Assembly: GCF_013315695.1 (NCBI RefSeq)
Contig: NZ_CP054353.1
Strand: one strand, 5' to 3'
Length of the DNA stretch: 64,000 bases
Source of the DNA: Escherichia coli
GTDB taxonomy: Bacteria > Pseudomonadota > Gammaproteobacteria > Enterobacterales > Enterobacteriaceae
A program made the translations under genes and the position numbers. Within the stretch, counting starts at the first letter, position 1. The number at the start of each line of letters is the position of its first letter. Below, one piece after another: positions 1 to 64,000 of this stretch. The notes beneath the pieces are model-generated. The model did no database searches, had not been told where the DNA came from, and saw only the letters and a list, made by a program, of their open reading frames with translations.

Positions 1-459
1 ATCTCCTGGCTCAATGGTTGGACACATACTGTCCCCACGAACGTTGATAACTTTAATGTGATTTGCTGGTCGTCCACCAAACATCGATACAGCATTATCA
101 GTTCTGTATTCAATGGCATGAATCACATCAATGACATCACCGCCCTGGATAAGGCCATTTCCCGCACTGGCACTGACATCCAGCATTTCAATACGGAATA
201 CATCCTTCACCTGCGTAACATCCTCACTAATACTGTTTTTACATACAGTATTACTTTTGAGGTCTGAGGTAAAGAGATCAGCAATATCAACACCTAAGCT
301 CCTGGCAATATTACTCAGGGCTTGTTCAGTGAATTGTTTCTGCTTACCTGTTTCGAGGCGCGAGATATTCGCCGCATCCACTCCTATTGCTTCAGCGAGA
401 TCGGCGATTTTCATGTTCTTCGCCTGGCGAAGTTGTCTGACTCGATTTCCTATGTTCAT
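1..459 (-). CDS. cI-like prophage repressor (HTH plus S24 LexA-like peptidase domain); N-terminus in window, C-terminus runs off the 5' edge
   Basis: Minus-strand translation from ATG at 459 gives MNIGNRVRQLRQAKNMKIADLAEAIGVDAANISRLETGK (XRE HTH) and later ...VINVRGDSMCPTIEPGD (S24 Ser motif GDSM). Divergent from a cro-like gene. Confidence 0.8.
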   Translation of the reverse strand, partial: MNIGNRVRQLRQAKNMKIADLAEAIGVDAANISRLETGKQKQFTEQALSNIARSLGVDIADLFTSDLKSNTVCKNSISEDVTQVKDVFRIEMLDVSASAGNGLIQGGDVIDVIHAIEYRTDNAVSMFGGRPANHIKVINVRGDSMCPTIEPGD

Positions 460-556
460 GCGTTTATTACATTTCTTTATTGCGCGTTAAGCAAATCAAC
501 TTGCGCAAAATATTTGCGTGAAATAATATGCTCATCACGCAATATGTGGAGGTTAT
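460..556. promoter_or_regulatory. Divergent cI/cro operator-promoter region with repeated CGCAA-AT-rich half-sites
   Basis: Near-palindrome TTGCGCAAAATATTTGCGTGAA (about 501-522) and a further CACGCAATATGTG copy (about 534-547) between divergent repressor and cro genes; GGAGG RBS before cro ATG at 557. Confidence 0.5.
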
Positions 557-817
557 ATGCAATCACCATTACGGAATGTGCGTAAGGCGCACGGATTTAC
601 TTTGCAGCATGTTGCTGCGGGCGTTCAGGTCAATCCAGCGACGCTGAGTCGTATTGAAAGACTGGAACAAATTCCATCTATCGATCTTGCAGAACGTCTG
701 GCCAATTTTTTTAAGGGTGAAATCAGCGAAATGCAGATTCTTTATCCGGCACGTTTTCAATCTAGCCAAAACCAGAATGGGTTTAAACCACAGGAACAGG
801 AGGTAAGCCGTGGGTAA
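557..817 (+). CDS. Cro-like HTH (XRE family) regulator
   Basis: 86 aa; HTH motif FTLQHVAAGVQVNPATLSRIE; position and orientation opposite the repressor. Confidence 0.7.
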   Translation: MQSPLRNVRKAHGFTLQHVAAGVQVNPATLSRIERLEQIPSIDLAERLANFFKGEISEMQILYPARFQSSQNQNGFKPQEQEVSRG

Positions 818-1367
818 GCATCATTGGAAAGTGGAAAAACAGCCTGAGTGGTACGTGAAAGCTGTCAGAAAAACTATCGCGGCGTTGCCGGGGGGTTACG
901 CTGAAGCTGCTGAGTGGCTGGATGTAACAGAGAACGCATTATTCAACCGCCTTCGTGCAGATGGCGATCAGATTTTCCCGCTGGGATGGGCAATGGTTTT
1001 ACAGCGTGCGGCTGGCACTCACTACATTGCGGATGCTGTCGCACAGTCTGCTGGTGGGGTGTTCGTATCGCTTCCTGAAATTGAGGCAGTAGAGAACGCC
1101 GATATAAACCAGCGCCTGCTGGAAGTCATTGAACAGATCGGCAGTTATTCCAGACAGATTCGTTCAGCAATCGAAGACGGTGTAGTGGAACCGCATGAGA
1201 AGACAGCAATTAACGACGAACTGTATCTTTCAATTTCGAAGCTCCAGGAGCATGCAGCACTGGTCTACAAAATCTTCTGCGCTCCAGAAAAGAGTAACGC
1301 CCGCGAGTGTGCAGCTCCGGGCGTCGTGGCGTCGATTGCTTCTGGTTGTGGAGAAACTAACGCATGA
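810..1367 (+). CDS. Early-region hypothetical protein in the cII position (possible CII-like regulator)
   Basis: 185 aa ORF, GTG start overlapping cro stop, preceded by GGAGG; function inferred only from position. Confidence 0.45.
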   Translation: MGKHHWKVEKQPEWYVKAVRKTIAALPGGYAEAAEWLDVTENALFNRLRADGDQIFPLGWAMVLQRAAGTHYIADAVAQSAGGVFVSLPEIEAVENADINQRLLEVIEQIGSYSRQIRSAIEDGVVEPHEKTAINDELYLSISKLQEHAALVYKIFCAPEKSNARECAAPGVVASIASGCGETNA

Positions 1368-2509
1368 ATAGTTTAACGGCAAATAACCGTTTGTCGCAAC
1401 AGCTGGTGGTCAGCGTCGCTGAACACCTGTTGTTACGGCATGAATGCAGATTACCAAATCACCTGGCTGTAAGTAACCACAGAGAACTTTACCTGACTGT
1501 GGGGGGCGAGTTGTGCAGGAACTTAACCGCTGGTTTCGTGACGGAAGAGGGCTTTATGTCCATGTTATTCGTTGGGAGCCAGAAACACAGCGCGTTATCT
1601 ATCTTCGCAAAGACTACCCGCATGAGTGCTTTAGTCCTTTGTGGAAATTCAGGCGTGATTTTGTTGAGTGTGAAGGACCACCAGCATATTGATTCTGCAA
1701 TTCCGGGACGTTACACTGTTCAGGCACCTTATAAAGCGGGTGCCGGGATTGGCGTCCTGAAATTCGCACATGCGCATAACCGCGCTTCAGCGGTTTTTTT
1801 GCGCACGTTTCCTCACATCCAAATTATGGTGGGGCGTGCAGGGGCATCGAAAGATGCGCCGGGGTCATGTGCGACCGGTTACGCCAACCCTGTACGTCTC
1901 ACCACCTCTGTGATTGGCGTCCCATGTGGTGAGTTTTCAAAATTCGCACATGAGGATGTCACTATGGCAACCACCCCTACCCAAACTCACCCTAAAATTG
2001 ATGTTATCCATGGGAAGGCTGTTACCTCTTCTTTGGCCGTTGCCGAATATTTCTGCAAGCAGCACAAAAACGTTATTCAAAAAATCCAGACGCTTGAGTG
2101 CTCTGTTGAATTCACTGAGCTGAATTTTCAGCCCAGTGATTACACCGATTGCACAGGCCGCAAACTCCCTTGTTACCAAATCACCCGCGACGGTTTTGCG
2201 TTTCTTGCCATGGGCTTCACGGGGAAACGTGCTGCCCGGTTCAAAGAGGCATACATCAATGCCTTTAACCAGATGGAGAAACAGCTTTCAAATCCCTCTG
2301 TACTGAGCGACGTTGCACATAACGCCAGCGTTCTCTATTCCTACATTTCATCAATTCATCAGGTCTGGCTGCAGCAGCTTTATCCTATGTTGGCAAAAGC
2401 CGAATCTCCGCTGGCTGTTAGCTTGTATGACTATATTAATGATGCTTCGGCGCTGGCCTGCCTCATAAATTTGTCGCTGAATCCTTCAGAGGTAAGGGGG
2501 CGTAAATGA
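1364..2509 (+). CDS. Rha-family phage regulatory protein, copy 1 (Rha core from ATG 1964; N-terminal extent uncertain)
   Basis: C-terminal 180 aa carry Rha signatures (KIDVIHGKAVTSSLAVAEYFCKQHKNVIQKI ... FLAMGFTGKRAARFKEAYINAFNQME). ATGA overlap with upstream stop at 1364; internal ATG 1964 has a GAGGA RBS. Confidence 0.6.
   Translation: MNSLTANNRLSQQLVVSVAEHLLLRHECRLPNHLAVSNHRELYLTVGGELCRNLTAGFVTEEGFMSMLFVGSQKHSALSIFAKTTRMSALVLCGNSGVILLSVKDHQHIDSAIPGRYTVQAPYKAGAGIGVLKFAHAHNRASAVFLRTFPHIQIMVGRAGASKDAPGSCATGYANPVRLTTSVIGVPCGEFSKFAHEDVTMATTPTQTHPKIDVIHGKAVTSSLAVAEYFCKQHKNVIQKIQTLECSVEFTELNFQPSDYTDCTGRKLPCYQITRDGFAFLAMGFTGKRAARFKEAYINAFNQMEKQLSNPSVLSDVAHNASVLYSYISSIHQVWLQQLYPMLAKAESPLAVSLYDYINDASALACLINLSLNPSEVRGRK
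1513..1692 (+). CDS. Small hypothetical protein (59 aa, GTG start), paralog of ORF 3384..3608; overlaps the copy-1 Rha upstream frame
   Basis: Frame-1 translation VQELNRWFRDGRGLYVHVIRWEPETQRVIYLRKDYPHECFSPLWKF... looks protein-like and shows DNA and protein similarity to 3384..3608 (HVLRV...QKVI); GGGGGG RBS-like run before the GTG. Confidence 0.3.
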   Translation: MQELNRWFRDGRGLYVHVIRWEPETQRVIYLRKDYPHECFSPLWKFRRDFVECEGPPAY

Positions 2510-3387
2510 TCCGGAATATTTTCAAACTGTTTACCAATCGCCACCAGCATATTGATTCTGCAATTCCGGGACGTTACACTGTTCAGGCACCTTATAAAGC
2601 GGGTGCCGGGATTGGCGTCCTGAAATTGTCAACGGCGATGTATGACGCGCCAGCGTCTTTTTTATCGTCCGCATTTGCTCACATCCAGATTATGGTGGGC
2701 TGGGCGGGGGCACCGAAAGGTGCGCCGGTCTCCGTTGACGCCGGTTACGCCAACCCCGTCCAGTTCACCACCAGTGAAATTGGCGTTTCCGGTGGTGGAA
2801 GTTTTTCACTGTCAACGGAGGCTGCCATCATGGCTACGATCCCAGCCCTCACTCAACCTGAAATCACCATTGACAACGGCCAGGCCGTTACCACTTCTTT
2901 GGCTGTTGCCAACTTCTTCTCCAAGCGTCACGACGATGTGCTGAAAAAGATCCGCACTCTGGATTGTTCCCCTGAGTTTTGTGCCCGCAATTTTGCGGAG
3001 ACATCGATTTCGGTAAATCAACCGAACGGTGGTACACGCAAGCTCCTTTGCTATCAAATCACACGAGACGGTTTTGCGTTTCTTGCTATGGGTTTCACGG
3101 GTAAACGTGCTGCCCGGTTCAAAGAGGCATACATCAATGCCTTTAACCAGATGGAAAAACTGCTTTCAAAGCCATCCACGCTGAGCGATGCCGCAGATAA
3201 CGCCAGCGTGCTTTACTCCCACCTGTCGGTAATCCACAAGGTCTGGCTGCAGCAGCTTTATCCCATGTTGGCAAAAGCCGAATCCCCGCTGGCTGTAAGT
3301 CTGTATGACCGCATCAACGACGCGGCGCTACTGGCCAGTCTCATAAATTTGTCGCTGAACCCTTCAGAGGTAAGGGGGCGTAAATGA
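2506..3387 (+). CDS. Rha-family phage regulatory protein, copy 2 (tandem paralog)
   Basis: 293 aa; Rha motifs AVTTSLAVANFFSKRHDDVLKKIRTL and FLAMGFTGKRAARFKEAYINAFNQME; ATGA start overlapping the copy-1 stop. Confidence 0.7.
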   Translation: MIRNIFKLFTNRHQHIDSAIPGRYTVQAPYKAGAGIGVLKLSTAMYDAPASFLSSAFAHIQIMVGWAGAPKGAPVSVDAGYANPVQFTTSEIGVSGGGSFSLSTEAAIMATIPALTQPEITIDNGQAVTTSLAVANFFSKRHDDVLKKIRTLDCSPEFCARNFAETSISVNQPNGGTRKLLCYQITRDGFAFLAMGFTGKRAARFKEAYINAFNQMEKLLSKPSTLSDAADNASVLYSHLSVIHKVWLQQLYPMLAKAESPLAVSLYDRINDAALLASLINLSLNPSEVRGRK

Positions 3388-3608
3388 TCCGGAATATTTT
3401 CAAACGGTTTACCAATCATACTTTCCGTTGTCCTCGTCCGGGTCAGTGGTACACCACGCCTGCAGGGCATGTTCTACGTGTTAGCCTGGTTGACCGTGAA
3501 TGTCAGAAGGTGATTTGTGAACCGCTGGGCCGTAATTACCGCGTCAGTATGCCGCTTATAGCCTTTCGCTCCGGAAAAAACATGAAGCATCTCGGAGGTG
3601 CTGCATGA
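3384..3608 (+). CDS. Small hypothetical protein (74 aa) sharing its first 22 nt with the Rha copy-2 start
   Basis: Starts ATGATCCGGAATATTTTCAAAC, identical to 2506-2527; ATGA overlap with the Rha copy-2 stop and with the downstream replication gene start. Confidence 0.4.
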   Translation: MIRNIFKRFTNHTFRCPRPGQWYTTPAGHVLRVSLVDRECQKVICEPLGRNYRVSMPLIAFRSGKNMKHLGGAA

Positions 3609-4423
3609 GTATGGAGTTGATGGTTAAAGCGATGAAAATTCGAGTGGGAAATCCATTGCGAAAACTGGTTCTGATTAAGCTGGCTGATAATGCCAGCGAT
3701 CAGGGTGAGTGCTGGCCCAGCTACCAGCATATTGCTGACCAGTGCGAGATTAGCAAACGTTCTGTGATGAATCATATTGCGGCCCTTTGTGAGTCCGGGC
3801 TGGTAAAAAAAGTCACCCGGAAAGGTGAAAAAGGTAACTCAAGTAATATCTATCTCCTTCATCTTGATGGTGCAGGAGATTCACTAGGGGGTAGTGCAAA
3901 TAATTCACTATCTGGTGCAGCAAATTCACCAGGTAGTGCAGGAGTTGCACCAGGGGGTAGTGCAGGAGATTCACCCAGAACCAGTCACTCTTTTGAACCA
4001 GTCAAAGAACCAGTCAATGAACCAATAGCTGTTGGTGCATCTGCTGATGAGTCTGTGCGAGTTCGTTCAAACCGACCGGAATACTCTCCGGAGTTTGAGC
4101 AGGCATGGCTGGCCTATCCAAAACGTGCTGGTGGCAATTCAAAATCTGCAGCCTTCAAAGCCTGGAAAGCCCGTTTGAATGAGGGGGTAAACCCCGAAAC
4201 CATGCTGGAAGGTGTGAAACGCTACGCGGGCTGGGTATCTGCGATGGGTAACAGCGGCACACAATTTGTGAAACAGGCTGTCACGTTCTTTGGCCCGGAT
4301 CGTCATTTCGAAGAATCCTGGGAAGTTCCTGCGGTATCTGCAGTCAGACGCGAGGACCCGTACTTCAAAGCCAGTTACGACAACGTGGACTACAGCCAGA
4401 TCCCGGAAGGATTCAGGGGGTGA
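3605..4423 (+). CDS. Phage replication initiation / replisome-organizer-like protein with N-terminal winged HTH
   Basis: 272 aa; N-terminus MSMELMVKAMKIRVGNPLRKLVLIKLADNASDQGECWPSYQHIADQCEISKRSVMNHIAAL; internal iteron-like DNA repeats; position after the cII/rha block. Confidence 0.6.
   Translation: MSMELMVKAMKIRVGNPLRKLVLIKLADNASDQGECWPSYQHIADQCEISKRSVMNHIAALCESGLVKKVTRKGEKGNSSNIYLLHLDGAGDSLGGSANNSLSGAANSPGSAGVAPGGSAGDSPRTSHSFEPVKEPVNEPIAVGASADESVRVRSNRPEYSPEFEQAWLAYPKRAGGNSKSAAFKAWKARLNEGVNPETMLEGVKRYAGWVSAMGNSGTQFVKQAVTFFGPDRHFEESWEVPAVSAVRREDPYFKASYDNVDYSQIPEGFRG
3865..3985 (+). repeat. Iteron-like direct repeats inside the replication gene (candidate ori)
   Basis: Repeated motifs GGTGCAGGAGATTCAC (x2), AGGGGGTAGTGCA (x2), GGTGCAGCAAATTCACC, AGGTAGTGCAGGAG; encode a G/S/A-rich linker GGSANNSLSGAANSPGSAGVAPGGSAGDSP. 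Confidence 0.5.
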
Positions 4424-4914
4424 TCATGAGTCTTTTGAATGAAGTTCAGAAATTCATTGAAGCCCATCCGGGCTGTACTTCCGGAGACATTGCGGATGCT
4501 TTTGCTGGTTACTCACGGCAGCGCGTTCTGCAGTCAGCAAGCAAGTTACGTCAGAGTGGGCGTGTGGCTCACCGTTGTGAAGGAGATACACGCAGACATT
4601 TCCCACGCCTGACTGAGAGAGCGCAGGATCCGGAACCACAACCAGTTCGTGAAACCAGACCTGTGCGCAATTTCTATGTCGGCACTAACGATCCCCGTGT
4701 GATTTTGTGCCTGACCCGCCAGGCTGAAGAACTGGAGTCCAGGGGCTTATACCGTCGTGCTGCAACGGTGTGGATGGCGGCATTCCGTGAAAGCCACTCC
4801 CAGCCAGAACGAAACAATTTTCTGGCACGTCGTGAGCGGTGCTTACGGAAAAGCAGCAAGCGCGCTGCATCGGGTGAAGAGTGGTATCTGTCAGGGAATT
4901 TCGTGGGGGCTTAA
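4420..4914 (+). CDS. Hypothetical protein with PerC/Pch-like C-terminal motif
   Basis: 164 aa; C-terminal LESRGLYRRAATVWMAAF...RRERCL resembles the PerC-family GLWRRAA..W...RR..C signature; ATGA-coupled to neighbours. Confidence 0.45.
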   Translation: MIMSLLNEVQKFIEAHPGCTSGDIADAFAGYSRQRVLQSASKLRQSGRVAHRCEGDTRRHFPRLTERAQDPEPQPVRETRPVRNFYVGTNDPRVILCLTRQAEELESRGLYRRAATVWMAAFRESHSQPERNNFLARRERCLRKSSKRAASGEEWYLSGNFVGA

Positions 4915-5567
4915 TGAGTAATAAATATTGCCAGGCGCTGGTGGAACTGCGGAACAAACCAGCCCATGAACTGAAGGAAGTGGGCGATCAGTGGCGCACG
5001 CCGGACAACATTTTCTGGGGAATTAACACCCTGTTTGGCCCGTTTGTTCTGGATCTGTTCACTGACGGTGATAACGCCAAATGTGCTGCGTATTACACTG
5101 CGGAAGACAACGCGCTGGCGCATGACTGGTCTGAACGTCTTGCGGAGCTTAAAGGTGCTGCCTTTGGTAATCCCCCGTACAGCCGCGCCAGTCAGCATGA
5201 GGGGCAATACATCACCGGCATGCGTTACATCATGAAACATGCCAGTGCCATGCGTGATAAAGGCGGGCGCTATGTTTTCCTGATCAAAGCTGCCACCAGC
5301 GAAGTGTGGTGGCCGGAAGATGCAGATCATATTGCTTTTATTCGCGGGCGTATTGGTTTTGAACTGCCTGCCTGGTTTATCCCGAAAGACGAAAAGCAGG
5401 TGCCAACAGGTGCTTTCTTCGCTGGTGCTATTGCTGTTTTCGACAAGACCTGGAAGGGACCGGCAATCAGCTACATAGGGCGCGATGAACTTGAGGCATG
5501 TGGTGAGGCGTTTCTGGCGCAGGTTCGCCAGCAGGCGGAAAAACTGGTCAGGGAGATGGCGGCATGA
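4914..5567 (+). CDS. Phage-type DNA N6-adenine methyltransferase (Dam family)
   Basis: 217 aa from ATG 4914 (TAATG overlap); catalytic NPPY motif (AAFGNPPYS); typical lambdoid nin-region gene. Confidence 0.8.
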   Translation: MSNKYCQALVELRNKPAHELKEVGDQWRTPDNIFWGINTLFGPFVLDLFTDGDNAKCAAYYTAEDNALAHDWSERLAELKGAAFGNPPYSRASQHEGQYITGMRYIMKHASAMRDKGGRYVFLIKAATSEVWWPEDADHIAFIRGRIGFELPAWFIPKDEKQVPTGAFFAGAIAVFDKTWKGPAISYIGRDELEACGEAFLAQVRQQAEKLVREMAA

Positions 5568-5890
5568 CGACGTTAACTCAATGCCAGCAGCAGGTGCTGG
5601 ATATGCTGATTTCTTATCAGAAAGAACGTGGCTTCCCGCCAACCAATCAGGAGGTGGCAACCATGCTGGGATACCGTTCGGTGAATGCAGCGGTGGAGCA
5701 TCTTCGCGCACTGGAGAAAAAAGGCGTCATCACGATAAAGCGTGGCGTGGCCCGGGGGATAACGCTTCATACTGCGATGAAGGACGACGACAGCGAGGCG
5801 GTCGGGATTATCCGCGCACTGCTTGCCGGTGAGGAAAACGCAAGGCTGCGTGCAACCCACTGGTTACATGAGAGGGGCCTGAAAGTATGA
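5564..5890 (+). CDS. LexA DNA-binding-domain-like protein lacking the S24 peptidase domain
   Basis: 108 aa; QQQVLDMLISYQKERGFPPTNQEVATMLGYRSVNAAVEHLRALEKKGVI parallels the LexA N-terminal winged helix ([50 protein letters not shown]). Confidence 0.75.
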   Translation: MTTLTQCQQQVLDMLISYQKERGFPPTNQEVATMLGYRSVNAAVEHLRALEKKGVITIKRGVARGITLHTAMKDDDSEAVGIIRALLAGEENARLRATHWLHERGLKV

Positions 5891-6282
5891 AGCTAATACT
5901 GCCTTTTCCGCCCAGCGTGAACACGTACTGGCGACACCCCAACAAAGGGGCGTTTGCTGGTAAGAGCCTGATAAGCGCGGCGGGGCGAAAATTCCAGAGC
6001 GCGGCGTGTGCAGCAATAGTTGAGCAGTTACGTCGTCTGCCGAAACCAACGTCGGCACCTGCTTCAGTGGAGATCGTGTTGTTTCCTCCGGATAACCGGA
6101 TCCGCGATCTGGACAACTATAACAAGGCGCTGTTTGACGCCCTGACCCACGCGGGTGTGTGGGAAGACGACAGTCAGGTGAAAAGAATGCTGGTGGAGTG
6201 GGGACCGGTTATCCCGGAGGGGAAGGTCGAGATCACTATCAGTAAGTACGAAAAAGCGAGTTGCAAATTAGCAACTCGGTAA
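5887..6282 (+). CDS. rusA: RusA Holliday-junction resolvase
   Basis: 131 aa; characteristic DLDNYNKALFDALTHAGVWEDDSQV; ATGA coupling. Confidence 0.85.
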   Translation: MKLILPFPPSVNTYWRHPNKGAFAGKSLISAAGRKFQSAACAAIVEQLRRLPKPTSAPASVEIVLFPPDNRIRDLDNYNKALFDALTHAGVWEDDSQVKRMLVEWGPVIPEGKVEITISKYEKASCKLATR

Positions 6283-6444
6283 CGGAATTGAGCAACACCC
6301 TAAATTTGGGTATTACCTCGTTAAAGATACTGTATTTATGAACAGTGTATCCTTGATAACTATTAAAAATCGCAGTAAGTTCATCCTGCATCAACGAAAA
6401 GGGAGTGCAGTCCCGCTCGTGGATAAAAATTTGTGGAGAAACCA

Positions 6445-7260
6445 ATGAATCAGTTGCTTGTAATTGATGGCGTTTCTGTGCGCCAGTACTTCGAATCTAA
6501 CTACTGTCTTAACGACCTTCAGAAAGCTGCTCTTCTTGCCGCTGGTGAGAATCGCTCCTCCCGTTCGCTGGAAGTTCACGAGTTTATGCGTCGTCCTGAA
6601 ACGAAGGCTCTTGTGGAATTATTGGAAGAAGAAACTACGGGAGATTCCCGTAGTATTCCTGTCATCACCATTCAGGGGCGCAATGGTGGGACGTATGTCT
6701 GTAAAGAGCTGGTCTATGCATATGCAATGTGGATCAGCCCGGCATTCAGCTTAAAAGTGATACGTACTTTTGATGCGCTTCATAATTCATCACCAGAAGA
6801 AACCACATCCGACAAAATTAAATCCGGGGTCATTCTGCTTGAATCAGCAGCAAAGACTCTAAATCTGTCAAACTCCTCGAAACTTGGTGCATACCAGAAA
6901 TTATCAAAGGTAGCTGGTCTTCCTGAACTTATGCCGATCTATGCCATTGATGCACCTGCTGATGCGCCAGATGGTTCAAGCCGCCCTACGCTGTCGCTGA
7001 GTGCACTGCTGAAGCAGTATGGTATCCGCCTGACGGCTAATCAGGCATATCACCAGATGGCGAAGCTGGGGATCGTTGAACAACGCGAACGATACAGCCG
7101 TACCGCGATTAACAACATCAAAAAATTCTGGTCGCTGACCGCGAAAGGCTGCATGTTCGGCAAGAACATCACCAGTCCTGCAAATCCGCGCGAGACGCAG
7201 CCGCATTTCTTCGAATCCCGATTTCCTGAGCTGTTAAAGCTGCTCGATACCGTTCATTGA
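6445..7260 (+). CDS. KilA-N domain protein
   Basis: KilA-N signature GGTYVCKELVYAYAMWISPAFSLKVIRTFD; ATG 6445 preceded by GGAG (ORF track begins at GTG 6433). Confidence 0.6.
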   Translation: MNQLLVIDGVSVRQYFESNYCLNDLQKAALLAAGENRSSRSLEVHEFMRRPETKALVELLEEETTGDSRSIPVITIQGRNGGTYVCKELVYAYAMWISPAFSLKVIRTFDALHNSSPEETTSDKIKSGVILLESAAKTLNLSNSSKLGAYQKLSKVAGLPELMPIYAIDAPADAPDGSSRPTLSLSALLKQYGIRLTANQAYHQMAKLGIVEQRERYSRTAINNIKKFWSLTAKGCMFGKNITSPANPRETQPHFFESRFPELLKLLDTVH

Positions 7261-7261
7261 G

Positions 7262-8257
7262 GTGACTGTGAGAGCACTACTGACCCCTGAAATTGCCCCG
7301 CGTATGGGGATCGTATTGTTCAGGCCAGGTTCAGAGCTGATGCCCCTGTTTATGCAGGGGCGTGTCCTGCTGGAGCCTGAGCCGGAGCGTTATTCATCTT
7401 TCGCCAGTGGTGCCGTTCCGGCGGCATCACAACCGCTGGCGGATGATCCTGCCGTTCGGGCCGTGTTCCGCCATGAGGCAGTGATCCGTCGTGCTGGTGG
7501 CGTGGAATGTCTTGAAAGCTGGTTACTTCGTGAAAAAGGCTGCCAGTGGCCTCATTCCGGATGGCACAGCGAGAACATGACCACAATGCGACACGCTCCG
7601 GGTGCAATCCGTCTGTGCTGGCACTGCGATAACCAGCTGCGCGATCAGTTCACGGAACGGCTGGAATCAATGGCAACGGATAACTGTGCCCGCTGGGTGT
7701 TGTCTGTTGTGCGTCGGGATCTCGGTTTTGATGACAGTCACGTTGTGACAATGCCGGAACTGTGCTGGTGGCTGATTCGTAATGACCTGGCGGATGCCTT
7801 ACCGGAAAGTGCAGCCCGTAAGGCACTGAGATTACCGAAGCCTGTTGTGCCGTCTGTCACCCGGGAAAGTGACCTTGTGCCTTCGGTTCCTGCCACCAGC
7901 ATCATCCAGGATAAAGCGAAAAAGGTGCTGGCGCTGAAAGTGGATCCGGAGTCGCCGGAGTCTTTTATGTTACGCCCCAAACGTCGCCGCTGGGTTAATG
8001 AAAAGTACACGCGCTGGGTTAAGACGCAGCCGTGTGCATGTTGTGGAAAGCCTGCTGATGATCCCCACCACCTGATAGGCCACGGTCAGGGGGGAATGGG
8101 TACAAAAGCGCATGACCTCTTCGTGCTGCCTTTGTGCAGAAAGCATCACGACGAGCTGCATGCGGATACCGTGGCATTTGAAGAGAAGTATGGCTCCCAG
8201 CTGGAGCTGATATTTCGTTTTATCGATCGTGCGCTGGCAATAGGCGTGCTGGCCTGA
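7262..8257 (+). CDS. DUF968-family prophage protein (YdfU-like) with C-terminal Cys/His cluster
   Basis: 331 aa; C-terminal ...TQPCACCGKPADDPHHLIGHGQGGMGTKAHDLFVLPLCRKHHDELH; common in Rac/Qin-type nin regions. Confidence 0.6.
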   Translation: MTVRALLTPEIAPRMGIVLFRPGSELMPLFMQGRVLLEPEPERYSSFASGAVPAASQPLADDPAVRAVFRHEAVIRRAGGVECLESWLLREKGCQWPHSGWHSENMTTMRHAPGAIRLCWHCDNQLRDQFTERLESMATDNCARWVLSVVRRDLGFDDSHVVTMPELCWWLIRNDLADALPESAARKALRLPKPVVPSVTRESDLVPSVPATSIIQDKAKKVLALKVDPESPESFMLRPKRRRWVNEKYTRWVKTQPCACCGKPADDPHHLIGHGQGGMGTKAHDLFVLPLCRKHHDELHADTVAFEEKYGSQLELIFRFIDRALAIGVLA

Positions 8258-8274
8258 TTTTGTGGAGAAAGTTG

Positions 8275-8646
8275 ATGCGTGATATTCAAATGGTTCTTGA
8301 ACGTTGGGGGGCATGGGTGGCAAATAATCACGAGGATGTGGAATGGTCATCTGTTGCTGCAGGTTTTAAGGGATTAATTCCTTCGAAAGTAAAATCCCGC
8401 CCGCAATGTAGCGATGACGATGGCCTGATCATTAGCTCTGCGATGACAGTTCTTAAGAAAAAGGAACCGTATCAATACGAATTACTGGAAATGTATTATG
8501 TGTATGGGGTTACATTACGGGTGTTGGGGGTAAAACTGGGGATATCACTTAATCAGGTTGTTATCAGACTGCAGAAAGCTGAAGGGTTTATTGACGGTTG
8601 TCTGGCAATGTTGGGGGTATCTTTAGAAATTGATTGTTACATATAG
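8275..8646 (+). CDS. Late-gene antiterminator Q (QuuD-like)
   Basis: N-terminus MRDIQMVLERWGAWVANNHEDVEWSS matches the QuuD/DLP12-type Q family; sits directly upstream of the late region; GGAG RBS before ATG 8275. Confidence 0.75.
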   Translation: MRDIQMVLERWGAWVANNHEDVEWSSVAAGFKGLIPSKVKSRPQCSDDDGLIISSAMTVLKKKEPYQYELLEMYYVYGVTLRVLGVKLGISLNQVVIRLQKAEGFIDGCLAMLGVSLEIDCYI

Positions 8647-8721
8647 TAATAAATTCAATCAAAGTAAATAATCATATTTTATTATAACCTCCTGATGATA
8701 CCTGTTCATTGGGAGGTTATT

Positions 8722-9339
8722 ATGGATAAAAATGTAGAGCATGTATTAGTTGATGCAATTGAAAATAAGCAATCTTTAACAGTCGTTTACTTAGGAGGGA
8801 GCCAGCCCGGAACATTAAGGAATATTTCTCCGATTAGTATAAATGGGGATAAATTGCGGGCAAGATGCCATAGTTCTGGAGCAGTAAAGGTTTTCAATCT
8901 TGGGAAAATACAGTTACCCAGTGACTCCTGCGCGGTATCTATGCACTATGGAGATTTAGAAGTTAAAGCTTATGAGACGATGCAGAGCGTAAATGACAAC
9001 TTTCATGCCCTTTATCCTGAAGGACGATGGGGTGTTGATTTTAATGAGCATCGCTTTGCTTTATTTGATTTTTTTAAAAACGGGAAACGAAAAAAAACGG
9101 CATTTATGGCAATTGAGTTCAGGGAAAGAGATGAAGAGAAAATAATAACAGGTGTAACAATTGATATTGGTATATCTGGAACAGTGATTTCTGAGAAGTC
9201 CCGAATCCCAAAAAGACGACCATGGGTAGTGGTTGGTCCCGAACACGGAGAATACAGTACTTATTCAACTTTGGACAAGGCTGCTACAGCGTTTTTTGAG
9301 AGGCTTTCGTTGATAGCATCCGGCCTGGAAGATAATTGA
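8722..9339 (+). CDS. Hypothetical moron protein (205 aa), unknown function, AT-rich
   Basis: Strong RBS GGGAGG 5 nt before ATG 8722; no recognisable motif, no signal peptide; followed by a terminator; lies between Q and the tRNA block. Confidence 0.6.
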   Translation: MDKNVEHVLVDAIENKQSLTVVYLGGSQPGTLRNISPISINGDKLRARCHSSGAVKVFNLGKIQLPSDSCAVSMHYGDLEVKAYETMQSVNDNFHALYPEGRWGVDFNEHRFALFDFFKNGKRKKTAFMAIEFRERDEEKIITGVTIDIGISGTVISEKSRIPKRRPWVVVGPEHGEYSTYSTLDKAATAFFERLSLIASGLEDN

Positions 9340-9468
9340 TTTTATGTTTGGTATTCAGAGTTCGCCGTGCTTAAGAAAGTCAAGATTCTAAAAATACTGA
9401 ATGAGCTACTTGTGTTATAACAAAAATGCTATTAGTGTGTTAAGAGTGGTTACTTCGCCACACAACTT

Positions 9469-9493
9469 AAACCCGCCACTGAGCGGGTTTTTT
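9469..9493 (+). terminator. Rho-independent terminator downstream of the moron gene
   Basis: AAACCCGC-CACTGA-GCGGGTTT hairpin followed by a T-run. Confidence 0.6.
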
Positions 9494-9617
9494 GTACCTG
9501 TAAACTTGGTGCAGTACAGTAAACACGCTGGTGGTCGTGAATACTGGCTTTTTATCTTGCTGGCTTTTTAGACAAGAGTTATTGGTATGTCACGTTAACC
9601 GGAAAGGGTAAAAAGAC

Positions 9618-9815
9618 ATGCTGAAACAGCAGGATATGACAGAAACCGCCAGAGTTGTGTTTGATGAATTAAGCGTTACCGAACCGGCGACAGTCGGGGA
9701 GATTGCGCAGAATACTTACCTTTCACGCGAACGCTGCCAGTTAATACTGACCCAGCTTGTTATGGCGGGTCTGGCAGACTATCAGTGCGGTTGTTACAGA
9801 CGCCTTCAGTCCTGA
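9618..9815 (+). CDS. Small hypothetical protein (65 aa), possible winged-helix regulator
   Basis: ORF with AAAGGGTAAAAAG region before the ATG; helix-rich sequence GEIAQNTYLSRERCQLILTQLVMAGLA; no confident family. Confidence 0.35.
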   Translation: MLKQQDMTETARVVFDELSVTEPATVGEIAQNTYLSRERCQLILTQLVMAGLADYQCGCYRRLQS

Positions 9816-9949
9816 AGGCTTTTTATTTGTGGTGAATGGGCGGCTGGTGGGGGGGCGACACCTGTCAGTCCTTTGCTTATGTGTTGATGATAATTTACCT
9901 TTTGGGGCTATAATTGAGCTAACCAATTGCTAATGAAAGTAAAATTATA

Positions 9950-10663
9950 ATGGCTGTTGTCTGTTCAGTTATCATGGTTTGCTCCCCAATTAATATTTTT
10001 CTTGAAAAGGATACGTTGTCACTTAAGCCAGGCTCAGTTGTTCTGGCCACCAAATGCATCAGGGAGCTTTTCCTTATGCATTATGGCAAAGTTAAAATTG
10101 TCGATATAAGCGAATCCGTCGTAAGTCAATATCTGGAAAGTCAGCATAAGCTGACGAGGACTCGTCTGACTGACATTCCGCTTTACCTGTTGCTGGAACC
10201 CAACAATCCTGCGTTGGCTGCGGCTTTAATTACCAGCCAGGGATTTTCCGGAGAGGCCACGGATATGTTTCTTATGATGGCCTGCCTGTCTCTGTTTGAA
10301 ACAGATGAACGGATGTCATTGTTTTTAAGTGGATGTTTATCCAGCATAAGTGCCAAAGTCAGGGCGATAATTCAGACAGATATATCAGCAAGCTGGACGC
10401 TTGGTGCGATTGCTCTACAGTTGCATATGAGTGAGAGTTTGTTAAAGACAAAACTGAAAAATGAAGGGGGCATGTTCAGTCGCTTGTTGCTGGAAGAGCG
10501 GATGCGTGTTGCTGTAAATATGTTATGTTCCCGGCATGGATATGGACAGGCTATAGCAGAAAAATGCGGTTATTCAAGCAGGTCCTACTTTATTTCTGTA
10601 TTTCACCGCTATTATGGCTTCCCGCCAGACAGATATGTATCCAGGCAAGGGCTTGATTATTGA
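9950..10663 (+). CDS. AraC-family transcriptional regulator (prophage-encoded; start uncertain)
   Basis: C-terminal AraC-type HTH (WTLGAIALQLHMSESLLKTKLKNEGGMFSRLLLEERMRVAVNML...GYSSRSYFISVFHRYYGFPPDRY). Confidence 0.7.
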   Translation: MAVVCSVIMVCSPINIFLEKDTLSLKPGSVVLATKCIRELFLMHYGKVKIVDISESVVSQYLESQHKLTRTRLTDIPLYLLLEPNNPALAAALITSQGFSGEATDMFLMMACLSLFETDERMSLFLSGCLSSISAKVRAIIQTDISASWTLGAIALQLHMSESLLKTKLKNEGGMFSRLLLEERMRVAVNMLCSRHGYGQAIAEKCGYSSRSYFISVFHRYYGFPPDRYVSRQGLDY

Positions 10664-10691
10664 TTTTCATCTGATTATTATTTTTTGGCTC

Positions 10692-10767
10692 GGCCCTTTA
10701 GCTCAGTGGTGAGAGCGAGCGATTCATAATCGCCAGGTCGCTGGTTCAAATCCAGCAAGGGCCACCA
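10692..10767 (+). tRNA. ileZ: tRNA-Ile2 (anticodon CAU, ileX/ileZ-like)
   Basis: 76 nt cloverleaf GGCCCTT...AAGGGCC-A-CCA; anticodon loop TTCATAA; close to the E. coli ileX sequence. Confidence 0.8.
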
Positions 10768-10774
10768 TCACATA

Positions 10775-10851
10775 CCGCCATTAGCTCATCAGGATAGAGC
10801 GCCAGCCTTCGAAGCTGGTTGCGCGGGGTTCGAGTCCTCGATGGCGGTCCA
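10775..10851 (+). tRNA. argN: tRNA-Arg (anticodon UCG)
   Basis: 77 nt; acceptor CCGCCAT/ATGGCGG; anticodon stem-loop CCAGC-CTTCGAA-GCTGG; T-loop GGTTCGAGTCC; 3' CCA. Confidence 0.8.
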
Positions 10852-10864
10852 TTATCTGTACCCT

Positions 10865-10941
10865 GCGTTATTAGCTCAGCCGGACAGAGCAATTGCCTTC
10901 TAAGCAATCGGTCACTGGTTCGAATCCAGTACAACGCGCCA
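10865..10941 (+). tRNA. argO: tRNA-Arg (anticodon UCU)
   Basis: 77 nt; anticodon loop CCTTCTAAG; T-loop GGTTCGAATCC; 3' GCCA; one acceptor-stem mismatch. Confidence 0.8.
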
Positions 10942-10952
10942 GACTTATTTTT

Positions 10953-10980
10953 CCCGGCTCGCTTTTGCGGGCTTTTTTTT
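10953..10980 (+). terminator. Terminator-like hairpin plus T8 after the tRNA cluster
   Basis: GCTCGC-TTTT-GCGGGC followed by TTTTTTTT. Confidence 0.45.
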
Positions 10981-11433
10981 AAATGTCTCACAATTCAGAC
11001 GGTTGACAGTTGTCTGTTTTGCGGGGAGTTTGTTAAAAGAAACTGGCATGGTGAATCCCCCTGTGCGGAGGGGCAATCAGCAACTGGTGTTTTGTCACCG
11101 ACCCTTATCCTTTCTGTGCGGGTTCAGGTGCTGATACTGAACTCACCGGGAGGCACCCGGCATCATGTGCATGATGATACAGATACGCGGCTTTAGCCCC
11201 TCTCCGGAGGGGCTTTCTTGTGGGCAAAAAAAAGCCCGAGTGGGTTCGGGCAACAGCATGAGATATACATTTTTATAATCGAATGGATTTTAACCAGAAT
11301 TCATAAGGCTGCGCAACTGCGCGGTCTTTTTCGAATTGCGGGCTGTCGTCTCTCTTCTGCCATTGTCCTGTAACTTCCGGACTTCAGCCCGCTCCTTATT
11401 TTACTCACAATATTATCCCGGCCGGGAGGATTC

Positions 11434-13395
11434 ATGGCATTTAAACACTATGACGTGGTCAGGGCGGCATCGCCGTCAGACCTTGCGAAACGACTGACAC
11501 AAAAACTGAAGGAGGGGTGGCAGCCATTTGGCAGTCCGGTGGCCATCACGCCTTATACCCTGATGCAGGCCATTGCGGCGGAAGGTGATGTCACCACACC
11601 TGTGGTGGTGAAGCCGTCGGATGGAGAAGGCGCAGTTATCAGCAACACCAGCAACCCGGAGTATTACTTTGTTGTTGCCCTGGCCGGGCAGTCAAACGGT
11701 ATGGCGTATGGTGAAGGGCTTCCGCTGCCGGAGACATATGACCGTCCGGACCCGCGTATTAAACAGCTGGCGCGTCGCAGCACTGTCACGCCGGGTGGTG
11801 CGTCCTGTAACTACAATGACATTATTCCTGCGGACCACTGCCTGCATGATGTTCAGGATTTGAGTAAGTTTTCACACCCGAAAGCCAGCGCAGCTCAGTA
11901 TGGATGCGTGGGGCAGGGATTACATATCGCGAAGAAATTGTTGCCGTTTATTCCGGCGAATGCCGGTATTCTTCTGGTTCCGTGCTGCCGTGGTGGTTCT
12001 GCATTTTTGGCGGGCGATGAAGGTACCTTCAGCGAATCCACCGGCGCAAGCGAGACCTCGGCACGCTGGGGTGTAGATAAGCCACTGTACAAGGACCTGC
12101 TTACCCGTACTCAGGCCGCACTGAAGGCCAACCCTAAAAATATTCTGCTTGCAGTGGTCTGGATGCAGGGCGAGTTTGATTTGAAACAGGGTGCATACGC
12201 CACTCAGCCGGGGCTGTTTGATTCCATGGTGGAAAAATATCGTTCTGACCTGTCGGAATTCGGAGGTCAGTGTCTCGGGGGCTCTCCGTCATCAGTTCCC
12301 TGGATTTGTGGCGACACGACCTACTACTGGAAGCAGACTTATTCTTCGCAATACGATGCGGTGTATGGTGCATATAAGACGAAATCCGCAAAAAAAATCT
12401 TCTTTGTGCCGTTTATGACGGATGAAAACGGGCGAAATGTGGGTACCAACGAGCCGTCAGAAGATCCGGATGTTGCGGATATTGGGTATTACGGAGCCGG
12501 TGGTCGAACGGACGCCAAAACCTGGACGACGGCTGACCGTAAAACGCATTTTGGATCATGGGCACGTCGTGGGATTATTTCCGACCGTCTGGCAACGGCG
12601 ATTCTTGTGCATGCCGGGAGAACCGCTGAATTCATTACCGGAAAACAGCCTGATACGGTGAAGCCCACCGGACCTTCCGGTGAAGGTACGGAGAGAGAGC
12701 CGGAAGGTCCGGTCAGTAACCGAACCCTGATGAGTCTGCTGGCGTCCGGCGAAGACCTGGCATCACAGGGCTGGCGCTATTATCACAAACCGGCGAGCGG
12801 AGACAATGTTAACAAAAACATTGCTGAAGCGGTGGTCAGTGATGCGGGGGCTACGGGAGGTAAGGCCCTGCAACTGAATAAACCGGAAAACCACATCTGG
12901 TTTCTGGAGCATGATGCAGCCGGGCAGGGGGCAGAGTTGCTGAAGAAAGGAGGACGTGTGAGCGTACGGTTTAAGTTGCCGGGTTCACTGGTGCCGAATC
13001 AGTTTGCCCTGGGCATTTACTGGCAGTTGTCGTCCCTGCCGGAGGGAGTGACGCTGGCAGAGGAAGGCAACGACATGCTGATGTCCTTCTTTCTGCAGAC
13101 GGATGCGACGAACCTGAACGCGATGCACCACAAGAAGCCGAATGCGAAGCTGGAAACGTTCGGGGTCTTTGATAACGGATGGCACACACTGGCTTTTGAG
13201 TTTGCCGGAAACAACAGCATTCAGGTGACGCCGGTACTGGATGAGAAACGGGGGACGCCGTTCACACTGGTGAAATCTCCGGCATCAGGGGCGGCGGACA
13301 AACTGCAACTGACAGGCATATCAAAGGCGGCGACATATACGCTGCTGATTGACAGTGTGAAGGTGGAAGTGAACAACGCGGATGCCGCGGCATGA
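11434..13395 (+). CDS. nanS: Prophage 9-O-acetyl-sialate esterase NanS-p (DUF1737 plus SASA/SGNH esterase)
   Basis: 653 aa; N-terminus MAFKHYDVVRAASPSDLAKRL (DUF1737); esterase motif YYFVVALAGQSNGMAYGE; sits where Stx phages carry nanS-p downstream of stx. Confidence 0.85.
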   Translation: MAFKHYDVVRAASPSDLAKRLTQKLKEGWQPFGSPVAITPYTLMQAIAAEGDVTTPVVVKPSDGEGAVISNTSNPEYYFVVALAGQSNGMAYGEGLPLPETYDRPDPRIKQLARRSTVTPGGASCNYNDIIPADHCLHDVQDLSKFSHPKASAAQYGCVGQGLHIAKKLLPFIPANAGILLVPCCRGGSAFLAGDEGTFSESTGASETSARWGVDKPLYKDLLTRTQAALKANPKNILLAVVWMQGEFDLKQGAYATQPGLFDSMVEKYRSDLSEFGGQCLGGSPSSVPWICGDTTYYWKQTYSSQYDAVYGAYKTKSAKKIFFVPFMTDENGRNVGTNEPSEDPDVADIGYYGAGGRTDAKTWTTADRKTHFGSWARRGIISDRLATAILVHAGRTAEFITGKQPDTVKPTGPSGEGTEREPEGPVSNRTLMSLLASGEDLASQGWRYYHKPASGDNVNKNIAEAVVSDAGATGGKALQLNKPENHIWFLEHDAAGQGAELLKKGGRVSVRFKLPGSLVPNQFALGIYWQLSSLPEGVTLAEEGNDMLMSFFLQTDATNLNAMHHKKPNAKLETFGVFDNGWHTLAFEFAGNNSIQVTPVLDEKRGTPFTLVKSPASGAADKLQLTGISKAATYTLLIDSVKVEVNNADAAA

Positions 13396-13546
13396 TAAAA
13401 AAAGGCCGCCAGCAATGAAGGAAAGGGATGAACTGTGTCCACTACATGAATGCTGGCGGCTGGTAAAACGACCACGATGACACCGAAGTTTGCGATATTT
13501 TTCTACAAAAATAAGTAAATCATGTCAACTATCACGGTGAGAAACC

Positions 13547-13729
13547 ATGACATTTCTGAACCAGTTAATGCTGTACTTCTGTACGGCAGTCTGTGTTATG
13601 TATCTTCTTTCGGGTGGGTACAGGGCAGTGCGCGATTTCTGGCGCAGGCAGATTGATAAAAGGGCCGCTGAGAGAATCAGCGCCAGTCAGTCAGCCGGAA
13701 GCAAACCCGAAGATCCGCTCATTCCGTAG
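13547..13729 (+). CDS. Small hypothetical membrane protein (60 aa)
   Basis: One hydrophobic helix LMLYFCTAVCVMYLLSGG then a basic tail; weak RBS; low confidence. Confidence 0.3.
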   Translation: MTFLNQLMLYFCTAVCVMYLLSGGYRAVRDFWRRQIDKRAAERISASQSAGSKPEDPLIP

Positions 13730-13766
13730 TCACTTTCTTGACAACACCTTTCAACGAGAAAATCCC

Positions 13767-14036
13767 ATGTCAGAAATCACATCCCTGGTCACTGCTGAGG
13801 CAGTGAAGGAAGTCCTGCGCTCTGAAGAAGTCCTGAGCGCACTGAAACAGAAACTCCGCCAGAACCTTGAGGCGCGTCTTGATGCAGAAGTGGATGCCAT
13901 TCTGGATGAGCTGCTGGGCGTACCAGCGGTTCCGGAGCCGGAAGGCATTGCGGATGACAGTACTGTTTCAGATGGCGTCGGGTCTCAGCCTGACGGTAGT
14001 GAAGAGCCTCAGCCTGACGGCGAAATGATGATGTAA
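13767..14036 (+). CDS. Small acidic hypothetical protein (89 aa)
   Basis: ATG 13767 inside the longer ORF-track call; acidic C-terminus ...DGSEEPQPDGEMMM; between nanS-p and the holin. Confidence 0.4.
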   Translation: MSEITSLVTAEAVKEVLRSEEVLSALKQKLRQNLEARLDAEVDAILDELLGVPAVPEPEGIADDSTVSDGVGSQPDGSEEPQPDGEMMM

Positions 14037-14111
14037 CCATGCGCAGGGGGTGTCGGTGTGAGCTGATGCCCCACTTGTTGTTGTGAGCTTCCGGATTGCG
14101 GGAGACGGGGT

Positions 14112-14327
14112 ATGTACCAGATGGAAAAAATCACAACAGGTGTGTCATACACCACGTCAGCGGTGGGAACGGGCTACTGGTTCCTGCAGTTGCTGGACAG
14201 GGTTTCCCCGTCTCAGTGGGCGGCAATAGGCGTGCTGGGGAGTCTGCTGTTTGGGCTGCTGACATATCTGACTAACCTGTATTTCAAAATCAGAGAGGAC
14301 CGGCGTAAGGCGGCGCGGGGAGAGTAA
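14112..14327 (+). CDS. Holin, phage 21 S-type (pinholin-like) with dual-start motif
   Basis: 71 aa; MYQMEK... dual Met start; ...[51 protein letters not shown] closely resembles S21. Confidence 0.85.
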
Positions 14328-14331
14328 AGTG

Positions 14332-14682
14332 ATGAATAAAAAATATGAACTGGTTGTTAAGGGGATAAATAATTACGGGGATAAGGTTACTGTTACTGTG
14401 AAGCCGGAAGGTGACGGGCAAGCGTCGCTGTTGTTGCCAGATGTGGCGATTAGTCTTGACCGTACTGAAGGTGCCACGCTGGAGTTTTACGAAGCTGAGG
14501 CGAAAAAGCAGGCGAAGCAGTTTTTCATGGATGTTGCTGCCGGGTTATGTGAAGGGGATGGTCCGTTGCCGGAAAAGCGCCCCGTAATTTTAGAGGCGCA
14601 GGATGTGTTGATAACCTACAAAGGAAAGCTACCGGGAAGAATTACTGGTTCTCTGAAGACTCCACCGGAATCACAACCTTAA
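14332..14682 (+). CDS. Hypothetical protein (116 aa) inserted between holin and endolysin
   Basis: ATG 14332 after GGGGAGAG; soluble, no known motif; unusual position inside the lysis cassette. Confidence 0.5.
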   Translation: MNKKYELVVKGINNYGDKVTVTVKPEGDGQASLLLPDVAISLDRTEGATLEFYEAEAKKQAKQFFMDVAAGLCEGDGPLPEKRPVILEAQDVLITYKGKLPGRITGSLKTPPESQP

Positions 14683-14745
14683 TTCACTGACCGGAACAGA
14701 TAAACCTGTCCGTGGGCAGAAACCGATAAATCCTGATAAATATCC

Positions 14746-15279
14746 ATGAACGCAAAAATCAGATACGGCCTGTCGGCTGCCGTTCTGGCGCTGATTGCCG
14801 CAGGTGCGCCTGCGCCTGACATTCTCGACCAGTTTCTGGATGAAAAGGAAGGTAACCACACCACGGCATACCGTGATGGTGCGGGTATCTGGACTATCTG
14901 CCGCGGTGCCATCCTGGTGGATGGCAAACCTGTCGTTCCGGGCATGAAGTTGTCGAAGGAAAAATGCGACCAGGTTAACGCCATTGAGCGTGATAAAGCG
15001 CTGGCGTGGGTGGAGAAAAACATCAGAGTGCCGCTGACCGAACCCCAGAAAGCGGGGATCGCGTCATTCTGTCCGTACAACATTGGTCCCGGTAAGTGTT
15101 TCCCGTCGACGTTTTATAAACGAATTAATGCAGGTGATCGCAGGGGAGCGTGTGAGGCGATTCGCTGGTGGATTAAGGACGGTGGCAGAGACTGCCGTAT
15201 CCGCTCAAACAACTGTTATGGTCAGGTATCCCGTCGTGACCAGGAGAGCGCGCTGGCGTGCTGGGGAATCGACAGATAA
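14746..15279 (+). CDS. SAR endolysin (phage 21 R-type lysozyme, GH24)
   Basis: 177 aa; N-terminal signal-anchor LSAAVLALIAAGAPAP; lysozyme motifs EGNHTTAYRDGAGIWTICRGA and YNIGPGKCFPSTFYKRINAGD. Confidence 0.85.
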   Translation: MNAKIRYGLSAAVLALIAAGAPAPDILDQFLDEKEGNHTTAYRDGAGIWTICRGAILVDGKPVVPGMKLSKEKCDQVNAIERDKALAWVEKNIRVPLTEPQKAGIASFCPYNIGPGKCFPSTFYKRINAGDRRGACEAIRWWIKDGGRDCRIRSNNCYGQVSRRDQESALACWGIDR

Positions 15280-15438
15280 GCAGAATATTTTGCTGAAAAA
15301 TAAGGCATGGCCACGCGGGCGGATAACACGAAATCCTGCGAACTGGCGAAACGTAAGTGAATAAAAGTAAAAACCCCGTTTGTTGGCACCAAGCGGGGTT
15401 TTGTGTTTCCTGACTCCGGAAAAGTCAAAGGAGAAAGT

Positions 15439-15576
15439 GTGTTTGATTTTAGCAAACTGATTCGGGAGATTCGAGTGATGGCTGAAAAATTATCCACCTG
15501 GAAGTTCATTCTTATCTGGCTGGTGTTTGTGATTATGGCCTCCGGTTATTTCATCGGTCAGATACGCTGGTGGTGA
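15439..15576 (+). CDS. Small hypothetical membrane protein (45 aa, GTG start) between endolysin and Rz
   Basis: AAGGAG RBS 6 nt before GTG 15439; hydrophobic core WKFILIWLVFVIMASGYFIG; stop 1 nt before the Rz start. Confidence 0.3.
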   Translation: MFDFSKLIREIRVMAEKLSTWKFILIWLVFVIMASGYFIGQIRWW

Positions 15577-15577
15577 A

Positions 15578-16015
15578 ATGAACCGCGTACTGTGCGTGGT
15601 CATCATTGCCCTGCTGGTGGCCTGTGGTGCGCTTAGTCTGGGGCTGAATCATTACCGTGATAACGCCATGACCTACAAAGAGCAGCGCGATAAAGCCACA
15701 TCCATCATCGCTGATATGCAGAAGCGTCAACGTGATGTAGCAGAACTCGACGCCAGATACACAAAGGAGCTTGCTGATGCTAACGCGACTATCGAAAGTC
15801 TCCGTGCTGATGTTTCTGCTGGTCGTAAGCGCCTGCAAGTCGCCGCCACCTGTGCAAAGTCAACGACCGGAGCCAGCAGCATGGGCGATGGAGAAAGCCC
15901 AAGACTTACAGCAGATGCTGAACTCAATTATTACCGTCTCCGAAGTGGAATCGACAAGATAACCGCGCAGGTTAACTACCTGCAGGAATACATCAGGACG
16001 CAATGCCTGAAATAA
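15578..16015 (+). CDS. Rz i-spanin
   Basis: 145 aa; N-terminal TM then coiled-coil; embedded Rz1 in the +1 frame. Confidence 0.8.
   Translation: MNRVLCVVIIALLVACGALSLGLNHYRDNAMTYKEQRDKATSIIADMQKRQRDVAELDARYTKELADANATIESLRADVSAGRKRLQVAATCAKSTTGASSMGDGESPRLTADAELNYYRLRSGIDKITAQVNYLQEYIRTQCLK
15771..15962 (+). CDS. Rz1 o-spanin lipoprotein (embedded in Rz)
   Basis: Lipobox LLVVSAC followed by a Pro-rich stretch KSPPPVQSQRPEP; wholly inside Rz in another frame. Confidence 0.7.
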   Translation: MLMLTRLSKVSVLMFLLVVSACKSPPPVQSQRPEPAAWAMEKAQDLQQMLNSIITVSEVESTR

Positions 16016-16216
16016 TTTTTTTGCAAATCACAAAGTCAATTTAATGAGCCTCGCGATGCGGGGCTTTTTGCAATAAATGCGTACCGCAACGCATGTTTTT
16101 TACACCGAACCTGCCCCTTTGGAATGGGCCTTTGAGGATACCAGTTAGTGCTGGCGAGCCTCGGTGGGCTGGTTTCCTATGCGGCAAAGGTTCATTTCAA
16201 ATGGTAGGTAAACGTT

Positions 16217-16738
16217 ATGAATATCGTGCCACTTAATTACAAAGGTGAAATTGTCAGTTTCAACACTGATGGTTGGATCAACGTCACAGGTGTTGCTGAG
16301 AGATTTGGAAAACGCATTGATAACTGGATGCGTTTGGCAGAAACGCTTGAATACGTTCGTGCTTTAGACGAAGCGTTGACCGGGAAAGAATCTCAAATTT
16401 TACATCCCTCACAATCGAGGTATGTAAAAACCAGCAAGGCACGAAAGGACAGGGGTGGTGGTACGTGGCTACATCCAAAACTTTCAGTTGCATTTGCCCG
16501 TTGGTGTGATGCTCGTTTTGCTGTGTGGTGCGACCTGCACATTGATAGTCTGCTTCGCGGTGAACTGACTGAGCAGCAGAAATATGAGCAAGCATGTCGC
16601 ATTCGCGATGACCGGAAATCAAAAGCCAGCAATGGGGCAAGAGAGATGGCTCGCTGGCGATGGGATAAGCCGGTTATTGAAGCAAATGTTGAGTACTGGC
16701 GCGAGCAACTGCAGTTGACTCTCGATATCGCGTGCTGA
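16217..16738 (+). CDS. KilA-N domain protein (second copy in this prophage)
   Basis: 173 aa; GGTWLHPKLSVAFARWCDARFAVWCDLHI is the KilA-N core. Confidence 0.55.
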   Translation: MNIVPLNYKGEIVSFNTDGWINVTGVAERFGKRIDNWMRLAETLEYVRALDEALTGKESQILHPSQSRYVKTSKARKDRGGGTWLHPKLSVAFARWCDARFAVWCDLHIDSLLRGELTEQQKYEQACRIRDDRKSKASNGAREMARWRWDKPVIEANVEYWREQLQLTLDIAC

Positions 16739-17446
16739 TGGCAAACGCAAAACTGCGTTATCGGAAAAATCAAAGCATTACGAGAACTGAGCAACGGCTA
16801 TCCATTACAAAGCCCATCTACGGGTGGGCTTGATAATGAAACCGGAATTTATTCTTGGCAACCAGTTACGGCAGTACCACGAAACAACCCAAGCCAGTAA
16901 GTGGGGAAATAACACTGGCAGCCACTGAAAGATGAAGCTCCTGCCTTAAGGCAAAAAAGATTCTTTGTGGTGGCGGACTGATGGAAAGACATCGGTTATT
17001 GCAGAGGCCATTCAATGAGTGGTCTCGACAATGGCTTATACCCTACACGGGATAACTTAACTGATATCCCTTTTAAAGGATAAAGGTATTCAAGCCTGAC
17101 ACATCATGCGCTGTATCGTCGCCGTATTCCTGCATTAACAGAGACCGCAGCCCGACAGGGAGACTCCTCTGCGCGAGTGTGCGGGGATAATCAAAAACGA
17201 TACACACCGGGGTTTACCGCGTTAACGGAGCGCGGCGTTGTCCCCTCATAGTCGCCTGTCCGGTGCGATGGTGGAAGAAACCGGATGTTTATCACTATTA
17301 ATTGATGACACAGAAATGGATTCATTGAATTTCAGCACGTTTTTGTATTCGTGTTATTGAACATCTGTTTATTTTACTTTTAACATATTGATAATAAAAA
17401 GAGCTGTAAATCTTTAGATGAGTCGATTTTGTCCGGGGAAGTTCAA

Positions 17447-17587
17447 ATGGATTTTATGCTGACGGTTTCTGGTGTGGTTATCCTGTCCATTGCTTATACT
17501 GCAGATAAATATGGCTGCCATTTGTTATCACGTATTGGCGCTTATTGTTCGTTGATGCTGATTTTCTCGTCGCTTTTTTTTGAGTAA
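17447..17587 (+). CDS. Small hydrophobic peptide (46 aa), candidate only
   Basis: MDFMLTVSGVVILSIAYTADKYGCHLLSRIGAYCSLMLIFSSLFFE; AT-rich island; convergent with the RHH gene; weak RBS. Confidence 0.2.
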   Translation: MDFMLTVSGVVILSIAYTADKYGCHLLSRIGAYCSLMLIFSSLFFE

Positions 17588-17719
17588 GTTATATTAATTA
17601 TAACAAATAATTTTCTGTGTTATTTTTTCAGGCTATCCCGTCAGAGGGGAAGCCTGTACTGCCGGGGAGCGAATGGAAAACTGATGTGTCCGGTAACTGC
17701 GTGTTCTGTGAACACCATG

Positions 17720-17905
17720 TTACTTAATTATGTAATTCATACCCGAACTCTCTGTTGACAGCCTTCTTCTGCAGGCTTCAATAACCCACGCTGAAAAGTT
17801 TCCTGAACCTTTCAGATCAAGAGCGATGTTAATTTGTTCAATCATCTGGTTTGGAAATCGGATGTTGCGGGTTGTTGTTCTGCGGGTTCTGTTCTTTGAT
17901 GACAT
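17720..17905 (-). CDS. Ribbon-helix-helix (CopG/Arc-like) DNA-binding protein
   Basis: 61 aa; RNIRFPNQMIEQINIALDLKGSGNFSAWVIEACRRRL fits the beta-strand/helix/helix RHH pattern; AT-rich promoter-like region upstream (17906-18060). Confidence 0.5.
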   Translation of the reverse strand: MSSKNRTRRTTTRNIRFPNQMIEQINIALDLKGSGNFSAWVIEACRRRLSTESSGMNYIIK

Positions 17906-18112
17906 AATGTTTCCCCATATTCAGTGTTGCTGATTTGTATTATCTGAAGTTGCTTTTACGTTAATTTGATGCAGATCAATTAATACGATACCTGCGTCAT
18001 AATTGATTATTTCTCGTGGTTTGATGGCGTACACACATGTTGTGATAAACCTTATATAGATGATAATCATTATCATTTTCGTGGGTCCTTTCCGGCGATC
18101 CGACCGGTTACG

Positions 18113-18124
18113 GGGCGGCGACCT
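18113..18124 (+). other. cosN cohesive-end site (lambda-type)
   Basis: ACGGGGCGGCGACCTCGCGGATTTTCACTATTTATGAAAATTTTCCGG matches the lambda cos region (GGGCGGCGACCT 12-nt cohesive end, then TCGCGGGTTTTCGCTATTTATGAAAATTTTCCGG) just upstream of Nu1. Confidence 0.7.
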
Positions 18125-18308
18125 CGCGGATTTTCACTATTTATGAAAATTTTCCGGGATCCATGTCCGGTTTCTCTGCAAGTTAACCATATGAAAAATA
18201 TAAAAACATGCTTTCCATGAACCGGGCATGCGCAAAAAATAGACACTAAAACCGGACATGACCGGTTTTGTTGTGATTGTGAGGTGAGAGTTTTTTGCGA
18301 GGTGAGGA

Positions 18309-18818
18309 GTGGCTACGCAGACTGAAGTTGCCAGGCATTTAAGTCTGACCGATCGCCAGCTTCGCAGATTGCAGAAATTGCCGGGTGCCCCGATATCGAA
18401 TAAGCGAGGGCAACTGGATCTGGATGCCTGGCGCGATTTTTACATATCGTATCTGAGAAGAAGTAAAAACGATGTGCCTGATGGCGATAGCGAAGACGAC
18501 TATGAGGAGAAATTGCTTATTGCCAGATGGGAACTGACAGCAGAACAGGCTGTTACACAGCAGTTAAAAAATGAGGTGTCAAAAGGAAAACTTATTGACA
18601 CCGGGTTCTGTATTTTTGCCCTCAGCAAGCTGGCAATGGCGTTATCCAGTACGCTTGATTCCATCCCTTTATCCATGCAGCGACAGTTTCCTGATTTAAC
18701 ACCGCGCCATCTTGACCATCTGAAAACCCTTATTGCGAAGGGGGCAAATCAGTGTGCGCGGGCGGGGGATAAATTACCGGATTTACTCGATGAATATATC
18801 AGAGCAACAACTGAATAA
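18309..18818 (+). CDS. nu1: Terminase small subunit (lambda Nu1 homolog)
   Basis: C-terminal half ...TGFCIFALSKLAMALSSTLDSIPLSMQRQFPDLTPRHLDHLK...LLDEYI parallels lambda Nu1; GTG start downstream of cos. Confidence 0.85.
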   Translation: MATQTEVARHLSLTDRQLRRLQKLPGAPISNKRGQLDLDAWRDFYISYLRRSKNDVPDGDSEDDYEEKLLIARWELTAEQAVTQQLKNEVSKGKLIDTGFCIFALSKLAMALSSTLDSIPLSMQRQFPDLTPRHLDHLKTLIAKGANQCARAGDKLPDLLDEYIRATTE

Positions 18819-20707
18819 TATGATGAGTGCTGTCACAACAGCATTACAGCCCCTGATAAGGGCATTGCCGGTGACGCCAGTTGAATGGGCTGATCAAAAT
18901 TATTATCTGCCTAAAGAATCTTCATATGGTGAGGGAGAATGGAAAACGCTGCCGTTCCAGATCGCCATCATGAACAGCATGGGGAATGATCAGATCCGGA
19001 CTGTTAATCTGATTAAATCTGCCCGTGTTGGCTATACAAAGATGTTGCTGGGGGTGGTCGGGTATTTTATTGAGCATAAATCCCGAAACAGTCTGCTTTT
19101 TCAGCCCACGGATTCTGCCGCTGAAGATTTTATGAAGTCTCACGTGGAGGCGACGATTCGGGATGTGCCATGTCTGAAAGACCTTTCTCCATGGCTGGGG
19201 CGTAAACATCGTGACAATACTCTCACGCTGAAACGCTTTTCATCGGGTGTGGGCTTCTGGTGCCTGGGCGGCGCTGCCGCCAAAAACTACCGTGAAAAAT
19301 CCGTGGACGTGGTCTGCTATGACGAACTTTCCTCGTTCGAACCGGATGTCGAAAAAGAGGGTTCGCCAACCCTGCTTGGGGATAAACGTATTGAGGGCTC
19401 TGTATGGCCCAAATCCATTCGCGGCTCGACGCCTAAAATCAAAGGCACCTGCCAGATCGAAAAAGCGGCCAACGAGTCGGCGCATTTCATGCGTTTTTAT
19501 GTGCCCTGCCCGCACTGTGGGGAGGCGCAGTATCTGAAATTTGGCGATGAGTCCACGCCTTTTGGCCTTAAATGGGAGAAGGACAGCCCCGAAAGCGTTT
19601 TCTACCTCTGTGAACATCATGGCTGCGTGATCCATCAGTCTGAGCTTGACCAGAGCAACGGGCGGTGGATCTGTGAAAACACGGGGATGTGGACCCGCGA
19701 CGGTCTGACGTTTTTCAGCGCTGCGGATAATGAAATTCCGCCGCCGCGCTCCATCACATTCCATATCTGGACGGCGTACAGTCCGTTCACCACCTGGGTA
19801 CAGATTGTCTATGACTGGCTGGATGCACTGAAAGATCCCAACGGCCTGAAAACCTTTGTGAACACCACGCTGGGCGAGACCTGGGAAGAGGCCGTGGGCG
19901 AAAAACTCGATCACCAGGTGCTGATGGATAAGGTTGTGCGTTACACGGCTGCGGTGCCTTCCCGGGTGGTTTATCTGACGGCGGGCATTGACTCGCAGCG
20001 AAACCGTTTTGAGATGTATGTCTGGGGATGGGCTCCGGGAGAGGAAGCCTTTCTGGTGGATAAAATCATCATTATGGGGCGTCCCGATGAGGAAGAGACG
20101 CTGTTACGTGTGGATGTGGCGATCAACAAAAAATACCGCCATGCAGACGGAACCGAAATGACCATTTCCCGTGTCTGCTGGGACACCGGGGGGAATTGTC
20201 TATCAGAGGTCAAAAAAACACGGTGTTTTCCGGGTGCTGCCGGTAAAAGGTGCATCTGTTTATGGCAAGCCGGTGATCACCATGCCAAAAACCCGCAATC
20301 AGCGGGGCGTGTATCTGTGCGAAGTGGGGACGGACACCGCAAAAGAAATTCTCTATGCCCGTATGAAAGCCGATCCCACGCCTGCGGATGAAGCCACGTC
20401 GTATGCCATCCGTTTTCCTGATGATCCGGAGATTTTTTCGCAGACAGAGGCGCAGCAACTGGTGGCGGAAGAGCTTGTGGAGAAGTGGGAAAAAGGAAAG
20501 ATGCGTCTGCTGTGGGATAACAAAAAGCGGCGTAACGAAGCGCTGGACTGCCTGGTGTATGCCTACGCGGCATTACGTGTGTCCGTGCAACGCTGGCAGC
20601 TTGATCTGGCTGTACTGGCAAAATCCCGGGAAGAAGAGACGACCCGGCCAACCCTTAAAGAACTGGCAGCGAAGCTGTCCGGAGGAGTGAATGGTTACAG
20701 TCGCTGA
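18790..20707 (+). CDS. A: Terminase large subunit (lambda gpA homolog) with an apparent +1 frameshift in a G6 run near 20188-20193
   Basis: Two overlapping ORFs (18733..20391 and 20171..20707) together align with lambda gpA (...ISRVCWDTGG | IVYQRSKKHGVFRV...); the frame changes at CCGGGGGGAATT. Confidence 0.8.
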
Positions 20708-20897
20708 ACTGCAGGCGCTGCGTCAGGCGCGCCTTGATTTATTAACCGGTAAACGGGTGGTGTCTGTCCAGAAAGATGGTCGCAGAATTGAATATACGGC
20801 AGCTTCTCTGGATGAGCTTAACCGGGCGATCAATGATGCGGAGTCGGTACTGGGGACAACCCGCCGTCGCCGTCGTCCGCTGGGAGTGAGGTTATGA
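20691..20897 (+). CDS. W: Head-tail joining protein gpW
   Basis: 68 aa; LTGKRVVSVQKDGRRIEYTAASLDELNRAI parallels lambda W. Confidence 0.8.
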   Translation: MVTVAELQALRQARLDLLTGKRVVSVQKDGRRIEYTAASLDELNRAINDAESVLGTTRRRRRPLGVRL

Positions 20898-22486
20898 AAC
20901 GAACGCCTGTCCTGATTGATGTGAACGGCGTTCCGCTTCGGGAGAGCCTCAGCTACAACGGTGGCGGTGCAGGATTTGGCGGGCAAATGGCAGAGTGGTT
21001 GCCACCCTCGCAGAGTGCCGATGCGGCCCTGCTGCCCGCGTTGCGTCTGGGGAATGCCCGTGCAGATGATCTGGTGCGCAATAACGGAATAGCGGCCAAT
21101 GCGGTGGCCCTGCATAAGGATCACATTGTCGGGCATATGTTTCTGATCAGTTACCGTCCGAACTGGCGCTGGCTGGGGATGCGGGAGACCGCGGCAAAAA
21201 GTTTTGTCGATGAGGTGGAGGCGGCCTGGTCAGAATACGCAGAAGGGATGTTTGGTGAGATCGACATGGAAGGGAAACGCACGTTCACGGAATTTATCCG
21301 TGAAGGTGTGGGCGTTCATGCGTTTAACGGCGAAATCTTTGTGCAGCCGGTCTGGGATACGGAGAGCACGCAACTGTTTCGTACGCGTTTTAAAGCCGTG
21401 AGTCCGAAACGGGTGGACACGCCAGGACACGGTATGGGGAACCGTTTTCTGCGGGCCGGTGTGGAGGTCGATCGATATGGTCGTGCCGTTGCGTACCATA
21501 TCTGTGAGGATGATTTTCCTCGCTCCGGGAGTGGACGATGGGAACGGATCCCGCGTGAACTTCCCACCGGGCGTCCGGCCATGCTGCATATTTTCGAGCC
21601 GGTGGAGGACGGGCAGACCCGTGGGGCCAATCAGTTTTACAGCGTAATGGAACGGCTGAAGATGCTCGATTCCCTGCAGGCAACACAGCTTCAGTCGGCC
21701 ATAGTGAAGGCGATGTATGCAGCGACGATTGAAAGTGAACTTGATACCGAAAAGGCCTTTGAATATATCGCCGGTGCGCCGCAGGGGCAGAAGGATAATC
21801 CGCTTATTAATATTCTGGAGAAGTTCTCCACCTGGTATGACACGAATAGCGTGACGCTGGGCGGTGTCAAAATTCCGCACCTTTTCCCCGGTGATGATCT
21901 GAAACTTCAGACCGCGCAGGATTCAGACAATGGATTTTCGGCGCTTGAACAGGCGCTGCTGCGGTATATCGCCGCCGGTCTTGGCGTTTCCTACGAACAG
22001 TTGTCCCGTGATTACTCGAAGGTCAGTTATTCAAGTGCCCGCGCATCCGCCAATGAGTCGTGGCGCTATTTTATGGGGCGGCGAAAATTTATTGCGTCCC
22101 GGCTGGCCACGCAGATGTTTTCCTGCTGGCTGGAAGAGGCACTTCTTCGGGGGATTATTCGTCCGCCACGGGCGCGTTTTGATTTTTATCAGGCGCGATC
22201 AGCCTGGTCACGGGCTGAGTGGATTGGAGCCGGAAGAATGGCCATTGACGGGCTCAAGGAGGTTCAGGAATCAGTGATGCGCATTGAGGCCGGACTGAGC
22301 ACGTATGAGAAAGAGCTGGCGCTGATGGGCGAGGATTATCAGGACATTTTCCGCCAGCAGGTCAGGGAATCTGCAGAGCGGGAAAAAGCCGGACTCTCAC
22401 GTCCGGTGTGGATAGCGCAGGCGTATCAGCAGCAGATAGCGGAGAGTCGCAGGCCGGAAGAGGAGACAACACCACGTGAGACGTAA
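20894..22486 (+). CDS. B: Portal protein gpB
   Basis: 530 aa; lambda-like order and size; ATGA coupling with W. Confidence 0.85.
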   Translation: MKRTPVLIDVNGVPLRESLSYNGGGAGFGGQMAEWLPPSQSADAALLPALRLGNARADDLVRNNGIAANAVALHKDHIVGHMFLISYRPNWRWLGMRETAAKSFVDEVEAAWSEYAEGMFGEIDMEGKRTFTEFIREGVGVHAFNGEIFVQPVWDTESTQLFRTRFKAVSPKRVDTPGHGMGNRFLRAGVEVDRYGRAVAYHICEDDFPRSGSGRWERIPRELPTGRPAMLHIFEPVEDGQTRGANQFYSVMERLKMLDSLQATQLQSAIVKAMYAATIESELDTEKAFEYIAGAPQGQKDNPLINILEKFSTWYDTNSVTLGGVKIPHLFPGDDLKLQTAQDSDNGFSALEQALLRYIAAGLGVSYEQLSRDYSKVSYSSARASANESWRYFMGRRKFIASRLATQMFSCWLEEALLRGIIRPPRARFDFYQARSAWSRAEWIGAGRMAIDGLKEVQESVMRIEAGLSTYEKELALMGEDYQDIFRQQVRESAEREKAGLSRPVWIAQAYQQQIAESRRPEEETTPRET

Positions 22487-23981
22487 TCTTTCACACATTA
22501 TTGCCGCAGCATTCAATGAACCGCTGCTTCTGGAGCCCGCCTATGCGCGGGTTTTCTTTTGCGCGCTCGGGCGCGAGATGGGGGCAGCAAGTCTTTCGGT
22601 ACCGCAACAGCAGGTACAGCTTGATGCTCCCGGGATGCTGGCTGAAACGGACGAGTACATGGCCGGAGGTAAACGACCGGCCCGTGTTTACCGGGTGGTG
22701 AACGGTATTGCGGTACTGCCGGTGACCGGCACGCTGGTGCACCGGCTGGGGGGGATGCGGCCATTTTCCGGAATGACTGGCTATGACGGCATTGTCGCCT
22801 GTCTTCAGCAGGCAATGGCAGATAGCCAGGTGCGGGGCATACTGCTGGACATTGACAGTCCGGGCGGGCAGGCCGCCGGCGCGTTTGACTGCGCTGACAT
22901 GATTTACCGCCTCCGGCAGCAGAAGCCGGTCTGGGCACTGTGTAATGACACGGCCTGTTCTGCAGCCATGCTGCTGGCGTCGGCCTGCTCCCGACGGCTG
23001 GTTACCCAGACATCCCGTATCGGCTCCATTGGCGTGATGATGAGCCATGTCAGCTATGCCGGTCATCTGGCGCAGGCCGGTGTGGATATCACGCTGATTT
23101 ACTCAGGAGCGCACAAGGTGGATGGCAATCAGTTTGAAGCGTTGCCGGCAGAGGTTCGCCAGGACATGCAGCAGCGGATTGATGCGGCGCGCCGGATGTT
23201 TGCCGAAAAAGTGGCGATGTATACCGGTCTGTCTGTTGATGCGGTCACGGGAACAGAGGCTGCCGTTTTTGAAGGTCAGTCCGGCATTGAGGCCGGGCTG
23301 GCGGATGAATTAATCAATGCGTCGGATGCCATCAGTGTGATGGCCACGGCGCTGAACAGTAATGTCAGAGGAGGCACTATGCCGCAATTAACTGCAACGG
23401 AAGCCGCCGTGCAGGAGAACCAGCGAGTGATGGGGATCCTGACATGCCAGGAAGCGAAAGGACGTGAACAGCTTGCCACGATGCTGGCAGGGCAACAGGG
23501 CATGAGCGTTGAACAGGCCCGGGCGATTCTGGCCGCGGCGGCACCGCAGCAGCCGGTGGCATCCGCACAGAGTGAAGCCGATCGCATTATGGCGTGTGAA
23601 GAAGCGAACGGTCGTGAACAACTGGCGGCAACGCTGGCGGCGATGCCGGAGATGACGGTGGAAAAAGCCCGCCCGATCCTGGCTGCTTCACCGCAGGCGA
23701 ATGCCGGACCATCACTCCGTGATCAGATCATGGCACTGGATGAGGCAAAAGGGGCTGAGGCGCAGGCTGAACAGCTGGCTGCCTGCCCGGGAATGACTGT
23801 GGAGAGCGCCCGGGCTGTGCTGGCTGCGGGATCAGGTAAGGCAGAACCGGTCTCTGCATCCACAACCGCCCTGTTTGAACATTTCATGGCGAACCATTCA
23901 CCGGCTGCGGTCCAGGGGGGCGTGTCACAGGCGTCAGAAGACGGTGATGCGGACGTGAAAATGCTCATGGCCATGCCATGA
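22476..23981 (+). CDS. C: Head maturation protease / scaffold (gpC with Nu3-like C-terminus, S49 peptidase)
   Basis: N-terminus AAFNEPLLLEPAYARVFFCAL and GIAVLPVTGTLVHR...SGMTGYDGI parallel lambda C; three tandem ~37-aa repeats in the C-terminus. Confidence 0.85.
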   Translation: MRRNLSHIIAAAFNEPLLLEPAYARVFFCALGREMGAASLSVPQQQVQLDAPGMLAETDEYMAGGKRPARVYRVVNGIAVLPVTGTLVHRLGGMRPFSGMTGYDGIVACLQQAMADSQVRGILLDIDSPGGQAAGAFDCADMIYRLRQQKPVWALCNDTACSAAMLLASACSRRLVTQTSRIGSIGVMMSHVSYAGHLAQAGVDITLIYSGAHKVDGNQFEALPAEVRQDMQQRIDAARRMFAEKVAMYTGLSVDAVTGTEAAVFEGQSGIEAGLADELINASDAISVMATALNSNVRGGTMPQLTATEAAVQENQRVMGILTCQEAKGREQLATMLAGQQGMSVEQARAILAAAAPQQPVASAQSEADRIMACEEANGREQLAATLAAMPEMTVEKARPILAASPQANAGPSLRDQIMALDEAKGAEAQAEQLAACPGMTVESARAVLAAGSGKAEPVSASTTALFEHFMANHSPAAVQGGVSQASEDGDADVKMLMAMP

Positions 23982-24017
23982 AGTCAGTGCTGAACATCAA
24001 TACGAGGTTTTTACAAT

Positions 24018-24365
24018 ATGGTGACGAAAACCATCACTGAACAGCGTGCGGAAGTACGTATTTTTGCCGGTAATGATCCGGCTCACACCGCCACAGGCAG
24101 CAGCGGGATTTCCTCGGCAACACCGGCACTGACACCCCTGATGCTGGATGGGGCCACCGGGAAACTGGTGGTCTGGGACGGACAGAAAGCCGGTAGTGCG
24201 GTTGGCATACTGGTACTGCCGCTTGAAGGCACAGAGGAGGTGCTGACCTATTACAAGTCGGGGACCTTTGCGACGGAGGCAATCCGCTGGCCTGAAAGTG
24301 TGGATGAACACAAAAAGGCCAACGCCTTTACCGGCAGTGCCCTGAGTCACGCGGCGCTGCCGTAA
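24018..24365 (+). CDS. D: Head decoration protein gpD
   Basis: 115 aa; NDPAHTATGSSG...TPLMLD...KLVVWDG...AVGILVLP parallels lambda D. Confidence 0.85.
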   Translation: MVTKTITEQRAEVRIFAGNDPAHTATGSSGISSATPALTPLMLDGATGKLVVWDGQKAGSAVGILVLPLEGTEEVLTYYKSGTFATEAIRWPESVDEHKKANAFTGSALSHAALP

Positions 24366-24422
24366 CACGTTATCAGGCCACCGCGTTGGCCTGACTGATT
24401 TCTTAATGAAAGGAACTGATTT

Positions 24423-25451
24423 ATGGGATTGTTTACGACCCGCCAGTTACTCGGTTATACCGAACAAAAAGTTAAATTCCGTGCGCTGTTTCTGGAGCTG
24501 TTTTTCCGCCGTACGGTGAATTTCCACACCGAAGAGGTGATGCTGGACAAAATTACCGGAAAAACGCCGGTGGCGGCCTATGTCTCCCCGATCGTTGAAG
24601 GAAAAGTGCTTCGCCATCGCGGTGGTGAAACCCGCGTGTTACGTCCGGGCTACGTCAAGCCCAAACACGAATTTAATTACCAGCAGGCGGTTGAGCGCCT
24701 TCCTGGTGAAGATCCGGCTCAGCTGAACGACCCGGCCTACCGTCGTCTGCGTATCATTACCGATAACCTCAAACAGGAAGAGCACGCCATTGTCCAGGTG
24801 GAAGAAATGCAGGCGGTGAATGCCGTGCTGTATGGCAAATACACCATGGAAGGGGATCAGTTTGATACTGTCGAGGTGGATTTCGGGCGCTCTGAAGGAA
24901 ATAACATTGAGCAGGCTGACGGTAAAAAATGGTCTGAGCAGGACCGTGATACGTTTGATCCGACGCATGATATTGACCTCTACTGCGATCAGGCCAGCGG
25001 CCTTGTGAATATCGCCATTATGGACGGTACGGTCTGGCGTCTGCTGAATGGCTTTAAGCTGTTCCGCGAAAAACTGGATACCCGTCGCGGCTCAAATTCA
25101 CAACTCGAAACGGCAGTGAAAGATCTGGGGGCGGTGGTGTCCTTCAAGGGGTATTACGGCGATCTGGCCATTGTGGTGGCGAAAACGTCTTATGTGGCAG
25201 AGGACGGTACCGAAAAACGTTATCTGCCGGAGGGCATGCTGGTGCTGGGGAATACGGCAGCAGAGGGCATTCGTTGCTATGGTGCCATTCAGGATGCGCA
25301 GGCGTTGTCCGAAGGTGTGGTGGCCTCTTCCCGTTACCCGAAACACTGGCTGACCGTGGGCGATCCGGCCCGTGAATTCACCATGACGCAGTCCGCACCG
25401 CTGATGGTGCTGCCGGATCCGGATGAGTTTGTGGTGGTACAGGTGAAATAA
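24423..25451 (+). CDS. E: Major capsid protein gpE
   Basis: 342 aa; YVSPIVEGKVLRHRGGETRVLRPGYVKPKHE ... TGDPAREFTMTQSAPLM parallel lambda E. Confidence 0.9.
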   Translation: MGLFTTRQLLGYTEQKVKFRALFLELFFRRTVNFHTEEVMLDKITGKTPVAAYVSPIVEGKVLRHRGGETRVLRPGYVKPKHEFNYQQAVERLPGEDPAQLNDPAYRRLRIITDNLKQEEHAIVQVEEMQAVNAVLYGKYTMEGDQFDTVEVDFGRSEGNNIEQADGKKWSEQDRDTFDPTHDIDLYCDQASGLVNIAIMDGTVWRLLNGFKLFREKLDTRRGSNSQLETAVKDLGAVVSFKGYYGDLAIVVAKTSYVAEDGTEKRYLPEGMLVLGNTAAEGIRCYGAIQDAQALSEGVVASSRYPKHWLTVGDPAREFTMTQSAPLMVLPDPDEFVVVQVK

Positions 25452-25502
25452 TCCGTGAGCGGGGGCGAAATGCCCCCGTGTCTTTTTTCACAGGAGGCTG
25501 AG

Positions 25503-25886
25503 ATGGCAACAAAAGAAGAAAATCTGAATCGTCTTCGTCAACTGGCTGGCCTGCTGGGGCGCGAGGCGGATATGTCGGGGAGTGCTGCGGATATTGCTCA
25601 ACGTGTGTCTGAGTGGGAAGAGGAGCTTGCTGTTTCCCCGGAGGGCATTATGCACTCTGATGAGAGCGGGGCTGATCAAAATCACACAGACGATGGTGAG
25701 CAGTTGCACAACACTGATGCTCCGGATGATGTTAAAGCGGTCCGTGTGCGGAAATGCCTGCATGTGATGGGGTATTGCCCGGAGACAGGCCGTCCCGTTG
25801 AACTGACGTACCGGGGCATGCGTGTTATGGTGCCATCACCACTGGCGACAGCCATGATACAGCACGGAACGGCTGAGCATGCGTGA
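25503..25886 (+). CDS. DNA-packaging protein FI-like
   Basis: ATG 25503 after AGGAGG; acidic protein in the FI position between E and FII. Confidence 0.55.
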   Translation: MATKEENLNRLRQLAGLLGREADMSGSAADIAQRVSEWEEELAVSPEGIMHSDESGADQNHTDDGEQLHNTDAPDDVKAVRVRKCLHVMGYCPETGRPVELTYRGMRVMVPSPLATAMIQHGTAEHA

Positions 25887-26232
25887 TTTTCAGAATGCCT
25901 TTGATGCTGCCCTCGCCGGGGTGGACAGTACGATCGTTGAAGTGATGGGGATCCGTGCGCAGTTCACCTCCGGAGCACAACGTGGCGGCGAAGTTCAGGG
26001 GGTTTTTGACGATCCGGAGTCGCTGGGTTTTGCCGGTGGCGGGGTCCGTATTGAAGGAAGCAGCCCGTCATTATTTGTGCGGACGGATACGGTGCGTGCC
26101 GTGCGGCGTGGTGACACGCTGACCATTAACGGCGAGATGTTCTGGGTGGATCGTGTTTCTCCGGATGACGGGGGAAGCTGTTATCTCTGGCTCAACCGTG
26201 GGCAACCACCCGCTGTTAACCGGCGACGATAA
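25879..26232 (+). CDS. Head-tail connector gpFII
   Basis: 117 aa; ...RGDTLTINGEMFWVDRVSPDDGGSCYLWLNRGQPPAVNRRR parallels the lambda FII C-terminus. Confidence 0.8.
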   Translation: MRDFQNAFDAALAGVDSTIVEVMGIRAQFTSGAQRGGEVQGVFDDPESLGFAGGGVRIEGSSPSLFVRTDTVRAVRRGDTLTINGEMFWVDRVSPDDGGSCYLWLNRGQPPAVNRRR

Positions 26233-26247
26233 ACGCAGGGTGAAATT

Positions 26248-26823
26248 ATGGCGATAAAAGGGCTTGATCAGGCGATTGATAATCTGAGCCGGGTTCGTAA
26301 AAACGCCATTCCGGCGGCTTCAGCAATGACGATTAACCGCGTGGCCACAACGGCGATTAATCAGTCTTCATCACAGGTTGCCCGGGAGACAAAGGTACGC
26401 CGGAAACTGGTTAAGGAACGGTCCAGACTGAAACGGGCCACGGTCAGAAATCCGAATGCAAAAATTATCGTTAACCGCGGTGATCTCCCTGTGATTAAGC
26501 TGGGGATCAGAATGCTGGGGCGTCGTCCGGACAGCATACTCAAAGCCGGTCAGCATCGTTATCAGCGGGCATTTATCCAGCGATTAAATAATGGGCGCTG
26601 GCATGTTATGCAACGTCTTCCCCAGGCCAGATATGAGGAGGGCAATGACGACAAGGGAAGGAAAAAGCGTAATCGCCTTCCCATTCAGGTGGTGAAAATC
26701 CCGATGGCGGCCCCACTGAAACAGGCATTTGATGAGAATGTTGACCGTATCCGGCGTGAACGCCTGCCTAAAGAACTGGCATACGCGCTGAAACAACAAC
26801 TGAGGATTGCGATAAAACGATGA
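26248..26823 (+). CDS. Z: Tail completion protein gpZ
   Basis: 191 aa; MAIKGL...VARETKVRRKLVKERSRLKRATV...[22 protein letters not shown] parallels lambda Z. Confidence 0.8.
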   Translation: MAIKGLDQAIDNLSRVRKNAIPAASAMTINRVATTAINQSSSQVARETKVRRKLVKERSRLKRATVRNPNAKIIVNRGDLPVIKLGIRMLGRRPDSILKAGQHRYQRAFIQRLNNGRWHVMQRLPQARYEEGNDDKGRKKRNRLPIQVVKIPMAAPLKQAFDENVDRIRRERLPKELAYALKQQLRIAIKR

Positions 26824-27215
26824 AACACACTGACATTCGTGCCGCAGTGCTGGATGCACTCGAGCAGCATGAACACGGGGCGACGCTGTTTGATGGTCGC
26901 CCCGTTGTTTTTGACGAAGAGGATTTTCCTGCGATCGCGGTTTATCTGACGGATGCAGAGTATACCGGTGAAGAGCTGGATGCAGATACCTGGCGGGCCA
27001 CGCTGCATATTGAGGTGTTTTTACCGGCACAGGTACCGGATTCAGAGCTTGATCAGTGGATGGAAAGCCGGATTTACCCGGCGATGACTGCGATCCCGGC
27101 ACTGGCAGGACTGATTACCACGATGGTTACGCAGGGCTATGAGTATCGTCGTGATGACGATATGGCGTTATGGAGCTCTGCGGATCTGACTTATTCCATT
27201 ACATACGAGATGTGA
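26820..27215 (+). CDS. U: Tail terminator gpU
   Basis: 131 aa; [33 protein letters not shown]...LTYSITYEM parallels lambda U. Confidence 0.85.
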
Positions 27216-27222
27216 GGACGAT

Positions 27223-27969
27223 ATGGCAACACCAAATCCCCTGGAGCCGGTAAAAGGTGCCGGTACCACTCTGTGGGTTTACAACGGCAAGGCTGATGCT
27301 TATGCAAACCCGTTGTCAGACGATGACTGGCAGCGACTGGCTAAGGTGAAGGATCTGACGCCGGGCGAGATGACGGCTGAATCCTACGATGATAACTACC
27401 TGGATGATGAAGACGCGGACTGGAGCGCGACCGGGCAGGGGCAGAAATCTGCAGGTGATACCAGTTTTACGCTGGCCTGGAAACCGGGAGAGGAAGGTCA
27501 GAAAGGGCTTATAGGCTGGTTTGAAAGCGGCGATGTCCGGGCCTATAAAATCCGTTTTCCGAATGGCACGGTGGATGTGTTTCGTGGCTGGGTCAGCAGT
27601 ATCGGTAAGGCCGTGACGGCGAAAGAAGTGATCACCCGCACGGTGAAAGTCACTAACGTGGGTAAACCTTCTGTAGCGGAAGAACGCAGCAAAATTACGC
27701 CGGTCACTGCGATTAAGGTAACGCCGACAGGTACGGTTGAAAAAGGGAAAACAACCACCCTGACCGTTACTGTGGAACCGGAAAATGCAACGGATAAGAC
27801 ATTCAGGGCGATTTCCGCCGATCCATCAAAAGCCACCATTAGCGTGAAAGATATGACGATTACTGTGACGGGGGTTAAGGATGGAAAAGTCAGCATCCCT
27901 GTGATTTCCGGTAATGGTCAGTTTGCTGCGGTGGCTGAAATTACCGTTAATAATGTGCCGGGTGGCTAA
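27223..27969 (+). CDS. V: Major tail protein gpV (with C-terminal Ig-like domain)
   Basis: 248 aa; lambda V-like N-terminus; C-terminal Big_2-like [14 protein letters not shown]...[13 protein letters not shown]. Confidence 0.85.
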
Positions 27970-27987
27970 AGAGCTGAGAGATAAGCG

Positions 27988-28419
27988 ATGTTCCTGAAAA
28001 CAGAACAATTTGAATATAACGGTGTATCCGTCACGCTTTCTGAGCTGTCTGCGCTGCAGCGTATTGAGCATCTTGCCCTCCTGAAACGGCGGGCAGAAGA
28101 GGCTGAAGCCAGCGGCAACCTGCAGGTGAGTGTGGAAGATCTTGTCAGAACCGGCGCGTTTCTGGTGGCGATGTCCCTGTGGCATAACCATCCACAGAAA
28201 ACGCAGTCACCGTCAATGAATGAGGCCGTGATGAAGATAGAGCAGGAAGTGCTCACCACCTGGCCTGCCGATGCCATTGCCCGGGCGGAAGACGTGGTGT
28301 TGTGCCTGTCCGGGATGATCGAAGCTGTTCGTCCGGATACTGATATTACTGAAGTGGCGAAAAATAACACGCTGACTGATGATGATTTTTCTGCGGGAAA
28401 GTCTTCGACGGCGAGCTGA
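27988..28419 (+). CDS. G: Tail assembly chaperone gpG
   Basis: 143 aa; MFLKTEQFEYNGVSVTLSELSALQRIEHLALLKRRAEE parallels lambda G; slippery site near the 3' end. Confidence 0.8.
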   Translation: MFLKTEQFEYNGVSVTLSELSALQRIEHLALLKRRAEEAEASGNLQVSVEDLVRTGAFLVAMSLWHNHPQKTQSPSMNEAVMKIEQEVLTTWPADAIARAEDVVLCLSGMIEAVRPDTDITEVAKNNTLTDDDFSAGKSSTAS

Positions 28420-28859
28420 ACTTTGCCCTCAGACTGGCGCGTGAGATGGGGAGACCCGACTGGCGCGCCATGCTTGCCGGGATGACATCCACCGAATATG
28501 CCGACTGGCACCGTTTTTACCGCACGCATTATTTTCAGGATACCCAGCTGGATATGCATTTTTCCGGGCTGACGTACGCTGTACTCAGCCTGTTTTTTTG
28601 CGATCCGGATATGCATCCCTCTGATTTCAGTCTGCTTGTCCCCCGGCATGAGGAAGAGCAGGTGGAGAGGCCGGATGAGGACAAAATGCTGATGCAGAAA
28701 GCGGCAGGACTTGCCGGAGGCGTCCGGTTCGGTGGGGACGGAGGGCGCGATATTTTATCGTCTGCGGATGTGGCGGATGTCATGGTGGATGATGCCGCAT
28801 TAATGATGGCTTCAGCGGGGATTCCGGGAGGTGTGAGATATGTCCCAGCCGGTTGGTGA
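27988..28859 (+). CDS. T: gpGT fusion made by -1 programmed ribosomal frameshift at GGGAAAG (28395-28401)
   Basis: Heptamer G GGA AAG sits 6 codons before the G stop; the -1 frame continues ...GKVFDGELNFALRLAREMGRPDWRAM... into the T ORF (28446..28859). Confidence 0.7.
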
Positions 28860-31401
28860 TCTTGTTATTGACCTTAGTCTGGATGCTGTCCGTTTCGATG
28901 AGCAGATGAGCCGGGTAAGGCGTCATTTTTCAGGTCTGGATACCGACGCCAGAAAAACCGCCAGTGCTGTTGAACAGGGCCTGAGCCGCCAGGCGCTGGC
29001 TGCACAAAAAGCAGGGATTTCCGTCGGGCAGTATAAAGCGGCCATGCGAACCCTGCCCGCACAGTTTACGGATATCGCCACGCAGCTTGCCGGTGGTCAG
29101 AATCCCTGGCTGATCCTGCTGCAACAGGGCGGTCAGGTGAAGGACTCCTTCGGCGGGATGATCCCCATGTTCAGGGGGCTTGCCGGTGCGATCACCCTGC
29201 CGATGGTCGGGGTCACCTCGCTGGCGGTGGCGACAGGTGCGCTGGTGTACGCCTGGTACCAGGGAGATTCCACGCTTTCAGCGTTTAATAAAACCCTGGT
29301 TCTTTCCGGTAATCAGTCCGGACTGACTGCCGATCGCATGCTGACGCTCTCCAGAGCCGGACAGGCCGCAGGGCTGACGTTTAACCAGGCGAGTGAGTCA
29401 CTGGCAGCCATGGTGAATGCCGGTGTGCGTGGTGGTGAACAGTTTGATGCCATCAACCAGAGTGTCGCGCGTTTTGCGTCTGCATCCGGTGTGGAGGTGG
29501 ACAAGGTTGCAGAGGCTTTCGGAAAACTGACCACTGACCCGACGTCGGGGCTGATTGCGATGGCGAAGCAGTTCCATAACGTGACGGCGGAGCAGATTGC
29601 GTATGTTGCTCAGTTGCAGCGTTCCGGCGATGAAACCGGGGCATTGCAGGCGGCGAACGAGGCCGCAACGAAAGGGTTTGATGACCAGACCCGCCGCCTG
29701 AAAGAGAACATGGGCACGCTGGAGACCTGGGCAGACAGGACAGCGCGGGCATTCAAATCCATGTGGGATGCGGTGCTGGATATTGGTCGTCCTGATACCG
29801 CGCAGGAGATGCTGATTAAGGCAGAGGCTGCGTTTAAGAAAGCAGACGACATCTGGAATCTGCGCAAGGATGATTATTTTGTTAACGATGAAGCGCGGGC
29901 GCGTTACTGGGATGATCGTGAAAAGGCCCGTCTTGCGCTTGAAGCCGCCCGAAAGAAGGCTGAGCAGCAGACTCAACAGGACAAAAATGCGCAGCAGCAG
30001 AGCGATACCGAAGCGTCACGGCTGAAATATACCGAAGAGGCGCAGAAGGCTTACGAACGGCTGCAGACGCCGCTGGAGAAATATACCGCCCGTCAGGAAG
30101 AACTGAACAAGGCACTGAAAGACGGGAAAATCCTGCAGGCGGATTACAACACGCTGATGGCGGCGGCGAAAAAGGATTATGAAGCGACGCTGAAAAAGCC
30201 GAAACAGTCCGGCGTGAAGGTGTCTGCGGGCGATCGTCAGGAAGACAGTGCTCATGCTGCCCTGCTGACGCTTCAGGCAGAACTCCGGACGCTGGAGAAG
30301 CATGCCGGAGCAAATGAGAAAATCAGCCAGCAGCGCCGGGATTTGTGGAAGGCGGAGAGTCAGTTCGCGGTACTGGAGGAGGCGGCGCAACGTCGCCAGC
30401 TGTCTGCACAGGAGAAATCCCTGCTGGCGCATAAAGATGAGACGCTGGAGTACAAACGCCAGCTGGCTGCACTTGGCGACAAGGTTACGTATCAGGAGCG
30501 CCTGAACGCGCTGGCGCAGCAGGCGGATAAATTCGCACAGCAGCAACGGGCAAAACGGGCCGCCATTGATGCGAAAAGCCGGGGGCTGACTGACCGGCAG
30601 GCAGAACGGGAAGCCACGGAACAGCGCCTGAAGGAACAGTATGGCGATAATCCGCTGGCGCTGAATAACGTCATGTCAGAGCAGAAAAAGACCTGGGCGG
30701 CTGAAGACCTGCTTCGCGGGAACTGGATGGCAGGCCTCAGGTCCGGCTGGAGTGAGTGGGAAGAGAGTGCCACGGACAGTATGTCGCAGGTAAAAAGTGC
30801 TGCCACGCAGACCTTTGACGGTATTGCACAGAATATGGCAGCGATGCTGACCGGCAGCGAACAGAACTGGCGTGGTTTCACCCGTTCTGTGCTGTCCATG
30901 CTGACAGAGATTTTTCTGAAGCAGGCGATGGTGGGGATAGTCGGGAGTATCGGCAGCGCCATTGGCGGTGCTTTCGGTGGTGGTGCGTCTGCCTCCACGG
31001 GGACGGCCATTCAGGCTGCGGCGGCGAACTTCCATTTCGCGACCGGGGGATTTACGGGGACGGGGGGTAAATATGAACCTGCGGGGATTGTTCATCGCGG
31101 GGAGTTTGTCTTCACGAAGGAGGCGACCAGCCGGATTGGTGTCGGCAATCTGTACCGCCTGATGCGGGGCTATGCGGAAGGTGGTTATGTCGGCGGTGCC
31201 GGAAGTCCGGCGCAGATGCGGCGGGCGGAAGGCATTAATTTTAATCAGAACAATCACGTGGTGATTCAGAACGACGGCCCCAACGGGCGGGCAGGGCCGC
31301 AGCTGATGAAAGCGGTGTATGAGATGGCCCGCAAGGGGGCACAGGATGAACTCCGGCTGCAGTTGCGTGATGGCGGTATGTTATCAGGGAGCGGTGGATG
31401 A
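28840..31401 (+). CDS. H: Tail tape measure protein gpH
   Basis: 853 aa, same length as lambda H; coiled-coil rich; position between G/T and M. Confidence 0.9.
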   Translation: MSQPVGDLVIDLSLDAVRFDEQMSRVRRHFSGLDTDARKTASAVEQGLSRQALAAQKAGISVGQYKAAMRTLPAQFTDIATQLAGGQNPWLILLQQGGQVKDSFGGMIPMFRGLAGAITLPMVGVTSLAVATGALVYAWYQGDSTLSAFNKTLVLSGNQSGLTADRMLTLSRAGQAAGLTFNQASESLAAMVNAGVRGGEQFDAINQSVARFASASGVEVDKVAEAFGKLTTDPTSGLIAMAKQFHNVTAEQIAYVAQLQRSGDETGALQAANEAATKGFDDQTRRLKENMGTLETWADRTARAFKSMWDAVLDIGRPDTAQEMLIKAEAAFKKADDIWNLRKDDYFVNDEARARYWDDREKARLALEAARKKAEQQTQQDKNAQQQSDTEASRLKYTEEAQKAYERLQTPLEKYTARQEELNKALKDGKILQADYNTLMAAAKKDYEATLKKPKQSGVKVSAGDRQEDSAHAALLTLQAELRTLEKHAGANEKISQQRRDLWKAESQFAVLEEAAQRRQLSAQEKSLLAHKDETLEYKRQLAALGDKVTYQERLNALAQQADKFAQQQRAKRAAIDAKSRGLTDRQAEREATEQRLKEQYGDNPLALNNVMSEQKKTWAAEDLLRGNWMAGLRSGWSEWEESATDSMSQVKSAATQTFDGIAQNMAAMLTGSEQNWRGFTRSVLSMLTEIFLKQAMVGIVGSIGSAIGGAFGGGASASTGTAIQAAAANFHFATGGFTGTGGKYEPAGIVHRGEFVFTKEATSRIGVGNLYRLMRGYAEGGYVGGAGSPAQMRRAEGINFNQNNHVVIQNDGPNGRAGPQLMKAVYEMARKGAQDELRLQLRDGGMLSGSGG

Positions 31402-31727
31402 AAACCTTTCGCTGGAAAGTGAAGCCGGATATGGAGGTGAACTCGCAGCCATCGGTGCGTGAAGTGCGTTTTGGTGACGGGTACTCACAGCGTATGGCGG
31501 CAGGGCTGAATGCTGACCTGAAAACATACAGGGTGACGCTTTCCGTGACCCGGGAGGAGGCCCGGCATCTGGAAGCGTTCCTGGCAGAGCACGGTGGCTG
31601 GAAGGCATTTTTGTGGAAGCCACCCTATGCATACCGGCAGATAAAGGTGACCTGTGCCGGGTGGTCTGCGCGGGTCGGGATGTTGCGCGTTGAGTTCAGC
31701 GCGGAGTTTAAGCAGGTGGTGAACTGA
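31398..31727 (+). CDS. M: Minor tail protein gpM
   Basis: 109 aa; lambda order and size. Confidence 0.85.
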   Translation: MKTFRWKVKPDMEVNSQPSVREVRFGDGYSQRMAAGLNADLKTYRVTLSVTREEARHLEAFLAEHGGWKAFLWKPPYAYRQIKVTCAGWSARVGMLRVEFSAEFKQVVN

Positions 31728-32425
31728 TGCAGGATATTCGCGAAGAAAGTCTGAACGAGTCGGTTAAGTCAGAGCAGTCACCGCGGGTGGTACTCTGGGA
31801 AATCGACCTGACGGTACAGGGTGGTGAGCGGTATTTTTTCTGTAATGAGCTGAATGAAAAAGGGGAGCCGGTCACCTGGCAGGGGCGTAAGTATGAGGCA
31901 TACCCGATTGACGGCAGCGGCTTTGAGATGAACGGCCGGGGCAGCAGTGCCAGACCGTCGCTGACGGTGTCCAATCTGTTCGGTCTGGTCACCGGGATGG
32001 CGGAAGACCTGCAGAGTCTGGTGGGGGCCACGGTGGTCCGCCGCCGGGTGTATGCCCGTTTTCTGGATGCGGTGAATTTCGTTGCGGGCAATCCGGAGGC
32101 GGACCCGGAGCAGGAGCTGAGTGACCGCTGGGTGGTGGAGCAGATGTCGCAGCTGACAGCCATGACGGCCTCGTTTGTGCTGGCCACACCGACCGAGACG
32201 GACGGGGCGCTGTTTCCCGGTCGCATCATGCTGGCGAACACCTGTATGTGGGATTACCGGGGAGATGAATGCGGGTATAACGGTCCTGCGGTGGCGGATG
32301 AGTTCGACAACCCCACCACGGATATCCGTAAGGACAGATGCAGCAAGTGCATGCGCGGGTGTGAGATGCGCGGCATGGTGGCTAATTTTGGCGGTTTCCT
32401 TTCCATTAACAAACTTTCGCAGTAA
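31727..32425 (+). CDS. L: Minor tail protein gpL
   Basis: 232 aa; C-terminal Cys cluster CSKCMRGCEMRG; lambda L-like. Confidence 0.85.
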   Translation: MQDIREESLNESVKSEQSPRVVLWEIDLTVQGGERYFFCNELNEKGEPVTWQGRKYEAYPIDGSGFEMNGRGSSARPSLTVSNLFGLVTGMAEDLQSLVGATVVRRRVYARFLDAVNFVAGNPEADPEQELSDRWVVEQMSQLTAMTASFVLATPTETDGALFPGRIMLANTCMWDYRGDECGYNGPAVADEFDNPTTDIRKDRCSKCMRGCEMRGMVANFGGFLSINKLSQ

Positions 32426-32430
32426 ATCCA

Positions 32431-33174
32431 ATGACACAGACAGAATCAGCGATTCTGGCGCATGCCCGGCGGTGTGTGCCTGCGGAGTCGTGCGGCTTAG
32501 TGGTGAGAACGCCGGAGGGGGAGCGGTATATCCCTTGTGTGAATATCTCTGCAGAGCCGGAGGCGTATTTTCGTATTGCACCGGAAGACTGGCTGCGGGC
32601 AGAGATGCAGGGGGAGATTGTGGCACTGGTCCACAGTCATCCCGGTGGGCTGCCCTGGCTGAGCGAGGCTGACCGGCGGCTGCAGATAAAAAGCGCACTG
32701 CCCTGGTGGCTGGTCTGCCGGGGTGACATTCACAAATTCCGCTGCGTGCCGCACCTGACGGGACGGCGCTTTGAGCACGGGGTGACGGACTGTTACACCC
32801 TGTTCCGGGATGCATACCATCTGGCGGGGACTGAAATGCCGGATTTTCATCGCGAGGATGACTGGTGGCGCAACGGTCAGAACCTTTACCTGGACAATAT
32901 GGCGGTCACCGGCTTTTACCGGGTGCCCCTGTCCTCTGCACAGGCGGGCGATATTCTGCTGTGCTGCTTTGGTGCTTCGGTACCGAACCATGCCGCCATT
33001 TACTGCGGCAACGGTGAGCTGCTTCACCATCTGCCTGAACAACTGAGTAAACGGGAGAGGTATTCCGAAAAATGGCAACGACGAACGCATTCTGTCTGGC
33101 GTCACCGCCACTGGCACGCATCTGCCTTCACGGGGATTTGCAACGATTTGGCCGCCGCCTCAGCCTGTATGTGA
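32431..33174 (+). CDS. K: Tail assembly protein gpK (MPN/JAB plus NlpC/P60-like)
   Basis: 247 aa; JAMM-like motif EIVALVHSHPGG; lambda K position. Confidence 0.8.
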   Translation: MTQTESAILAHARRCVPAESCGLVVRTPEGERYIPCVNISAEPEAYFRIAPEDWLRAEMQGEIVALVHSHPGGLPWLSEADRRLQIKSALPWWLVCRGDIHKFRCVPHLTGRRFEHGVTDCYTLFRDAYHLAGTEMPDFHREDDWWRNGQNLYLDNMAVTGFYRVPLSSAQAGDILLCCFGASVPNHAAIYCGNGELLHHLPEQLSKRERYSEKWQRRTHSVWRHRHWHASAFTGICNDLAAASACM

Positions 33175-33752
33175 ACACGGCAGCGGAAGCCATTCGCGCC
33201 CTGTCGATGCAGATGCCGGGCTTTCGCCGTCAGATGAACGAAGGCTGGTACCAGATACGTATTGCCGGTGATGACACGGCACCGGAGGCGGTGTATGCCC
33301 GTCTTCACGAACAGCTGGGTGAGGGAACGGTCATCCACATTGTGCCGCGACTGGCCGGGGCCGGAAAGGGTGGACTGCAGATTGTGCTGGGGGCGGCAGC
33401 CATCGTGGGCTCTTTCTTCACGGCCGGAGGCTCGATGGCGTTATGGGGTACAGCCCTGAGTGCCGGTGGTTTTTCTGCCACCACGATGCTGTTTTCACTG
33501 GGTGCCAGCATGATACTGGGCGGAGTGGCCCAGATGCTGGCCCCGAAGGCAAAAACACCGGATTACCGCGCAACGGATAACGGCAGACAGAACACGTACT
33601 TTTCCTCGCTGGATAACATGATTGCCCAGGGGAACCCGATGCCGGTGCCTTACGGGGAAATGCTGGTTGGCTCCCGCCGTATATCCCAGGACATCAGCAC
33701 CCGTGATGAAGGCGGGGGCGGAAAGGTCGTGGTTATCGGGCGGCAGGGGTAA
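33072..33752 (+). CDS. I: Tail assembly protein gpI
   Basis: 226 aa; overlaps the K 3' end in another frame; Gly-rich hydrophobic C-terminal half; start uncertain. Confidence 0.65.
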   Translation: MATTNAFCLASPPLARICLHGDLQRFGRRLSLYVNTAAEAIRALSMQMPGFRRQMNEGWYQIRIAGDDTAPEAVYARLHEQLGEGTVIHIVPRLAGAGKGGLQIVLGAAAIVGSFFTAGGSMALWGTALSAGGFSATTMLFSLGASMILGGVAQMLAPKAKTPDYRATDNGRQNTYFSSLDNMIAQGNPMPVPYGEMLVGSRRISQDISTRDEGGGGKVVVIGRQG

Positions 33753-33961
33753 AAAGAATAAAAAAATCCCGCAGTGATCGCGGACAGGAACTGCGGGAGA
33801 GTTACGAAGATTAAGTGTAAGGAATTATTCTTATATCACGACAAAAAAATTAACGCAGAGAAATTATACGCGCCACAGTCAGTTTGTGAAAATGTGAAGA
33901 TATTCAGAATTTTTATGCCATTACCGGTTTTAACCAACAGGATTATCGGTGGGCATGAAAG

Positions 33962-33993
33962 AAAACCCCGGTATCTGCTGATACCGGGGTTTC
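33962..33993. terminator. Strong bidirectional hairpin in the I-J spacer
   Basis: AAAACCCCGGTATC-TGCT-GATACCGGGGTTTC (10-13 bp stem), T-rich downstream and A-rich upstream. Confidence 0.5.
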
Positions 33994-34095
33994 TCTTTAG
34001 CATGGCAGAAATGTGTTTCATGCTTTTCGGGCGAAGGATATCCGACTTCTGTACGGAATGGCAAGTGGCGGTTAATTTATTCAGGGGAAGGCTGT

Positions 34096-37000
34096 ATGGG
34101 AAAAGGTGGCGGTAAGGCACACACGCCTCGTGAGGCGAAGGATAATCTCAAATCCACGCAGATGATGAGTGTGATTGATGCGATTGGTGAGGGACCGATA
34201 GAAGGTCCGGTGAAGGGACTGCAGAGTATTCTGGTGAACAAAACCCCGCTGACGGACACGGACGGTAATCCCGTGATACACGGTGTGACTGCGGTCTGGC
34301 GTGCCGGGGAGCAGGAGCAGACACCACCGGAAGGCTTTGAGTCCTCCGGAGCTGAAACCGGACTGGGCGTGGAAGTGACGAAGGCAAAACCGGTGACGCG
34401 CACCATTACGTCCGCGAACATTGACCGCCTGCGGGTTACCTTCGGGGTGCAGTCACTGGTGCAGACCACGTCAAAGGGCGACCGTAATCCTTCCTCTGTC
34501 CGGATTCTGATTCAGTTACAGCGTAATGGCCGCTGGGTGACGGAAAAGGATGTCACCATTAACGGCAAGACCACCTCGCAGTTCCTGGCCTCGGTGATTC
34601 TGGATAATCTGCCTCCCCGGCCCTTTAACATCCGGATGGTCAGGGAGACGGCGGACAGCACCACGGACCAGCTGCAGAATAAGACGCTGTGGTCGTCATA
34701 CACCGAAATCATCGATGTGAAACAGTGCTACCCGAACACGGCCATTGTGGGGCTGCAGGTGGATGCGGAGCAGTTCGGCGGCCAGCAGATGACGGTGAAC
34801 TACCATATCCGCGGTCGCATCATCCAGGTGCCGTCAAACTATGACCCGGAAAAACGCACGTACAGTGGTATCTGGGACGGCAGCCTGAAACCGGCATACA
34901 GCAACAACCCGGCCTGGTGTCTGTGGGACATGCTGACTCACCCGCGCTACGGCATGGGAAAACGTCTGGGGGCGGCGGATGTGGACAAGTGGGCGCTGTA
35001 TGCCATCGGGCAGTACTGCGACCAGACGGTCCCGGATGGTTTCGGGGGGACCGAGCCGCGGATGACCTTTAATGCGTACCTGGCACAACAGCGTAAGGCG
35101 TGGGACGTTCTCAGTGATTTCTGCTCTGCGATGCGCTGTATGCCGGTATGGAACGGCCAGACGCTGACGTTCGTTCAGGACCGTCCGTCGGATGTGGTGT
35201 GGCCGTACACCAACAGCGATGTGGTGGTGGATGATAACGGCGTGGGTTTCCGCTACAGCTCCAGTGCCCTGAAGGACCGGCACACGGCAGTGGAGGTGAA
35301 TTACACCGACCCGCAGAACGGCTGGCAGACCTCCACGGAACTGGTGGAAGACCCGGAAGCCATACTGCGCTACGGACGCAACCTGCTGAAGATGGACGCG
35401 TTCGGCTGTACCAGCCGCGGTCAGGCCCACCGTGCCGGGCTGTGGGTGATAAAGACCGAACTGCTGGAAACGCAGACGGTGGATTTCACGCTTGGGTCAC
35501 AGGGGCTGCGTCACACACCCGGTGACATCATTGAAATCTGTGATAACGACTATGCCGGGACCATGACCGGCGGACGTGTCCTGTCCATCGATGCCGCCAG
35601 CCGTACCCTGACGCTGGACCGGGAGGTGACACTGCCGGAGACCGGCACGGCCACTGTTAATCTGATTAACGGCAGCGGTAAGCCGGCGAGCGTGGCCATC
35701 ACCGCACACCCCGCGCCTGACCGGATACAGGTCAGCACCCTGCCGGATGGTGTGGAGACATACGGTGTGTGGGGACTCTCCCTGCCGTCACTGCGTCGTC
35801 GCCTGTTCCGCTGTGTCTCCATCCGGGAAAACACGGACGGCACCTTTGCCATCACGGCGGTGCAGCACGTACCTGAAAAAGAAGCCATCGTGGATAACGG
35901 GGCCCGCTTTGAGCCGCAGTCAGGCACCCTGAACAGCGTTATCCCACCGGCAGTGCAGCACCTGACGGTGGAGGTGAGCGCAGCTGACGGCCAGTATCTG
36001 GCGCAGGCTAAATGGGACACGCCGCGGGTGGTGAAGGGCGTGCGCTTCAGTCTGCGCCTGACCAGTGGTAAGGGAACGGATGCCAGACTGGTGACCACCG
36101 CCATCACCGCAGACACGGAGCACCGTTTCAGCGGCCTGCCACTGGGGGAATACACCCTGACGGTGCGGGCCATTAACAGCTACGGCCAGCAGGGCGAACC
36201 TGCGACCACCACCTTCCGGATTAACGCGCCTGCAAAACCCGCCACCATTGAGCTGACGCCGGGGTATTTTCAGATAACGGCGGTACCGGTGCTGGCGGTG
36301 TATGACCCGACGGTGCAGTTTGAATTCTGGTTCTCAGAAAAACGCATCACGAACACGGCACAGGTGGAAAAATCTGCCCGTTATCTGGGGACCGGCAGTC
36401 AGTGGACTGTCCAGGGGAGCCGGATTAAGCCGGGGACGGATTTCTGGTTTTACGTGCGAAGCGTCAACCTGGTGGGAAAATCTGCTTTTGTGGAAGCCAG
36501 CGGGCAGCCCAGCAATGATGGTGAAGGGTATCTGGAAATTTTCCGGGGGCTGATAGATGAGACGCTTCTGGGGCAGGCACTGAAAGAGCGCATTGATGCT
36601 TCAGCGCTGCGTACGGAGGTCACGCAACTGGAAGAAGATATCCGTCAGCGGATGGACACGGATATCGCAGAAGTGACCCGGAAAATCGGGAAGGCGGAAA
36701 ACAGCCTCACGCAGCTGGTTGCGAAAAAGAATGAGGACCAGACACTGGCCATCGCGCAGGTGAGCCAGAAAGTGGACCGGGTGAGCAGTGAAATCTCACA
36801 GACTGTCAGCCAGGGGCAGTCAGAAAACGCCCGACAGATAGCACAGGTCCGCCAGTACGTGGATAAAAAAGGGAGTGAAATTACCTCGACCACGGATAAA
36901 AAGCTGGGTGACCAGGCCGTGACCATACAGCAAATCCAGCGGGTTCAGTCAGACACGCGCAATGAGCTGAATGCCATGTATATGCTGAAGGTGCAGAAAA

Positions 37001-37788
37001 CAAAAAACGGTATTCCCTATGTGGCCGGGATTGGCGCGGGGATTGAGGATGTTGATGGTCAGACCCTGAGTAACATTCTGCTGCAGGCCGATCGCATTGC
37101 GATGATTACCCCGGAGAACGGCAACACCACGCCGCTGTTTGTGGCGCAGGGGAATCAGCTGTTCATGAACGACGTGTTCCTGAAGCGACTGTTTGCGGTG
37201 AGCATCACGTCATCCGGCAATCCTCCGACGTTTTCCCTGACGCCGGATGGCAGGCTGACAGCCCGCAATGCGGATATCAGTGGAGCCATCACGGCGAATA
37301 CCGGCACGCTCAATAATGTCACCATTAACGAGAACTGTGTCATCAGAGGGAAACTGTCTGCAAACCAGATTGAAGGCGATCTCGTTAAAACAGTGGGTAA
37401 GGCTTTCCCCCGTGACTCCCGTGCACCGAAGCGTTGGCCATCAGGAACCATTACCGTCAGGGTTTATGACGATCAGCCGTTTAACCGGCAGATTGTTATT
37501 CCGGCGGTGGCTTTCAGCGGTGCCAGACATGAGCGGGAGAACAGCGATACTTATTCGTCATGCCGCCTGATAGTGAAGAAAAACGGTGCTGAAATTTATA
37601 ACCGTACCGCGATGGATAATACGCTGGTTTACAGTGGTGTTATTGATATGCCTGCTGGTCGCGGCCACATGACGCTGGAGTTTTCTGTATCAGCATGGTG
37701 GGTAAATGGCTGGTATCCCACAGCAAGTATCAGCGATTTGCTGGTTGTTGTGATGAAGAAAGCCACTGCAGGCATCACGATTAGCTGA
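34096..37788 (+). CDS. J: Central tail fiber / host specificity protein gpJ
   Basis: 1230 aa; lambda J-like size and position; fibronectin-like repeats in the middle. Confidence 0.9.
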
Positions 37789-37855
37789 ATTTTATAACCC
37801 CAATACGGGCGCCAGAAATGGCGCCTTTTTTATTGCAGAAAAGCGAGAGGTAATT

Positions 37856-38455
37856 ATGCGTAAATTATGTGCAGCCATTTTGTCCGCAGCCATCTGTCTG
37901 TCCGTATCCGGTGCGCCTGCATGGGCGTCTGAACATCAGTCCACACTGAGCGCGGGGTATCTTCATGCCCGTACGAACGCTCCCGGCAGCGATAATCTGA
38001 ACGGGATTAACGTGAAATACCGTTATGAGTTTACGGACACGCTGGGGCTGATTACGTCCTTCAGTTATGCCAATGCTGAGGATGAGCAAAAAACGCACTA
38101 CAACGATACCCGCTGGCATGAAGATTCCGTGCGTAACCGCTGGTTCAGCGTGATGGCGGGGCCGTCTGTACGCGTGAATGAATGGTTCAGCGCGTATGCG
38201 ATGGTGGGTGTGGCTTACAGCCGTGTGTCGACTTTCTCCGGGGATTATCTCCGCGTAACTGACAACAAGGGGAAAACGCACGACGTGCTGACCGGAAGTG
38301 ATGACGGTCGCCACAGCAACACGTCTCTGGCGTGGGGGGCTGGCGTGCAGTTTAACCCGACCGAATCCGTGACCATTGACCTTGCTTATGAAGGTTCCGG
38401 TAGTGGCGACTGGCGAACGGATGCATTTATTGTTGGTATCGGATACCGTTTCTGA
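37856..38455 (+). CDS. lom: Lom/Ail/PagC-family outer-membrane beta-barrel protein
   Basis: 199 aa; signal peptide MRKLCAAILSAAICLSVSGAPAWA; C-terminal FIVGIGYRF; lambda lom position after J. Confidence 0.8.
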   Translation: MRKLCAAILSAAICLSVSGAPAWASEHQSTLSAGYLHARTNAPGSDNLNGINVKYRYEFTDTLGLITSFSYANAEDEQKTHYNDTRWHEDSVRNRWFSVMAGPSVRVNEWFSAYAMVGVAYSRVSTFSGDYLRVTDNKGKTHDVLTGSDDGRHSNTSLAWGAGVQFNPTESVTIDLAYEGSGSGDWRTDAFIVGIGYRF

Positions 38456-59355: not shown

Positions 59356-61389
59356 TTATTTCACCTGATGACCCGGTTTAGCACCAGCATCCGGGCTTAG
59401 CAGGAAGATATCTTTCCCGCCAGGACCGGCAGCCATCACCATGCCTTCGGAGATACCGAAGCGCATTTTACGTGGTGCCAGGTTAGCCACCATAATGGTG
59501 TGACGACCAATCAGTGCCTGCGGATCCGGGTAAGCAGAACGAATGCCGGAGAAGACATTGCGTTTTTCACCGCCGAGATCCAGCGTCAGGCGCAGCAGTT
59601 TGTCAGAACCTTCAACAAACTCTGCGTTTTCGATCAGCGCCACGCGCAGGTCAACTTTGGCGAAGTCGTCAAAGGTGATGGTTTCCTGAATCGGATCATC
59701 TGCCAGTGGGCCAGTAATTGGCGCGGCAGCTGCTTTCACTTCTTCTTTAGACGCTTCCACCAGTGCTTCAACCTGCTTCATATCGATGCGGTTATACAGC
59801 GCTTTGAACGGATTCACTTTGTGGCCCAGCAGCGGTTGCTGGATACCATCCCAGGTCAGTTCTGTATTGAGGAATGCTTCTGCGCGCTCGGTCAGTTTCG
59901 GCAGTACCGGCTTCAGGTAAGTCATCAGCACGCGGAACAGGTTTATGCCCATTGAGCAAATTGCCTGCAGGTCGGCATCGCGGCCTTCCTGTTTTGCCAC
60001 CACCCACGGAGCCTGTTCATCGACATAGCGGTTAGCCAGATCAGCCAGCGCCATGATTTCGCGTACTGCTTTACCAAATTCGCGGCTTTCCCACGCTTCA
60101 CCAATCACTTCAGCGGCATCAGTGAAGGTTTTGTACAACTGCGGGTCAGCCAGTTCGCTTGCCAGCACGCCGTCAAAACGCTTGTTGATAAAGCCCGCAT
60201 TACGAGAGGCCAGGTTAACCACTTTGTTAACGATATCGGCATTCACGCGCTGAACGAAATCTTCCAGGTTGAGATCGATATCATCAATGCGCGAAGAGAG
60301 TTTCGCAGTGTAGTAGTAACGCAGGCTGTCGGCGTCAAAATGATTCAGCCAGGTGCTGGCCTTAATAAAGGTACCGCGAGACTTAGACATCTTCGCGCCG
60401 TTCACCGTCACATAGCCATGAACAAACAGGTTGGTCGGCTTGCGGAAGTTGCTGCCTTCCAGCATTGCTGGCCAGAACAGGCTGTGGAAGTAAACAATAT
60501 CTTTACCGATGAAGTGGTACAGCTCGGCGGTGGAGTCTTTCTTCCAGTATTCATCGAAGCTTACGCTGTCGCCGCGCTTGTCGCACAGATTCTTGAAAGA
60601 ACCCATATAGCCAATCGGCGCATCCAGCCAGACGTAGAAATATTTACCCGGCGCGTTCGGAATTTCAAAACCGAAGTACGGCGCGTCGCGGGAGATATCC
60701 CACTGTTGCAGGCCGGATTCAAACCACTCCTGCATTTTATTTGCCACCTGCTCCTGCAACGCACCGCTGCGGGTCCATGCCTGCAACATTTCGCTGAAAG
60801 AGGGCAGATCAAAGAAGAAGTGTTCAGAATCACGCATTACCGGCGTAGCGCCAGAAACCACCGATTTCGGTTCGATCAATTCAGTCGGGCTGTAGGTCGC
60901 GCCGCAGACTTCGCAGTTATCGCCGTATTGATCCGGGGATTTACATTTCGGGCAGGTGCCTTTCACAAAACGGTCCGGCAGGAACATGCCTTTTTCCGGA
61001 TCGTACAGCTGAGAAATAGTGCGGTTTTTAATAAAACCGTTTTCTTTCAGGCGGCTGTATATAAGCTCTGACAGCTGACGGTTCTCTTCGCTGTGCGTAG
61101 AGTGGTAATTGTCGTAGCTAATGTTAAAGCCTGCGAAATCAGTCTGATGCTCCTGACTCATTTCGCCAATCATCTGCTCCGGGGTGATACCGAGCTGCTG
61201 AGCTTTCAGCATGATCGGTGTACCGTGGGCATCGTCGGCGCAGATGAAGTTGACCTCGTGGCCGCGCATTCGCTGGTAACGGACCCAGACATCAGCCTGG
61301 ATGTGCTCCAGCATATGGCCGAGGTGGATTGAGCCGTTAGCGTACGGCAGTGCGCACGTCACCAGAATTTTCTTCGCGACTTGAGTCAT
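59356..61389 (-). CDS. metG: Methionyl-tRNA synthetase
   Basis: 677 aa from [38 protein letters not shown] (HIGH motif), KMSKS present, Zn knuckle CPKC...CEVC. Confidence 0.95.
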
Positions 61390-61520
61390 AGTAGGCATTA
61401 CTTCTTAATAGTGAAAAGGGGTTAGATAGTACCAAATGGGAAAATGTTAAGTAAGTACTTCTCTATATTCTTCAGGTAAACTATCAGCTGATGGTTTATC
61501 TATACAAAAAAGGAGTCGGG

Positions 61521-62630
61521 ATGAACGAACAATCCCAGGCCAAATCACCAGAAGCCTTGCGCGCAATGGTCGCCGGGACACTGGCCAATTTTCAGCACCC
61601 AACCCTGAAGCATAACCTCACCACGCTGAAAGCGTTGCACCATGTCGCCTGGATGGACGACACGTTGCATGTGGAACTGGTTATGCCATTCGTCTGGCAT
61701 AGCGCGTTCGAAGAGTTAAAAGAGCAATGTAGCGCCGAACTGCTGCGTATCACCGGGGCGAAAGCTATCGACTGGAAACTGTCGCACAATATCGCCACCT
61801 TAAAACGCGTGAAGAATCAGCCGGGAATTAACGGCGTGAAGAACATCATTGCGGTCAGCTCCGGTAAAGGCGGCGTGGGTAAATCCTCCACGGCGGTAAA
61901 CCTGGCGCTGGCACTGGCGGCGGAAGGGGCGAAAGTCGGCATTCTGGACGCCGATATCTACGGCCCATCAATCCCCACCATGCTGGGCGCAGAAAATCAG
62001 CGTCCAACTTCGCCGGACGGTACCCACATGGCACCGATTATGTCTCATGGCCTTGCAACCAATTCAATTGGTTATCTGGTCACTGACGACAATGCGATGG
62101 TGTGGCGTGGTCCGATGGCGAGCAAGGCGTTAATGCAAATGTTGCAGGAAACCTTGTGGCCGGATCTCGACTATCTGGTGCTTGATATGCCGCCAGGCAC
62201 CGGTGACATTCAATTGACACTGGCACAAAACATTCCAGTAACTGGCGCGGTAGTGGTCACCACCCCGCAGGACATTGCGTTGATCGATGCGAAAAAAGGC
62301 ATTGTGATGTTCGAGAAAGTCGAGGTTCCGGTGCTCGGTATTGTCGAGAACATGAGTGTGCATATTTGCAGTAACTGTGGTCACCATGAACCGATTTTCG
62401 GTACCGGTGGTGCAGAGAAACTGGCCGAGAAATACCACACGCAGTTGCTGGGGCAGATGCCGTTACACATCTCCTTACGTGAAGATCTCGATAAAGGCAC
62501 GCCAACGGTTATCAGCCGTCCGGAGAGCGAATTTACCGCTATCTACCGCCAGCTGGCTGACCGCGTTGCAGCCCAGCTTTATTGGCAGGGAGAAGTCATT
62601 CCTGGCGAGATTTCCTTCCGCGCGGTCTAA
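61521..62630 (+). CDS. apbC: Fe-S cluster carrier ATPase ApbC (Mrp)
   Basis: 369 aa from MNEQSQAKSPEALRAM; P-loop SGKGGVGKSS; CxxC motif ICSNCGHHE. Confidence 0.9.
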   Translation: MNEQSQAKSPEALRAMVAGTLANFQHPTLKHNLTTLKALHHVAWMDDTLHVELVMPFVWHSAFEELKEQCSAELLRITGAKAIDWKLSHNIATLKRVKNQPGINGVKNIIAVSSGKGGVGKSSTAVNLALALAAEGAKVGILDADIYGPSIPTMLGAENQRPTSPDGTHMAPIMSHGLATNSIGYLVTDDNAMVWRGPMASKALMQMLQETLWPDLDYLVLDMPPGTGDIQLTLAQNIPVTGAVVVTTPQDIALIDAKKGIVMFEKVEVPVLGIVENMSVHICSNCGHHEPIFGTGGAEKLAEKYHTQLLGQMPLHISLREDLDKGTPTVISRPESEFTAIYRQLADRVAAQLYWQGEVIPGEISFRAV

Positions 62631-62660
62631 CGCGTATTAACCTTTTTGGTTGTTTTTCAT

Positions 62661-62700
62661 ACACCGCAGAGATGTACATTGATGCGGTGTATTTGTTTTT
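62661..62700 (+). terminator. Rho-independent terminator after apbC
   Basis: ACACCGCA-(14 nt)-TGCGGTGT followed by ATTTGTTTTT. Confidence 0.55.
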
Positions 62701-62891
62701 GCCGCATTAATGAACACTTATTTAATGCTACGAATATTCTGCGGACCTTCGTCCGAAACTCTATAAAGTCGATTGATCGTACAGGCAATGCTTCATTATC
62801 ATCCTTCGTGGCTGTGTAGTGGATGTACAGCTATAGTTTGTTATGCACTCATTCTATCCAGGCATAACCTTTACTACAGGGATAACGTTCA

Positions 62892-63170
62892 ATGAATAAG
62901 TACTGGCTGTCAGGAATTATTTTTCTTGCCTATGGAATGGCTTCTCCCGCGTTCTCTTCACAGACTGCCACATTAACGATTAATGGCAGGATCAGTCCCC
63001 CAACATGCAGTATGGCTATGGTTAATGGTCAACCTCAACAGCATTGTGGTCAGTTAACGTATGATGTTGATACCCGTCATCAGGTTTCTTCGCCAGTCAA
63101 AGGTGTAACGACAGAAGTGGTTGTTGCAGGTAGCGATAGCAAACGTCGGGTGATGCTGCCAACTTACTGA
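62892..63170 (+). pseudogene. yehE: yehE-like small protein, C-terminus replaced at the IS1 junction
   Basis: MNKYWLSGIIFLAYGMASPAFSSQTATLTINGRISPPTCSMAMVNGQPQQHCG...; the last codons and stop lie inside IS1 (starts 63149). Confidence 0.6.
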
Positions 63171-63203
63171 TTTAGTGTATGATGGTGTTTTTGAGGTGCT
63201 CCA

Positions 63204-63479
63204 GTGGCTTCTGTTTCTATCAGCTGTCCCTCCTGTTCAGCTACTGACGGGGTGGTGCGTAACGGCAAAAGCACCGCCGGACATCAGCGCTATCTCTGCT
63301 CTCACTGCCGTAAAACATGGCAACTGCAGTTCACTTACACCGCTTCTCAACCCGGTACGCACCAGAAAATCATTGATATGGCCATGAATGGCGTTGGATG
63401 CCGGGCAACAGCCCGCATTATGGGCGTTGGCCTCAACACGATTTTACGTCACTTAAAAAACTCAGGCCGCAGTCGGTAA
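63204..63479 (+). CDS. insA: IS1 InsA (copy 2)
   Basis: Identical to copy-1 InsA. Confidence 0.9.
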
Positions 63480-63901
63480 CCTCGCGCATACAGCCGGGCA
63501 GTGACGTCATCGTCTGCGCGGAAATGGACGAACAGTGGGGCTATGTCGGGGCTAAATCGCGCCAGCGCTGGCTGTTTTACGCGTATGACAGGCTCCGGAA
63601 GACGGTTGTTGCGCACGTATTCGGTGAACGCACTATGGCGACGCTGGGGCGTCTTATGAGCCTGCTGTCACCCTTTGACGTGGTGATATGGATGACGGAT
63701 GGCTGGCCGCTGTATGAATCCCGCCTGAAGGGAAAGCTGCACGTAATCAGCAAGCGATATACGCAGCGAATTGAGCGGCATAACCTGAATCTGAGGCAGC
63801 ACCTGGCACGGCTGGGACGGAAGTCGCTGTCGTTCTCAAAATCGGTGGAGCTGCATGACAAAGTCATCGGGCATTATCTGAACATAAAACACTATCAATA
63901 A
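63398..63901 (+). CDS. insB: IS1 InsB (copy 2)
   Basis: Identical to copy-1 InsB. Confidence 0.9.
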
Positions 63902-64000
63902 GTTGGAGTCATTACCTAAATAGGCTTGATGAAAGTTCTATTTCTATATTTTTCAATATACAAATTTCCCCAAAAACGGCGTGAATATCACGCCGATCAA

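What the first reader, a model, noticed from the sequence alone, without database searches (positions are those of the whole stretch)
460..556. Immunity-region operators with a CGCAA(A/T)ATAT-type half-site
Three related sites (about 501-512, 514-529 inverted, 534-547) lie between the divergent repressor and cro genes, the expected OR arrangement. The half-site differs from lambda's, which implies a distinct immunity specificity.
Basis: partly seen in the sequence, partly recalled or inferred. Interest (0 to 1): 0.3.

Follow-up and report, generated by a model that had tools for sequence, protein, structure and literature searches.

The report
Prophage repressor operators, TTGCG-N5-CGCAA type

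Summary
The region is a real right operator (OR) of a lambdoid prophage, the mEp460/SfII/Stx2a_1447 immunity type. The window is 100% identical to E. coli MSB1_4I. The pentamer TTGCG/CGCAA occurs 5 times in the 97-bp gap against 0.23 expected.

Comparison with about 55 distinct related OR regions shows the operator is a 15-bp pseudo-palindrome, TTGCG-N5-CGCAA, with conserved arms and a free centre. It is not CGCAA(A/T)ATAT.

Sites in the window:
- ORa, 480-494.
- ORb, 501-515. The left half, TTGCGCAA, is invariant. The right half is degenerate in this phage.
- ORc, 528-542.
- A fourth conserved palindrome inside cro codons 8-12, at 578-592.

The predicted second cluster exists. Two sites 23 bp apart lie 290-327 bp left of the window start, between the cI terminator and a leftward promoter. 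The refutation test is therefore passed.

Inferred promoters each place their -35 hexamer in an operator half-site. The repressor has an HTH domain plus an S24 autocleavage domain.

This is a new member of a known kind and of low interest. The intragenic cro site is the only mildly unusual feature. No binding was tested.

The parts
1..459 (-). First 153 codons of a 230-aa cI-type repressor. It has an N-terminal Cro/C1-type HTH. The Ala99-Gly100 and Ser144 of its S24 autocleavage domain fall inside the window. The rest of the gene lies left of the window.
   Evidence: Pfam HTH_3/HTH_26 over residues 7-64. The full-length protein from L001 adds Peptidase_S24 over residues 104-218. PHROG annotation is 'transcriptional repressor / CI-like repressor'. 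The nearest solved relatives are a 434-type HTH and UmuD.
466..471 (-). Candidate PRM -10 hexamer, TGTAAT on the minus strand. It places +1 at the A of the cI ATG (459), giving a leaderless cI mRNA as in lambda. This is inferred.
   Evidence: ATTACA is invariant in 55 distinct related OR sequences. The distant Yersinia, Morganella and Cronobacter phages carry TTCAAT or TTGAAT at or within 1 bp of the same distance from the ATG. No Shine-Dalgarno sequence precedes the ATG. It lacks the consensus A at position 2 and is not called by the promoter scan.
480..494 (.). ORa, TTGCGCGTTAAGCAA. This is the repressor-proximal operator and the positional equivalent of lambda OR3. Its right arm, read on the minus strand (TTGCTT, 494..489), is the candidate PRM -35.
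   Evidence: It ranks first of 64,000 positions in the window with a weight matrix built only from relatives (15.7 bits). The arms are conserved and the centre is variable in 54-55 relatives, always 21 bp before ORb. It is an exact match to TTGC-N7-GCAA.
501..515 (.). ORb position, TTGCGCAAAATATTT. The left arm, within the palindrome TTGCGCAA (501-508), is invariant. The right arm is degenerate in this phage. 501-506 TTGCGC is also the candidate PR -35.
   Evidence: The block GC(A/G)ACTTGCGCAA (496-508) is essentially invariant. The 15-mer scores at least 8 bits in 36 of 54 distinct relatives, for example TTGCGCAATTCGCTA, but -4.2 here. TTGCGC-N16/17-TAAYAT is kept even in the distant phages.
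514..521 (.). Lineage-specific extra half-site, TTGCGTGA. Its role is unresolved.
   Evidence: It is a perfect 8-bp inverted partner of 535-542 and a near-direct repeat of 501-512. It is present only in the window/mEp460/SfII group and falls in the variable columns 509-523 of the family alignment. As a 15-mer it ranks 154th.
524..529 (+). Candidate PR -10, TAATAT. Predicted +1 is about 534-537. This is inferred.
   Evidence: TAA(T/C)AT is conserved 17 bp after TTGCGC in all relatives and at 16-17 bp in the distant group. It is below the threshold of the consensus scan.
528..542 (.). ORc, ATGCTCATCACGCAA. This is the cro-proximal operator, overlapping the PR -10 and +1, and the positional equivalent of lambda OR1.
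   Evidence: It ranks second of 64,000 positions (13.5 bits). The arms ATGCG/CGCAA are conserved and the centre is free, always 27 bp after ORb. Relatives carry the near-perfect palindrome ATGCGTAATACGCAA.
549..553 (+). Shine-Dalgarno sequence GGAGG of cro.
   Evidence: Read directly from the sequence and conserved in relatives.
557..817 (+). cro-like gene, 86 aa, HTH_3. It is the first gene of the rightward operon and is followed by a ymfL/CII(CP76)-like gene at 810-1367.
   Evidence: ORF list, Pfam HTH_3 and Phage_CP76, PHROG 'CII-like transcriptional activator' for the next gene.
578..592 (.). Fourth operator-like palindrome, GTGCGTAAGGCGCAC, inside cro codons 8-12.
   Evidence: 47 of 48 distinct related cro starts keep [ATG]TGCG-N5-CGCA[ATC]. 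Leu8 is always TTG, Arg9 always CGN and Ser11 always TCG, while the same residues elsewhere in cro use 4-6 codons. The arms survive amino-acid changes, for example MRIAH = ATGCGCATTGCGCAT. It always starts 77-78 bp after ORb. In this window it is the weakest copy in the family (5.5 bits; rank 23).

Best explanation
This is the right operator region of a lambda-type lysis/lysogeny switch. The operator unit is a 15-bp pseudo-palindrome, TTGCG-N5-CGCAA.

Proposed binding and repression:
- A dimer of the 230-aa CI-type repressor (434-like helix-turn-helix N-terminal domain, LexA/UmuD-like S24 C-terminal domain) is proposed to bind each unit through the two outer 5-bp arms.
- ORc (528-542) covers the -10 and start site of the rightward promoter PR, so bound repressor shuts off cro and the lytic genes.
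- ORb (501-515) shares its left arm with the PR -35. In this phage it is only a half-site.
- ORa (480-494) covers the -35 and spacer of the repressor's own promoter PRM. That makes it the site for negative autoregulation and/or for Cro to switch the repressor off.
- A pair of the same sites 23 bp apart (OL), just past the cI terminator and about 800 bp from OR, covers the -35 of a leftward promoter PL.
- A fourth site inside cro codons 8-12 probably adds repressor occupancy downstream of PR, as a roadblock or as an extra contact for looping and cooperativity.

Induction would follow RecA-stimulated self-cleavage at Ala99-Gly100.

What is shown: the sites, their positions, their conservation pattern, the OL cluster and the protein domains.

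What is inferred: which protein binds, the promoter assignments, the leaderless cI mRNA, and the role of each site.
For: Gene context: a divergent HTH+S24 repressor and an HTH cro, followed by a CII(CP76)-like gene.

Enrichment: 5 core pentamers in 97 bp against 0.23 expected.

Independent test: a weight matrix built only from relatives ranks 480-494 and 528-542 first and second of 64,000 window positions. In the 19.4-kb L001 the top four are OL1, ORa, OL2 and ORc.

Operator signature: across 55 distinct OR sequences the arms are invariant and the 5-bp centres vary freely. The site spacing is fixed at 21 / 27 / 77-78 bp.

OL: two sites sit between the cI terminator hairpin and a conserved TATCTT -10 in all 62 distinct relatives.

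Distant relatives: the architecture is kept in Yersinia, Morganella and Cronobacter phages whose repressor DNA-binding domain is only 41-55% identical. There the outer arm base shifts, giving ATGCG-N5-CGCAT.

Codon evidence: codon usage shows nucleotide-level selection on the in-cro site.

Protein homology: the CI N-terminal domain aligns to a 434-type repressor domain and the C-terminal domain to UmuD.

Precedent: HK022 CI has the same short OL-OR distance (about 700 bp), loops OL to OR, and has an extra operator downstream of OR (PMC8053113).
Against: - No binding, footprint or transcription-start data exist for this immunity type in the literature I could search.
- The promoter hexamers are weak by consensus. 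TTGCGC and TTGCAT match 3 of 6. The PRM -10 lacks the A at position 2. None passes the promoter scan.
- Single-site scores (13-16 bits) are no higher than the best chance hit in a shuffled 64-kb sequence (mean 12.4, maximum 20). The case therefore rests on position and conservation, not on score.
- In this phage ORb has no right arm, ORc has a mismatched left arm (ATGCT), and the in-cro site is weak. The window's copy is the poorest match in the family.
- BLASTP finds no significant similarity between the CI N-terminal domain and Cro. That both bind the same sites rests only on analogy and on a shared S-R-x-E in the recognition helix, read by eye.
Confidence: 0.8

Rival explanations
1. Three operators at 501-512, 514-529 and 534-547 are built from a CGCAA(A/T)ATAT half-site, in a lambda-like OR1-OR2-OR3 row.
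For: CGCAAAATAT (504-513) and CGCAATATGT (538-547) are present. 501-512 and 514-525 are a 10/12 direct repeat, and 514-521 is a perfect inverted partner of 535-542. These features are kept within the immediate immunity group, including SfII.
Against: - The (A/T)ATAT extension and the TTGCG at 514 fall in the least conserved columns of the family alignment (509-523).
- The OL sites do not carry the extension.
- The model ignores 480-494, the top-scoring site.
- Its three sites lie 13 and about 20 bp apart, too close for three dimers on 15-17-bp sites.
- The everted 504-518 arrangement scores -40.7 bits against the family matrix.
Confidence: 0.08
2. The repeats are only promoter elements, because TTGCxx resembles the -35 consensus TTGACA. 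Several overlapping promoters would explain them, with no dedicated repressor sites.
For: Every inferred -35 (PR TTGCGC, PRM TTGCTT, PL TTGCAT) coincides with an operator arm.
Against: - The partner arms CGCAA, exactly 5 bp away, are as conserved as the TTGCG arms.
- ORc sits on the -10 and +1, not on a -35.
- OL2 lies upstream of the PL -35.
- The in-cro site has no promoter context, yet it is held by codon-level selection.
Confidence: 0.04
3. The palindromes act as RNA hairpins. ORc would act in the cro 5' leader and 578-592 in the cro coding region, controlling translation, stability or attenuation.
For: 578-592 was flagged as a terminator-like hairpin. ORc and the in-cro site are both transcribed from PR.
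Against: - ORa, OL1 and OL2 lie outside the predicted transcripts.
- The outermost base pair of the in-cro palindrome is not kept as a pair: T..T in 17 and T..C in 10 of 48 distinct sequences.
- The stems are only 4-5 bp, and the T-run after 578-592 is poor.
Confidence: 0.05
4. The central CGCAAAATATTTGCG (504-518) is a host-factor site, a PurR/LacI-type box resembling ACGCAAACGTTTGCGT.
For: Resemblance of the arms CGCAAA/TTTGCG, recalled from memory of the PurR box and not tested here.
Against: The spacing is one base longer than in a PurR box. The right arm is absent from nearly all relatives.
Confidence: 0.02

Closest known systems
Phage lambda OR/OL with CI and Cro
   Same: - Divergent cI and cro genes around an intergenic operator row of about 100 bp.
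- A second operator cluster on the far side of cI that controls a leftward promoter.
- A repressor with an HTH domain and an S24 autocleavage domain.
- Operators that overlap PR and PRM.
- A probable leaderless cI message.
   Different: - The motif is TTGCG-N5-CGCAA (15 bp), not the 17-bp TATCACCGCCAGTGGTA type.
- Centre spacings are 21 and 27 bp instead of 24 and 23.
- OL has two sites, not three.
- OL and OR are about 0.8 kb apart, not 2.3 kb.
- There is an extra site inside cro.
- The CI here is not a sequence relative of lambda CI in the DNA-binding domain.
Phage HK022 CI and its operators, including the far-right operator (Carlson and Little 1993, as summarised in PMC8053113)
   Same: - The C-terminal domain is about 43% identical.
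- OL and OR are only about 700 bp apart.
- HK022 CI loops OL to OR.
- There is an additional repressor site downstream of OR that contributes to immunity.
   Different: - The N-terminal DNA-binding domain is unrelated, and the HK022 OR region shows a different inverted-repeat motif (TGAAC..GTTCA, read by eye).
- HK022's extra site is about 300 bp downstream of OR. Here the extra site is 50 bp downstream of ORc, inside cro.
434 repressor / 434 operators (XRE-type HTH)
   Same: The nearest solved relative of the N-terminal domain is a 434-type repressor domain (1sq8, E = 2e-4). The operators also share the same logic: conserved outer arms that are contacted, and a variable centre that is not contacted (established knowledge of 434).
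   Different: 434 sites are 14 bp, ACAA-N6-TTGT. At the positions aligned to 434's base-contacting Gln28, Gln29 and Gln33, this CI has Ala, Ala and Arg (alignment).
Homologous immunity regions of mEp460, SfII, Stx2a_1447/WGPS2, phiSTEC1575-Stx2k, 1720a-02 and ST64B (sb38/sb39)
   Same: The E. coli and Shigella phages listed share the repressor at 97-100% identity and the same operators. ST64B and the Klebsiella phages share an identical recognition-helix segment (VDAANISRLETGKQ) and the same motif.
   Different: None of these records annotates operators. I found no published analysis of them.

Membership tests
Lambdoid immunity region (cI - OR - cro, plus OL) | Divergently transcribed repressor (HTH + S24 peptidase) and small HTH cro gene, separated by a short intergenic region | tested here: met
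   ORFs at 1-459(-) and 557-817(+). Pfam HTH_3 plus Peptidase_S24 for the repressor and HTH_3 for cro.
Lambdoid immunity region (cI - OR - cro, plus OL) | Several related pseudo-palindromic operators in the intergenic region | tested here: met
   480-494 and 528-542 rank first and second in the window with a matrix built from relatives. ORb at 501-515 is a good site in 36 of 54 relatives but a half-site here.
Lambdoid immunity region (cI - OR - cro, plus OL) | Second operator cluster with the same motif on the other side of the repressor gene, at a leftward promoter | tested here: met
   L001 8673-8687 and 8696-8710. The same pair is present in all 62 distinct relatives, next to the cI terminator.
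Lambdoid immunity region (cI - OR - cro, plus OL) | Operators overlap the core elements of PR, PRM and PL | tested here: inconclusive
   Hexamers with conserved 16-17-bp spacing coincide with operator arms in all relatives. They are weak by consensus and are not called by the scan. There are no transcription-start data.
Lambdoid immunity region (cI - OR - cro, plus OL) | CI and Cro physically bind these sites | not testable with these tools
   This needs EMSA, footprinting or ChIP.
Lambdoid immunity region (cI - OR - cro, plus OL) | RecA-dependent autocleavage motifs (Ala-Gly site, Ser/Lys dyad) | tested here: met
   Ala99-Gly100, Ser144 (in GDSM) and Lys181 (in VKRL) are read in the translation. 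The S24 domain match is and the UmuD alignment. Cleavage itself was not tested.
Lambda-specific OR geometry (three sites 23-24 bp apart, OR1-OR2 pairwise cooperativity) | Three full sites at 23-24-bp centre spacing | tested here: not met
   Centres are at 487, 508 and 535, giving spacings of 21 and 27 bp, fixed in 54 of 54 relatives. ORb is degenerate in this phage.
   Columns 509-523 and 543-547 are variable. The OL sites lack the extension.
HK022 immunity specificity | Homologous DNA-binding domain and the same operator motif | tested here: not met
   Only the C-terminal domain aligns. The HK022 OR region shows TGAAC/GTTCA-type repeats.
e14 (ymfK/ymfT) immunity specificity | Homologous repressor and the same operator motif | tested here: not met
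   YmfK is 24% identical. The e14 intergenic region carries GTAC-based repeats. Only the downstream ymfL gene is shared.

The most novel reading that the evidence does not exclude
The switch has a fourth, intragenic operator. A TTGCG-N5-CGCAA site is embedded in cro codons 8-12 and is held by selection on codon choice in 47 of 48 distinct relatives from enterobacterial phages and viral contigs. It would act as a built-in 'antivirulence' or roadblock site, so that operator mutations in OR alone cannot free PR. The window's immunity group would be a lineage in which ORb has decayed to a half-site and a new half-site (514-521) has arisen, that is, an operator row caught while being rewired.
Probability: 0.4. 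Interest if true: 0.4.

Novelty: new member of a known kind. Interest (0 to 1): 0.22.

Why it matters
It gives a testable operator map for a very common enterobacterial prophage immunity type. About 1,000 of 5,426 complete E. coli genomes carry most of the cI-cro-ymfL stretch used as query (window 1-1400). The carriers include Stx2-converting phages and the Shigella serotype-converting phage SfII. A known motif lets one predict cross-immunity between phages of E. coli, Salmonella and Klebsiella that share the same recognition helix. It also helps in designing reporters or virulent mutants. The mechanism itself is textbook, and nothing here challenges it.

Tried and rejected
- HK022 as a model for the motif. 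Its CI matches only in the C-terminal domain, and its operators differ.
- e14 (ymfK/ymfT), suggested by the 'YmfL' annotation. It is a different repressor with different, GTAC-type repeats.
- The everted palindrome CGCAAAATATTTGCG (504-518) as the central operator. It sits exactly midway between ORa and ORc, but it is not conserved and scores -40.7 bits.
- The minus-strand promoter TCCACA-16-TATTAT (550..523), the only hit of the consensus scan. By eye it is not conserved in the relatives.
- The first IMG/VR scan with the window's own cI. It returned only 99-100% identical copies and so was useless for covariation. The scan with the Flotzy cI gave the diverse set.
- BLASTP of the CI N-terminal domain against Cro found no alignment.
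- Rfam searches of the OL/PL leader and of OR found nothing, even at E <= 1. The fold of the PL leader is not significant (z = -1.4).
- Literature searches for the phage names and for the exact site strings found no description of these operators. Carlson and Little 1993 is not held.
- Other matrix hits in the window (2313-2327, 26599-26613, 8275-8289, 3074-3088 and 2196-2210, at 10-12 bits). All fall within the range of the best chance hits in shuffled sequence, so I treat them as chance.

Full report
**What is there**

The window opens inside a gene on the minus strand whose start codon is at 459..457. A plus-strand gene starts at 557.
- The minus-strand product carries a Cro/C1-type helix-turn-helix domain.
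- The full 230-aa protein, read from the identical genome record, adds a Peptidase_S24 domain. It falls in PHROG families of CI-like repressors.
- The plus-strand gene encodes an 86-aa HTH_3 protein. A CII(CP76)/YmfL-like gene follows it.

So the 97-bp gap at 460-556 lies where a lambdoid right operator should lie.

**Where the window comes from**

- Bases 1-1400 are 100% identical to the chromosome of E. coli MSB1_4I.
- They are 92-98% identical to phages mEp460, PhiR47_1, phiSTEC1575-Stx2k, 1720a-02, Stx2a_1447/WGPS2 and SfII.
- Most of this stretch is present in 1,025 of 5,426 complete E. coli genomes.
- I fetched the flanking genome as L001, where L001 position = window position + 9000.

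**Check of the observation**

- The pentamer TTGCG or its complement CGCAA starts at 480, 501, 504, 514 and 538. That is five copies in 97 bp against 0.23 expected, and it is the maximum for any 97-bp stretch in the window.
- The repeat finder shows the whole segment 478-544 is a rough dyad about 511. It also shows a perfect 8-bp inverted pair at 514-521 / 535-542.
As a 10-mer it is only weakly enriched in the window, and most matches lie elsewhere.

The repeated core is therefore real and far beyond chance. The proposed extension and boundaries needed testing against relatives.

**Comparative evidence**

I collected related immunity regions in three ways:
- tblastn of the repressor against phage genomes;
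- retrieval of the surrounding DNA;
- a scan of IMG/VR with the Flotzy repressor, which returned 80 loci at 68-100% identity.

This gave 55 distinct OR sequences and 62 distinct sequences downstream of the repressor gene.

The OR alignment needs only a handful of single-base gaps, and it shows a sharp pattern:
- TTTTTGCG (477-484) and (T)GCAAA (489-495) are conserved around a free centre.
- GC(A/G)ACTTGCGCAA (496-508) is essentially invariant.
- 509-523 is variable.
- TAA (524-526) and ATGCG (528-532) are conserved. 533-537 is free. CGCAA (538-542) is invariant.
- Inside cro, (T)TGCG (578-582) and CGCA (588-591) are conserved around a free centre.

This is the classic signature of dimer-binding operators. 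The unit is 15 bp, TTGCG-N5-CGCAA.

**An independent test on the window**

I built a weight matrix only from the relatives' sites and scanned the window with it.
- 480-494 ranked first and 528-542 ranked second of 64,000 positions.
- In the 19.4-kb L001 the top four were the two OL sites, ORa and ORc.
- Single scores of 13-21 bits are not by themselves above the best chance hit in shuffled sequence (mean 12.4). The weight of the argument lies in position and conservation.

**The second cluster**

- It exists at L001 8673-8687 (TTGCGCATTATGCAA) and 8696-8710 (TTGCGAGATAAGCAA). That is 290-327 bp to the left of the window's first base.
- It sits just past a terminator hairpin that ends the repressor transcript (L001 8745..8728, minus strand).
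- Every one of the 62 distinct relatives has at least one such site here, and all but a few have the pair. The starts are 22-24 bp apart and the pair is followed by a conserved AAGATAA-type motif (TTATCTT on the transcribed strand).
- OL and OR are about 0.8 kb apart, as in HK022 (about 700 bp), where CI has been shown to loop OL to OR (PMC8053113).

- Site 1 (501-512) is the left part of the family's middle operator, ORb (501-515). In 36 of 54 distinct relatives that 15-mer is a good site, for example TTGCGCAATTCGCTA at 8-14 bits. In this phage the right arm is lost (TATTT; -4.2 bits).
- Site 3 (534-547) is the right arm of ORc plus flanking bases.
- Site 2 (514-529) contains a TTGCG found only in the window/mEp460/SfII group. 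It falls in the variable columns.

**The site inside cro**

Of 48 distinct related cro starts, 47 keep [ATG]TGCG-N5-CGCA[ATC] over codons 8-12.
- Leu8 is always TTG, while Leu5 and Leu16 use five or six codons.
- Arg9 is always CGN, while Arg6 is mostly AGA.
- Ser11 is always TCG, while Ser3 and Ser17 vary.
- When the amino acids change, the arms stay. MRIAH, for example, is encoded as ATGCGCATTGCGCAT.
- The outer positions are not kept as a base pair (T..T in 17, T..C in 10). This argues against an RNA stem and for a DNA site.
- In the window this copy, GTGCGTAAGGCGCAC, is the weakest in the family (5.5 bits).

**Promoters (inference)**

Three hexamer pairs with conserved 16-17-bp spacing coincide with operator arms in the relatives, including the distant group:
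- PR: TTGCGC (501-506) and TAATAT (524-529).
- PRM: TTGCTT (494..489) and TGTAAT (471..466). This places +1 on the A of the cI ATG, with no Shine-Dalgarno sequence in front, so the message would be leaderless as in lambda.
- PL: TTGCAT and TATCTT (L001 8687..8682 and 8664..8659).

Each -35 is the first half of a 15-bp operator. All are weak by consensus. The PRM -10 lacks the A at position 2. None passes the promoter scan. These assignments need transcription-start mapping.

**Mechanism I commit to**

- CI dimers bind the arms of TTGCG-N5-CGCAA.
- ORc, and ORb where it is intact, block PR.
- ORa covers PRM and serves autoregulation or Cro action.
- The OL pair blocks PL.
- The in-cro site adds occupancy downstream of PR.
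- RecA-stimulated cleavage at Ala99-Gly100 (Ser144/Lys181 dyad) lifts repression.

The CI N-terminal domain aligns with a 434-type repressor domain, and the C-terminal domain aligns with UmuD. Cro shares S-R-x-E in the aligned recognition helix by eye, but BLASTP finds no significant similarity between the two. That both proteins bind the same sites is therefore analogy with lambda, not a result.

**Comparison with known systems**

- The organisation is that of lambda.
- The short OL-OR distance and an extra downstream operator recall HK022. HK022's DNA-binding domain and operators are unrelated.
- e14, suggested by the YmfL annotation, has a different repressor and different repeats.
- Phages of Yersinia, Morganella and Cronobacter, whose DNA-binding domain is only 41-55% identical, keep the same layout with ATGCG-N5-CGCAT.
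- ST64B and several Klebsiella phages have an identical recognition-helix segment and the same motif. They may therefore be homoimmune with this prophage. This was not tested.

**Novelty**

I found no description of these operators in the searchable literature, and the phage records do not annotate them. The operator set appears undescribed, but it is an ordinary member of a very well known kind. The intragenic cro site and the partly decayed ORb with a lineage-specific extra half-site are the only features that might repay an experiment.

Noticed in passing
window 1364-3387 (isrK 1724-1800 and 2587-2663; C4 antisense RNA 1822-1909 and 2688-2775): Two tandem genes each combine an Ash domain and a Rha domain. 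Each contains an isrK-like RNA followed by a C4 antisense RNA match. This is a duplicated P1/P7 immI-style (c4/antirepressor) module sitting directly downstream of cro-ymfL, and so a possible second layer of immunity control.
   Followed up: partly
window 10692-11281: Three tRNA genes are followed by an STnc100 sRNA match (11017-11225) and, on the minus strand, an AsxR 'anti-stx2' sRNA match at exactly its gathering score (11229-11281). This looks like the late-region layout of Stx-type lambdoid phages.
   Followed up: no
window 52220-52295 (-): OrzO-P antitoxin RNA match (98.9 bits), pointing to a zor-orz type I toxin-antitoxin locus. This is probably repeat structure of that locus and unrelated to the operators.
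   Followed up: no
L001 8080-8660 (left of the window): About 580 bp with no annotated gene lie between the inferred PL and rdgC. There is no Rfam match and no significant fold. Relatives carry one of two conserved PL-proximal leader types. One of them is shared with e14 and ST64B. This prophage lacks an annotated N gene, so it could be an HK022-put-like or other antitermination element.
   Followed up: partly
L001 864-3349 (left of the window): The prophage integrase next to mlrA is split by an IS5-like ISKpn26 insertion, and several early-left genes are annotated as pseudogenes. The prophage is probably defective for excision.
   Followed up: no
window 8275-8289: ATGCGTGATATTCAA is an 11.6-bit match to the operator matrix. 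It begins exactly at the start codon of the antiterminator Q gene (L001 17275). The score is within chance range, so I treat it as coincidence.
   Followed up: no

Follow-up and report, generated by a model that had tools for sequence, protein, structure and literature searches.

The window analysed here, a stretch of 64,000 nucleotides from Escherichia coli, carries two Rha-family genes head-to-tail, each preceded by a similar conserved leader, and so raises the questions of what the leader is, whether it encodes protein, and how two such units came to lie side by side. An initial annotation read the locus as a duplicated and partly deleted module with a translated leader. Our analysis indicates that the window very probably holds two complete heterotypic copies of a P4/P1-type RNA immunity module, flanked by ymfL and an O-like gene within the early rightward operon of a lambdoid prophage.

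Organization of the locus

The genes of the locus form a chain coupled by four ATGA overlaps (1364, 2506, 3384 and 3605) that runs from ymfL through to the O-like gene. The ymfL stop overlaps the ATG at 1364 in this manner, and the 74-aa ORF is joined by such overlaps to both its neighbours, Rha-2 before it and the O-like gene after it. The features of the region are as follows.

810-1367, plus strand: ymfL, a CII-like gene (phrog_101, CII-like, 3e-73; ymfL in RefSeq), context
1364-2509, plus strand: long ORF 1, 381 aa, an eta-like "transit" ORF (from the ORF list)
1513-1692, plus strand: 59-aa DUF4222 gene, in another frame within long ORF 1 (RefSeq WP_001379286.1)
1689-1717, plus strand: putative internal promoter of module 1 (TTGATT 1689-1694, 17-nt spacer, TACACT 1712-1717)
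1724-1800, plus strand: IsrK/P4-seqA-like RNA 1 (Rfam RF01394, 62.3 bits)
1822-1909, plus strand: C4/P4-CI-type antisense RNA 1 (Rfam RF01695, 75.1 bits)
1914-1963, plus strand: target region 1, with a2 at 1914-1920 and b2 at 1944-1953 (10-nt exact complement to its own b' loop)
1964-2509, plus strand: Rha-1, short form, 181 aa, nested in frame in long ORF 1 (Pfam Phage_pRha, TIGR02681)
2483-2527, plus strand: 45-nt exact repeat, copy 1 (second copy at 3361-3405)
2506-3387, plus strand: long ORF 2, 293 aa, starting at the ATGA overlap with the Rha-1 stop
2539-2541, no strand: probable recombination joint, parent-A-like phage on the module 1 side and parent-B-like phage on the module 2 side, from the identities of the window halves to single-copy loci
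2552-2580, plus strand: putative internal promoter of module 2 (TTGATT 2552-2557, TACACT 2575-2580; identical to that of module 1)
2587-2663, plus strand: IsrK/seqA-like RNA 2 (Rfam RF01394, 62.2 bits)
2688-2775, plus strand: C4/CI-type antisense RNA 2 (Rfam RF01695, 81.4 bits)
2780-2829, plus strand: target region 2, with a2 at 2780-2786 and b2 at 2811-2820 (complement to its own b' loop)
2830-3387, plus strand: Rha-2, short form, 185 aa, nested in frame in long ORF 2 (TIGR02681, PHROGs, alignment with Rha-1)
3384-3608, plus strand: 74-aa ORF (phrog_1153, 4e-45)
3605-4423, plus strand: O-like replication initiator gene, context, downstream end of the coupled chain (annotated as a replication protein in mEp460 and related phages)

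The tandem arrangement of diverged Rha units ending at 2509 and 3387, as originally described, was borne out, with Rha domains found in both. Rha-1 matches Pfam Phage_pRha (PF09669; 6e-32) and scores 114.3 bits against TIGR02681, for which Rha-2 scores 84.2 bits (cut-off 45.95); the two proteins share 71% amino acid identity, with a dN/dS of 0.23. The likely starts of the short forms are ATG 1964 and ATG 2830, both with good Shine-Dalgarno sequences, and the MAT..P beginning of Rha-1 is common to P4 kil and other cargo genes. The gene boundaries, which had been left open, proved to be layered, with the short genes nested in long ORFs; in a single frame, long ORF 1 spans the DUF4222 gene, the putative internal promoter, isrK, C4, the target sites and Rha-1.

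The 59-aa ORF, correctly noticed as overlapping the leader in another frame, matches Pfam DUF4222 (PF13973; 1e-13) and phrog_1343 (2e-36), and its variability is 14.2 at its own third codon position compared to 3.3 and 2.6 at the other two. Judged by these matches and this codon signature it is a real, conserved DUF4222 gene, the stop codon of which (TGA, 1690-1692) overlaps the putative -35 hexamer. Its proposed paralogy with the 74-aa ORF found no support: BLASTP aligned the two at 26% over 43 aa (E 0.024), profile-profile comparison returned a probability of 1.1% (E 0.048), they belong to different PHROGs, and a DUF4222 match is seen only for the 59-aa ORF. The 74-aa ORF had no Pfam hit, and none of its 40 database relatives supplied a Pfam family for it.

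The conserved leader consists of known RNA elements

The conserved leader reported for both units is indeed present, the blocks 1679-1764 and 2542-2627 being 100% identical over 86 nt that include the putative promoter and the 5' part of isrK, and this block is conserved across the whole family. Covariance models reveal what the first reading had missed, namely that an isrK/seqA and a C4/CI element, both of them known RNAs, make up the leader together with their targets. Both isrK copies (62.3 and 62.2 bits) exceed the gathering score of RF01394 (50 bits), and both C4 copies (75.1 and 81.4 bits) that of RF01695 (45 bits). Because the leader consists of these RNAs, it is conserved and contains internal terminators; the terminator-like hairpins with T-runs noted earlier inside the leaders were recovered by a terminator scan at 1778-1795 and 2644-2657. 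In RNA 1 the intrinsic terminator with its T-run is accompanied by a1 (1749-1755) and b1 (1764-1772), and in RNA 2 by a1 (2612-2618) and b1 (2628-2635).

In C4-1 the b' loop lies at 1865-1874 (UCAUGUGCGA) and a' at 1881-1887, with an AUG at 1826 in the leader frame; the corresponding positions in C4-2 are 2730-2739 (CUCCGUUGAC), 2747-2753 and 2692, the AUG again being in the leader frame. The C4 fold has a z-score of -5.1 in both copies; the isrK fold, taken by itself, has weak thermodynamic support, its z-scores being -1.2 and -1.7. Covariation supports a long C4 closing helix around two hairpins. The 22 differences between the two C4 copies comprise five compensatory pairs, one G-C to G-U change, eight b'-loop positions and three flank positions, with no broken pair among them. 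Across 31 related C4 sequences, standard pairs fill 100% of 837 pair cells, with 14 pairs changed on both sides, compared to 31-50% standard pairs in slid controls.

The hexamers of the internal promoter agree with the consensus at 8 of 12 positions, which is below the threshold of the consensus scan, and were not called by it. Their spacing to the RNA 5' end (about 1724) is the same as that of promoter-like hexamers upstream in P4 and in a Gifsy-1-like locus, and by this analogy we infer a weak internal promoter for each module.

Antisense complementarity is specific to each module

In both modules 10 nt over the Shine-Dalgarno sequence of the Rha gene are exactly complementary to the module's own b' loop, which also has an 8-9-nt complement in its own isrK (b1). 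In module 1, b2 overlaps the Shine-Dalgarno GAGGA (1952-1956) of the Rha start at ATG 1964, and in module 2 it overlaps GGAGG (2817-2821) ahead of ATG 2830. The a', a1 and a2 7-mers are present in both modules. Between the loops and targets of the two modules there is no cross-match of 8 nt or more, the match to the other module's site being at most 4 nt. The same holds more broadly: among 37 distinct loop types the match to the own b2 averages 8.3 nt versus 4.4 nt for cross-matches, and in every one of the 37 the own b' loop finds its best match 65-79 nt 3' of the search anchor and a short distance before an ATG.

We propose that each module is composed of a weak, putative internal promoter, an isrK/seqA-like RNA with a1, b1 and a terminator, a C4/CI RNA, a2 and b2. 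In the lysogen, C4, which is presumably processed from read-through transcripts as in P1, P4 and Gifsy-1, would pair through its b' loop and a' with b2 and a2, leaving Rha untranslated. With the same sites on it, the isrK/seqA element would modulate this control; it might aid termination in the way known from P4, or serve as an anti-antisense activator in the manner of Gifsy-1. The putative role of the controlled product, Rha, is that of a winged-helix regulator or antirepressor-like protein.

The leader frame is kept open without constraint on its amino acids

Synonymous changes between the leader copies had been taken as a sign of translation, a suggestion that the codon-aware comparison of the two units does not bear out. 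The leader frame shows 21 synonymous versus 48 non-synonymous differences and dN/dS values of 0.86 and 0.67, as against 0.23 in Rha, and leader variability has no three-base periodicity. What stands of the claim that the leader is translated is that its frame is stop-free and probably traversed by ribosomes; its amino acid sequence lacks purifying selection. In related cassettes the leader frame contains 0 stop columns and the other frames 18 and 17; in a column-shuffle null the mean was 12.4, and 0 of 1000 shuffles reached a value as low as that of the leader frame. No unique related cassette has a stop in this frame, and all length variants of the leader are equal modulo 3. For 1364-1723, the frame of long ORF 1 has 0 stops in 25 unique homologues compared to 11 and 4-7 in the other frames, and no frame of 1364-1512 shows a clear coding signature. 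By this distribution of stops and lengths, the leader frame is kept stop-free by selection, with its amino acids unconstrained. Long ORF 1 also overlaps the real DUF4222 gene in another frame, which is unusual.

In the P4 immunity region, which comprises PLE, seqA, CI RNA, seqC and the nested eta and kil, the two Rfam families of the window recur in unchanged order, with isrK matching the seqA region and C4 the CI region. The 199-aa eta ORF of P4 begins by ATGA coupling at 8767, overlapping the stop of orf88, and the kil gene lies inside it in the same frame. The window shares with P4 a long ORF that is ATGA-coupled to the upstream gene and crosses promoter, seqA, CI and target, as well as a short MAT..P gene nested in frame; the ORFs at 1364-2509 and 2506-3387 both span the putative promoter, seqA, CI and target and end in the cargo in frame. 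In P4, as summarised from Forti et al. 1999 in PMC10111431, the immunity RNA comes from a constitutive internal promoter, and termination is prevented when the long form is translated from the upstream promoter; that long-form translation also renders upstream transcription insensitive to immunity is known only from P4. By analogy with eta, the leader frame is probably traversed by ribosomes on upstream-promoter transcripts. Such ribosomes would run through the terminator, C4 and the target, and their passage would prevent termination and polarity on the replication genes, yielding an N-terminally extended Rha. In eight related loci a small cargo gene lies out of the leader frame, and in-frame fusion to the cargo is therefore not universal.

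Alternatively, the leader could be purely non-coding, in which case the short Rha genes (1964-2509 and 2830-3387) would be the only real ones, and the long ORFs would simply reflect a G+C-rich conserved RNA sequence and annotation habits. The RNA elements account for the conservation, good Shine-Dalgarno sequences precede the short starts, other loop-length classes (45-48, e.g. Gifsy-1-like) do not preserve the frame, and the internal-promoter transcripts of P4 and Gifsy-1 start inside the long ORF (PMC10111431, PMC4825925). We nevertheless consider this reading unlikely, given the 17-18 polymorphic stop columns in other frames versus none in the leader frame, length variants that differ by multiples of 3 only, ATGA-coupled starts in the window, at the joint and in P4, and the reported translation of full-length P4 eta from its upstream promoter (PMC10111431).

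It is very unlikely that the leader represents a conserved translated protein domain (Pfam "Ash") N-terminal to Rha, within a duplicated and partly deleted coding module. The frame is stop-free, Phage_ASH (PF10554) matches aa 117-211 of the 381-aa ORF (nt 1712-1996; 4.8e-14), several PHROG profiles cover the leader, and long forms are annotated in RefSeq and GenBank. However, the dN/dS of 0.67-0.86 and the missing codon periodicity speak against a protein domain, all differences between the C4 copies fit RNA pairing, loop and flank changes, and the supposed domain takes in the putative promoter together with an antisense RNA and a terminated RNA whose Gifsy-1 homologue has been shown to be an sRNA. 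In P4 the same Pfam model finds the ORF overlapping the CI RNA and not epsilon, and the P4 immunity factor is described as an RNA (PMC4825925, PMC10111431). Phage_ASH was rejected as a protein domain on the grounds of this absent selection and periodicity and of the P4 hit; the Pfam "Ash" family is a conceptual translation of the RNA cassette.

Origin of the tandem array

In all likelihood, the array arose by illegitimate, in-frame recombination between two heterologous phages with one module each. Positions 1300-2539 of the window are 98.3% identical to one single-copy locus (L004) and 2541-3700 are 97-98% identical to two others (L008 and L074), compared to about 76-84% identity between the halves themselves. 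The description as a duplicated, partly deleted module is thus better replaced by a fusion of heterologous single-copy modules, and the recombination scar that it invoked is found at about 2539-2541, where a single G separates TTTACCAATC from CCACCAGCAT. This joint attaches the opening 12 codons of the 74-aa ORF to the 3' end of a DUF4222 gene just upstream of module 2, and in long ORF 2 these codons continue in frame into the module 2 leader frame. The identical sequence noted after both Rha genes is confirmed as an exact 39-mer (at 2489 and 3367) within 45 nt of full identity (2483-2527 and 3361-3405), which span the Rha 3' end and stop, the ATGA overlap and the first codons of the 74-aa ORF.

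That a single module was duplicated in tandem in situ and its copies then diverged is scarcely credible: this reading has in its favour the head-to-tail order, the 45-nt exact repeat at both unit ends and the 100% identity of the promoter and isrK 5' part over 86 nt, but each half has a 97-98% single-copy counterpart versus about 76-84% between the halves, the 86-nt block is conserved in the whole family, and the module-2 type (loop TCTCCGTTGACG) is joined to three other partner types in other contigs. Arrays of modules with differing specificity recur in other viral contigs. Among 5,426 complete E. coli genomes at least 6 contain the exact array, at 100% coverage and identity, and one IMG/VR contig (L115) also carries it.

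Relationship to known immunity systems

The immI regions of P1 and P7 have the order a1b1, C4, a2b2 and gene, their antisense loops pair with a target over the ribosome binding site, and differences in specificity result in heteroimmunity. The c4 antisense control of P1 and P7 is said to have been described by Citron and Schuster in 1990. In P1, C4 blocks the small icd gene, the translation of which is needed for ant transcription, whereas in the window b2 lies directly on the Rha Shine-Dalgarno sequence. No icd-like ORF lies between C4 and Rha in the window, and icd/kil-like small cargo genes occur in other loci. The c4-a1b1 model scores 21.6 bits, below its threshold of 46.7, while isrK is above its own. 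The Rfam descriptions of RF01695 and RF03163 support the likeness to P1/P7.

The Gifsy-1 locus (isrK, orf45 = STnc1160, anrP), for which an IsrK-orf45-anrP mechanism has been published (PMC4825925), resembles the window in its IsrK sRNA with a terminator, in the downstream processed RNA, about 80 nt long, that occupies the C4 position, and in its antirepressor-like cargo. The published G28/G31-C162/C159 pairing appears to fall at the a1 and a' positions, counted from the RNA 5' end without alignment, and Gifsy-like loci were among those recovered here (L089 and L118). Gifsy-1 differs in having a separate 45-codon ORF from the C4 AUG that is translationally coupled to anrP, whereas the window frame from the C4 AUG runs into Rha; it also has a shorter hairpin-2 loop (45-nt class) and a leader frame that is not kept open upstream, and its module does not lie inside an early operon. 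Compared with P4, a satellite, the window modules reside in a lambdoid prophage early operon (cro, ymfL ... O), their cargo is a 181- or 185-aa Rha winged-helix protein rather than the 65-aa Kil, b2 lies directly on the Rha Shine-Dalgarno sequence, a DUF4222 gene is overprinted in long ORF 1, and two modules are in tandem.

Single-copy Rha modules in mEp460, SfV-like, cdtI and Stx2a/2c phages, ST64B and an E. coli O104:H4 prophage share the order ymfL, DUF4222, cassette, Rha, 74-aa ORF and O, at 80-98% identity; each holds one module, compared to two of different specificity in the window. The tandem arrangement is an unusual form of a known system, not a new one, and since the b' loops and the b1/b2 targets differ between the modules, matching only within each, the two switches should be orthogonal.

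Organization of the tandem Rha units

At its start the window carries a lambdoid prophage immunity region in which a leftward repressor gene precedes the genes listed below. Both of the mechanically called long ORFs in the region of interest carry a Rha domain (Pfam PF09669, 6e-32; TIGR02681, 114 and 84 bits for a cut-off of 46), and ATGA overlaps at 1364, 2506, 3384 and 3605 chain the ORFs together.

Features of the immunity region and of the two modules (window coordinates)
557-817, cro-like gene, after the leftward repressor gene
810-1367, ymfL/CII-like gene, directly before the region of interest
1364-2509, long ORF 1 (ORF381, 381 aa)
1964-2509, short Rha form of module 1, 181 aa
2506-3387, long ORF 2 (ORF293, 293 aa)
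2830-3387, short Rha form of module 2, 185 aa
1724-1800 and 2587-2663, isrK (RF01394), 62 bits, threshold 50
1822-1909 and 2688-2775, C4 antisense RNA (RF01695), 75 and 81 bits, threshold 45
3605-4423, O-like replication gene, beyond the region of interest

The 39-mer that the initial annotation described as following both Rha genes occurs as exact copies at 2489 and 3367, with identity reaching 45 nt, and both of its terminator-like hairpins were detected by scan (1778-1795 and 2644-2657); with the Rha domains also found, its physical observation therefore stands. While that annotation saw the right features, it missed the RNAs, isrK and C4, which an Rfam scan recovered as four matches exceeding the gathering score, all within the two leaders (the segments preceding each Rha core). 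The hairpins are the IsrK terminators. Gene boundaries are settled: in each unit a short Rha gene is nested in a long transit ORF, and between their starts lie two small RNAs that are missing from the RefSeq annotation here.

Several further features were observed in and beyond these units. The 15-mer GCCACCAGCATATTG begins each repeat unit (1677, 2540); a third near-copy (93%) at 3720-3734, within the O-like gene, is probably due to chance. The O-like gene also contains tandemly repeated short sequences (21-24 nt and 12 nt; 3890-4024) that encode a Gly/Ser/Ala-rich linker; these repeats may represent origin iterons, as in lambda O, and account for a spurious Rfam match to mir-875. The segment 10692-11281 contains three tRNA genes (Met, Arg-UCG, Arg-UCU) and, after them, STnc100 (11017-11225, + strand) and an AsxR-type sRNA (11229-11281, - strand), a layout that characterizes late-promoter regions in Stx-like lambdoid phages. 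Distant from the Rha modules, an OrzO-P antitoxin RNA of the type I toxin-antitoxin zor-orz family was identified at 52220-52295 (- strand; 98.9 bits).

Structural conservation of the C4 RNAs

The leaders contain members of the IsrK and C4 families, and the C4 structure covaries. Comparison of the two C4 copies gives 22 differences, 10 of which make up five compensatory base-pair changes, the remainder being one G-C to G-U change, eight changes in the loop of the second hairpin and three in the flanks, with no broken pairs; each copy has a fold z-score of -5.1. Among relatives sampled from 120 viral contigs fetched by a shared C4 16-mer, 31 distinct C4 sequences that align without gaps have standard pairs in 100% of 837 pair cells, with both sides changed in 14 pairs, compared with 31-50% standard pairs in slid controls. 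A consensus promoter scan over 1300-3700 called no promoter; position suggests that a putative internal promoter, matching 8 of 12 consensus positions, may be active, and the C4 RNA is presumably processed.

Orthogonal pairing of C4 loops with their targets

The variable loop of C4 is complementary to its target, and the two co-vary. In module 1, the loop at 1865-1874 has an exact complement at 1944-1953, overlapping the Shine-Dalgarno sequence GAGGA 7 nt 5' of ATG 1964, and also complements 1764-1772 in IsrK-1; in module 2, the loop at 2730-2739 has its complement at 2811-2820, overlapping GGAGG 5' of ATG 2830, and also complements 2628-2635 in IsrK-2. An exact-complement search for loop-target cross-matches between the modules found none of at least 8 nt. 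A second element, a' (ACGCCAA), is common to both modules, with the opposing UUGGCGU present in the IsrK hairpin and again right behind C4, an arrangement shared with the a1b1, C4, a2b2 layout of P1 immI.

This specificity extends to relatives, where 37 distinct loops were found among the fetched loci, with a mean match of 8.3 nt to their own target versus 4.4 nt for foreign pairs. Loops were compared here by exact-complement search in place of RNAduplex, which proved uninformative because it melted the C4 stem when whole C4 was paired with target regions, yielding like energies for own and foreign pairs. The best own-loop match lies 65-79 nt 3' of the search anchor, just before an ATG, and the short Rha forms are therefore the likely genes under control. 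C4 would repress their translation; which way IsrK acts and what Rha does are likewise inferred.

An open leader frame lacking peptide constraint

The initial annotation took synonymous changes between the leaders as a sign of their translation. This argument fails, since dN/dS between the copies in the leader frame (the reading frame of the long ORFs) is 0.86 across the promoter and IsrK and 0.67 from C4 to the Rha AUG, versus 0.23 for Rha, and the three codon positions of the leader are equally variable among 27 related sequences. Protein-level constraint is absent from the leader.

The frame is nevertheless maintained open. No leader-frame stop occurs in any unique sequence of the copies' loop-length class, the other two frames being interrupted in most, and the lengths found 5' of C4 (50, 77, 80, 119 and 125 nt) differ from one another only by multiples of 3. 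Across 29 gap-free sequences of this class, polymorphic stop columns number zero in the leader frame versus 18 and 17 in the others; column shuffling gives a mean of 12.4, and none of 1000 shuffles is as low. Similarly, 25 distinct homologues of 1364-1723, among them a group at 84% identity that carries a 6-nt indel, contain no leader-frame stops versus 11 and 4-7 in the other frames. The stop-free frame, the modulo-3 lengths and the ATGA chain thus indicate selection for openness and not for a particular peptide, and the long ORFs would be translated from the upstream operon.

At the start of long ORF 1, codons 1-50 (1364-1512) have a clear coding signature in no frame (codon-position variability 6.6 / 11.0 / 12.6), yet this segment, which begins at the ATGA overlap with ymfL, stays open. 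A universal in-frame fusion of leader and cargo (the short gene downstream of C4) is ruled out by eight loci (L024, L031, L041, L048, L053, L060, L066 and L069) in which a small Icd/Kil-like cargo gene (64-81 aa, MAT(T)TPTQ...) lies right behind C4 with its ATG off the leader frame by one base. The leader frame in these loci continues open for 167-416 codons further, across the next genes.

Small ORFs and existing annotation

The 59-aa ORF at 1513-1692, overprinted in long ORF 1, is a real gene: it matches DUF4222 (1e-13) and phrog_1343, and its variability by its own codon positions is concentrated at the third (14.2 versus 3.3 and 2.6). Its stop overlaps the putative -35 element. The 74-aa ORF returned no family in a Pfam search and is conserved (phrog_1153, 40 relatives). 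The two had been described as paralogous, a relationship left unsupported by pairwise BLASTP, database searches and hhalign at two alignment depths (probability 26% with locus-derived alignments; 1.1%, E 0.048, with deeper ones). In RefSeq E. coli annotations (L003, L004), PGAP gives the long Rha forms, but starts the first at an internal ATG (window 1622) so that it overlaps DUF4222 less. DUF4222 is annotated in some genomes only, and isrK and C4 appear in neither RefSeq locus annotation.

Relationship to phage P4 and the Ash domain

The layout of the modules is homologous to that of phage P4, where Rfam C4 matches the CI RNA region (8420-8507) and isrK the seqA region (8615-8692); relatives of CI and seqA are known to be detectable with these models (PMC10111431). 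The P4 frame equivalent to the leader is open from ATG 8767, at an ATGA overlap with the orf88 stop, giving a 199-codon ORF, eta, within which kil (65 aa, MATTLTPSHPE...) is nested in frame. According to Forti et al. 1999, as summarised in PMC10111431, CI is encoded within eta, Kil is a truncated Eta and Eta translation prevents termination. Eta thus corresponds to ORF381 and ORF293 and kil to the short Rha forms, so that the window units are Rha-cargo versions of the P4 design. Work on Gifsy-1 shows that the sRNA IsrK exists in vivo, as does STnc1160, a processed ~80-nt RNA; that translation occurs in an ORF beginning at the C4 AUG; and that the antirepressor-like anrP is activated when IsrK is supplied in trans (PMC4825925).

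The Pfam Phage_ASH (PF10554) match coincides exactly with the cassette (aa 117-211, nt 1712-1996), and in P4 Ash matches the ORF that overlaps CI and gives the old, conceptual 'cI gene product' (8e-16). The widely propagated Ash and 'Ash-Rha' protein annotation therefore reflects the RNA cassette. One study took PF10554 as the epsilon profile and stated Ash to be P4 epsilon (PMC8628076). This identity is ruled out, as epsilon belongs to PF25738 'Derepression' and PF10554 matches the CI-overlapping ORF; by these results, the profile used there detects the CI/eta region adjacent to epsilon. The RefSeq P4 record (NC_001609) still carries the 137-aa conceptual 'cI gene product' as a CDS labelled 'transcriptional repressor'.

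Intervals concerned in the P4 record (NC_001609)
8168-8584, - strand, 'cI gene product' ORF, matched by PF10554
7888-8175, - strand, epsilon, matched by PF25738

Origin and recurrence of the arrays

Related phages (mEp460, cdtI, Stx2a/2c phages, ST64B and the O104:H4 prophage) possess one module. The initial annotation read the tandem arrangement as a duplicated, partly deleted module, but window 1300-2539 is 98.3% identical to one single-copy locus (L004) and 2541-3700 is 97-98% identical to others (L008, L074), whereas the halves are only about 76-84% identical to each other. The joint, TTTACCAATC and CCACCAGCAT separated by a single G, fuses codon 12 of the 74-aa ORF in frame to the 3' end of a DUF4222 gene, without clear homology. 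The array arose by illegitimate recombination between phages; it is not a local duplicate that later decayed.

Among 5,426 complete E. coli genomes, at least 6 contain the exact array (coverage and identity both 100%), and one IMG/VR contig (L115) has it as well. Heterotypic arrays are recurrent, with two or three same-strand C4 copies in eight fetched loci (L016, L025, L026, L046, L055, L079, L099 and L115). Loops that could be extracted differ within an array, matching their own target over 7-10 nt and the neighbour's over 3-5 nt; this scoring covers neither the last modules of L026 and L079 nor L115 as a case of its own, L115 being 99.7% identical to the window. The viral contig L079 carries three same-strand C4 copies ~385 nt apart (1195-2056), of which the first two have differing loops that each match their own target only, while the third escaped the extraction pattern.

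Implications for prophage immunity

This locus represents a well-understood kind of system, the RNA immunity of P4, P1 and Gifsy-1, in an uncommon arrangement of two modules with two specificities; as the mechanism is known from those phages, it is not new. Tentatively, and with slightly more doubt than conviction, we propose that prophages build RNA immunity arrays of two to three modules whose antisense specificities are mutually orthogonal, each module guarding a different regulator or antirepressor gene and each lying in a transit frame selected only for openness, so that ribosomes from the upstream operon override the switch and prevent termination from reaching the replication genes downstream; what is called the Ash domain, along with many 'Ash-Rha' annotations, would be a read-out of an RNA element instead of a protein domain, and arrays would provide several independent immunity/induction channels per prophage.

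Recognizing Ash as an RNA cassette has consequences for how phage regulatory regions are annotated, also in the 'Eru' types of Stx phages, among which the domain is listed with function unknown (PMC8951638). The 37 co-varying loop/target types, albeit a small sample, constitute a natural library of orthogonal antisense switches. Finally, heterotypic arrays suggest that prophages are able to stack immunity or antirepressor specificities, which bears on prophage cross-talk and the induction of toxin-converting phages.

Follow-up and report, generated by a model that had tools for sequence, protein, structure and literature searches.

A probable lambdoid prophage replication origin inside the gene for its own winged-helix initiator

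The window analysed here, a 64-kb stretch of Escherichia coli DNA, contains at positions 3868-4023 what is probably the replication origin of a lambdoid prophage, located inside the gene for its own initiator. Five dyad-symmetric repeats in this segment are, judging from their comparison across homologues, very probably the predicted binding sites of the initiator itself, and would form an origin in the style of phage lambda. Directly to their right lies a short core with periodic GAACC motifs, which is a candidate unwinding or helicase-entry element.

Domain structure of the initiator and its gene surroundings

The repeats lie in an open reading frame encoding a protein of 272 amino acids, which is divided as follows.

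3605-4423, plus strand: initiator gene, 272 aa, 'O-like' (list of open reading frames; Pfam HTH_36; PHROG 270 and 8540)
3605-3868, plus strand: region coding for the N-terminal winged helix-turn-helix, aa 1-88 (AlphaFold2, Foldseek, alignment)
4082-4420, plus strand: region coding for the C-terminal helical domain (aa about 160-240) and a disordered tail (pLDDT, PHROG, tblastn)
4394-4420, plus strand: last nine codons, SQIPEGFRG (BLASTP to the C-terminus of E. coli DnaT)

The first-pass annotation of this DNA had described an O-like replication gene, in which a flexible linker connects an N-terminal winged helix-turn-helix to a C-terminal domain. Profile searches agree with the gene assignment. 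Pfam HTH_36 (PF13730) matched aa 17-67 of the initiator with 44.1 bits against a cutoff of 25, and PHROG 270 and 8540, both labelled 'replication initiation (O-like)', matched with E values of 3.3e-88 and 4.6e-62, the functional label being annotation only. The C-terminal part matched PHROG 1701 ('DnaD-like helicase loader') and PHROG 9327 ('primosomal protein'), and tblastn matches for the C-terminal domain were annotated as YdaU family, DUF1376 or phage replisome organizer. Pfam gave no match for the C-terminal domain alone, NCBIfam gave nothing above cutoff for the initiator, and a sequence search of the PDB with the full initiator returned chance matches only (E > 0.1).

An AlphaFold2 model of the initiator was built on 18 homologues. 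The predicted N-terminal fold contains helices at residues 3-11, 17-28, 40-47 and 51-64 and strands at residues 67-72 and 80-85 (pLDDT 76-92), with the recognition helix around aa 48-61 (EISKRSVMNHIAAL). Residues 91-157 are predicted to be disordered (pLDDT about 30), and are followed by the C-terminal helical domain at aa 160-240 (pLDDT 78-91). This order of winged helix, disordered segment and helical domain indicates that the repeats encode a flexible linker, in line with the earlier description; the repeat region is translated into peptide repeats of 7-8 aa. A Foldseek search against the PDB showed that the N-terminal domain resembles winged-helix proteins including DnaD-N (2v79) and a plasmid Rep (5kbj), together with repressors and centromere-binding winged-helix proteins. 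These were generic winged-helix matches only, with none at E < 0.001.

The identical protein occurs on 544 contigs, and E. coli genomes name the product only as 'helix-turn-helix domain-containing protein'. The gene is 97-99% identical in phages SfV, cdtI, mEp460 and 1720a-02 and in many Stx2c and Stx2a phages, and 88.5% identical in Salmonella phage ST64B. Its neighbours include a cII-like gene, two Ash/Rha antirepressor-like genes, and genes for PerC-like, Dam, LexA-like, RusA, KilA-N and Q-like antiterminator proteins. Judged by these predicted products, the neighbourhood is a lambdoid early-right operon. No helicase or loader gene was found after the initiator in the list of open reading frames or by Pfam.

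Sequence and symmetry of the iteron array

The array and its right-hand neighbour are made up of the following elements.

3868-3886: iteron 1, tgGTGCAggagaTTCACta
3892-3910: iteron 2, taGTGCAaataaTTCACta
3913-3931: iteron 3, tgGTGCAgcaaaTTCACca
3934-3952: iteron 4, taGTGCAggagtTGCACca, whose arms form a perfect inverted repeat
3958-3976: iteron 5, taGTGCAggagaTTCACcc, which abuts the conserved core
3977-4023: conserved core, AGAACCAGTCACTCTTTTGAACCAGTCAAAGAACCAGTCAATGAACC, encoding RTSHSFEPVKEPVNEP; candidate unwinding or helicase-entry element at the module junction

The pattern GTGMA-N5-TKCAC (GTGMANNNNNTKCAC) matched five times in the whole 64-kb window, and every match fell within the 105 bp at 3870-3974. 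Shuffles of the window gave a mean of 0.52 matches and a maximum of 3, and five were reached in 0 of 100 shuffles. Repeat finders placed the starts of the iteron cores at 3870, 3894, 3915, 3936 and 3960, giving spacings of 24, 21, 21 and 24 bp.

The first-pass annotation had reported several separate short repeats here, and these fragments are pieces of the one five-unit array. The exact repeat that it had listed holds as the 15-mer GTGCAGGAGATTCAC, present at 3870 and 3960; the 16-mer GGTGCAGGAGATTCAC occurs once, at 3869. The second motif, AGGGGGTAGTGCA, is present twice as described, at 3886 and 3952, and the related motifs GGTGCAGCAAATTCACC (3914) and AGGTAGTGCAGGAG (3931) are present in one copy each. 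A second repeat family, lying partly beyond the region annotated before, consists of GAACCAGTCA at 3978, 3995 and 4007, followed by GAACC at 4019.

Alignment of 166 unique homologous sites gave the iteron consensus TRGTGMA-N5-TKCACYA. The flanks outside the search pattern were also symmetric, with T at -2 (frequency 0.90) opposite A at +16 (0.80), and R at -1 opposite Y at +15. The symmetric flanks extend the site to a 19-bp dyad, which matches the expectation for a dimer. Among homologous sites, spacings of 21, 22, 23 and 24 bp were found in 79, 24, 10 and 99 cases, with outliers of 30 and 42 bp. Spacings of 21-24 bp are close to two helical turns and would place the iterons on one face of the helix. 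The copy number was five in 100 of 106 unique close variants, and 4, 6 and 8 copies were also found; in phage cdtI, a 66-bp duplication spans three iteron units.

Scans for other signals gave little. No GATC is present in the iteron array, no DnaA boxes or IHF consensus sites were found in 3500-4500, and a sigma-70 promoter scan of 3300-4700 found none. The same interval contains one terminator-like site, on the minus strand and within the chance level. Rfam returned only a miRNA match far below threshold. When 3860-4030 was folded as single-stranded DNA, z was -0.6, indicating that this is not a structured element. Short open reading frames at 3894-4028 (plus strand) and 3813-3974 (minus strand) were considered as genes and rejected, as alternative-frame readings of the repeats.

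Co-variation of the iterons with the recognition helix

A comparison table of 43 recognition-helix variants and their repeat cores was compiled. Among relatives of the initiator, the iteron sequence tracks the recognition helix. Homologues with the helix EIS[KR]RSV[MI]xH all carry 4-6 copies of GTGMA-N5-TKCAC; homologues with other helices lack this motif and have dyad repeats of their own instead. The pairings are as follows.

EIS[KR]RSV[MI]xH: GTGMA-N5-TKCAC
E[VI][SG]RSTVKxH: GGGCAGGAGCTGCCC
CECS[KR][ST]AV: TGTGCC-N7-GCACA
ECDKRTAM: GTGACA-N3-TGTCAC
EISKRTAMRAV: GTGTCA-N3-TGACAC
EISKASAR and EISHSSVR: TATGCCAGCAGATAGCA

This clean series of helix and half-site co-variation deserves the attention of specialists in its own right.

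Conservation of the repeats at the DNA level

Two sets of homologues were collected independently of the repeats. The first came from tblastn against phage records (loci L001-L010 and L290-L292). For the second, IMG/VR was scanned by peptide patterns conserved in the N-terminus, with a divergent sequence placed first to give an unbiased and diverse sample. Every homologue examined had 3-8 dyad-symmetric tandem repeats in the same place, straight after the winged helix. The first-pass annotation had named lack of conservation in homologous replication genes as the finding that would count against its iterons, and many genera keep the repeats at the same position.

In several lineages, copies lie 22 or 23 bp apart, so that the same DNA site falls in another reading frame. 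Such a shift was seen at 24 of 271 sites, where the peptide becomes VVQEIHQ in place of SAGDSP. The 819-nt gene was compared in 66 unique close variants. In the iterons, spacers and core, 9 of 53 third codon positions (17%) were variable, against 124 of 220 (56%) elsewhere in the gene (Fisher p = 2e-7). Within homologous sites, the arms of the palindrome are conserved and the 5-nt centre is variable. The shifted-frame copies and the suppressed synonymous variation point to selection on the DNA and not on the peptide, and the comparative evidence as a whole favours a DNA-level function of the repeats.

The GAACC core to the right of the array

The core follows the last iteron directly, with a gap of 2-3 nt in homologues, and is 33-47 nt long. 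In the window, GAACC occurs in it at 3978, 3995, 4007 and 4019 (spacings 17, 12 and 12), and a repeat finder reported a period-12 tandem repeat here. All homologues share the sequence AGA AYC AGT CAC TCT TTT GAA CCA GTC AAT GAA CC, whose codons hardly vary among phages of Escherichia, Vibrio, Aeromonas, Pectobacterium and Aggregatibacter. Codon use was assessed in 22 non-redundant homologues picked solely by N-terminal peptide patterns. The modal-codon fraction was 0.94 in the core and 0.52 in those amino-acid columns of the N-terminal domain that are conserved, with the modal residue in at least 80% of sequences (Mann-Whitney p = 1.4e-5), with AGA used in 20/20, AGT in 20/20, TCT in 19/19 and GAA in 39/39 cases in the core.

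A 38-nt core query was found in 139 phage records. These include Vibrio, Klebsiella, Salmonella, Aeromonas, Pectobacterium and Aggregatibacter phages and the Stx phages 24B and Min27. Wherever the listed records were annotated, the core lay inside an O-like or HTH replication gene; several of the listed records are unannotated there. The boundaries of its conservation are sharp on both sides.

The reading frame of the motif is not fixed. Within the window, the 10-mer GAACCAGTCA encodes R-T-S-H in one frame and E-P-V in another. In phage mEp013, a 1-nt difference shifts the frame and AACCAGTCA is retained. Psychrobacter phage Y8A and Pseudomonas phage Riah, with 34-41% N-terminal identity, have dyad iterons followed by GAACC every 11-12 nt, and in Riah the GAACC copies fall in three reading frames. 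As an observation in itself, this nucleotide-invariant core is moderately interesting and deserves specialist attention.

DNA stability and candidate unwinding sites

An AT-rich unwinding element adjacent to the repeats was looked for with a nearest-neighbour stability profile of 3300-4700, which gave one further feature.

3828-3868: low-stability 40-bp stretch left of iteron 1; possible alternative unwinding site

This stretch has a GC fraction of 0.325 and is the least stable 40-mer of the interval, at -1.153 kcal/mol per step (mean -1.42, sd 0.081). The core, about 57% AT, contains the fourth least stable. Averaged over the 22 homologues, stability along the gene was lowest between +10 and +50, counted from where the core begins (z up to 1.74), a minimum that is partly a single observation because the core sequence is common to all members. 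The adjacent AT-rich element that the first-pass annotation had proposed to look for shows up only in part, as the low-stability stretch on the left and the moderately AT-rich core on the right; no 40-bp AT tract of the lambda kind was found beside the array.

Alternative explanations

Two other accounts of the repeats were weighed. The repeats could be the by-product of a G/S/A/P-rich peptide linker that grew by slippage, the DNA having no function in cis. The 7-8-aa peptide repeats do lie in a segment predicted to be disordered, and the copy number varies as slippage would give. However, one DNA motif is read in two frames to give unrelated peptides. From one specificity group to the next the peptides are wholly different, yet the dyad architecture and phasing stay the same. 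Third codon positions vary less than in the structured domains, and conservation falls on the palindromic arms with a variable 5-nt centre. We therefore regard a pure peptide origin as very improbable. An account that accepts the sites as those of the winged-helix protein, and assigns them to regulation with replication starting elsewhere, fares somewhat better and is still unlikely. The roles in question could be autorepression, a roadblock of the protein's own transcript, titration, handcuffing or a partition-like function. Plasmid iterons also control copy number, repressors and centromere-binding proteins are among the structural matches to the N-terminal domain, and there is no strong AT tract beside the array. 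Against this, the motif is found nowhere else in the 64-kb window, for example at promoters. Without exception, the array sits within the initiator gene and separates its two domains, the arrangement also seen in lambda, P22 and L (PMC7466680, PMC8022706), and a core conserved at the DNA level comes after it. In addition, variation in the C-terminal domains goes together with variation in the adjacent helicase or loader genes.

A third account concerns the core only. The invariant 33-nt stretch could be a homologous-recombination 'linker' for the reassortment of modules, and perhaps also an (EPxx)n peptide motif, since GAA-CCN encodes Glu-Pro. The core is placed exactly at the junction of the reassorting modules, the same N-terminal and iteron type is seen with different C-terminal domains and the reverse, and its conservation is sharply bounded. 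Yet the GAACC periodicity is also present in Pseudomonas and Psychrobacter phages that are too diverged to recombine, and there in three frames; GAA is used in all 39 cases where GAG would serve the peptide equally; and the motif is kept in the shifted frame of mEp013. The frame-independent periodicity in such far-diverged phages suggests that recombination is not the whole story, and as an explanation of the core we find it doubtful. A role as a recombination linker and a function in replication may coexist.

Proposed mechanism of initiation

We return to the origin reading of 3868-4023, from which a sequence of events can be proposed. Dimers of the initiator would occupy the five phased 19-bp iterons through their N-terminal winged helices, forming an 'O-some'-like nucleoprotein complex as in lambda. 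This complex would then open neighbouring DNA, most likely at the GAACC-periodic core (3977-4023), with the AT-rich 40 bp on the left side of the array as the alternative. Recruitment of the host DnaB-DnaC helicase would finally fall to the C-terminal domain and its DnaT-like tail. In translation, the array yields a predicted disordered linker, and the amino-acid sequence of this linker would simply follow from the DNA repeats. Binding, dimer stoichiometry, the unwinding site, helicase recruitment and replicon activity are what we infer from the sequence comparisons above.

The recruitment step draws on two observations. The C-terminal tail SQIPEGFRG is identical at 8 of 9 residues to the C-terminus of E. 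coli DnaT, SQIPPGFRG (BLASTP; DNAT_ECOLI), and DnaT is a restart protein thought to bring in DnaB-DnaC (PMC5778457). The resemblance offers a lead to the tail as a feature that may recruit the helicase. Among relatives, the type of C-terminal domain goes along with the type of adjacent gene, whose product is a primase-helicase, a DnaB-like helicase or a P-like loader, and this domain is presumed to be the part that recruits the partner.

A more far-reaching reading joins the core and the tail, and taken as a whole we offer it tentatively, as somewhat less than an even prospect. The core would be a previously undescribed, sequence-specific origin element that replaces the generic AT-rich unwinding element. 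Its consensus would be AGAAYCAGTCACTCTnnnGAACCAGTCAwnGAACC, with GAACC about once per helical turn, and it would be common to a large family of origins in gammaproteobacterial phages, irrespective of their iteron specificity or helicase-loading module. Recognition of the core, as duplex or single-stranded DNA, would fall to an invariant part of the initiator or to a conserved host factor. The second part of the same reading concerns the 'initiator-solo' phage itself, which would attract DnaB-DnaC through a mimic of the C-terminal DnaT tail.

Significance

Where a prophage starts to replicate matters for the biology of induction; Stx2c, Stx2a, cdtI and serotype-converting phages have the same module. 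It also matters for anti-phage defence, an example being LmuB of the Lamassu system, which is enriched at the lambda iterons during infection (PMC12663957). The family is a natural set of predicted orthogonal initiator and iteron pairs, each recognition helix being matched to a half-site, and these may be usable for studies of specificity or as orthogonal replicons. It is also an example of a coding sequence that accommodates a dense cis-element, the disordered linker peptide following the DNA sites even across frame changes. If the invariant GAACC core proves functional, it would be a sequence-specific substitute for an AT-rich unwinding element.

Comparison with known systems

The lambda-like layout proposed by the first-pass annotation, with the origin inside an O-like gene, agrees with the position, dyad symmetry and spacing of the repeats and with their co-variation with the helix; we infer activity as an origin from this agreement. 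As at the lambda ori, the sites lie in the middle of the initiator gene, between a DNA-binding N-terminal and a partner-binding C-terminal part, and the gene is placed in a lambdoid early-right operon. In lambda and Stx phages as here, 4-6 direct repeats of about 18-19 bp have internal dyad symmetry and a spacing of 20-24 bp (PMC7466680); the annotated lambda iterons are spaced by 20, 24 and 23 bp. Lambda has 4 iterons and the Stx phages (933W/P27) have 6, which is paralleled by the copy-number polymorphism found here (4, 5, 6 and 8) (PMC7466680). In both systems, extra iterons add residues to the protein, and the N-terminal part sets origin specificity. Lambda O also binds single-stranded origin DNA (PMC7466680).

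The two systems differ in their components. The N-terminus of the initiator is HTH_36 and not Phage_rep_O (PF04492), for which no match was found in the initiator at E < 0.01, whereas lambda O itself scores 123 bits; an hhalign comparison of the N-terminal alignment with lambda O gave a probability of 5%. The iteron sequence is unrelated to that of lambda, a GAACC-periodic, nucleotide-conserved core stands in place of the 40-bp AT-rich tract, and no P-like loader gene lies downstream.

The gene 18 products of P22 and L are distantly related ori-binding proteins, each with different iterons inside its own coding region (PMC8022706). Their origins were likewise inferred by inspection of the sequence (PMC8022706). 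The protein family and the repeats differ from those described here, and P22 and L encode a DnaB-type helicase (gp12) beside the initiator. In the searchable literature, including searches with the literal motif strings, we found no description of the origin of this HTH_36 O-like family and no experimental work on any of its member proteins.

The iteron plasmids RK2 (TrfA), pPS10 (RepA) and R6K (pi) also combine a winged-helix Rep with phased direct repeats (PMC4980987). Their unwinding element, beside the array, holds short direct repeats (13-mers), one strand of which is bound by Rep (PMC4980987). The GAACC repeats are a plausible analogue of these 13-mers, and also resemble the short direct repeats in the unwinding element of oriC, where the initiator likewise contacts one strand. 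In contrast to the present array, plasmid iterons are intergenic and are bound by Rep monomers, while Rep dimers occupy an inverted-repeat operator apart from them; here the dyad symmetry lies within every iteron. No Rep_3 or RepA family was found in the initiator by the Pfam scan at E < 0.01, and the relationship is a generic winged-helix resemblance only (5kbj).

Some features recall DnaD and the phage replisome organisers. DnaD_N (PF21984) matched below threshold (24.3 bits, cutoff 27), the structural match to DnaD-N (2v79) was weak (E 0.058), and PHROGs with the annotation 'DnaD-like helicase loader' matched the C-terminal domain. For the SPP1 replisome organiser G38P, oriL lies within gene 38, so that an origin inside the organiser gene is a shared feature. 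The hosts here are Gram-negative, unlike those of the DnaD and replisome-organiser systems, and the anatomy of the repeats is different. Taken together, the comparisons support a reading in which the protein is not a detectable homologue of lambda O and the array would function like the lambda ori, as a member of a well-known class of origins.

Repeat variation and module exchange

Both repeat families of the initiator gene are polymorphic in copy number among near-identical genes (phage cdtI, L001 1760-1960, and the IMG/VR loci L050, L027 and L055), which carry 4, 5, 6 or 8 iterons and 2-5 copies of the GAACCAGTCAAA unit, encoding EPVK. In some homologues an iteron is displaced by one base, and the peptide translated there is precisely the one that the +1 frame gives over the array. 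Short ORFs in other frames at 3894-4028 (+) and 3813-3974 (-) (e.g. ...VVQEIHQ...) were rejected as artefacts of the window's iteron repeats.

Comparison of homologous loci L213/L216 with the window, together with locus L163, showed reassortment of N-terminal/iteron modules with C-terminal modules, the junction being the conserved core, the GAACC-periodic stretch immediately after the last iteron. One iteron type is paired with differing C-terminal domains; conversely, a C-terminal domain of the window type also occurs behind a GGGCAGGAGCTGMCC-type N-terminus.

The two-part anatomy of iterons followed by GAACC-type repeats is retained in two remote homologues, whose iterons are:

L291 1441-1625, Pseudomonas phage Riah, seven CCCCCGCAG-N5-TGCACCC repeats, some spaced only 17 bp
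L290 939-1063, Psychrobacter phage Y8A, GTGACA-N3-TGTCAC x3

In Riah, these are followed by four GAACC copies, 11-12 nt apart and spread over three reading frames, and in Y8A by tandem GAACCTATCAAT repeats.

Genomic setting

The window also contains two tandem paralogous genes:

1364-2509, Ash+Rha antirepressor-like gene
2506-3387, Ash+Rha antirepressor-like gene

Their DNA copies share 75-87% identity at an offset of ~865-878 bp, and a 74-aa ORF (3384-3608) opens with MIRNIFK..., as does the second copy. From these similarities, 1364-3608 looks like an old tandem duplication.

The 44.6-kb circular record NZ_CP148393.1 (pZ1323HEC0010-3), filed under E. coli plasmids and assigned no replicon type in PLSDB, is a phage genome with the same replication module as the window. 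Further matches to the module were several 38-48-kb "plasmids" from Salmonella, Klebsiella and Arsenophonus.

C-terminal tail of the initiator

Initiator homologues from other host groups differ in their tails, ending in ...DYGQSDCNW in Aeromonas and ...GENLNF in others. The window initiator terminates in SQIPEGFRG (4394-4420) and E. coli DnaT in SQIPPGFRG, an identity of 8 in 9 residues. Together, the DnaT-like tail and the other tails in other host groups suggest host-specific short recruitment motifs, here in a phage that lacks a helicase or loader gene of its own.

Follow-up and report, generated by a model that had tools for sequence, protein, structure and literature searches.

A stand-alone LexA-type winged-helix protein with a conserved C-terminal tail in lambdoid prophages of Escherichia coli: a candidate RecA-insensitive repressor of SOS-box promoters

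The window examined here, a stretch of 64,000 nucleotides from Escherichia coli (contig NZ_CP054353.1), carries in a lambdoid prophage a gene for a LexA-like protein of 108 amino acids, which is made up of a LexA-type winged helix and a short tail predicted to be helical. As judged from its reading frame and neighbours, the gene is intact, stands alone and belongs to the delayed-early pR operon (replication to Q) of lambdoid prophages. We infer from the sequence that the protein may bind DNA as a dimer and act as a RecA-insensitive surrogate of LexA, which would re-repress SOS-box promoters; the probability that we assign to this reading is about 0.45. The existence of the gene is not new. It is already widely annotated (PHROG 362), and copies with 100% identity in E. 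coli O104:H4 and others bear the annotation 'LexA family transcriptional regulator'. Our literature search revealed no functional study of this enterobacterial LexA-like family.

Residues 1–65 of the LexA-like protein matched positions 1–65 of the 65 in Pfam family PF01726 (LexA_DNA_bind) with E=3.8e-19, and phmmer aligned residues 2–70 with residues 2–70 of E. coli LexA (1LEA/3JSO) without gaps (E about 1e-15). The AlphaFold model of the 108-residue chain (pLDDT 83.5) was superposed by Foldseek on DNA-bound LexA (3JSO) with an rmsd of 1.0 Å over 67–68 residues, at 50–51% identity. By alignment and predicted fold, the match to the LexA winged helix is well above chance. The Pfam search gave no Peptidase_S24 match, and the chain ends at residue 108. 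The LexA equivalog model TIGR00498, for which the cutoff is 110.95, yielded a score of only 70.4, and the alignment covered only profile positions 1–91 of 203; the C-terminal S24 peptidase/dimerisation domain with the Ser119/Lys156 dyad, which is characteristic of TIGR00498 LexA, is absent. These searches bear out the first-pass annotation, in which the product had been described as a stand-alone LexA N-terminal domain without S24. Over its entire length (residues 1–108) the protein matched PHROG 362 ('transcriptional repressor') at profile positions 1–106 of 106 (E=1.2e-59), the family name being an annotation only and the function a predicted one. A survey with PADLOC defence-system models yielded only a marginal match of the winged-helix region to CARF3 (E=4e-4), so membership in a defence system was not assigned.

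The main base contacts in the LexA–DNA crystal structure are S39, N41, A42 and E45 (PMC11442139; PMC3091678). Residue roles were also taken from a preprint (bioRxiv 10.1101/2020.07.14.201889); in these sources E44 belongs to an NMR-based list and R28 is a backbone contact. The aligned LexA-like protein is identical to LexA at S39, N41, A42 and E45; its recognition helix, RSVNAAVEHL, is equivalent to LexA 38–47, and the wing residues K53, R64 and G65 are also present. The winged helix retains the residues by which LexA reads CTGT. E44 is replaced by V and R28 by N. In the family alignment, position 44 is never Glu, positions 42–45 differ among members, and position 45 in some of them is G, L, I or D instead of E, which implies that DNA specificity may differ within the family. 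Conservation of the DNA-contact residues, which had been put forward earlier as a check on the LexA-like reading, therefore holds for the four crystal base contacts of the window protein and fails for E44 and R28 and, in some members of the family, for E45.

The place of the LexA protease/dimerisation domain is occupied by a tail that consists of an acidic linker (KDDDSE) and two conserved helices, predicted at about residues 73–88 and 93–103. The family consensus of the tail is EAVxxIRALLAGExxARxRAxxWLxxRG; A97 and L101 remain unchanged even in relatives of only 39% identity. These features suggest that the tail is a candidate dimerisation or partner-binding module. A linker-fused dimer run of AlphaFold gave a pTM of 0.39 and was uninformative on dimer geometry. 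A Foldseek search with the tail fold returned nothing reliable, the matches to MntR-, MarR- and DtxR-type regulators being weak and of high rmsd. Within the tail, A88-G89 aligns with the scissile bond A84-G85 of LexA (LLA88-G89E and VAA84-G85E, respectively), and the HMM alignments of the protein continue across LexA positions 71–91. A helix is predicted for this segment, in place of the strand-loop of LexA, and the Ala-Gly pair is not kept in distant members of the family. A cleavage-site remnant was rejected as the function of the family because this pair is not conserved.

The gene is present in 2,232 of 5,426 complete E. coli genomes and also occurs in the phages SfV, SfIV and mEp460 and in Stx2c phages. 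An intact ORF of 327 nt was found in 82 of the 82 loci examined. The clustered members (more than 3,000) are 104–108 amino acids long and the distant homologues, down to about 40% identity, 106–135; longer versions are rare singletons that result from read-through from Dam or into rusA. In view of these intact copies and of the uniform family length (104–135 amino acids), we rejected the possibility, raised in the first-pass annotation, that the ORF is a fragment of a longer gene. The pN/pS ratio over 46 alleles is 0.07. Residues 1–70, the most strongly conserved part of the protein, are invariant except for K20Q. The gene is under purifying selection.

The features of the window that are relevant to this analysis are listed in Table 1. 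The Dam gene is located directly upstream in the same operon, and its stop codon TGA (5565–5567) overlaps the ATG of the LexA-like gene (ATGA). Most of the 82 loci share this junction; in a second junction type, a PerC-like gene lies upstream. The rusA gene is located directly 3' of the LexA-like gene in all 82 of these close loci. Farther downstream, the KilA-N gene follows the SOS box of the rusA/kilA-N spacer, and the early-right operon to which the LexA-like gene belongs ends with the Q gene. Given this location in the delayed-early pR operon, the product should appear after induction or infection and not in the quiescent lysogen. A cI repressor with an S24 domain at one end of the prophage and a DinI-like RecA modulator at the other, both reported in the first-pass annotation, were recovered at these positions. 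The cI gene is cut by the window start; its full-length homologue in lineage L083 (66% identical) contains HTH_3 and Peptidase_S24. The conserved two-helix tail and the near-constant linkage to rusA had not been mentioned in that annotation.

Table 1. Coordinates of the LexA-like gene, its parts, its neighbours and the SOS boxes in the window.
Feature	Position	Strand	Basis or remark
LexA-like gene, 108 aa	5564..5890 (stop codon included)	+	ORF, ATG start
Winged helix-turn-helix, LexA type, residues 1–70	5564..5773	+	Gap-free LexA alignment; Foldseek 3JSO
Tail, residues 71–108	5774..5887	+	AlphaFold secondary structure; family consensus
Shine-Dalgarno GGGAG	5551..5555	+	8 nt ahead of ATG; sequence read
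Dam, phage N-6-adenine methyltransferase	4914..5567	+	PHROG 111; annotation in identical O104:H4 prophage
RusA Holliday-junction resolvase	5887..6282	+	Start overlaps LexA-like stop (GTATGA)
Canonical SOS box TACTGTATTTATGAACAGTG, 22.3 bits	6328..6347	.	Putative cis target in the rusA/kilA-N spacer of 150 bp
KilA-N domain protein, antirepressor-like regulator	6433..7260	+	PHROG 129, E=4e-109; annotated KilA-N
DUF968/HNH protein, nin-like region	7262..8257	+	PHROG 96
Q-type late antiterminator	8260..8646	+	PHROG 79, E=2e-44; annotated
cI-like repressor, HTH and start of S24 domain, cut by window start	1..459	-	PHROG 4 and 35195; translation
SOS box TACTGTTTTTACATACAGTA, 25.2 bits, very strong	231..250	.	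Within cI linker codons
DinI-like RecA-filament modulator	41366..41614	-	PHROG 189, E=6.7e-26
Two SOS boxes, 17.5 and 16.7 bits	41628..41676	.	Just upstream of dinI-like start codon

A weight matrix built from E. coli SOS sites detected five sites of at least 12 bits in the 42-kb prophage, where 0.33 were expected; two of them exceed 22 bits. The search of the prophage for SOS boxes that had been suggested earlier was thus productive, with sites in the rusA/kilA-N spacer and upstream of the dinI-like gene. When the motif CTGT-Nx-ACAG was counted for x=0–20, only N8 was enriched, with 5 occurrences versus 0.55 expected in this prophage and likewise in mEp460. Another half-site spacing, as might suit a differently built dimer, is therefore not supported. 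The box in the spacer lies about 440 bp downstream of the LexA-like stop codon and is overlapped by a putative promoter (TGAACA-17-TATTAA, read by eye); the O104:H4 prophage has this same box at an identical offset, and so do 14 of 80 related viral loci. A box at the place equivalent to that inside cI is conserved in a diverged cI. Among the viral contigs with a cI-internal box and enough flank, 28 of 32 carry the LexA-like gene, at variable spacings of about 2.5 to 5.5 kb. The related loci (n=80) contain 0.09 perfect SOS boxes per kb, and the three phages without the gene that served as the control (lambda, HK97 and 933W) have no site of at least 16 bits. The carrier phages are rich in strong canonical SOS boxes.

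No SOS box was found upstream of the LexA-like gene in the window, where the gene is internal to the pR operon. Nor was there a universal box near the gene: recurrent boxes were present in 14–39 of 80 loci, 12 of 35 fully covered loci had none, and lineages L084, L087 and L089 had no SOS box within several kb of the gene. Any essential target would therefore need to be sited at another place in the phage or in the host chromosome. The search for a conserved alternative palindrome identified none. A box in the Rha gene (CTGTAAGTAACCACAG) was discarded: with a score of less than 12 bits, it is unlikely to be bound by LexA.

More distant relatives retain part of this arrangement. In eight of nine distant lineages (L083, L084, L087, L089, L092, L093, L215, and L217), rusA is located directly or one gene after the LexA-like gene; the remaining lineage, L216, possesses the LexA-like gene and lacks rusA. 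Every distant locus of sufficient length has DUF968 after rusA, and the replication and immunity modules upstream are freely swapped around this conserved block. In the clade of about 40% identity, the operon is headed by SOS boxes of 20–27 bits in all four loci (L092, L093, L216, and L217). The first gene of the operon is dinI in L216, directly upstream of the LexA-like gene, and a RecA_C-like gene in L217. The presence of these boxes together with dinI or RecA_C-like neighbours fits a role in SOS tuning.

In the mechanism proposed here, the tail would mediate dimerisation, and the protein would bind canonical CTGT-N8-ACAG SOS boxes as a dimer. Since the protease domain is absent, self-cleavage on RecA* would not occur. 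A ClpXP degron of LexA(1–84) was reportedly described by Neher et al. in 2003; the 'LLA' of the LexA-like protein is internal, not C-terminal, so that this degron should stay unexposed. The LexA N-terminal fragment binds DNA 10–1000 times more weakly, and full derepression needs degradation by ClpXP (PMC11442139); this residual DNA binding makes repression by an N-terminal domain plausible. The LexA-like protein would be synthesized upon prophage induction or infection, in the distant clade directly from an SOS-controlled promoter, and repression of SOS-box promoters would be re-imposed at a stage when host LexA has already been destroyed. Its first targets would be the boxes of the phage itself, namely, those at the kilA-N–DUF968–Q promoter, at the dinI-like gene and inside cI. 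The protein would probably also act on the SOS regulon of the host and on functions that LexA controls in rival elements. A 'dominant competitor' acting through heterodimers with LexA, as considered in the first-pass annotation, is unlikely given the absence of the LexA dimerisation domain. The proposed role would be that of a shut-off or negative-feedback device, comparable to that of P22 Arc versus ant. Arc is a small phage repressor that is synthesized in the course of lytic growth and switches the ant antirepressor promoter off again. The analogy is functional only: Arc has a ribbon-helix-helix fold and a dedicated operator, whereas the LexA-like protein would use borrowed host SOS boxes.

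Some of the same observations could be read differently. The protein may be a phage transcription factor, activator or repressor, that has a diverged operator of its own and controls, for example, the nin, Q or late promoter. The truncated LexA of phage GIL01, gp6, turns on the late promoter P3 and has GaCACAnnTGTGaC as its recognition site (PMC6182141), and a comparable shift would agree with the variability of positions 42–45, the consistent absence of Glu at position 44, the loss of R28 and the lack of a nearby canonical box in many carrier loci. We nevertheless consider this explanation unlikely. The subfamily of the window retains all four crystal base contacts within nearly invariant residues 1–70, neither a spacing other than N8 nor an alternative palindrome emerged from our searches, late control in lambdoid phages is already supplied by Q, and similarity to gp6 itself is not detectable. 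The constancy of the gene neighbourhood, with rusA overlapping the LexA-like stop codon in 82 of 82 close loci and staying near in most distant lineages, DUF968 always following and the upstream modules swapping around the block, would also be compatible with an accessory DNA-binding protein of a recombination module (RusA plus DUF968/HNH), which targets or modulates junction resolution and not transcription. This appears rather improbable to us, as L216 carries the gene without rusA, and RusA is conserved at 70–91% versus 44–67% for the LexA-like protein across the same loci, which fits simple co-inheritance of a nin-region block. Moreover, the LexA contact residues and the SOS box, dinI and RecA_C-like gene of the distant clade point to an SOS circuit.

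Finally, the hinge and the cleavage-like segment could serve as a decoy or pseudo-substrate that engages RecA*, or else the protease cleft of LexA, cI or UmuD, and slows cleavage in trans. The alignment of A88-G89 with the LexA scissile bond, its continuation over LexA 71–91 and the presence in the same phage of DinI, another modulator of RecA*, would be in line with such a function. We regard it as highly improbable, because distant members lack the Ala-Gly pair, a predicted helix stands where LexA presents a strand-loop, and the strongest conservation, that of residues 1–70, would be left unexplained.

The putative RecA-insensitive surrogate was compared with known systems. The N-terminal domain of E. 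coli LexA, or LexA(1–84), has the same fold, about 50% identity over residues 2–70, the same numbering and no indels. S24 is absent from this fragment as well, and the homology extends to about LexA position 91. LexA(1–84), however, arises by cleavage, whereas the LexA-like protein is encoded by a phage gene of its own and possesses a conserved 38-residue helical tail. Non-cleavable LexA Ind- variants (G85D, S119A) would be expected to behave in the same way as predicted here, that is, to maintain SOS-box repression that is not relieved by RecA*. Engineered fusions in which LexA's DNA-binding domain is joined to a foreign dimeriser share the architecture, but the LexA-like protein is a natural gene product, and both dimerisation by its tail and repression by the protein are putative. 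Such fusions repress sulA reporters in LexA-based bacterial two-hybrid systems. DinI-like proteins, plasmid PsiB and GIL01 gp7 are likewise encoded by mobile elements and damp or reshape the host SOS response; they act on RecA filaments or on the LexA protein, whereas the LexA-like protein would act at DNA operators.

The closest precedent, of independent origin, is gp6 of the Bacillus tectivirus GIL01, which is also a phage LexA winged helix without protease, expressed as part of an early operon in a temperate, SOS-inducible phage (PMC6182141). The specificity of gp6, the only truncated LexA from a phage that is known to have been characterised, is changed, so that a diverged site is bound and a late promoter is activated (PMC6182141). 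It comprises 66 amino acids without a tail and derives from a Bacillus-type LexA, in contrast to the LexA-like protein with its E. coli-type contact residues and 38-residue tail; the LexA-like gene sits in a lambdoid nin-like region with late control by Q. BLASTP of the LexA-like protein against GIL01 ORF6 (66 aa) gave no alignment at E<=100, and homology to gp6 was therefore rejected at the sequence level.

With regard to the wider role, we tentatively suggest, as a possibility that is still doubtful, that lambdoid prophages, Stx2c-converting phages among them, provide about 40% of E. coli genomes with an uncleavable LexA surrogate that would close the SOS regulon within the induced cell. The phage's own LexA-controlled antirepressor/Q promoter, host SOS functions and whatever LexA controls in rival prophages, colicin plasmids and SOS-induced toxins would thereby be silenced, which would amount to 'anti-SOS at the operator'. 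In the distant clade, an SOS-induced negative-feedback loop would be formed together with DinI or the RecA_C-like protein. The system offers a simple handle for testing: the protein comprises 108 amino acids, its candidate operators are known and the reporter assay is clear-cut. If SOS boxes are not bound, the gene would encode an ordinary uncharacterised DNA-binding protein of the nin region. If they are bound, a large proportion of the prophages of E. coli and Shigella, toxin-converting prophages among them, would carry a natural RecA-proof LexA, and the course of the SOS response would be altered in lysogens exposed to DNA-damaging antibiotics. SOS duration, mutagenesis and the induction of prophages and colicins that reside in the same cell could be affected, and perhaps the output of Shiga toxin as well.

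The LexA-like gene of the prophage is preceded, 8 nt 5' of its start codon, by the ribosome-binding site GGGAG. The stop codon of the Dam methyltransferase gene overlaps its ATG (ATGA), and the start of rusA overlaps its stop codon (GTATGA). Strains such as E. coli O104:H4 carry identical sequences annotated as "LexA family transcriptional regulator". Among 5,426 complete E. coli genomes, 2,232 contain copies of at least 90% identity, as many as four in one genome. Such copies were also found in 50 phage records, among them SfV (orf42), SfIV, Stx2c-converting phages, and mEp460, where the gene is annotated as "LexA DNA binding domain protein". The encoded protein aligns with PHROG 362 over its full length. 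The existence and annotation of the gene are already known; a literature search that covered few subscription journals revealed no paper on its function.

The 327-nt ORF was intact in all 82 loci compared. Its 46 nucleotide alleles encode 14 protein variants, with a pooled pN/pS of 0.07 and residues 1–70 invariant except for K20Q; these selection data exclude a non-functional relic. A full-library HMMER search revealed stand-alone relatives of 106–135 aa, down to approximately 40% identity. The gene is, therefore, a stand-alone one and not a fragment of a longer gene.

Coordinates of the features discussed (window positions unless a locus is named)
Feature	Position	Strand	Bits	Remarks
cI-like repressor	1..459	-		HTH and beginning of S24; runs off window start
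SOS box TACTGTTTTTACATACAGTA	231-250		25.2	near-consensus; in cI linker between HTH and S24
Rha-family paralogues	1364..2509; 2506..3387			adjacent; antirepressor-like, PHROG 821
LexA-like ORF	5564..5890	+		108 codons, ATG start
SOS box	6328-6347		22.3	spacer between rusA (end 6282) and kilA-N (start 6433)
SOS-like site AAGTGGATGTTTATCCAGCA	10327-10346		16.8	in/near ORF 9950..10663 downstream of Q
DinI homologue	41366..41614	-
SOS box	41628-41647		17.5	directly upstream of dinI-like gene
SOS box	41657-41676		16.7	directly upstream of dinI-like gene, tandem with 41628 box
SOS-box-like site TCCTGTAATTTTATCCAGTT	59223-59242		19.2	host side; just upstream of 715-aa host gene (57068..59215, -)
cI-internal box TACTGTTTATAAATACAGTA	L083 2838-2857
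Methylase-associated box TACTGTAAAAATAAACAGTG	L092 10739-10758; L002 (mEp460) 41021-41040		~21-24	before/at start of N6/N4 DNA methylase gene downstream of Q
Distant-clade operon	L092 7561-8357		27.2	box, small ORF, LexA-like, RusA, DUF968, Q
Distant-clade operon	L093 7560-8408		20.3	box, small ORF, LexA-like, 67-aa ORF, RusA, DUF968, Q
Distant-clade operon	L216 513-1518		27.1	box, DinI, small ORF, LexA-like, 67-aa ORF, DUF968, Q
Distant-clade operon	L217 4907-6070		25.8 + 17.1	tandem boxes, RecA_C-like ORF, small ORF, LexA-like, 66-aa ORF, RusA, DUF968
cII/O palindrome TACTGGATC[TA]ATC[AC]ACAGGA	L218 (lambda) 38660; L219 (HK97) 29694; L220 (933W) 13530		12.8-15.5	control phages

Residues 1–65 span the Pfam LexA_DNA_bind model in its entirety (E=3.8e-19), and residues 2–70 align without gaps to residues 2–70 of E. 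coli LexA (E about 1e-15). The AlphaFold model (pLDDT 83.5) fits LexA bound to DNA (crystal structure 3JSO) at 1.0 Å over 67–68 residues with 50–51% identity. It shows a winged helix (helices 6–22, 28–35, and 40–52; strands 56–58 and 66–68), followed by an acidic linker of low confidence (approximately residues 70–76) and two further helices (approximately 73–88 and 93–103). The domain search revealed no S24 peptidase domain in the 108-aa protein. The NCBIfam LexA equivalog gave a score of 70.4 (cutoff 110.95), with profile positions 1–91 of 203 matched. These results agree with the first-pass annotation, which had described a LexA N-terminal winged helix lacking S24. Since the protease domain that defines LexA is missing, the protein itself is not a LexA.

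The tail is conserved throughout the family (consensus EAVxxIRALLAGExxARxRAxxWLxxRG), with A97 and L101 invariant. HMM alignments to LexA run on through the hinge to approximately position 91, and the phage 'LLA88-G89E' aligns with the LexA scissile 'VAA84-G85E' (codons 88–90, A-G-E, window 5825–5831). Homology therefore reaches past the cleavage site, and the gene looks like a lexA cut just beyond this site and later remodelled.

The main base contacts of LexA, according to a secondary source on the LexA–DNA crystal structure, are S39, N41, A42, and E45 (PMC11442139). An older list also includes E44 (PMC3091678); R28 contacts the backbone, and specific binding is lost in E45K (bioRxiv 10.1101/2020.07.14.201889). 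The window protein has R38-S-V-N-A-A-V-E-H-L47 at the recognition-helix position. In the alignment to LexA, all four crystal contacts are retained, so that the refuting outcome named in the first-pass annotation, non-conserved DNA-contact residues, does not apply to the subfamily of the window protein. The wing residues K53, R64, and G65 are also retained; E44 is replaced by Val and R28 by Asn.

The rightward early operon comprises a cro-like gene, ymfL, two Rha-family genes, an O-like replication gene, a PerC-like gene, and the genes for Dam and the LexA-like protein, followed by rusA, a 150-bp spacer, kilA-N, DUF968/HNH, and Q. The second Rha paralogue (882 bp) is missing from the otherwise collinear O104:H4 prophage, and a perfect CTGT-N8-ACAG lies within the first, at 1467, with a score of less than 12 bits. 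No promoter-like site adjoining the LexA-like gene was found in the window. Judging from this and from its operon position, the protein should belong to the delayed-early class, with production starting upon induction or infection and none in the quiescent lysogen. The cI-like repressor with the beginning of an S24 domain at one prophage end and the DinI-like gene at the other were both recovered, as the first-pass annotation had stated; the latter end lies near 41.7–42 kb, beside btsS/yehU.

Counts of CTGT-Nx-ACAG for x=0–20 revealed x=8 as the only enriched spacing in this prophage and in mEp460 alike (5 perfect boxes vs 0.55 expected). A weight matrix made from about 26 SOS boxes of E. coli, in which known sites score 12.3–26.9 bits (median 20.2), detected five sites in the 42-kb prophage (at 231, 6328, 10327, 41628, and 41657) vs 0.33 expected. 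The 10327 site recurs in 4 of the 80 related loci. In place of the two boxes upstream of the dinI-like gene, mEp460 has a stronger pair (22.6 and 21.9 bits) at the corresponding position. Across the 80 related viral loci, perfect boxes occur at 0.09 per kb, with recurrent positions inside cI, upstream of kilA-N, and before the methylase gene downstream of Q. Sites of at least 16 bits were absent from the three controls, lambda, HK97, and 933W, all of which lack the LexA-like gene. The weak LexA-like palindrome at their cII/O junction is probably unrelated to LexA. An SOS box near the gene is not universal: none was found nearby in 12 of 35 fully covered loci, nor in L084, L087, and L089.

The exact cI box of the window is present in at least 120 viral contigs. 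The LexA-like gene was found in 28 of 32 viral contigs with this box and enough flank, at a spacing of approximately 2.5 to 5.5 kb. The 66%-identical cI of locus L083 keeps a box in the same place despite differing linker amino acids. The cI-internal box might act as a roadblock to cI transcription or belong to an internal promoter for a fragment consisting of the C-terminal domain only. The 6328 box overlaps a weak promoter-like TGAACA-17-TATTAA, which suggests a LexA-controlled promoter from which kilA-N, DUF968, and Q could be transcribed without pR. The O104:H4 prophage and 14 of the 80 related loci share this box; it is absent from mEp460, whose spacer is 19 bp. The methylase-associated box, not found in the window, is present in about 28 of the 80 viral loci, at offsets of +3.9 to +4.8 kb relative to the LexA-like gene; this methylase would be an SOS-controlled moron.

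In the four loci of the distant clade, with proteins approximately 40% identical to that of the window, the operon that contains the LexA-like gene starts with a strong canonical SOS box at a sigma-70-like promoter. A terminator-like hairpin lies just 5' of this promoter in L093. The small ORF (75–82 aa) is conserved and belongs to phrog_1813; the 66–67-aa ORF follows the LexA-like gene in three of four loci (not L092), its L093 copy being phrog_1212, and the RecA_C-like ORF of L217 has 95 aa. Since box sequences and first genes differ among the loci, selection appears to preserve the SOS control of this operon. The repressors of L092 and L093, both loci that reach the immunity region, are short HTH proteins without S24, which suggests induction via a LexA-controlled antirepressor; the phrog_1813 ORF is a candidate. 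Of all the contextual evidence, these operons argue most strongly for action of the family within the SOS circuit.

The protein has a LexA DNA-binding domain with key contacts, a conserved tail, and no protease, and should be co-expressed with early or SOS-induced genes in SOS-box-rich phages. We propose a RecA-insensitive LexA surrogate that would re-repress SOS-box promoters, and assign the whole mechanism a probability of about 45%. The tail would dimerise the protein, which would bind CTGT-N8-ACAG boxes and be immune to RecA*. The LexA(1–84) fragment carries a ClpXP degron; in the phage protein it would not be exposed because the LexA-like 'LLA' is internal and not C-terminal. SOS-box promoters would then be re-repressed after loss of host LexA. 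Since the N-terminal fragment of LexA retains weakened binding and full derepression requires its degradation (PMC11442139), repression by a stable dimeric version is plausible.

The closest precedent is gp6 of the Bacillus tectivirus GIL01, also a phage-borne truncated LexA; gp6 recognises GaCACAnnTGTGaC and is an activator of the late promoter (PMC6182141). A comparable transcription factor of altered specificity is a rather unlikely alternative. S39 is invariant and N41 nearly invariant in the family, and most members have Glu at position 45; Glu never occurs at position 44, and G, D, L, or I replace it at 45 in some members, so specificity may drift within the family. Membership in the gp6 family is ruled out by absent sequence similarity and different architecture. 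In contrast to gp6, the window protein derives independently from a gammaproteobacterial LexA and has E. coli-type contacts, its own tail, and a lambdoid nin-like region setting. Public data also contain tandem double LexA DNA-binding-domain proteins without S24 (P0132, P0133, P0147, P0148, and P0153), which look like single-chain pseudo-dimers; this architecture is another route to a protease-free LexA-type operator binder.

Lineages at 39–67% identity keep the local order of replication or methylase genes, LexA-like gene, rusA, an antirepressor-like gene in some lineages, DUF968, and Q, while the surrounding replication and immunity modules are swapped. That the protein assists the RusA/DUF968 recombination block as an accessory DNA-binding factor is an improbable reading of this order; rusA is absent in one lineage, L216. 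It is highly improbable that the protein serves as a decoy cleavage site for RecA* or S24 proteases: the Ala-Gly pair of LLAGE is lost in distant members, and we therefore treat it as a relic.

The observation in the first-pass annotation is confirmed, and its interpretation, an uncleavable SOS-box binder or competitor in layered SOS tuning, is partly supported. Action as a surrogate at SOS operators is a specific, plausible, and easily testable reading. The first targets would be the phage's own, namely kilA-N-DUF968-Q, the dinI-like gene, and the box inside cI. Probable later targets would be the host regulon and LexA-controlled functions of competitors.

Follow-up and report, generated by a model that had tools for sequence, protein, structure and literature searches.

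A WYL-domain gene beside antiterminator Q in an Escherichia coli lambdoid prophage, a possible single-stranded-nucleic-acid sensor

The 205-aa open reading frame (ORF) that follows antiterminator gene Q in a 64,000-nucleotide stretch of Escherichia coli DNA (NZ_CP054353.1, the whole of which we call the window) encodes a protein of two domains, neither of which binds DNA in the manner of a regulator's DNA-binding domain. A WYL domain can be recognised with confidence in the N-terminal ~65 aa, and the C-terminal part is a small, non-enzymatic α/β domain. We tentatively propose, with a little less than even confidence, that the protein is a single-stranded-nucleic-acid sensor used in phage-host conflict and encoded by an accessory gene that is probably co-transcribed with Q. 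The features are listed in Table 1.

Table 1. Features of the Q-to-leader region, in positions of the window
Feature	Position	Strand	Basis or remark
Antiterminator Q gene, Q21 family, 123 aa	8275..8646	+	phrog_79 match 1.1e-43
Q-ORF spacer, 75 nt, G+C 0.25	8647..8721	+	Q ends at 8646, ATG at 8722
Predicted stem-loop, 15 bp with 7-nt loop, burying GGGAGG and ending 1 nt before the ATG	8684..8720	+	RNAfold
GGGAGG Shine-Dalgarno	8711-8716	+	5-nt spacer to ATG 8722
205-aa ORF	8722..9339	+	identical coordinates called by RefSeq
WYL domain, ORF codons 1-66, Sm-like β-barrel after one helix, pI 9.4	8722..8919	+	
Linker, ORF codons 67-85, low-confidence and fast-evolving	8920..8976	+	pLDDT ~50 at residues 69-75
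C-terminal α/β domain, ORF codons 86-205 and stop	8977..9339	+	predicted structure
Inferred late promoter region pR′	9410..9438	+	comparative inference only
Late-leader element	9439..9494	+	conserved; RNAfold −20.1 kcal/mol

RefSeq lists the ORF, with the boundaries read in an earlier note on this DNA, as WP_000360285.1, a 'hypothetical protein' of E. coli MS7163. Compared with a 72%-identical allele, the dN/dS was 0.23 overall, 0.11-0.13 in the two domain cores and ~1.2 in the linker segment, and 490 cluster representatives matched the ORF family at E<=1e-3. By the overall ratio and these matches the ORF is a real, conserved gene under purifying selection, and its conservation in relatives is borne out. 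The protein has no N-terminal hydrophobic segment (maximum Kyte-Doolittle 19-mer 1.03), in agreement with the earlier reading of no signal peptide. The G+C of the ORF is 0.396 (GC3 0.32), against 0.519 for the whole window. The claim that it is far more AT-rich than its flanks was correct against the DUF968 gene (0.564) but not against Q, which is itself AT-rich (0.422), and the low-GC island consists of Q, the ORF and the late promoter together.

The 3' two-thirds of Q (8400-8646) was present in 51 of 5,426 genomes and the ORF in 50, and the ORF and this one Q allele are always found together. As is typical of a moron, the ORF deviates in G+C and is present or absent among otherwise related phages, compared with 902 genomes that carry the adjoining leader element, and it is accessory cargo in a variable slot between a Q21-family Q and the late cassette. 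Literature searches with protein accessions and for phage-encoded WYL proteins found no paper on the ORF protein. The earlier proposal of an undescribed accessory function stands for the gene, while the WYL domain that it encodes is a known one. WYL mentions in a Gifsy-1/RtcR paper and a P2/P4 hotspot paper were reference-list citations only.

WYL pockets sense ssDNA in DriD, CapW, BrxR and PafBC, and WYL1 of Cas13d systems binds ssRNA. The ORF protein had been said to match no family, and on the single protein the Pfam, NCBIfam, PHROGs and PADLOC searches yielded nothing beyond uncharacterised PHROG families and WYL matches below threshold (Pfam, 0.067). That claim was overturned by profile searches and by database labels. 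The ORF-family profile matched DriD entries of the PDB at 2e-5 to 5e-5 and BrxR and CapW at 0.003-0.009, and the motif YxGGSxPGxxRxVxP aligned residue for residue with DriD. Pfam WYL was reached at E<=1e-3 by 13 of 113 family members and at E<=0.1 by 58. In UniProt the copy of E. coli S88 already bears the name 'WYL domain-containing protein', and AFDB relatives are labelled WYL. The PADLOC matches were to generic Cas-associated WYL models only (1.4e-3 and 6.6e-3), and no known anti-phage defence-system model of PADLOC-DB 2.0 was matched.

The predicted structure has the Sm/SH3-like five-stranded β-barrel of the WYL superfamily (Pfam PF13280), with one helix (residues 3-14) ahead of the barrel and residue 19 as the barrel's first. 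The namesake Trp-Tyr-Leu motif is absent, the ORF strand being D-K-L-R-A-R-C (family consensus k-v-R-A-R-C). This motif is degenerate in accepted members too, with NYL in DriD in the alignment and WHV in CapW (PMC11662680). Conservation in the family was 90% for S27, 100% for R33, 68% each for R46 and R48, and 99% for K56. S27, R33 and K56 align with S172, R178 and R204 of DriD (HMMER alignment). Placed by hand through the DriD alignment and motif positions, S27 and K56 probably match S144 and R184, and R33 may match R168, of CapW, whose ssDNA pocket is reported to be lined by S144, R164, R168 and R184 (PMC11662680).

The C-terminal domain is predicted to run as a helix, three strands, a variable loop (134-166), two strands and a long helix, with an uncertain orientation relative to the WYL domain in the model (pTM 0.58). 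It had no assignable family. We found no HTH (Pfam, NCBIfam, PADLOC) and no WCX dimerisation domain in the protein, and its sequence contains no toxin-like domain and no catalytic residues. The ORF protein thus differs from the wHTH-WYL-WCX factors (DriD, CapW, BrxR, PafBC) in having neither winged HTH nor WCX, in its C-terminal fold and in its replaced W-Y-L motif; it is also ~200 aa long and is borne by phages and satellites, and its gene is not the neighbour of a defence operon under its repression. WYL1 of type VI-D CRISPR-Cas13d (6oaw) has an N-terminal ribbon-helix-helix and lies in a CRISPR locus, whereas the ORF has neither. The C-terminal domain also has no effector-like features, an observation that speaks against the sensor reading.

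The earlier note had placed the ORF where Q-modified late transcription starts and had given it a terminator of its own. Neither claim found support: the cassette at 9410-9494 lies downstream of the ORF stop (9339) and is present in hundreds of prophages that have no ORF. The leader element consists of a small hairpin (9446-9461) and then an intrinsic terminator, with stem 9469-9476/9483-9490 and a T-run to 9493. RNAfold recovered this hairpin and T-run at the positions that the note had given for the terminator, and the hairpin at 9469..9493 was missing from the output of a simple consensus scan for terminators. Of 5,426 E. coli genomes 902 carry the element, as do 12 phage records by megablast and 381 by blastn, nearly always without the ORF, and the terminator appears from this distribution to be a shared tR′ rather than ORF-specific.

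Immediately upstream of the leader, TTGTGT (9410-9415) and TAGTGT (9433-9438) are separated by a 17-nt spacer. An extended −10-like motif, TGtTATAAC (9413-9421), overlaps the inferred pR′, and one −10-like hexamer in this region may be a σ-dependent pause element and not the promoter −10. Directly next to the conserved GTTAAGAGTGG stands a TAnnnT hexamer at 8 loci with 5 unrelated upstream sequences, among them a DLP12-type locus with the layout quuD-porin(−)-[TTTACG N16 TATGCT]-essD. Downstream of the ORF, TTGTGTTATAACAAAAA was 100% conserved between the two alleles, compared with 77% identity in the rest of the region. The Rfam search of 8200-11500 gave no family match in the ORF, its upstream spacer or the leader (for the leader, none at E<=1). 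A search for a QBE of the Q21 type, which consists of two direct repeats of 8 bp side by side, recognised none; the only repeat noticed, TGTGTTA at 9411-9417 and 9436-9442, has a spacing of 25 bp and is not claimed as a QBE. Literature searches for the leader sequence and for DLP12 late-promoter mapping gave nothing specific.

Cargo on the opposite strand lies between Q and the leader element in the DLP12-type, Ec142, SfIV, mEp460 and Stx2a_1447 loci, and these five together with phiP27 back the order of ORF and cassette. We infer from this order that the ORF lies upstream of the late promoter and so would not be late-operon cargo of the Stx kind. Because it is upstream of a cassette that ~900 ORF-less genomes carry, the ORF is probably an early-operon gene, read with Q and not by Q-modified late transcription.

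The Q protein matched the Q21 structures 6p18/6jnx at 5.6e-10 (phmmer), and RefSeq names its gene 'antiterminator Q family protein'. The gap of 75 nt after Q was as the note had given it. Neither a terminator nor a convincing σ70 promoter shared by the two alleles was present in this spacer, whose 5' half is not conserved between them. The consensus promoter scan gave no usable + strand promoter in the spacer, with overall hits not above shuffled expectation, and the terminator scan predicted no terminator between Q and 9469.

The ribosome-binding site had been called near-ideal, which is accurate for the GGGAGG and its 5-nt spacing but leaves out that it is predicted to be fully sequestered in a stable, conserved hairpin (−20.5 kcal/mol, RNAfold). 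The 114-nt region around the hairpin had a z of −3.19, and 0 of 200 shuffles folded as well. Across 6 allelic versions the stem was retained (96.7% of cells paired), and among the allelic SNPs in the stem two were strengthening and one was weakening. A covariation test showed no double-sided compensatory changes and nothing above shuffles, and the hairpin is therefore backed by stability and conservation only.

The slot between a Q21/QuuD-type Q and the leader holds the Lc/NmpC porin gene in PA-2 and DLP12-type prophages and a PD-Lambda-1-like gene in phiP27 (2e-89). It is a variable, accessory and conflict-related position common to these genes and the ORF, although the ORF protein is unrelated to the porin or the PD-Lambda-1-like proteins. 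Much other cargo of the slot is on the opposite strand with its own promoter, whereas the ORF runs in the direction of Q and shows no evident promoter. An orientation shared with the lytic early operon and the lack of an evident promoter fit a lytic-cycle role, for instance counter-defence, no less well than they fit protection of the lysogen.

The notion of a Q-adjacent cargo slot was supported, while the parallel with Stx as late cargo was not. Like Stx-type cargo (stx, nanS-p), the ORF is accessory and near Q in a lambdoid prophage, and the layout of tRNA, AsxR and esterase in the window is typical of Stx-phage relatives. However, Stx-type cargo is Q-dependent and lies downstream of pR′/tR′ (and tRNAs), and the ORF lies upstream of that cassette. 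Positions 9439-9494 resemble λ 6S RNA and StxS in their expected anatomy, in which a constitutive promoter is followed by a short, structured leader and then by an intrinsic terminator just ahead of the late genes, but the predicted leader is only ~50 nt here and has no Rfam match. The StxS leader is 258 nt; leaders made from pR′ promoters, which are constitutive, can reach hundreds of nt.

Members of the ORF family (~490 clusters) occur in phages, in satellites and in defence islands; the viral scan was done with a 20-sequence alignment of the family. Distant homologues adjoin cI-type repressors and integrases or sit in P4-like elements, and most of the distant ones have no Q nearby, with terminase, integrase or cI genes adjoining instead. 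One homologue is in a chromosomal defence island beside NsnA/NsnB, and QatABC is also among the neighbours of distant homologues. Membrane anchors or a second WYL domain occur as fusions in some homologues. At three loci (L059, L060, L082) an XRE-type HTH gene lies upstream of the homologue in a toxin-antitoxin-like layout, and some copies (L031, L056, L057) are inactivated by IS insertions and a frameshift.

In the proposed mechanism, the ORF would probably be transcribed together with Q, at the end of the early-right operon, and transcripts that are not antiterminated would stop at the shared tR′. The hairpin over the ribosome-binding site would hold translation down. The basic WYL pocket (S27, R33, R46/R48, K56) would bind single-stranded nucleic acid, arising from phage replication, induction or DNA damage, and the C-terminal domain (K119, K122, K125, R166, W103, W168) would complete the crevice or relay the signal by protein-protein contact. 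The outcome would be a function in phage-host or phage-phage conflict, most probably lysogen protection.

The same pocket could instead serve counter-defence, which we regard as rather unlikely. Produced alongside Q at an early stage of induction or infection, the protein would act as a decoy that soaks up ssDNA alarm fragments, and the CapW (CBASS) and BrxR (BREX) defence operons would stay off during phage replication. The precedent is CapW, which senses ssDNA via its WYL domain and boosts CBASS at λ prophage induction, with λ yield cut ~100-fold (PMC11662680); BrxR-type WYL repressors likewise raise BREX expression during infection. The ORF protein has this kind of pocket without a DNA-binding or effector domain, its gene has the orientation of Q and no predicted terminator separates the two, and it is a small single gene like many phage inhibitors. 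However, a stoichiometric ssDNA sponge needs high expression and the ribosome-binding site is sequestered, some homologues are membrane-anchored, and those beside NsnA/NsnB, cI or integrase have placements typical of lysogen-expressed genes and not of inhibitors. Inheritance of the ORF with Q as one module would be the ground for a coupling to the late switch. It is quite improbable, in our estimate, that the protein is a regulator of phage development tied to Q, tuning Q-dependent late transcription or its timing in response to single-stranded nucleic acid from replication or damage, or to leader RNA bound by the Sm-like barrel. Physical linkage within a 1.2-kb mosaic module does not establish functional coupling, most of the distant homologues lack a nearby Q, and other Q21-family cassettes, such as that of DLP12, work without such a gene. 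A further idea, which we hold to be unlikely, is that a phage WYL protein devoid of a DNA-binding domain mimics the host alarm sensor, either blinding ssDNA-triggered CapW-CBASS/BrxR-BREX derepression at prophage induction or coupling an ssDNA/replication signal to the Q late switch.

The late promoter might lie inside the 75-nt spacer, with the ORF as the first late gene, or the ORF might sit in a long pR′-tR′ leader that is constitutive in lysogens; in both versions the hairpin at 9469..9493 would be the ORF's own terminator. λ-type-Q phages such as Ayreon have a terminator close after Q, with small cargo ORFs between it and the conserved terminator, the spacer is AT-rich with −10-like hexamers, and the constitutive pR′ allows long leaders, as in StxS. 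We consider this very unlikely: the Q21/QuuD-type relatives have opposite-strand cargo between Q and the leader element, the −10-like hexamer is fixed immediately upstream of that element, conservation is complete in TTGTGTTATAACAAAAA beyond the ORF and absent from the 5' half of the spacer, the consensus scan gave no usable + strand promoter there, and the terminator is common to ~900 ORF-less genomes. We attach an equally small probability to a toxic or abortive-infection effector that is silent until a trigger opens the hairpin. The very strong sequestration of the Shine-Dalgarno with two SNPs that strengthen the stem, the copies inactivated by IS or frameshift, the upstream XRE-type HTH genes and the membrane anchors of some homologues are all in keeping with it. 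However, the protein has no toxin-like domain or catalytic residues, the E. coli locus offers no antitoxin candidate, and purifying selection together with presence in ~1% of genomes indicates a tolerated gene.

In the sensor reading that we prefer, the family of ~490 clusters is of interest as a WYL pocket without a DNA-binding domain, joined to an unassigned fold and carried on phages and satellites; this carriage would therefore mean that phages, too, employ the sensing module in the conflict. If the protein proved to modulate the late switch, to exclude other phages or to serve as a decoy, it would offer a new mechanism and a handle on the signal that phages read. Host-sensor mimicry or late-switch coupling, if true, would define a new class of regulator or counter-defence protein that combines WYL with an undescribed C-terminal fold. 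In Q21/QuuD-type lambdoid prophages the Q-adjacent cargo slot precedes the inferred late promoter, and Q-dependence of the kind known for stx cannot be assumed for its genes. With a porin, a PD-Lambda-1-like gene and several uncharacterised genes, the slot is a recurrent home of conflict genes and deserves systematic mining. The extra domain that is fused in homologues P0141 and P0091, which has no Pfam or PADLOC match and is absent from the window, is encoded by a separate upstream gene in locus L065.

The earlier note was largely correct in what it observed and partly wrong in its interpretation of family, transcription unit and terminator. Across 8260-9620, the window was identical in every base to a lambdoid prophage in E. 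coli MS7163 (NZ_CP026853.1). The described ORF was present, with the same bounds in the RefSeq annotation, 75 nt after the end of Q at 8646, and a five-base spacer separated its GGGAGG site (8711-8716) from the ATG. The 214-aa form found in UniProt (B7ME76) begins at another in-frame ATG, at 8695; this start lacks a Shine-Dalgarno sequence and is situated within a hairpin. From the homologue N-termini and the GGGAGG site, we favour the start at 8722. As had been claimed, no signal peptide was found in the protein, and likewise no membrane segment. The G+C content of the ORF was 0.396 (GC3 0.32), lower than in the window as a whole (0.519) or in the DUF968 gene (0.564). However, Q (0.422) and the Q-ORF spacer (0.253) were also low, so that the AT-rich island comprises Q, the ORF and the downstream regulatory region, and not the ORF alone.

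Searches with the single sequence returned only PHROG families without known function, with phrog_8498 matching the full length, and sub-threshold WYL matches (Pfam 0.067, PADLOC 1.4e-3). The note had found no family and called for a sensitive profile search; this search, using a profile (A2) built from 113 relatives against solved structures, revealed an N-terminal WYL domain, with matches to the WYL domains of DriD (2e-5), BrxR and CapW (0.003-0.009) and, more weakly, PafBC. The YxGGSxPGxxRxhxP segment aligned residue for residue to DriD. Structure prediction and fold comparison, also called for, returned WYL-labelled relatives: Foldseek hits in AFDB included the copy in E. coli S88 (B7ME76), which already carries the label 'WYL domain-containing protein', as well as full-length relatives from, among others, Vibrio, Pseudoalteromonas, Moritella, Marinobacter and Methylococcus. 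Among relatives, Y23, G26 and R33 were invariant, and K56 (99%), S27 (90%), R46 and R48 (68% each) were conserved; S27, R33 and K56 aligned to DriD S172, R178 and R204. The CapW ssDNA pocket is lined by one Ser and three Arg (S144, R164, R168 and R184; PMC11662680), and, judged from the motifs, S27, R46 and K56 are probably counterparts of three of these residues. The WYL domain was basic (pI 9.4).

Neither a helix-turn-helix nor a WCX domain was found in the ORF protein. Residues 86-205, modelled separately (pLDDT 85, pTM 0.76), were predicted to form a helix, three strands, a variable loop (134-166), two strands and a long helix, and profile searches matched this C-terminal domain to no family. 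Its conserved residues, reported as basic or aromatic (W103, K119, N120, G121, K125, R166, P167 and W168), did not look catalytic, and the domain is probably non-enzymatic. The comparisons indicated a WYL pocket in which polar and basic residues are conserved, and neither a DNA-binding nor an enzymatic domain. A WYL sensor domain without helix-turn-helix or WCX, followed by a second domain of unassigned family, is therefore a new architecture, and what is new is a known WYL domain in this architecture and in a new setting.

Q belonged to the Q21 family by its match to the structures 6p18/6jnx (phmmer 5.6e-10). In all lambdoid Q systems, the Q21 family included, the Q target is a cassette in front of the late genes that combines promoter, σ-dependent pause element and terminator. 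Downstream of the ORF, the 9439-9494 element (GTTAAGAGTGGTTACTTCGCCACACAACTTAAACCCGCC...GGCGGGTTTTTT) folded in RNAfold into a hairpin (9469-9476/9483-9490) with a T-run behind it that ends at 9493; this hairpin was missing from the output of a simple terminator scan. Of 5,426 complete E. coli genomes, 902 had the element and only 50 of these carried the ORF; Stx phages were numerous among the 381 phage records in which the element also occurred. Eight loci, whose upstream sequences were of five unrelated types, had a TAnnnT hexamer directly abutting GTTAAGAG. In all but one (Stx2a_1447/mEp460) of the five types, a −35-like hexamer containing TTG lay another 16-17 bp upstream. The DLP12-type locus read TTTACG-N16-TATGCT and the window TTGTGT-N17-TAGTGT. 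Between the two alleles of the module, TTGTGTTATAACAAAAA was a perfectly conserved island in a region otherwise 77% identical, and the 5′ half of the Q-ORF spacer showed no conservation. We conclude that the putative late promoter cassette lies at ~9410-9494, downstream of the ORF, whereas the note had placed the start of Q-modified late transcription before it. Either −10-like hexamer of the cassette could be the promoter or the pause element.

No terminator was predicted by the scan between Q and 9469, in contrast to three overlapping terminator-like hairpins with T-runs before Q (8191-8256, plus strand), at the end of the DUF968 gene. Given these hairpins, early transcription would probably have to be antiterminated to reach Q and the ORF. 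Most simply, the ORF would be the final gene on the early-right transcript, and the hairpin at 9469-9493 would then be the shared tR′ and not a terminator belonging to the ORF; the terminator ascribed to the ORF is real as a hairpin with a T-run, and it is part of the element found in the 902 genomes. Two further terminator-like hairpins follow the late leader, so that several terminators stand in series before the late genes. The best σ70-like match of the region lay on the minus strand within the hairpin at the ORF start, aimed into the Q 3′ end, and recalls the λ paQ antisense promoter; promoter-like matches across the region did not outnumber those in shuffles.

Coordinates of the ORF, neighbouring features and comparison loci (L-numbers)
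Feature	Locus	Coordinates	Strand	Remarks
ORF	window	8722..9339	+	205 aa; RefSeq WP_000360285.1, 'hypothetical protein'
σ70-like match	window	8708..8681	−	TGAACA-16-TATAAT, 10/12
Terminator-like hairpins	window	9527-9548; 9802-9819	+	flank 65-aa ORF
65-aa ORF	window	9618-9815		phrog_331; 'TrmB family' in O157 annotations; conserved
AraC-family regulator	window	9950-10663	+	YdeO/GadX-related; NCBIfam 4e-31, below cut-off
Three tRNA genes	window	10692-10938
STnc100	window	11017-11225	+	Rfam 131.7 bits
AsxR	window	11229-11281	−	Rfam 63 bits, equal to gathering score; weaker AgvB match at same place
NanS-p-like esterase gene	window	11434-13395
Slot gene	L002, Stx2a_1447	862-2425	opposite
Slot gene	L003, SfIV	281-1351	opposite
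Slot gene	L004, mEp460	504-1430	opposite
Slot gene	L005, E. coli 142	1966-2412	opposite
Slot gene L22	L077, phiP27	1251-2480	same	409 aa; annotated only hypothetical protein
Distant homologue	L008			upstream of lysis cassette
Distant homologue	L059, L060			P4-like elements with primase; behind repressor-like HTH gene
Distant homologue	L061			between terminase and structural genes
Distant homologue	L063, L083			adjoining cI/LexA-type repressors
Distant homologue	L065, L085			adjoining integrase; QatABC beyond
Complete QatABC	L085, Thalassobium prophage	region 10575-14412		one gene (integrase) from homologue
Distant homologue	L079, Leucothrix	region 673-4824		directly after NsnB and NsnA defence genes; adjoins NsnB/NsnA-like and PDC-S15-like genes
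Extra-domain gene	L065 (= L085)	5272-5961 (7272-7961)		immediately upstream of WYL gene
Disrupted copy	L031	~5215-6000		~780 bp extra sequence in place of hairpin 5′ arm; unrelated, probably IS element
Disrupted copy	L057	~4400-5830		first 78 ORF codons without match; Q to ORF remainder ~1.2 kb longer than expected
Disrupted copy	L056	4865-5480		1-nt length change

The survey of the Q-adjacent slot that had been proposed showed variable cargo between Q and the element. DLP12-type prophages had the order quuD, opposite-strand porin gene, element and essD, and the C-terminal half of phiP27 L22 matched PADLOC PD-Lambda-1 defence models (2e-89). The slot genes of Stx2a_1447, SfIV, mEp460 and E. 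coli 142 had no known function (phrog_3482, 16807, 2802 and 3152) and no PADLOC match, and together they make up a reservoir of cargo yet to be characterised. Among 1.84 billion cluster representatives, searched exhaustively with HMMER, there were 490 relatives at E<=1e-3, most of them stand-alone proteins of 180-215 aa. A pattern-limited scan of 100,044 species genomes gave 16 loci scattered across many phyla, as would be expected of mobile-element cargo. The distant homologues in the table were 28-39% identical to the ORF protein. Some homologues (P0142, P0034, P0155 and L070 3610-4848) had an N- or C-terminal membrane anchor (transmembrane helix), which in P0155 was C-terminal and accompanied two tandem WYL domains. 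An extra C-terminal domain of ~130-170 aa and no known family was present in the homologues P0141 and P0091 (residues ~200-370) and absent from the E. coli window. In L065 it was a separate gene (phrog_31886 positions 246-367; blastp 5e-17), and the fused and separate forms are a Rosetta-stone case.

Judged from sequence comparison, the ORF is a real, selected gene in an accessory position. The second allele (E. coli AVS0969 and several IMG/VR prophages) was 72% identical in protein, and dN/dS between the two was 0.23 over the whole ORF, with lower values for the N-terminal domain (0.13) and the C-terminal domain core (0.11) and neutral evolution of the inter-domain linker. DNA identity was 84% for Q, 78% for the ORF and 77% for the leader, compared to 94% for DUF968 and 97% for the 65-aa ORF in the flanks. 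The order DUF968, Q, ORF, leader was kept in 54 of 54 E. coli-type IMG/VR loci, and 51 complete genomes had the 3′ two-thirds of this Q allele, compared to 50 with the ORF. The lower identity inside than in the flanks, together with this co-occurrence, argues that Q, the ORF and the promoter are one old mosaic module. The Q-ORF association may be physical linkage and nothing more, and it keeps open a possible functional tie.

The ORF ribosome-binding site formed the 3′ arm of a predicted 15-bp stem (8684-8698 with 8706-8720; 7-nt loop; −20.5 kcal/mol), and the 114-nt region folded better than 200 of 200 shuffles (z −3.2). Six allelic versions preserved the stem (96.7% of cells paired). It was strengthened or lengthened by two independent SNPs (17 loci), and a third SNP weakened both it and the Shine-Dalgarno sequence (3 loci). 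No double-sided compensatory changes were seen in the hairpin, and covariation added no support beyond conservation. The site described as near-ideal is therefore present in sequence but probably inaccessible by default. Alternatively, the palindrome may serve as a DNA site. Some prophage copies were disrupted (see table).

From its WYL pocket, the ORF protein would bind single-stranded nucleic acid. In DriD and CapW the crevice is completed by a WCX domain; the ORF protein is without one, and its C-terminal domain may take part, either completing the crevice or contacting a partner. We rank first a role in lysogen-protective sensing or exclusion, in view of what else occupies the slot, of the homologues placed beside repressors and integrases or in a defence island, and of the relatives with membrane anchors. 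A counter-defence ssDNA decoy would fit the detection of λ induction by CapW via ssDNA and the co-transcription of the ORF with Q in the inferred early-right transcript, and comes second. The linkage to Q would suit a modulator of the Q switch, ranked third, and a silent toxin comes last. A literature search found no publications on the protein. There is a fair prospect that an alarm-sensing domain is put to an unusual use here on the phage side.

AsxR and STnc100 lay just downstream of the tRNA genes and upstream of the esterase gene, an order that is the Stx-phage late-region layout; the annotation shows no stx gene in the interval from the tRNAs to the lysis genes of the window. The AraC-family gene, between the late leader and the tRNAs, was present in only about one third of ORF-carrying loci and is thus a second, independent cargo gene.

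What the first reader, a model, noticed from the sequence alone, without database searches (positions are those of the whole stretch)
9540..10663. Regulatory moron pair: small winged-helix-like ORF plus prophage AraC-family regulator upstream of the tRNA block
Between the moron terminator and the tRNAs lie a 65-aa ORF (9618..9815) and an AraC-family regulator (9950..10663). Prophage AraC-like regulators in EHEC-type lambdoid phages (PatE, PsrA/PsrB class) re-wire host acid-resistance and secretion regulons. The targets of this one cannot be read from sequence.
Basis: partly seen in the sequence, partly recalled or inferred. Interest (0 to 1): 0.5.

Follow-up and report, generated by a model that had tools for sequence, protein, structure and literature searches.

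The report
Known acid-resistance regulator PsrB, prophage-borne
The larger gene is an intact copy of PsrB, a prophage regulator already shown in EHEC to switch on acid-resistance genes, and the small gene beside it is not its partner but a conserved phage winged-helix protein that normally sits in front of a DNA methylase.

Summary
Both ORFs exist exactly as described and both are real genes. The 237-aa AraC-family protein (9950-10663) is 234/237 identical to the only AraC-type gene of EDL933 O-island 57. Published Z2104 (psrB) primers hit it perfectly and give the published 158-bp amplicon. So it is an allele of PsrB, a characterised activator of hdeA/gadE, not an unknown regulator. It is only 37% identical to PatE and 35% to YdeO. 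It occurs full length in 725 of 5426 complete E. coli genomes.

The 65-aa ORF (9618-9815) is under strong purifying selection and is predicted with confidence to be a minimal winged helix. It forms a family of small stand-alone proteins across Enterobacterales.

The "pair" reading fails. In 2006 genomes and in phages of several genera the same small ORF is followed by an M.EcoGII-type adenine methylase, not by psrB. A ~790-bp psrB cassette with its own promoter-like site replaced that methylase. An intrinsic terminator separates the two genes. The "moron terminator" upstream is a conserved late-region terminator, probably tR'.

The finding is ordinary and largely already known. The small protein's function remains open.

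The parts
8275..8646 (+). Antiterminator Q, PF06530 family (123 aa by the RefSeq start; the longest ORF starts at 8260)
   Evidence: Pfam Phage_antitermQ E=1.7e-47, full length. RefSeq annotation of the identical locus L001.
8722..9339 (+). Variable cargo gene in 'slot A' between Q and the late terminator (205 aa; function unknown, weak WYL-like signal)
   Evidence: phrog_8498 E=3.4e-126, aligning from residue 10 of the 214-aa ORF. WYL is only marginal (Pfam E=0.07, PADLOC E=0.0012). Other phages carry different genes or nothing at this position.
9411..9468 (+). Element specific to this Q type: GTTAAGAGTGGTTACTTCGCCACA preceded by TTGTGT-17-TAGTGT. Inferred late promoter PR' and its initial transcribed region.
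   Evidence: Conserved immediately upstream of the terminator in all five PF06530-type Q phages examined, whether or not cargo separates it from Q. Absent from phages with other Q types. Promoter function is an inference.
9469..9495 (+).
   Evidence: Hairpin plus U-run; -20.1 kcal/mol for 9440-9500, z=-3.35. Present after three different Q types with different stem sequences; duplicated around the cargo in phiSTEC1575-Stx2k.
9496..9617 (+). Highly conserved leader of the small ORF, including the SD GGAAAGGG and a predicted hairpin covering the start codon
   Evidence: Alignments. The leader is more conserved than the coding sequence. The hairpin is predicted in all 10 sequences but without covariation.
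9618..9815 (+). 65-aa stand-alone winged-helix protein (phrog_331), a conserved first gene after the late terminator
9802..9829 (+). Intrinsic terminator overlapping the stop codon of the small ORF
   Evidence: GCCTTCAGTCCTGAAGGC followed by TTTTTATTTG; -10.5 kcal/mol, z=-2.9. Conserved in both psrB-type and methylase-type loci.
9830..9886 (+). Weakened remnant of the long hairpin that precedes the methylase in methylase-type phages. It is the last stretch homologous to those phages.
   Evidence: Window -18 kcal/mol, z=-0.39, against L017 -35.4 kcal/mol, z=-4.0. 19-pair consensus hairpin in 10 methylase-type loci. Homology ends at 9886.
9887..9914 (+). Sigma-70 promoter-like site of the psrB cassette (ATGATA-16-TATAAT), lying exactly at the left junction of the cassette
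   Evidence: 10 of 12 consensus matches. Conserved in all four psrB alleles aligned. This is a consensus match only.
9950..10663 (+). psrB allele: a 237-aa AraC/XylS-family activator of the YdeO/AppY/PatE type
   Evidence: 234/237 identical to EDL933 OI-57 gene WP_000301797.1. Published Z2104 primers match at 10210-10229 and 10348-10367. Domain evidence.
9887..10675 (+). The psrB cassette as a whole (~790 bp, GC 42%), occupying the slot that holds a ~1.2-kb methylase cassette in most relatives
   Evidence: Left and right junction alignments. GC content. EDL933 carries both versions in two tandem prophages. The right edge is approximate (10670-10690).
10692..10941 (+). tRNA block: tRNA(CAT), annotated as Ile in many records, plus tRNA-Arg(TCG) and tRNA-Arg(TCT). 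No terminator lies between psrB and the first tRNA.
10956..10983 (+). Intrinsic terminator after the tRNA block, the first terminator downstream of psrB
   Evidence: -11.5 kcal/mol, z=-3.0.

Best explanation
The window carries a lambdoid prophage. Its late-control region reads Q (PF06530 type), a cargo gene, a probable PR'/tR', a small winged-helix gene, a terminator, psrB, three tRNAs, then nanS-p and the lysis genes.

The AraC-family gene is an allele of PsrB (Z2104 of EHEC EDL933). It has an N-terminal YdeO/AppY-type domain and a C-terminal double helix-turn-helix. By near-identity it should bind the hdeA and gadE promoter regions and activate the glutamate-dependent acid-resistance island, which is present in practically every E. 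coli. In LEE-positive strains the resulting GadE/YhiF indirectly repress type III secretion.

psrB arrived as a ~790-bp low-GC cassette with its own promoter-like site. The cassette replaced the M.EcoGII-type adenine methylase that normally occupies this slot. In a lysogen psrB is shielded from upstream transcription by two intrinsic terminators and would be read from its own promoter, probably continuing into the tRNAs. After induction, Q-modified polymerase would read through everything.

The 65-aa gene is a separate, older component. It is a conserved stand-alone winged-helix protein found at the head of late operons of many enterobacterial lambdoid phages, with or without psrB. Its function is unknown.

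Shown here: gene integrity, identity to PsrB, cassette junctions, terminators, conservation and fold. Inferred: the targets of this allele, promoter use, the PR'/tR' assignment, and any role of the small protein.
For: Identity to PsrB.
- The protein is 234/237 identical to the gene at NZ_CP008957 1905274-1905987.
- That gene is the only match to this protein (tblastn, E<=1) across the whole of OI-57, 1.84-1.948 Mb.
- The reviews place psrB = z2104 in OI-57.
- The published Z2104 primer pair matches the window perfectly and gives the published 158-bp amplicon.

Relationships: 37% to PatE, 35% to YdeO, 29% to AppY. The closest solved structures are the GadX DNA-binding domain and Rns.

Integrity: 725 of 5426 genomes carry it, all full length. 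dN/dS between alleles is 0.2-0.47.

Targets: the hdeA-hdeD-gadE region is present at >=95% identity in 5410 of 5426 genomes. PsrB binding to hdeA -132..-45 and to the gadE promoter is reported in PMC10877973.

Cassette.
- Homology to methylase-type loci ends at 9886, with the promoter-like site at 9887-9914, and resumes about 20 nt before the tRNA.
- GC is 42% against 52% for the window.
- The small ORF plus methylase arrangement is in 2006 genomes, the small ORF plus psrB arrangement in 724.
- Both versions occur in EDL933 OI-57.
- The methylase is PF01555 and is the gene adjacent to the small ORF in phage 1720a-02. PMC5778455 names that phage as carrying a close M.EcoGII relative.

Terminators.

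Small ORF: dN/dS 0.03-0.2; pLDDT 90.4 with winged-helix topology; Foldseek matches to MarR/IclR/MotA-type winged helices; 509 protein clusters, with the 120 listed all 61-117 aa and none fused to another domain.
Against: - No experiment exists for this allele or in this ExPEC-like host background.
- The promoter is only a consensus match, and such matches are no more frequent in this region than in shuffled sequence (7 found against 6.6 expected).
- Three residues differ from EDL933 PsrB (A103V, H196Y, I202V).
- From memory of Yang et al. 2015: PsrA, about 90% identical, did not enhance acid survival. Modest divergence in this family can therefore matter.
- The primary PsrB papers could not be read here. 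The target information comes from reviews.
- The PR'/tR' assignment rests on comparative anatomy only.
- The link from the slot methylase to M.EcoGII rests on a statement in a paper about phage 1720a-02, not on a direct sequence comparison with M.EcoGII.
Confidence: 0.85

Rival explanations
1. The small winged-helix protein and the AraC regulator form a functional two-gene regulatory module. They would be co-transcribed or co-acting.
For: The two genes are adjacent, on the same strand and at a fixed spacing (~135 nt) in all 724 genomes that carry psrB. The small ORF stays intact and under purifying selection in psrB-type loci.
Against: The same small ORF, leader and terminator occur with a DNA methylase in 2006 genomes and in phages of at least four genera. 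They also occur after three different Q types. An intrinsic terminator overlaps the small ORF's stop codon. The homology breakpoint at 9886/9887 puts the small ORF outside the psrB cassette. Sakai Sp10 has neither gene in the equivalent position.
Confidence: 0.06
2. This allele controls a different regulon in its LEE-negative, ExPEC-like host from the one controlled by EHEC PsrB. The GAD/hdeA inference would then be wrong or incomplete.
For: Three substitutions relative to EDL933 PsrB. Identical copies of this locus are found in urinary and extra-intestinal isolates, where type III secretion control is irrelevant. AraC-family prophage regulators such as AppY are pleiotropic (PMC10057817).
Against: The substitutions lie outside the segments I assign as the two recognition helices (161-173 and 210-222, by inspection of the alignments). 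The published targets are core genes, present in 5410 of 5426 genomes.
Confidence: 0.1
3. The 65-aa ORF is not a functional protein. It would be a leader or regulatory RNA segment of the late transcript whose reading frame is incidental.
For: The 5' leader is more conserved than the coding sequence. A predicted hairpin sequesters the start codon. Pfam hits are sub-threshold (best TrmB E=0.0031). There is no PDB sequence match.
Against: The frame is intact in 12 of 12 loci down to 48% identity. dN/dS is 0.03-0.2, with saturated synonymous change in distant pairs. 19 columns are invariant, including CQLILTQLV.AG. The AlphaFold2 model is confident (pLDDT 90.4) with winged-helix topology. A Shine-Dalgarno sequence lies 9 nt upstream of the ATG.
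Confidence: 0.04
4. The AraC gene is a silent or decaying remnant with no present function.
For: It is AT-rich horizontally acquired DNA of the kind usually silenced by H-NS. It has a weak Shine-Dalgarno sequence and is rich in rare codons.
Against: It is full length in 725 of 725 genomes. dN/dS is below 0.5. Both HTH motifs are intact. The 98.7% identical EDL933 allele has published phenotypes.
Confidence: 0.04

Closest known systems
PsrB (Z2104, EHEC O157:H7 EDL933 OI-57), prophage-encoded AraC-like regulator of acid resistance and, indirectly, of type III secretion
   Same: 98.7% amino-acid identity over the full 237 residues. The locus layout is the same: Q, 65-aa ORF, AraC gene, tRNAs, then nanS-p and the lysis genes. 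Published Z2104 primers match perfectly.
   Different: Three substitutions (A103V, H196Y, I202V). The Q type upstream differs (PF06530 here, DUF1133 type in EDL933). There is an extra cargo gene between Q and the terminator, three tRNAs instead of two, and no TerB/DUF3927 genes downstream. The host background is ExPEC-like rather than EHEC.
PsrA (reported about 90% identical to PsrB)
   Same: Same family. Alleles 90.7-91.6% identical to the window protein sit in the same slot in other prophages (phiSTEC1575-Stx2k; loci L019-L022).
   Different: I could not locate psrA itself. The published location (z1789, OI-50/CP-933N) contains no AraC homologue in the resequenced EDL933 or in Sakai Sp6. Which of the ~91% alleles is PsrA remains open.
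PatE (Z0321, CP-933H) and the K-12 paralogues YdeO and AppY
   Same: Same two-domain architecture, the shared N-terminal M..VCSVI motif, and end-to-end alignment. All act on the GAD/hdeA acid-resistance regulon according to the literature.
   Different: Only 37% (PatE), 35% (YdeO) and 29% (AppY) identity. PatE and AppY sit near the tail-fibre/att end of their prophages, not between Q and the lysis genes. The NCBIfam YdeO score is 108.5, against a cut-off of 348.
SfV orf47 / phiP27 L23 / mEp460 gp52 (phrog_331), the small ORF upstream of the late-region DNA methylase
   Same: The 65-aa ORF belongs to this family (92-97% identical to SfV and phiP27, 51% to mEp460). It has the same leader, the same terminator and the same position after Q.
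   Different: In those phages the next gene is a 350-aa PF01555 methylase of the M.EcoGII type. Here it is psrB.
Morons in the sense of Hendrix and colleagues (autonomous insert with its own promoter and terminator between conserved phage genes)
   Same: The psrB cassette is a discrete low-GC insert with sharp junctions and a promoter-like site, lying between conserved late-region elements.
   Different: It is a replacement of another cargo gene rather than a pure insertion. It has no terminator of its own before the tRNA genes.

Membership tests
AraC/XylS family | C-terminal ~100-aa domain with two helix-turn-helix motifs | tested here: met
   Pfam HTH_18 at 155-230 (E=1.1e-9); HTH_AraC at 141-173 and 202-224. 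PDB sequence matches to the GadX DNA-binding domain (E=7e-19) and to Rns.
PsrA/PsrB prophage secretion/acid regulators | Orthology to EDL933 Z2104 (psrB) | tested here: met
   234/237 identical to the only AraC-type gene of OI-57. Z2104 primers from PMC4763077 match at 10210-10229 and 10348-10367, giving a 158-bp amplicon as published.
PsrA/PsrB prophage secretion/acid regulators | Carried on lambdoid prophages | tested here: met
   Located between Q and the lysis genes in every locus examined. A PerC/Pch-family gene lies downstream of the lysis genes in the EHEC-type copies.
PsrA/PsrB prophage secretion/acid regulators | Direct binding to, and activation of, the hdeA and gadE promoters | not testable with these tools
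   Known only from the literature for the EDL933 allele. The target DNA is present in 5410 of 5426 genomes.
PatE orthologue | High identity to Z0321 and a location in a CP-933H-like prophage arm | tested here: not met
   36.7% identity and a different prophage position.
YdeO (NCBIfam NF007407 equivalog) | Score above the curated cut-off of 348 bits | tested here: not met
   108.5 bits, E=4e-31. The alignment is full length, but the protein is a paralogue.
Winged helix-turn-helix fold (small ORF) | Three helices followed by a beta-hairpin wing | tested here: met
   AlphaFold2 pLDDT 90.4, pTM 0.78; helices at 9-16, 26-33 and 37-49; strands at 53-56 and 59-62. Foldseek TM 0.82 to OhrR and 0.80 to the T4 MotA domain, with E-values of only 1e-3 to 1e-2.
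TrmB family (Pfam PF01978), as annotated in RefSeq for the small ORF | Significant match to the family profile | tested here: inconclusive
   i-Evalue 0.0031, 17.8 bits. Similar weak hits to DprA_WH, MarR_2 and HTH_65. No NCBIfam match.
Restriction-modification controller (C) proteins (considered for the small ORF because of its usual methylase neighbour) | Xre/HTH_3-type five-helix fold (from established knowledge of C proteins) | tested here: not met
   The Pfam scan and the Foldseek top 50 return only winged-helix families. There is no HTH_3 or C-protein match.
Moron | Own promoter | tested here: inconclusive
   ATGATA-16-TATAAT at 9887-9914, conserved in 4 alleles. It is a consensus match only, and the scan is not enriched over shuffled sequence.
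Moron | Own terminator | tested here: not met
   No terminator-like site between 10663 and the tRNA at 10692. The first one lies at 10956, after the tRNAs.
Moron | Composition distinct from the flanking phage DNA; discrete junctions between conserved genes | tested here: met
   GC 42% against 52% for the window. Junctions at 9886/9887 and about 10670-10690.

The most novel reading that the evidence does not exclude
The conserved 65-aa winged-helix protein, with its unusually conserved leader and the 19-pair hairpin that follows it, may be a dedicated control or partner element for the toxic, non-specific M.EcoGII-type adenine methylase that normally sits next to it. For example it could time methylase expression or sense adenine methylation. 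Here it would survive as an orphan next to psrB, which would imply a second, methylase-independent role in late gene expression.
Probability: 0.15. Interest if true: 0.55.

Novelty: already known. Interest (0 to 1): 0.25.

Why it matters
The practical result is a correct label. The gene annotated only as 'helix-turn-helix domain-containing protein' in hundreds of RefSeq genomes is psrB. It is not confined to EHEC: it is carried by 13% of complete E. coli genomes, including extra-intestinal isolates. In those strains it would be expected to raise acid tolerance through gadE and hdeAB.

The comparison also shows that the stretch between Q and the prophage tRNAs is a two-slot exchange site, where a promiscuous adenine methylase and an acid-resistance regulator are alternative cargoes.

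Finally, it isolates a very widespread but uncharacterised small winged-helix gene as the constant element of that site. None of this changes current understanding of the systems involved.

Tried and rejected
1. Phage record OR845495 (45% match to the C-terminal half) was followed as a possible psrA. It is an adiY-adiC fragment.
2. psrA was sought at its published location (z1789, OI-50/CP-933N). There is no AraC homologue in the resequenced EDL933 CP-933N, in the neighbouring OI-51, or in Sakai Sp6. Two further Sakai regions (the end of Sp9, and Sp10) also lack it; Sp10 has Q followed directly by the tRNAs.
3. The primary papers (Bender 2012, Yang 2015, Tree 2011, Imamovic 2010) are not held. 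NC_002655, which carries the Z-number locus tags, is not in the collection.
4. Cluster names gave no 'PsrB' label. A bare text search for Z2104 was mostly noise until it was combined with O157.
5. PADLOC gave no defence-system assignment for the cargo gene, the small ORF, psrB or the Rce1-like cargo.
6. The small ORF has no PDB sequence match.
7. The start-codon hairpin in the small ORF's leader shows no covariation, so it remains a prediction.
8. I considered whether the small ORF could be an N-terminally longer protein, because the phrog_331 profile is 111 positions long and 94-106-aa database entries exist. Those entries are upstream-extended gene calls through the leader. In the window a stop codon closes that frame.
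Full report
**Observation.** ORF 9618..9815 (+) encodes 65 aa and ORF 9950..10663 (+) encodes 237 aa. Three tRNA genes follow at 10692-10941. The sequence is 100% identical over 9340-10700 to prophages in several complete E. coli chromosomes, such as FDAARGOS_144 from urine, and 99.6% identical to S88. The RefSeq annotation of the identical locus shows a lambdoid prophage. Its order is antiterminator Q, a hypothetical gene, the 65-aa gene, a 'helix-turn-helix domain-containing protein', the tRNAs, a SASA-family esterase (nanS-p type), then holin and lysozyme.

**The AraC-family gene is psrB.**
- Pfam finds HTH_18 and two HTH_AraC motifs in residues 141-230.
- NCBIfam aligns the whole protein to YdeO (residues 1-229 on profile positions 1-230, E=4e-31), but at 108.5 bits it is far below the equivalog cut-off of 348. 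PHROGs gives phrog_1450, full length.
- Reviews place psrB at z2104 in O-island 57 of EDL933, psrA at z1789 in OI-50 and patE at z0321 in OI-8.
- I fetched the whole OI-57 region of the resequenced EDL933 chromosome. It holds exactly one match to the window protein, at 1905274-1905987, and that gene is 234/237 identical. The local order there is the same: Q, 65-aa ORF, AraC gene, tRNAs, then later nanS-p and the lysis genes.
- Independent confirmation comes from a published primer pair. The pair listed for Z2104 in PMC4763077 matches the window without mismatch at 10210-10229 (+) and 10348-10367 (-). The resulting amplicon is 158 bp, as published. The forward primer also matches the EDL933 gene.
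- PatE (L002 24102-24845) is only 36.7% identical, YdeO 35.1%, AppY 29.4% and YbcM 26.2%.
- The three differences from EDL933 PsrB are A103V, H196Y and I202V. They lie outside the segments I take to be the recognition helices (161-173 and 210-222), which are identical in the two proteins.
- The gene occurs in 725 of 5426 complete E. coli genomes, always full length, with a median of two copies per genome that has it. Alleles differ by up to about 10%, with dN/dS of 0.2-0.47.
- It is therefore not a degraded fragment, and its likely targets can be inferred: the hdeA and gadE promoters reported for PsrB. That target region is present at >=95% identity in 5410 of 5426 genomes.

**The small ORF is a real, conserved winged-helix protein.**
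- It matches phrog_331 (E=6e-37). tblastn finds it in 55 phage records down to 48% identity, in Stx2 phages, phiP27, SfV, mEp460, the cdtI phage and phages of Klebsiella, Citrobacter and Hafnia.
- In 12 loci the reading frame is intact. dN/dS is 0.03-0.2 within the closer clade and at most 0.5 in saturated distant comparisons. Nineteen columns are invariant, including C40 and I43-V48.
- AlphaFold2 on this small alignment gives pLDDT 90.4 and pTM 0.78, with three helices and a beta-hairpin wing.
- The best Foldseek matches are winged-helix domains: OhrR/MarR at TM 0.82, T4 MotA at 0.80, IclR N-terminal domains, and the winged-helix domains of O-methyltransferases. E-values are modest (1e-3 to 1e-2), as expected for so small a domain.
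- Pfam hits are sub-threshold (TrmB E=0.0031), and no PDB sequence matches.
- A profile search finds 509 protein clusters across Escherichia, Shigella, Salmonella, Klebsiella, Citrobacter, Buttiauxella, Cedecea and Lelliottia. All 120 listed are 61-117 aa, and none is fused to another domain. The longer entries are gene calls extended upstream through the leader.

**The two genes are not a pair.**
- In every locus I retrieved, the small ORF is followed at a fixed distance by one of two genes. One is psrB, seen only in E. coli. The other is a ~350-aa DNA methylase, seen in 10 loci including SfV, phiP27, Stx2a and Stx2c phages, mEp460, phage 1720a-02, Citrobacter phiNP, a Klebsiella phage and Hafnia phage yong2.
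- The methylase is PF01555. Phage 1720a-02, where it sits next to the small ORF, is named in PMC5778455 as carrying a close relative of the non-specific adenine methylase M.EcoGII.
- Across complete E. coli genomes, the small ORF plus methylase arrangement occurs in 2006 genomes and the small ORF plus psrB arrangement in 724.
- EDL933 OI-57 carries both versions in two tandem prophages. Sakai Sp10 has neither gene; there Q is followed directly by the tRNAs.
- Junction alignments show that homology between the two versions runs through the small ORF, its terminator and a further ~55 nt, and ends at window 9886. It resumes about 20 nt before the first tRNA.
- The intervening ~790 bp (GC 42% against 52% for the window) begins exactly with a promoter-like ATGATA-16-TATAAT at 9887-9914. 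That site is conserved in the four psrB alleles aligned.
- psrB is therefore a self-contained cassette that replaced the methylase cassette. All psrB-type flanks share the same C-to-T changes in the remnant of the hairpin that precedes the methylase. This suggests a single origin for the replacement.

**Transcriptional anatomy.**
- An intrinsic terminator overlaps the small ORF's stop codon (9802-9829; -10.5 kcal/mol, z=-2.9).
It cannot belong to the cargo gene at 8722-9339, for three reasons. The same terminator follows Q almost directly in phages that lack any cargo (Stx2_14040, 1720a-02, SfV). It occurs after three different Q types with different stem sequences. It is duplicated on both sides of the cargo in phiSTEC1575-Stx2k.
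- In all five phages with the PF06530-type Q, the terminator is preceded by the same element, GTTAAGAGTGGTTACTTCGCCACA, and by a weak TTGnGn-17-TAnnnT motif. Phages with other Q types have different sequence there.
- I infer that this is the late promoter PR' with its Q-specific initial transcribed region, and that 9469-9495 is tR'. This is an inference from anatomy, held at moderate confidence.
- Under that reading, in a lysogen psrB is insulated from upstream transcription by two terminators and depends on its own promoter. No terminator lies between psrB and the tRNAs, so such transcripts would probably run to 10956-10983. After induction, Q-modified polymerase would read through the whole stretch.

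**What it most likely does.** By near-identity to PsrB, the 237-aa protein should activate hdeAB and gadE and raise acid tolerance. The type III secretion effect described in EHEC, which acts through GadE and YhiF, is relevant only in LEE-positive hosts. The isolates with identical copies of this locus include urinary and extra-intestinal strains. The small protein's role is unknown. It persists intact under purifying selection in psrB-type loci that have lost the methylase, which argues against a function tied solely to the methylase.

**Novelty.** The regulator is already known and characterised. The small ORF is a known hypothetical family. The modest new points are the explicit identification of the generically annotated gene as psrB in non-EHEC genomes, the cassette-replacement relationship with the M.EcoGII-type methylase, and the recognition of the small winged-helix gene as the constant element of this exchange site.

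**Limits.**
- The primary PsrA/PsrB/PatE papers were not available. Target information comes from reviews, and one statement (that PsrA does not enhance acid survival) comes from memory.
- psrA itself was not located. The published position (CP-933N) contains no AraC homologue in the resequenced EDL933 or in Sakai Sp6. This probably reflects misassembly of the original EDL933 sequence, but I did not resolve it.

Noticed in passing
window 11017-11225 (+) and 11229-11281 (-): Rfam finds STnc100 (131.7 bits) and, on the opposite strand, an AsxR-like anti-sRNA scoring exactly at its gathering threshold (63 bits). AgvB scores 43 bits, below its cut-off. These lie where stx genes sit in Stx phages; that position is empty here.
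   Followed up: no
window 9830-9886; L017 17893-17960 and nine other methylase-type loci: A 19-pair hairpin between the small ORF and the methylase is conserved in 10 loci from four or five genera (consensus -28.6 kcal/mol). The changes are mostly wobble-compatible, with one compensatory pair, which points to an RNA-level element. In psrB-type loci its 3' arm carries shared C-to-T changes and the fold weakens (-18 kcal/mol, z=-0.4).
   Followed up: partly
window 9555-9632: The leader of the small ORF is more conserved than its coding sequence, even in phages whose protein is only about 50% identical. A predicted hairpin pairs 9583-9592 with 9615-9624 and covers the start codon. No covariation supports it.
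   Followed up: partly
window 8647-9468 ('slot A'); L005, L006, L019, L030: A second variable cargo site lies between Q and the late terminator. It holds a 205-aa protein with a marginal WYL signal here, an Rce1-like protease in O103 and other prophages, a GIY-YIG nuclease in phiP27, and a putative lipoprotein flanked by a duplicated terminator in phiSTEC1575-Stx2k. It is empty in SfV and in Stx2_14040.
   Followed up: partly
window 9950-10663 and 10692-10941: psrB is rich in the rare codons read by the adjacent phage tRNAs: AUA is 5 of 15 Ile codons, and AGA plus AGG are 6 of 13 Arg codons. The nanS-p gene downstream uses them rarely.
   Followed up: no
EDL933 NZ_CP008957 1629367-1675087 (L003) and Sakai Sp6 (L015, L016): The published location of psrA (z1789, OI-50/CP-933N) contains no AraC-family homologue in the resequenced EDL933 or in Sakai. 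O157 genomes nevertheless carry two psrB-like copies, and the second copy was not located.
   Followed up: partly
L011, L026 compared with L007, L006 (small ORF and methylase): The small ORF exists in two sequence types that are about 50% identical to each other. They share the same leader and the same flanking methylase, which is 82-86% identical. The small gene has therefore diverged or been exchanged much more than its neighbours.
   Followed up: no
L035 25565-25705 (Sakai Sp10): A third state of the site: a DUF1133-type Q is followed by the tRNAs within about 140 nt, with no small ORF, methylase or psrB.
   Followed up: no
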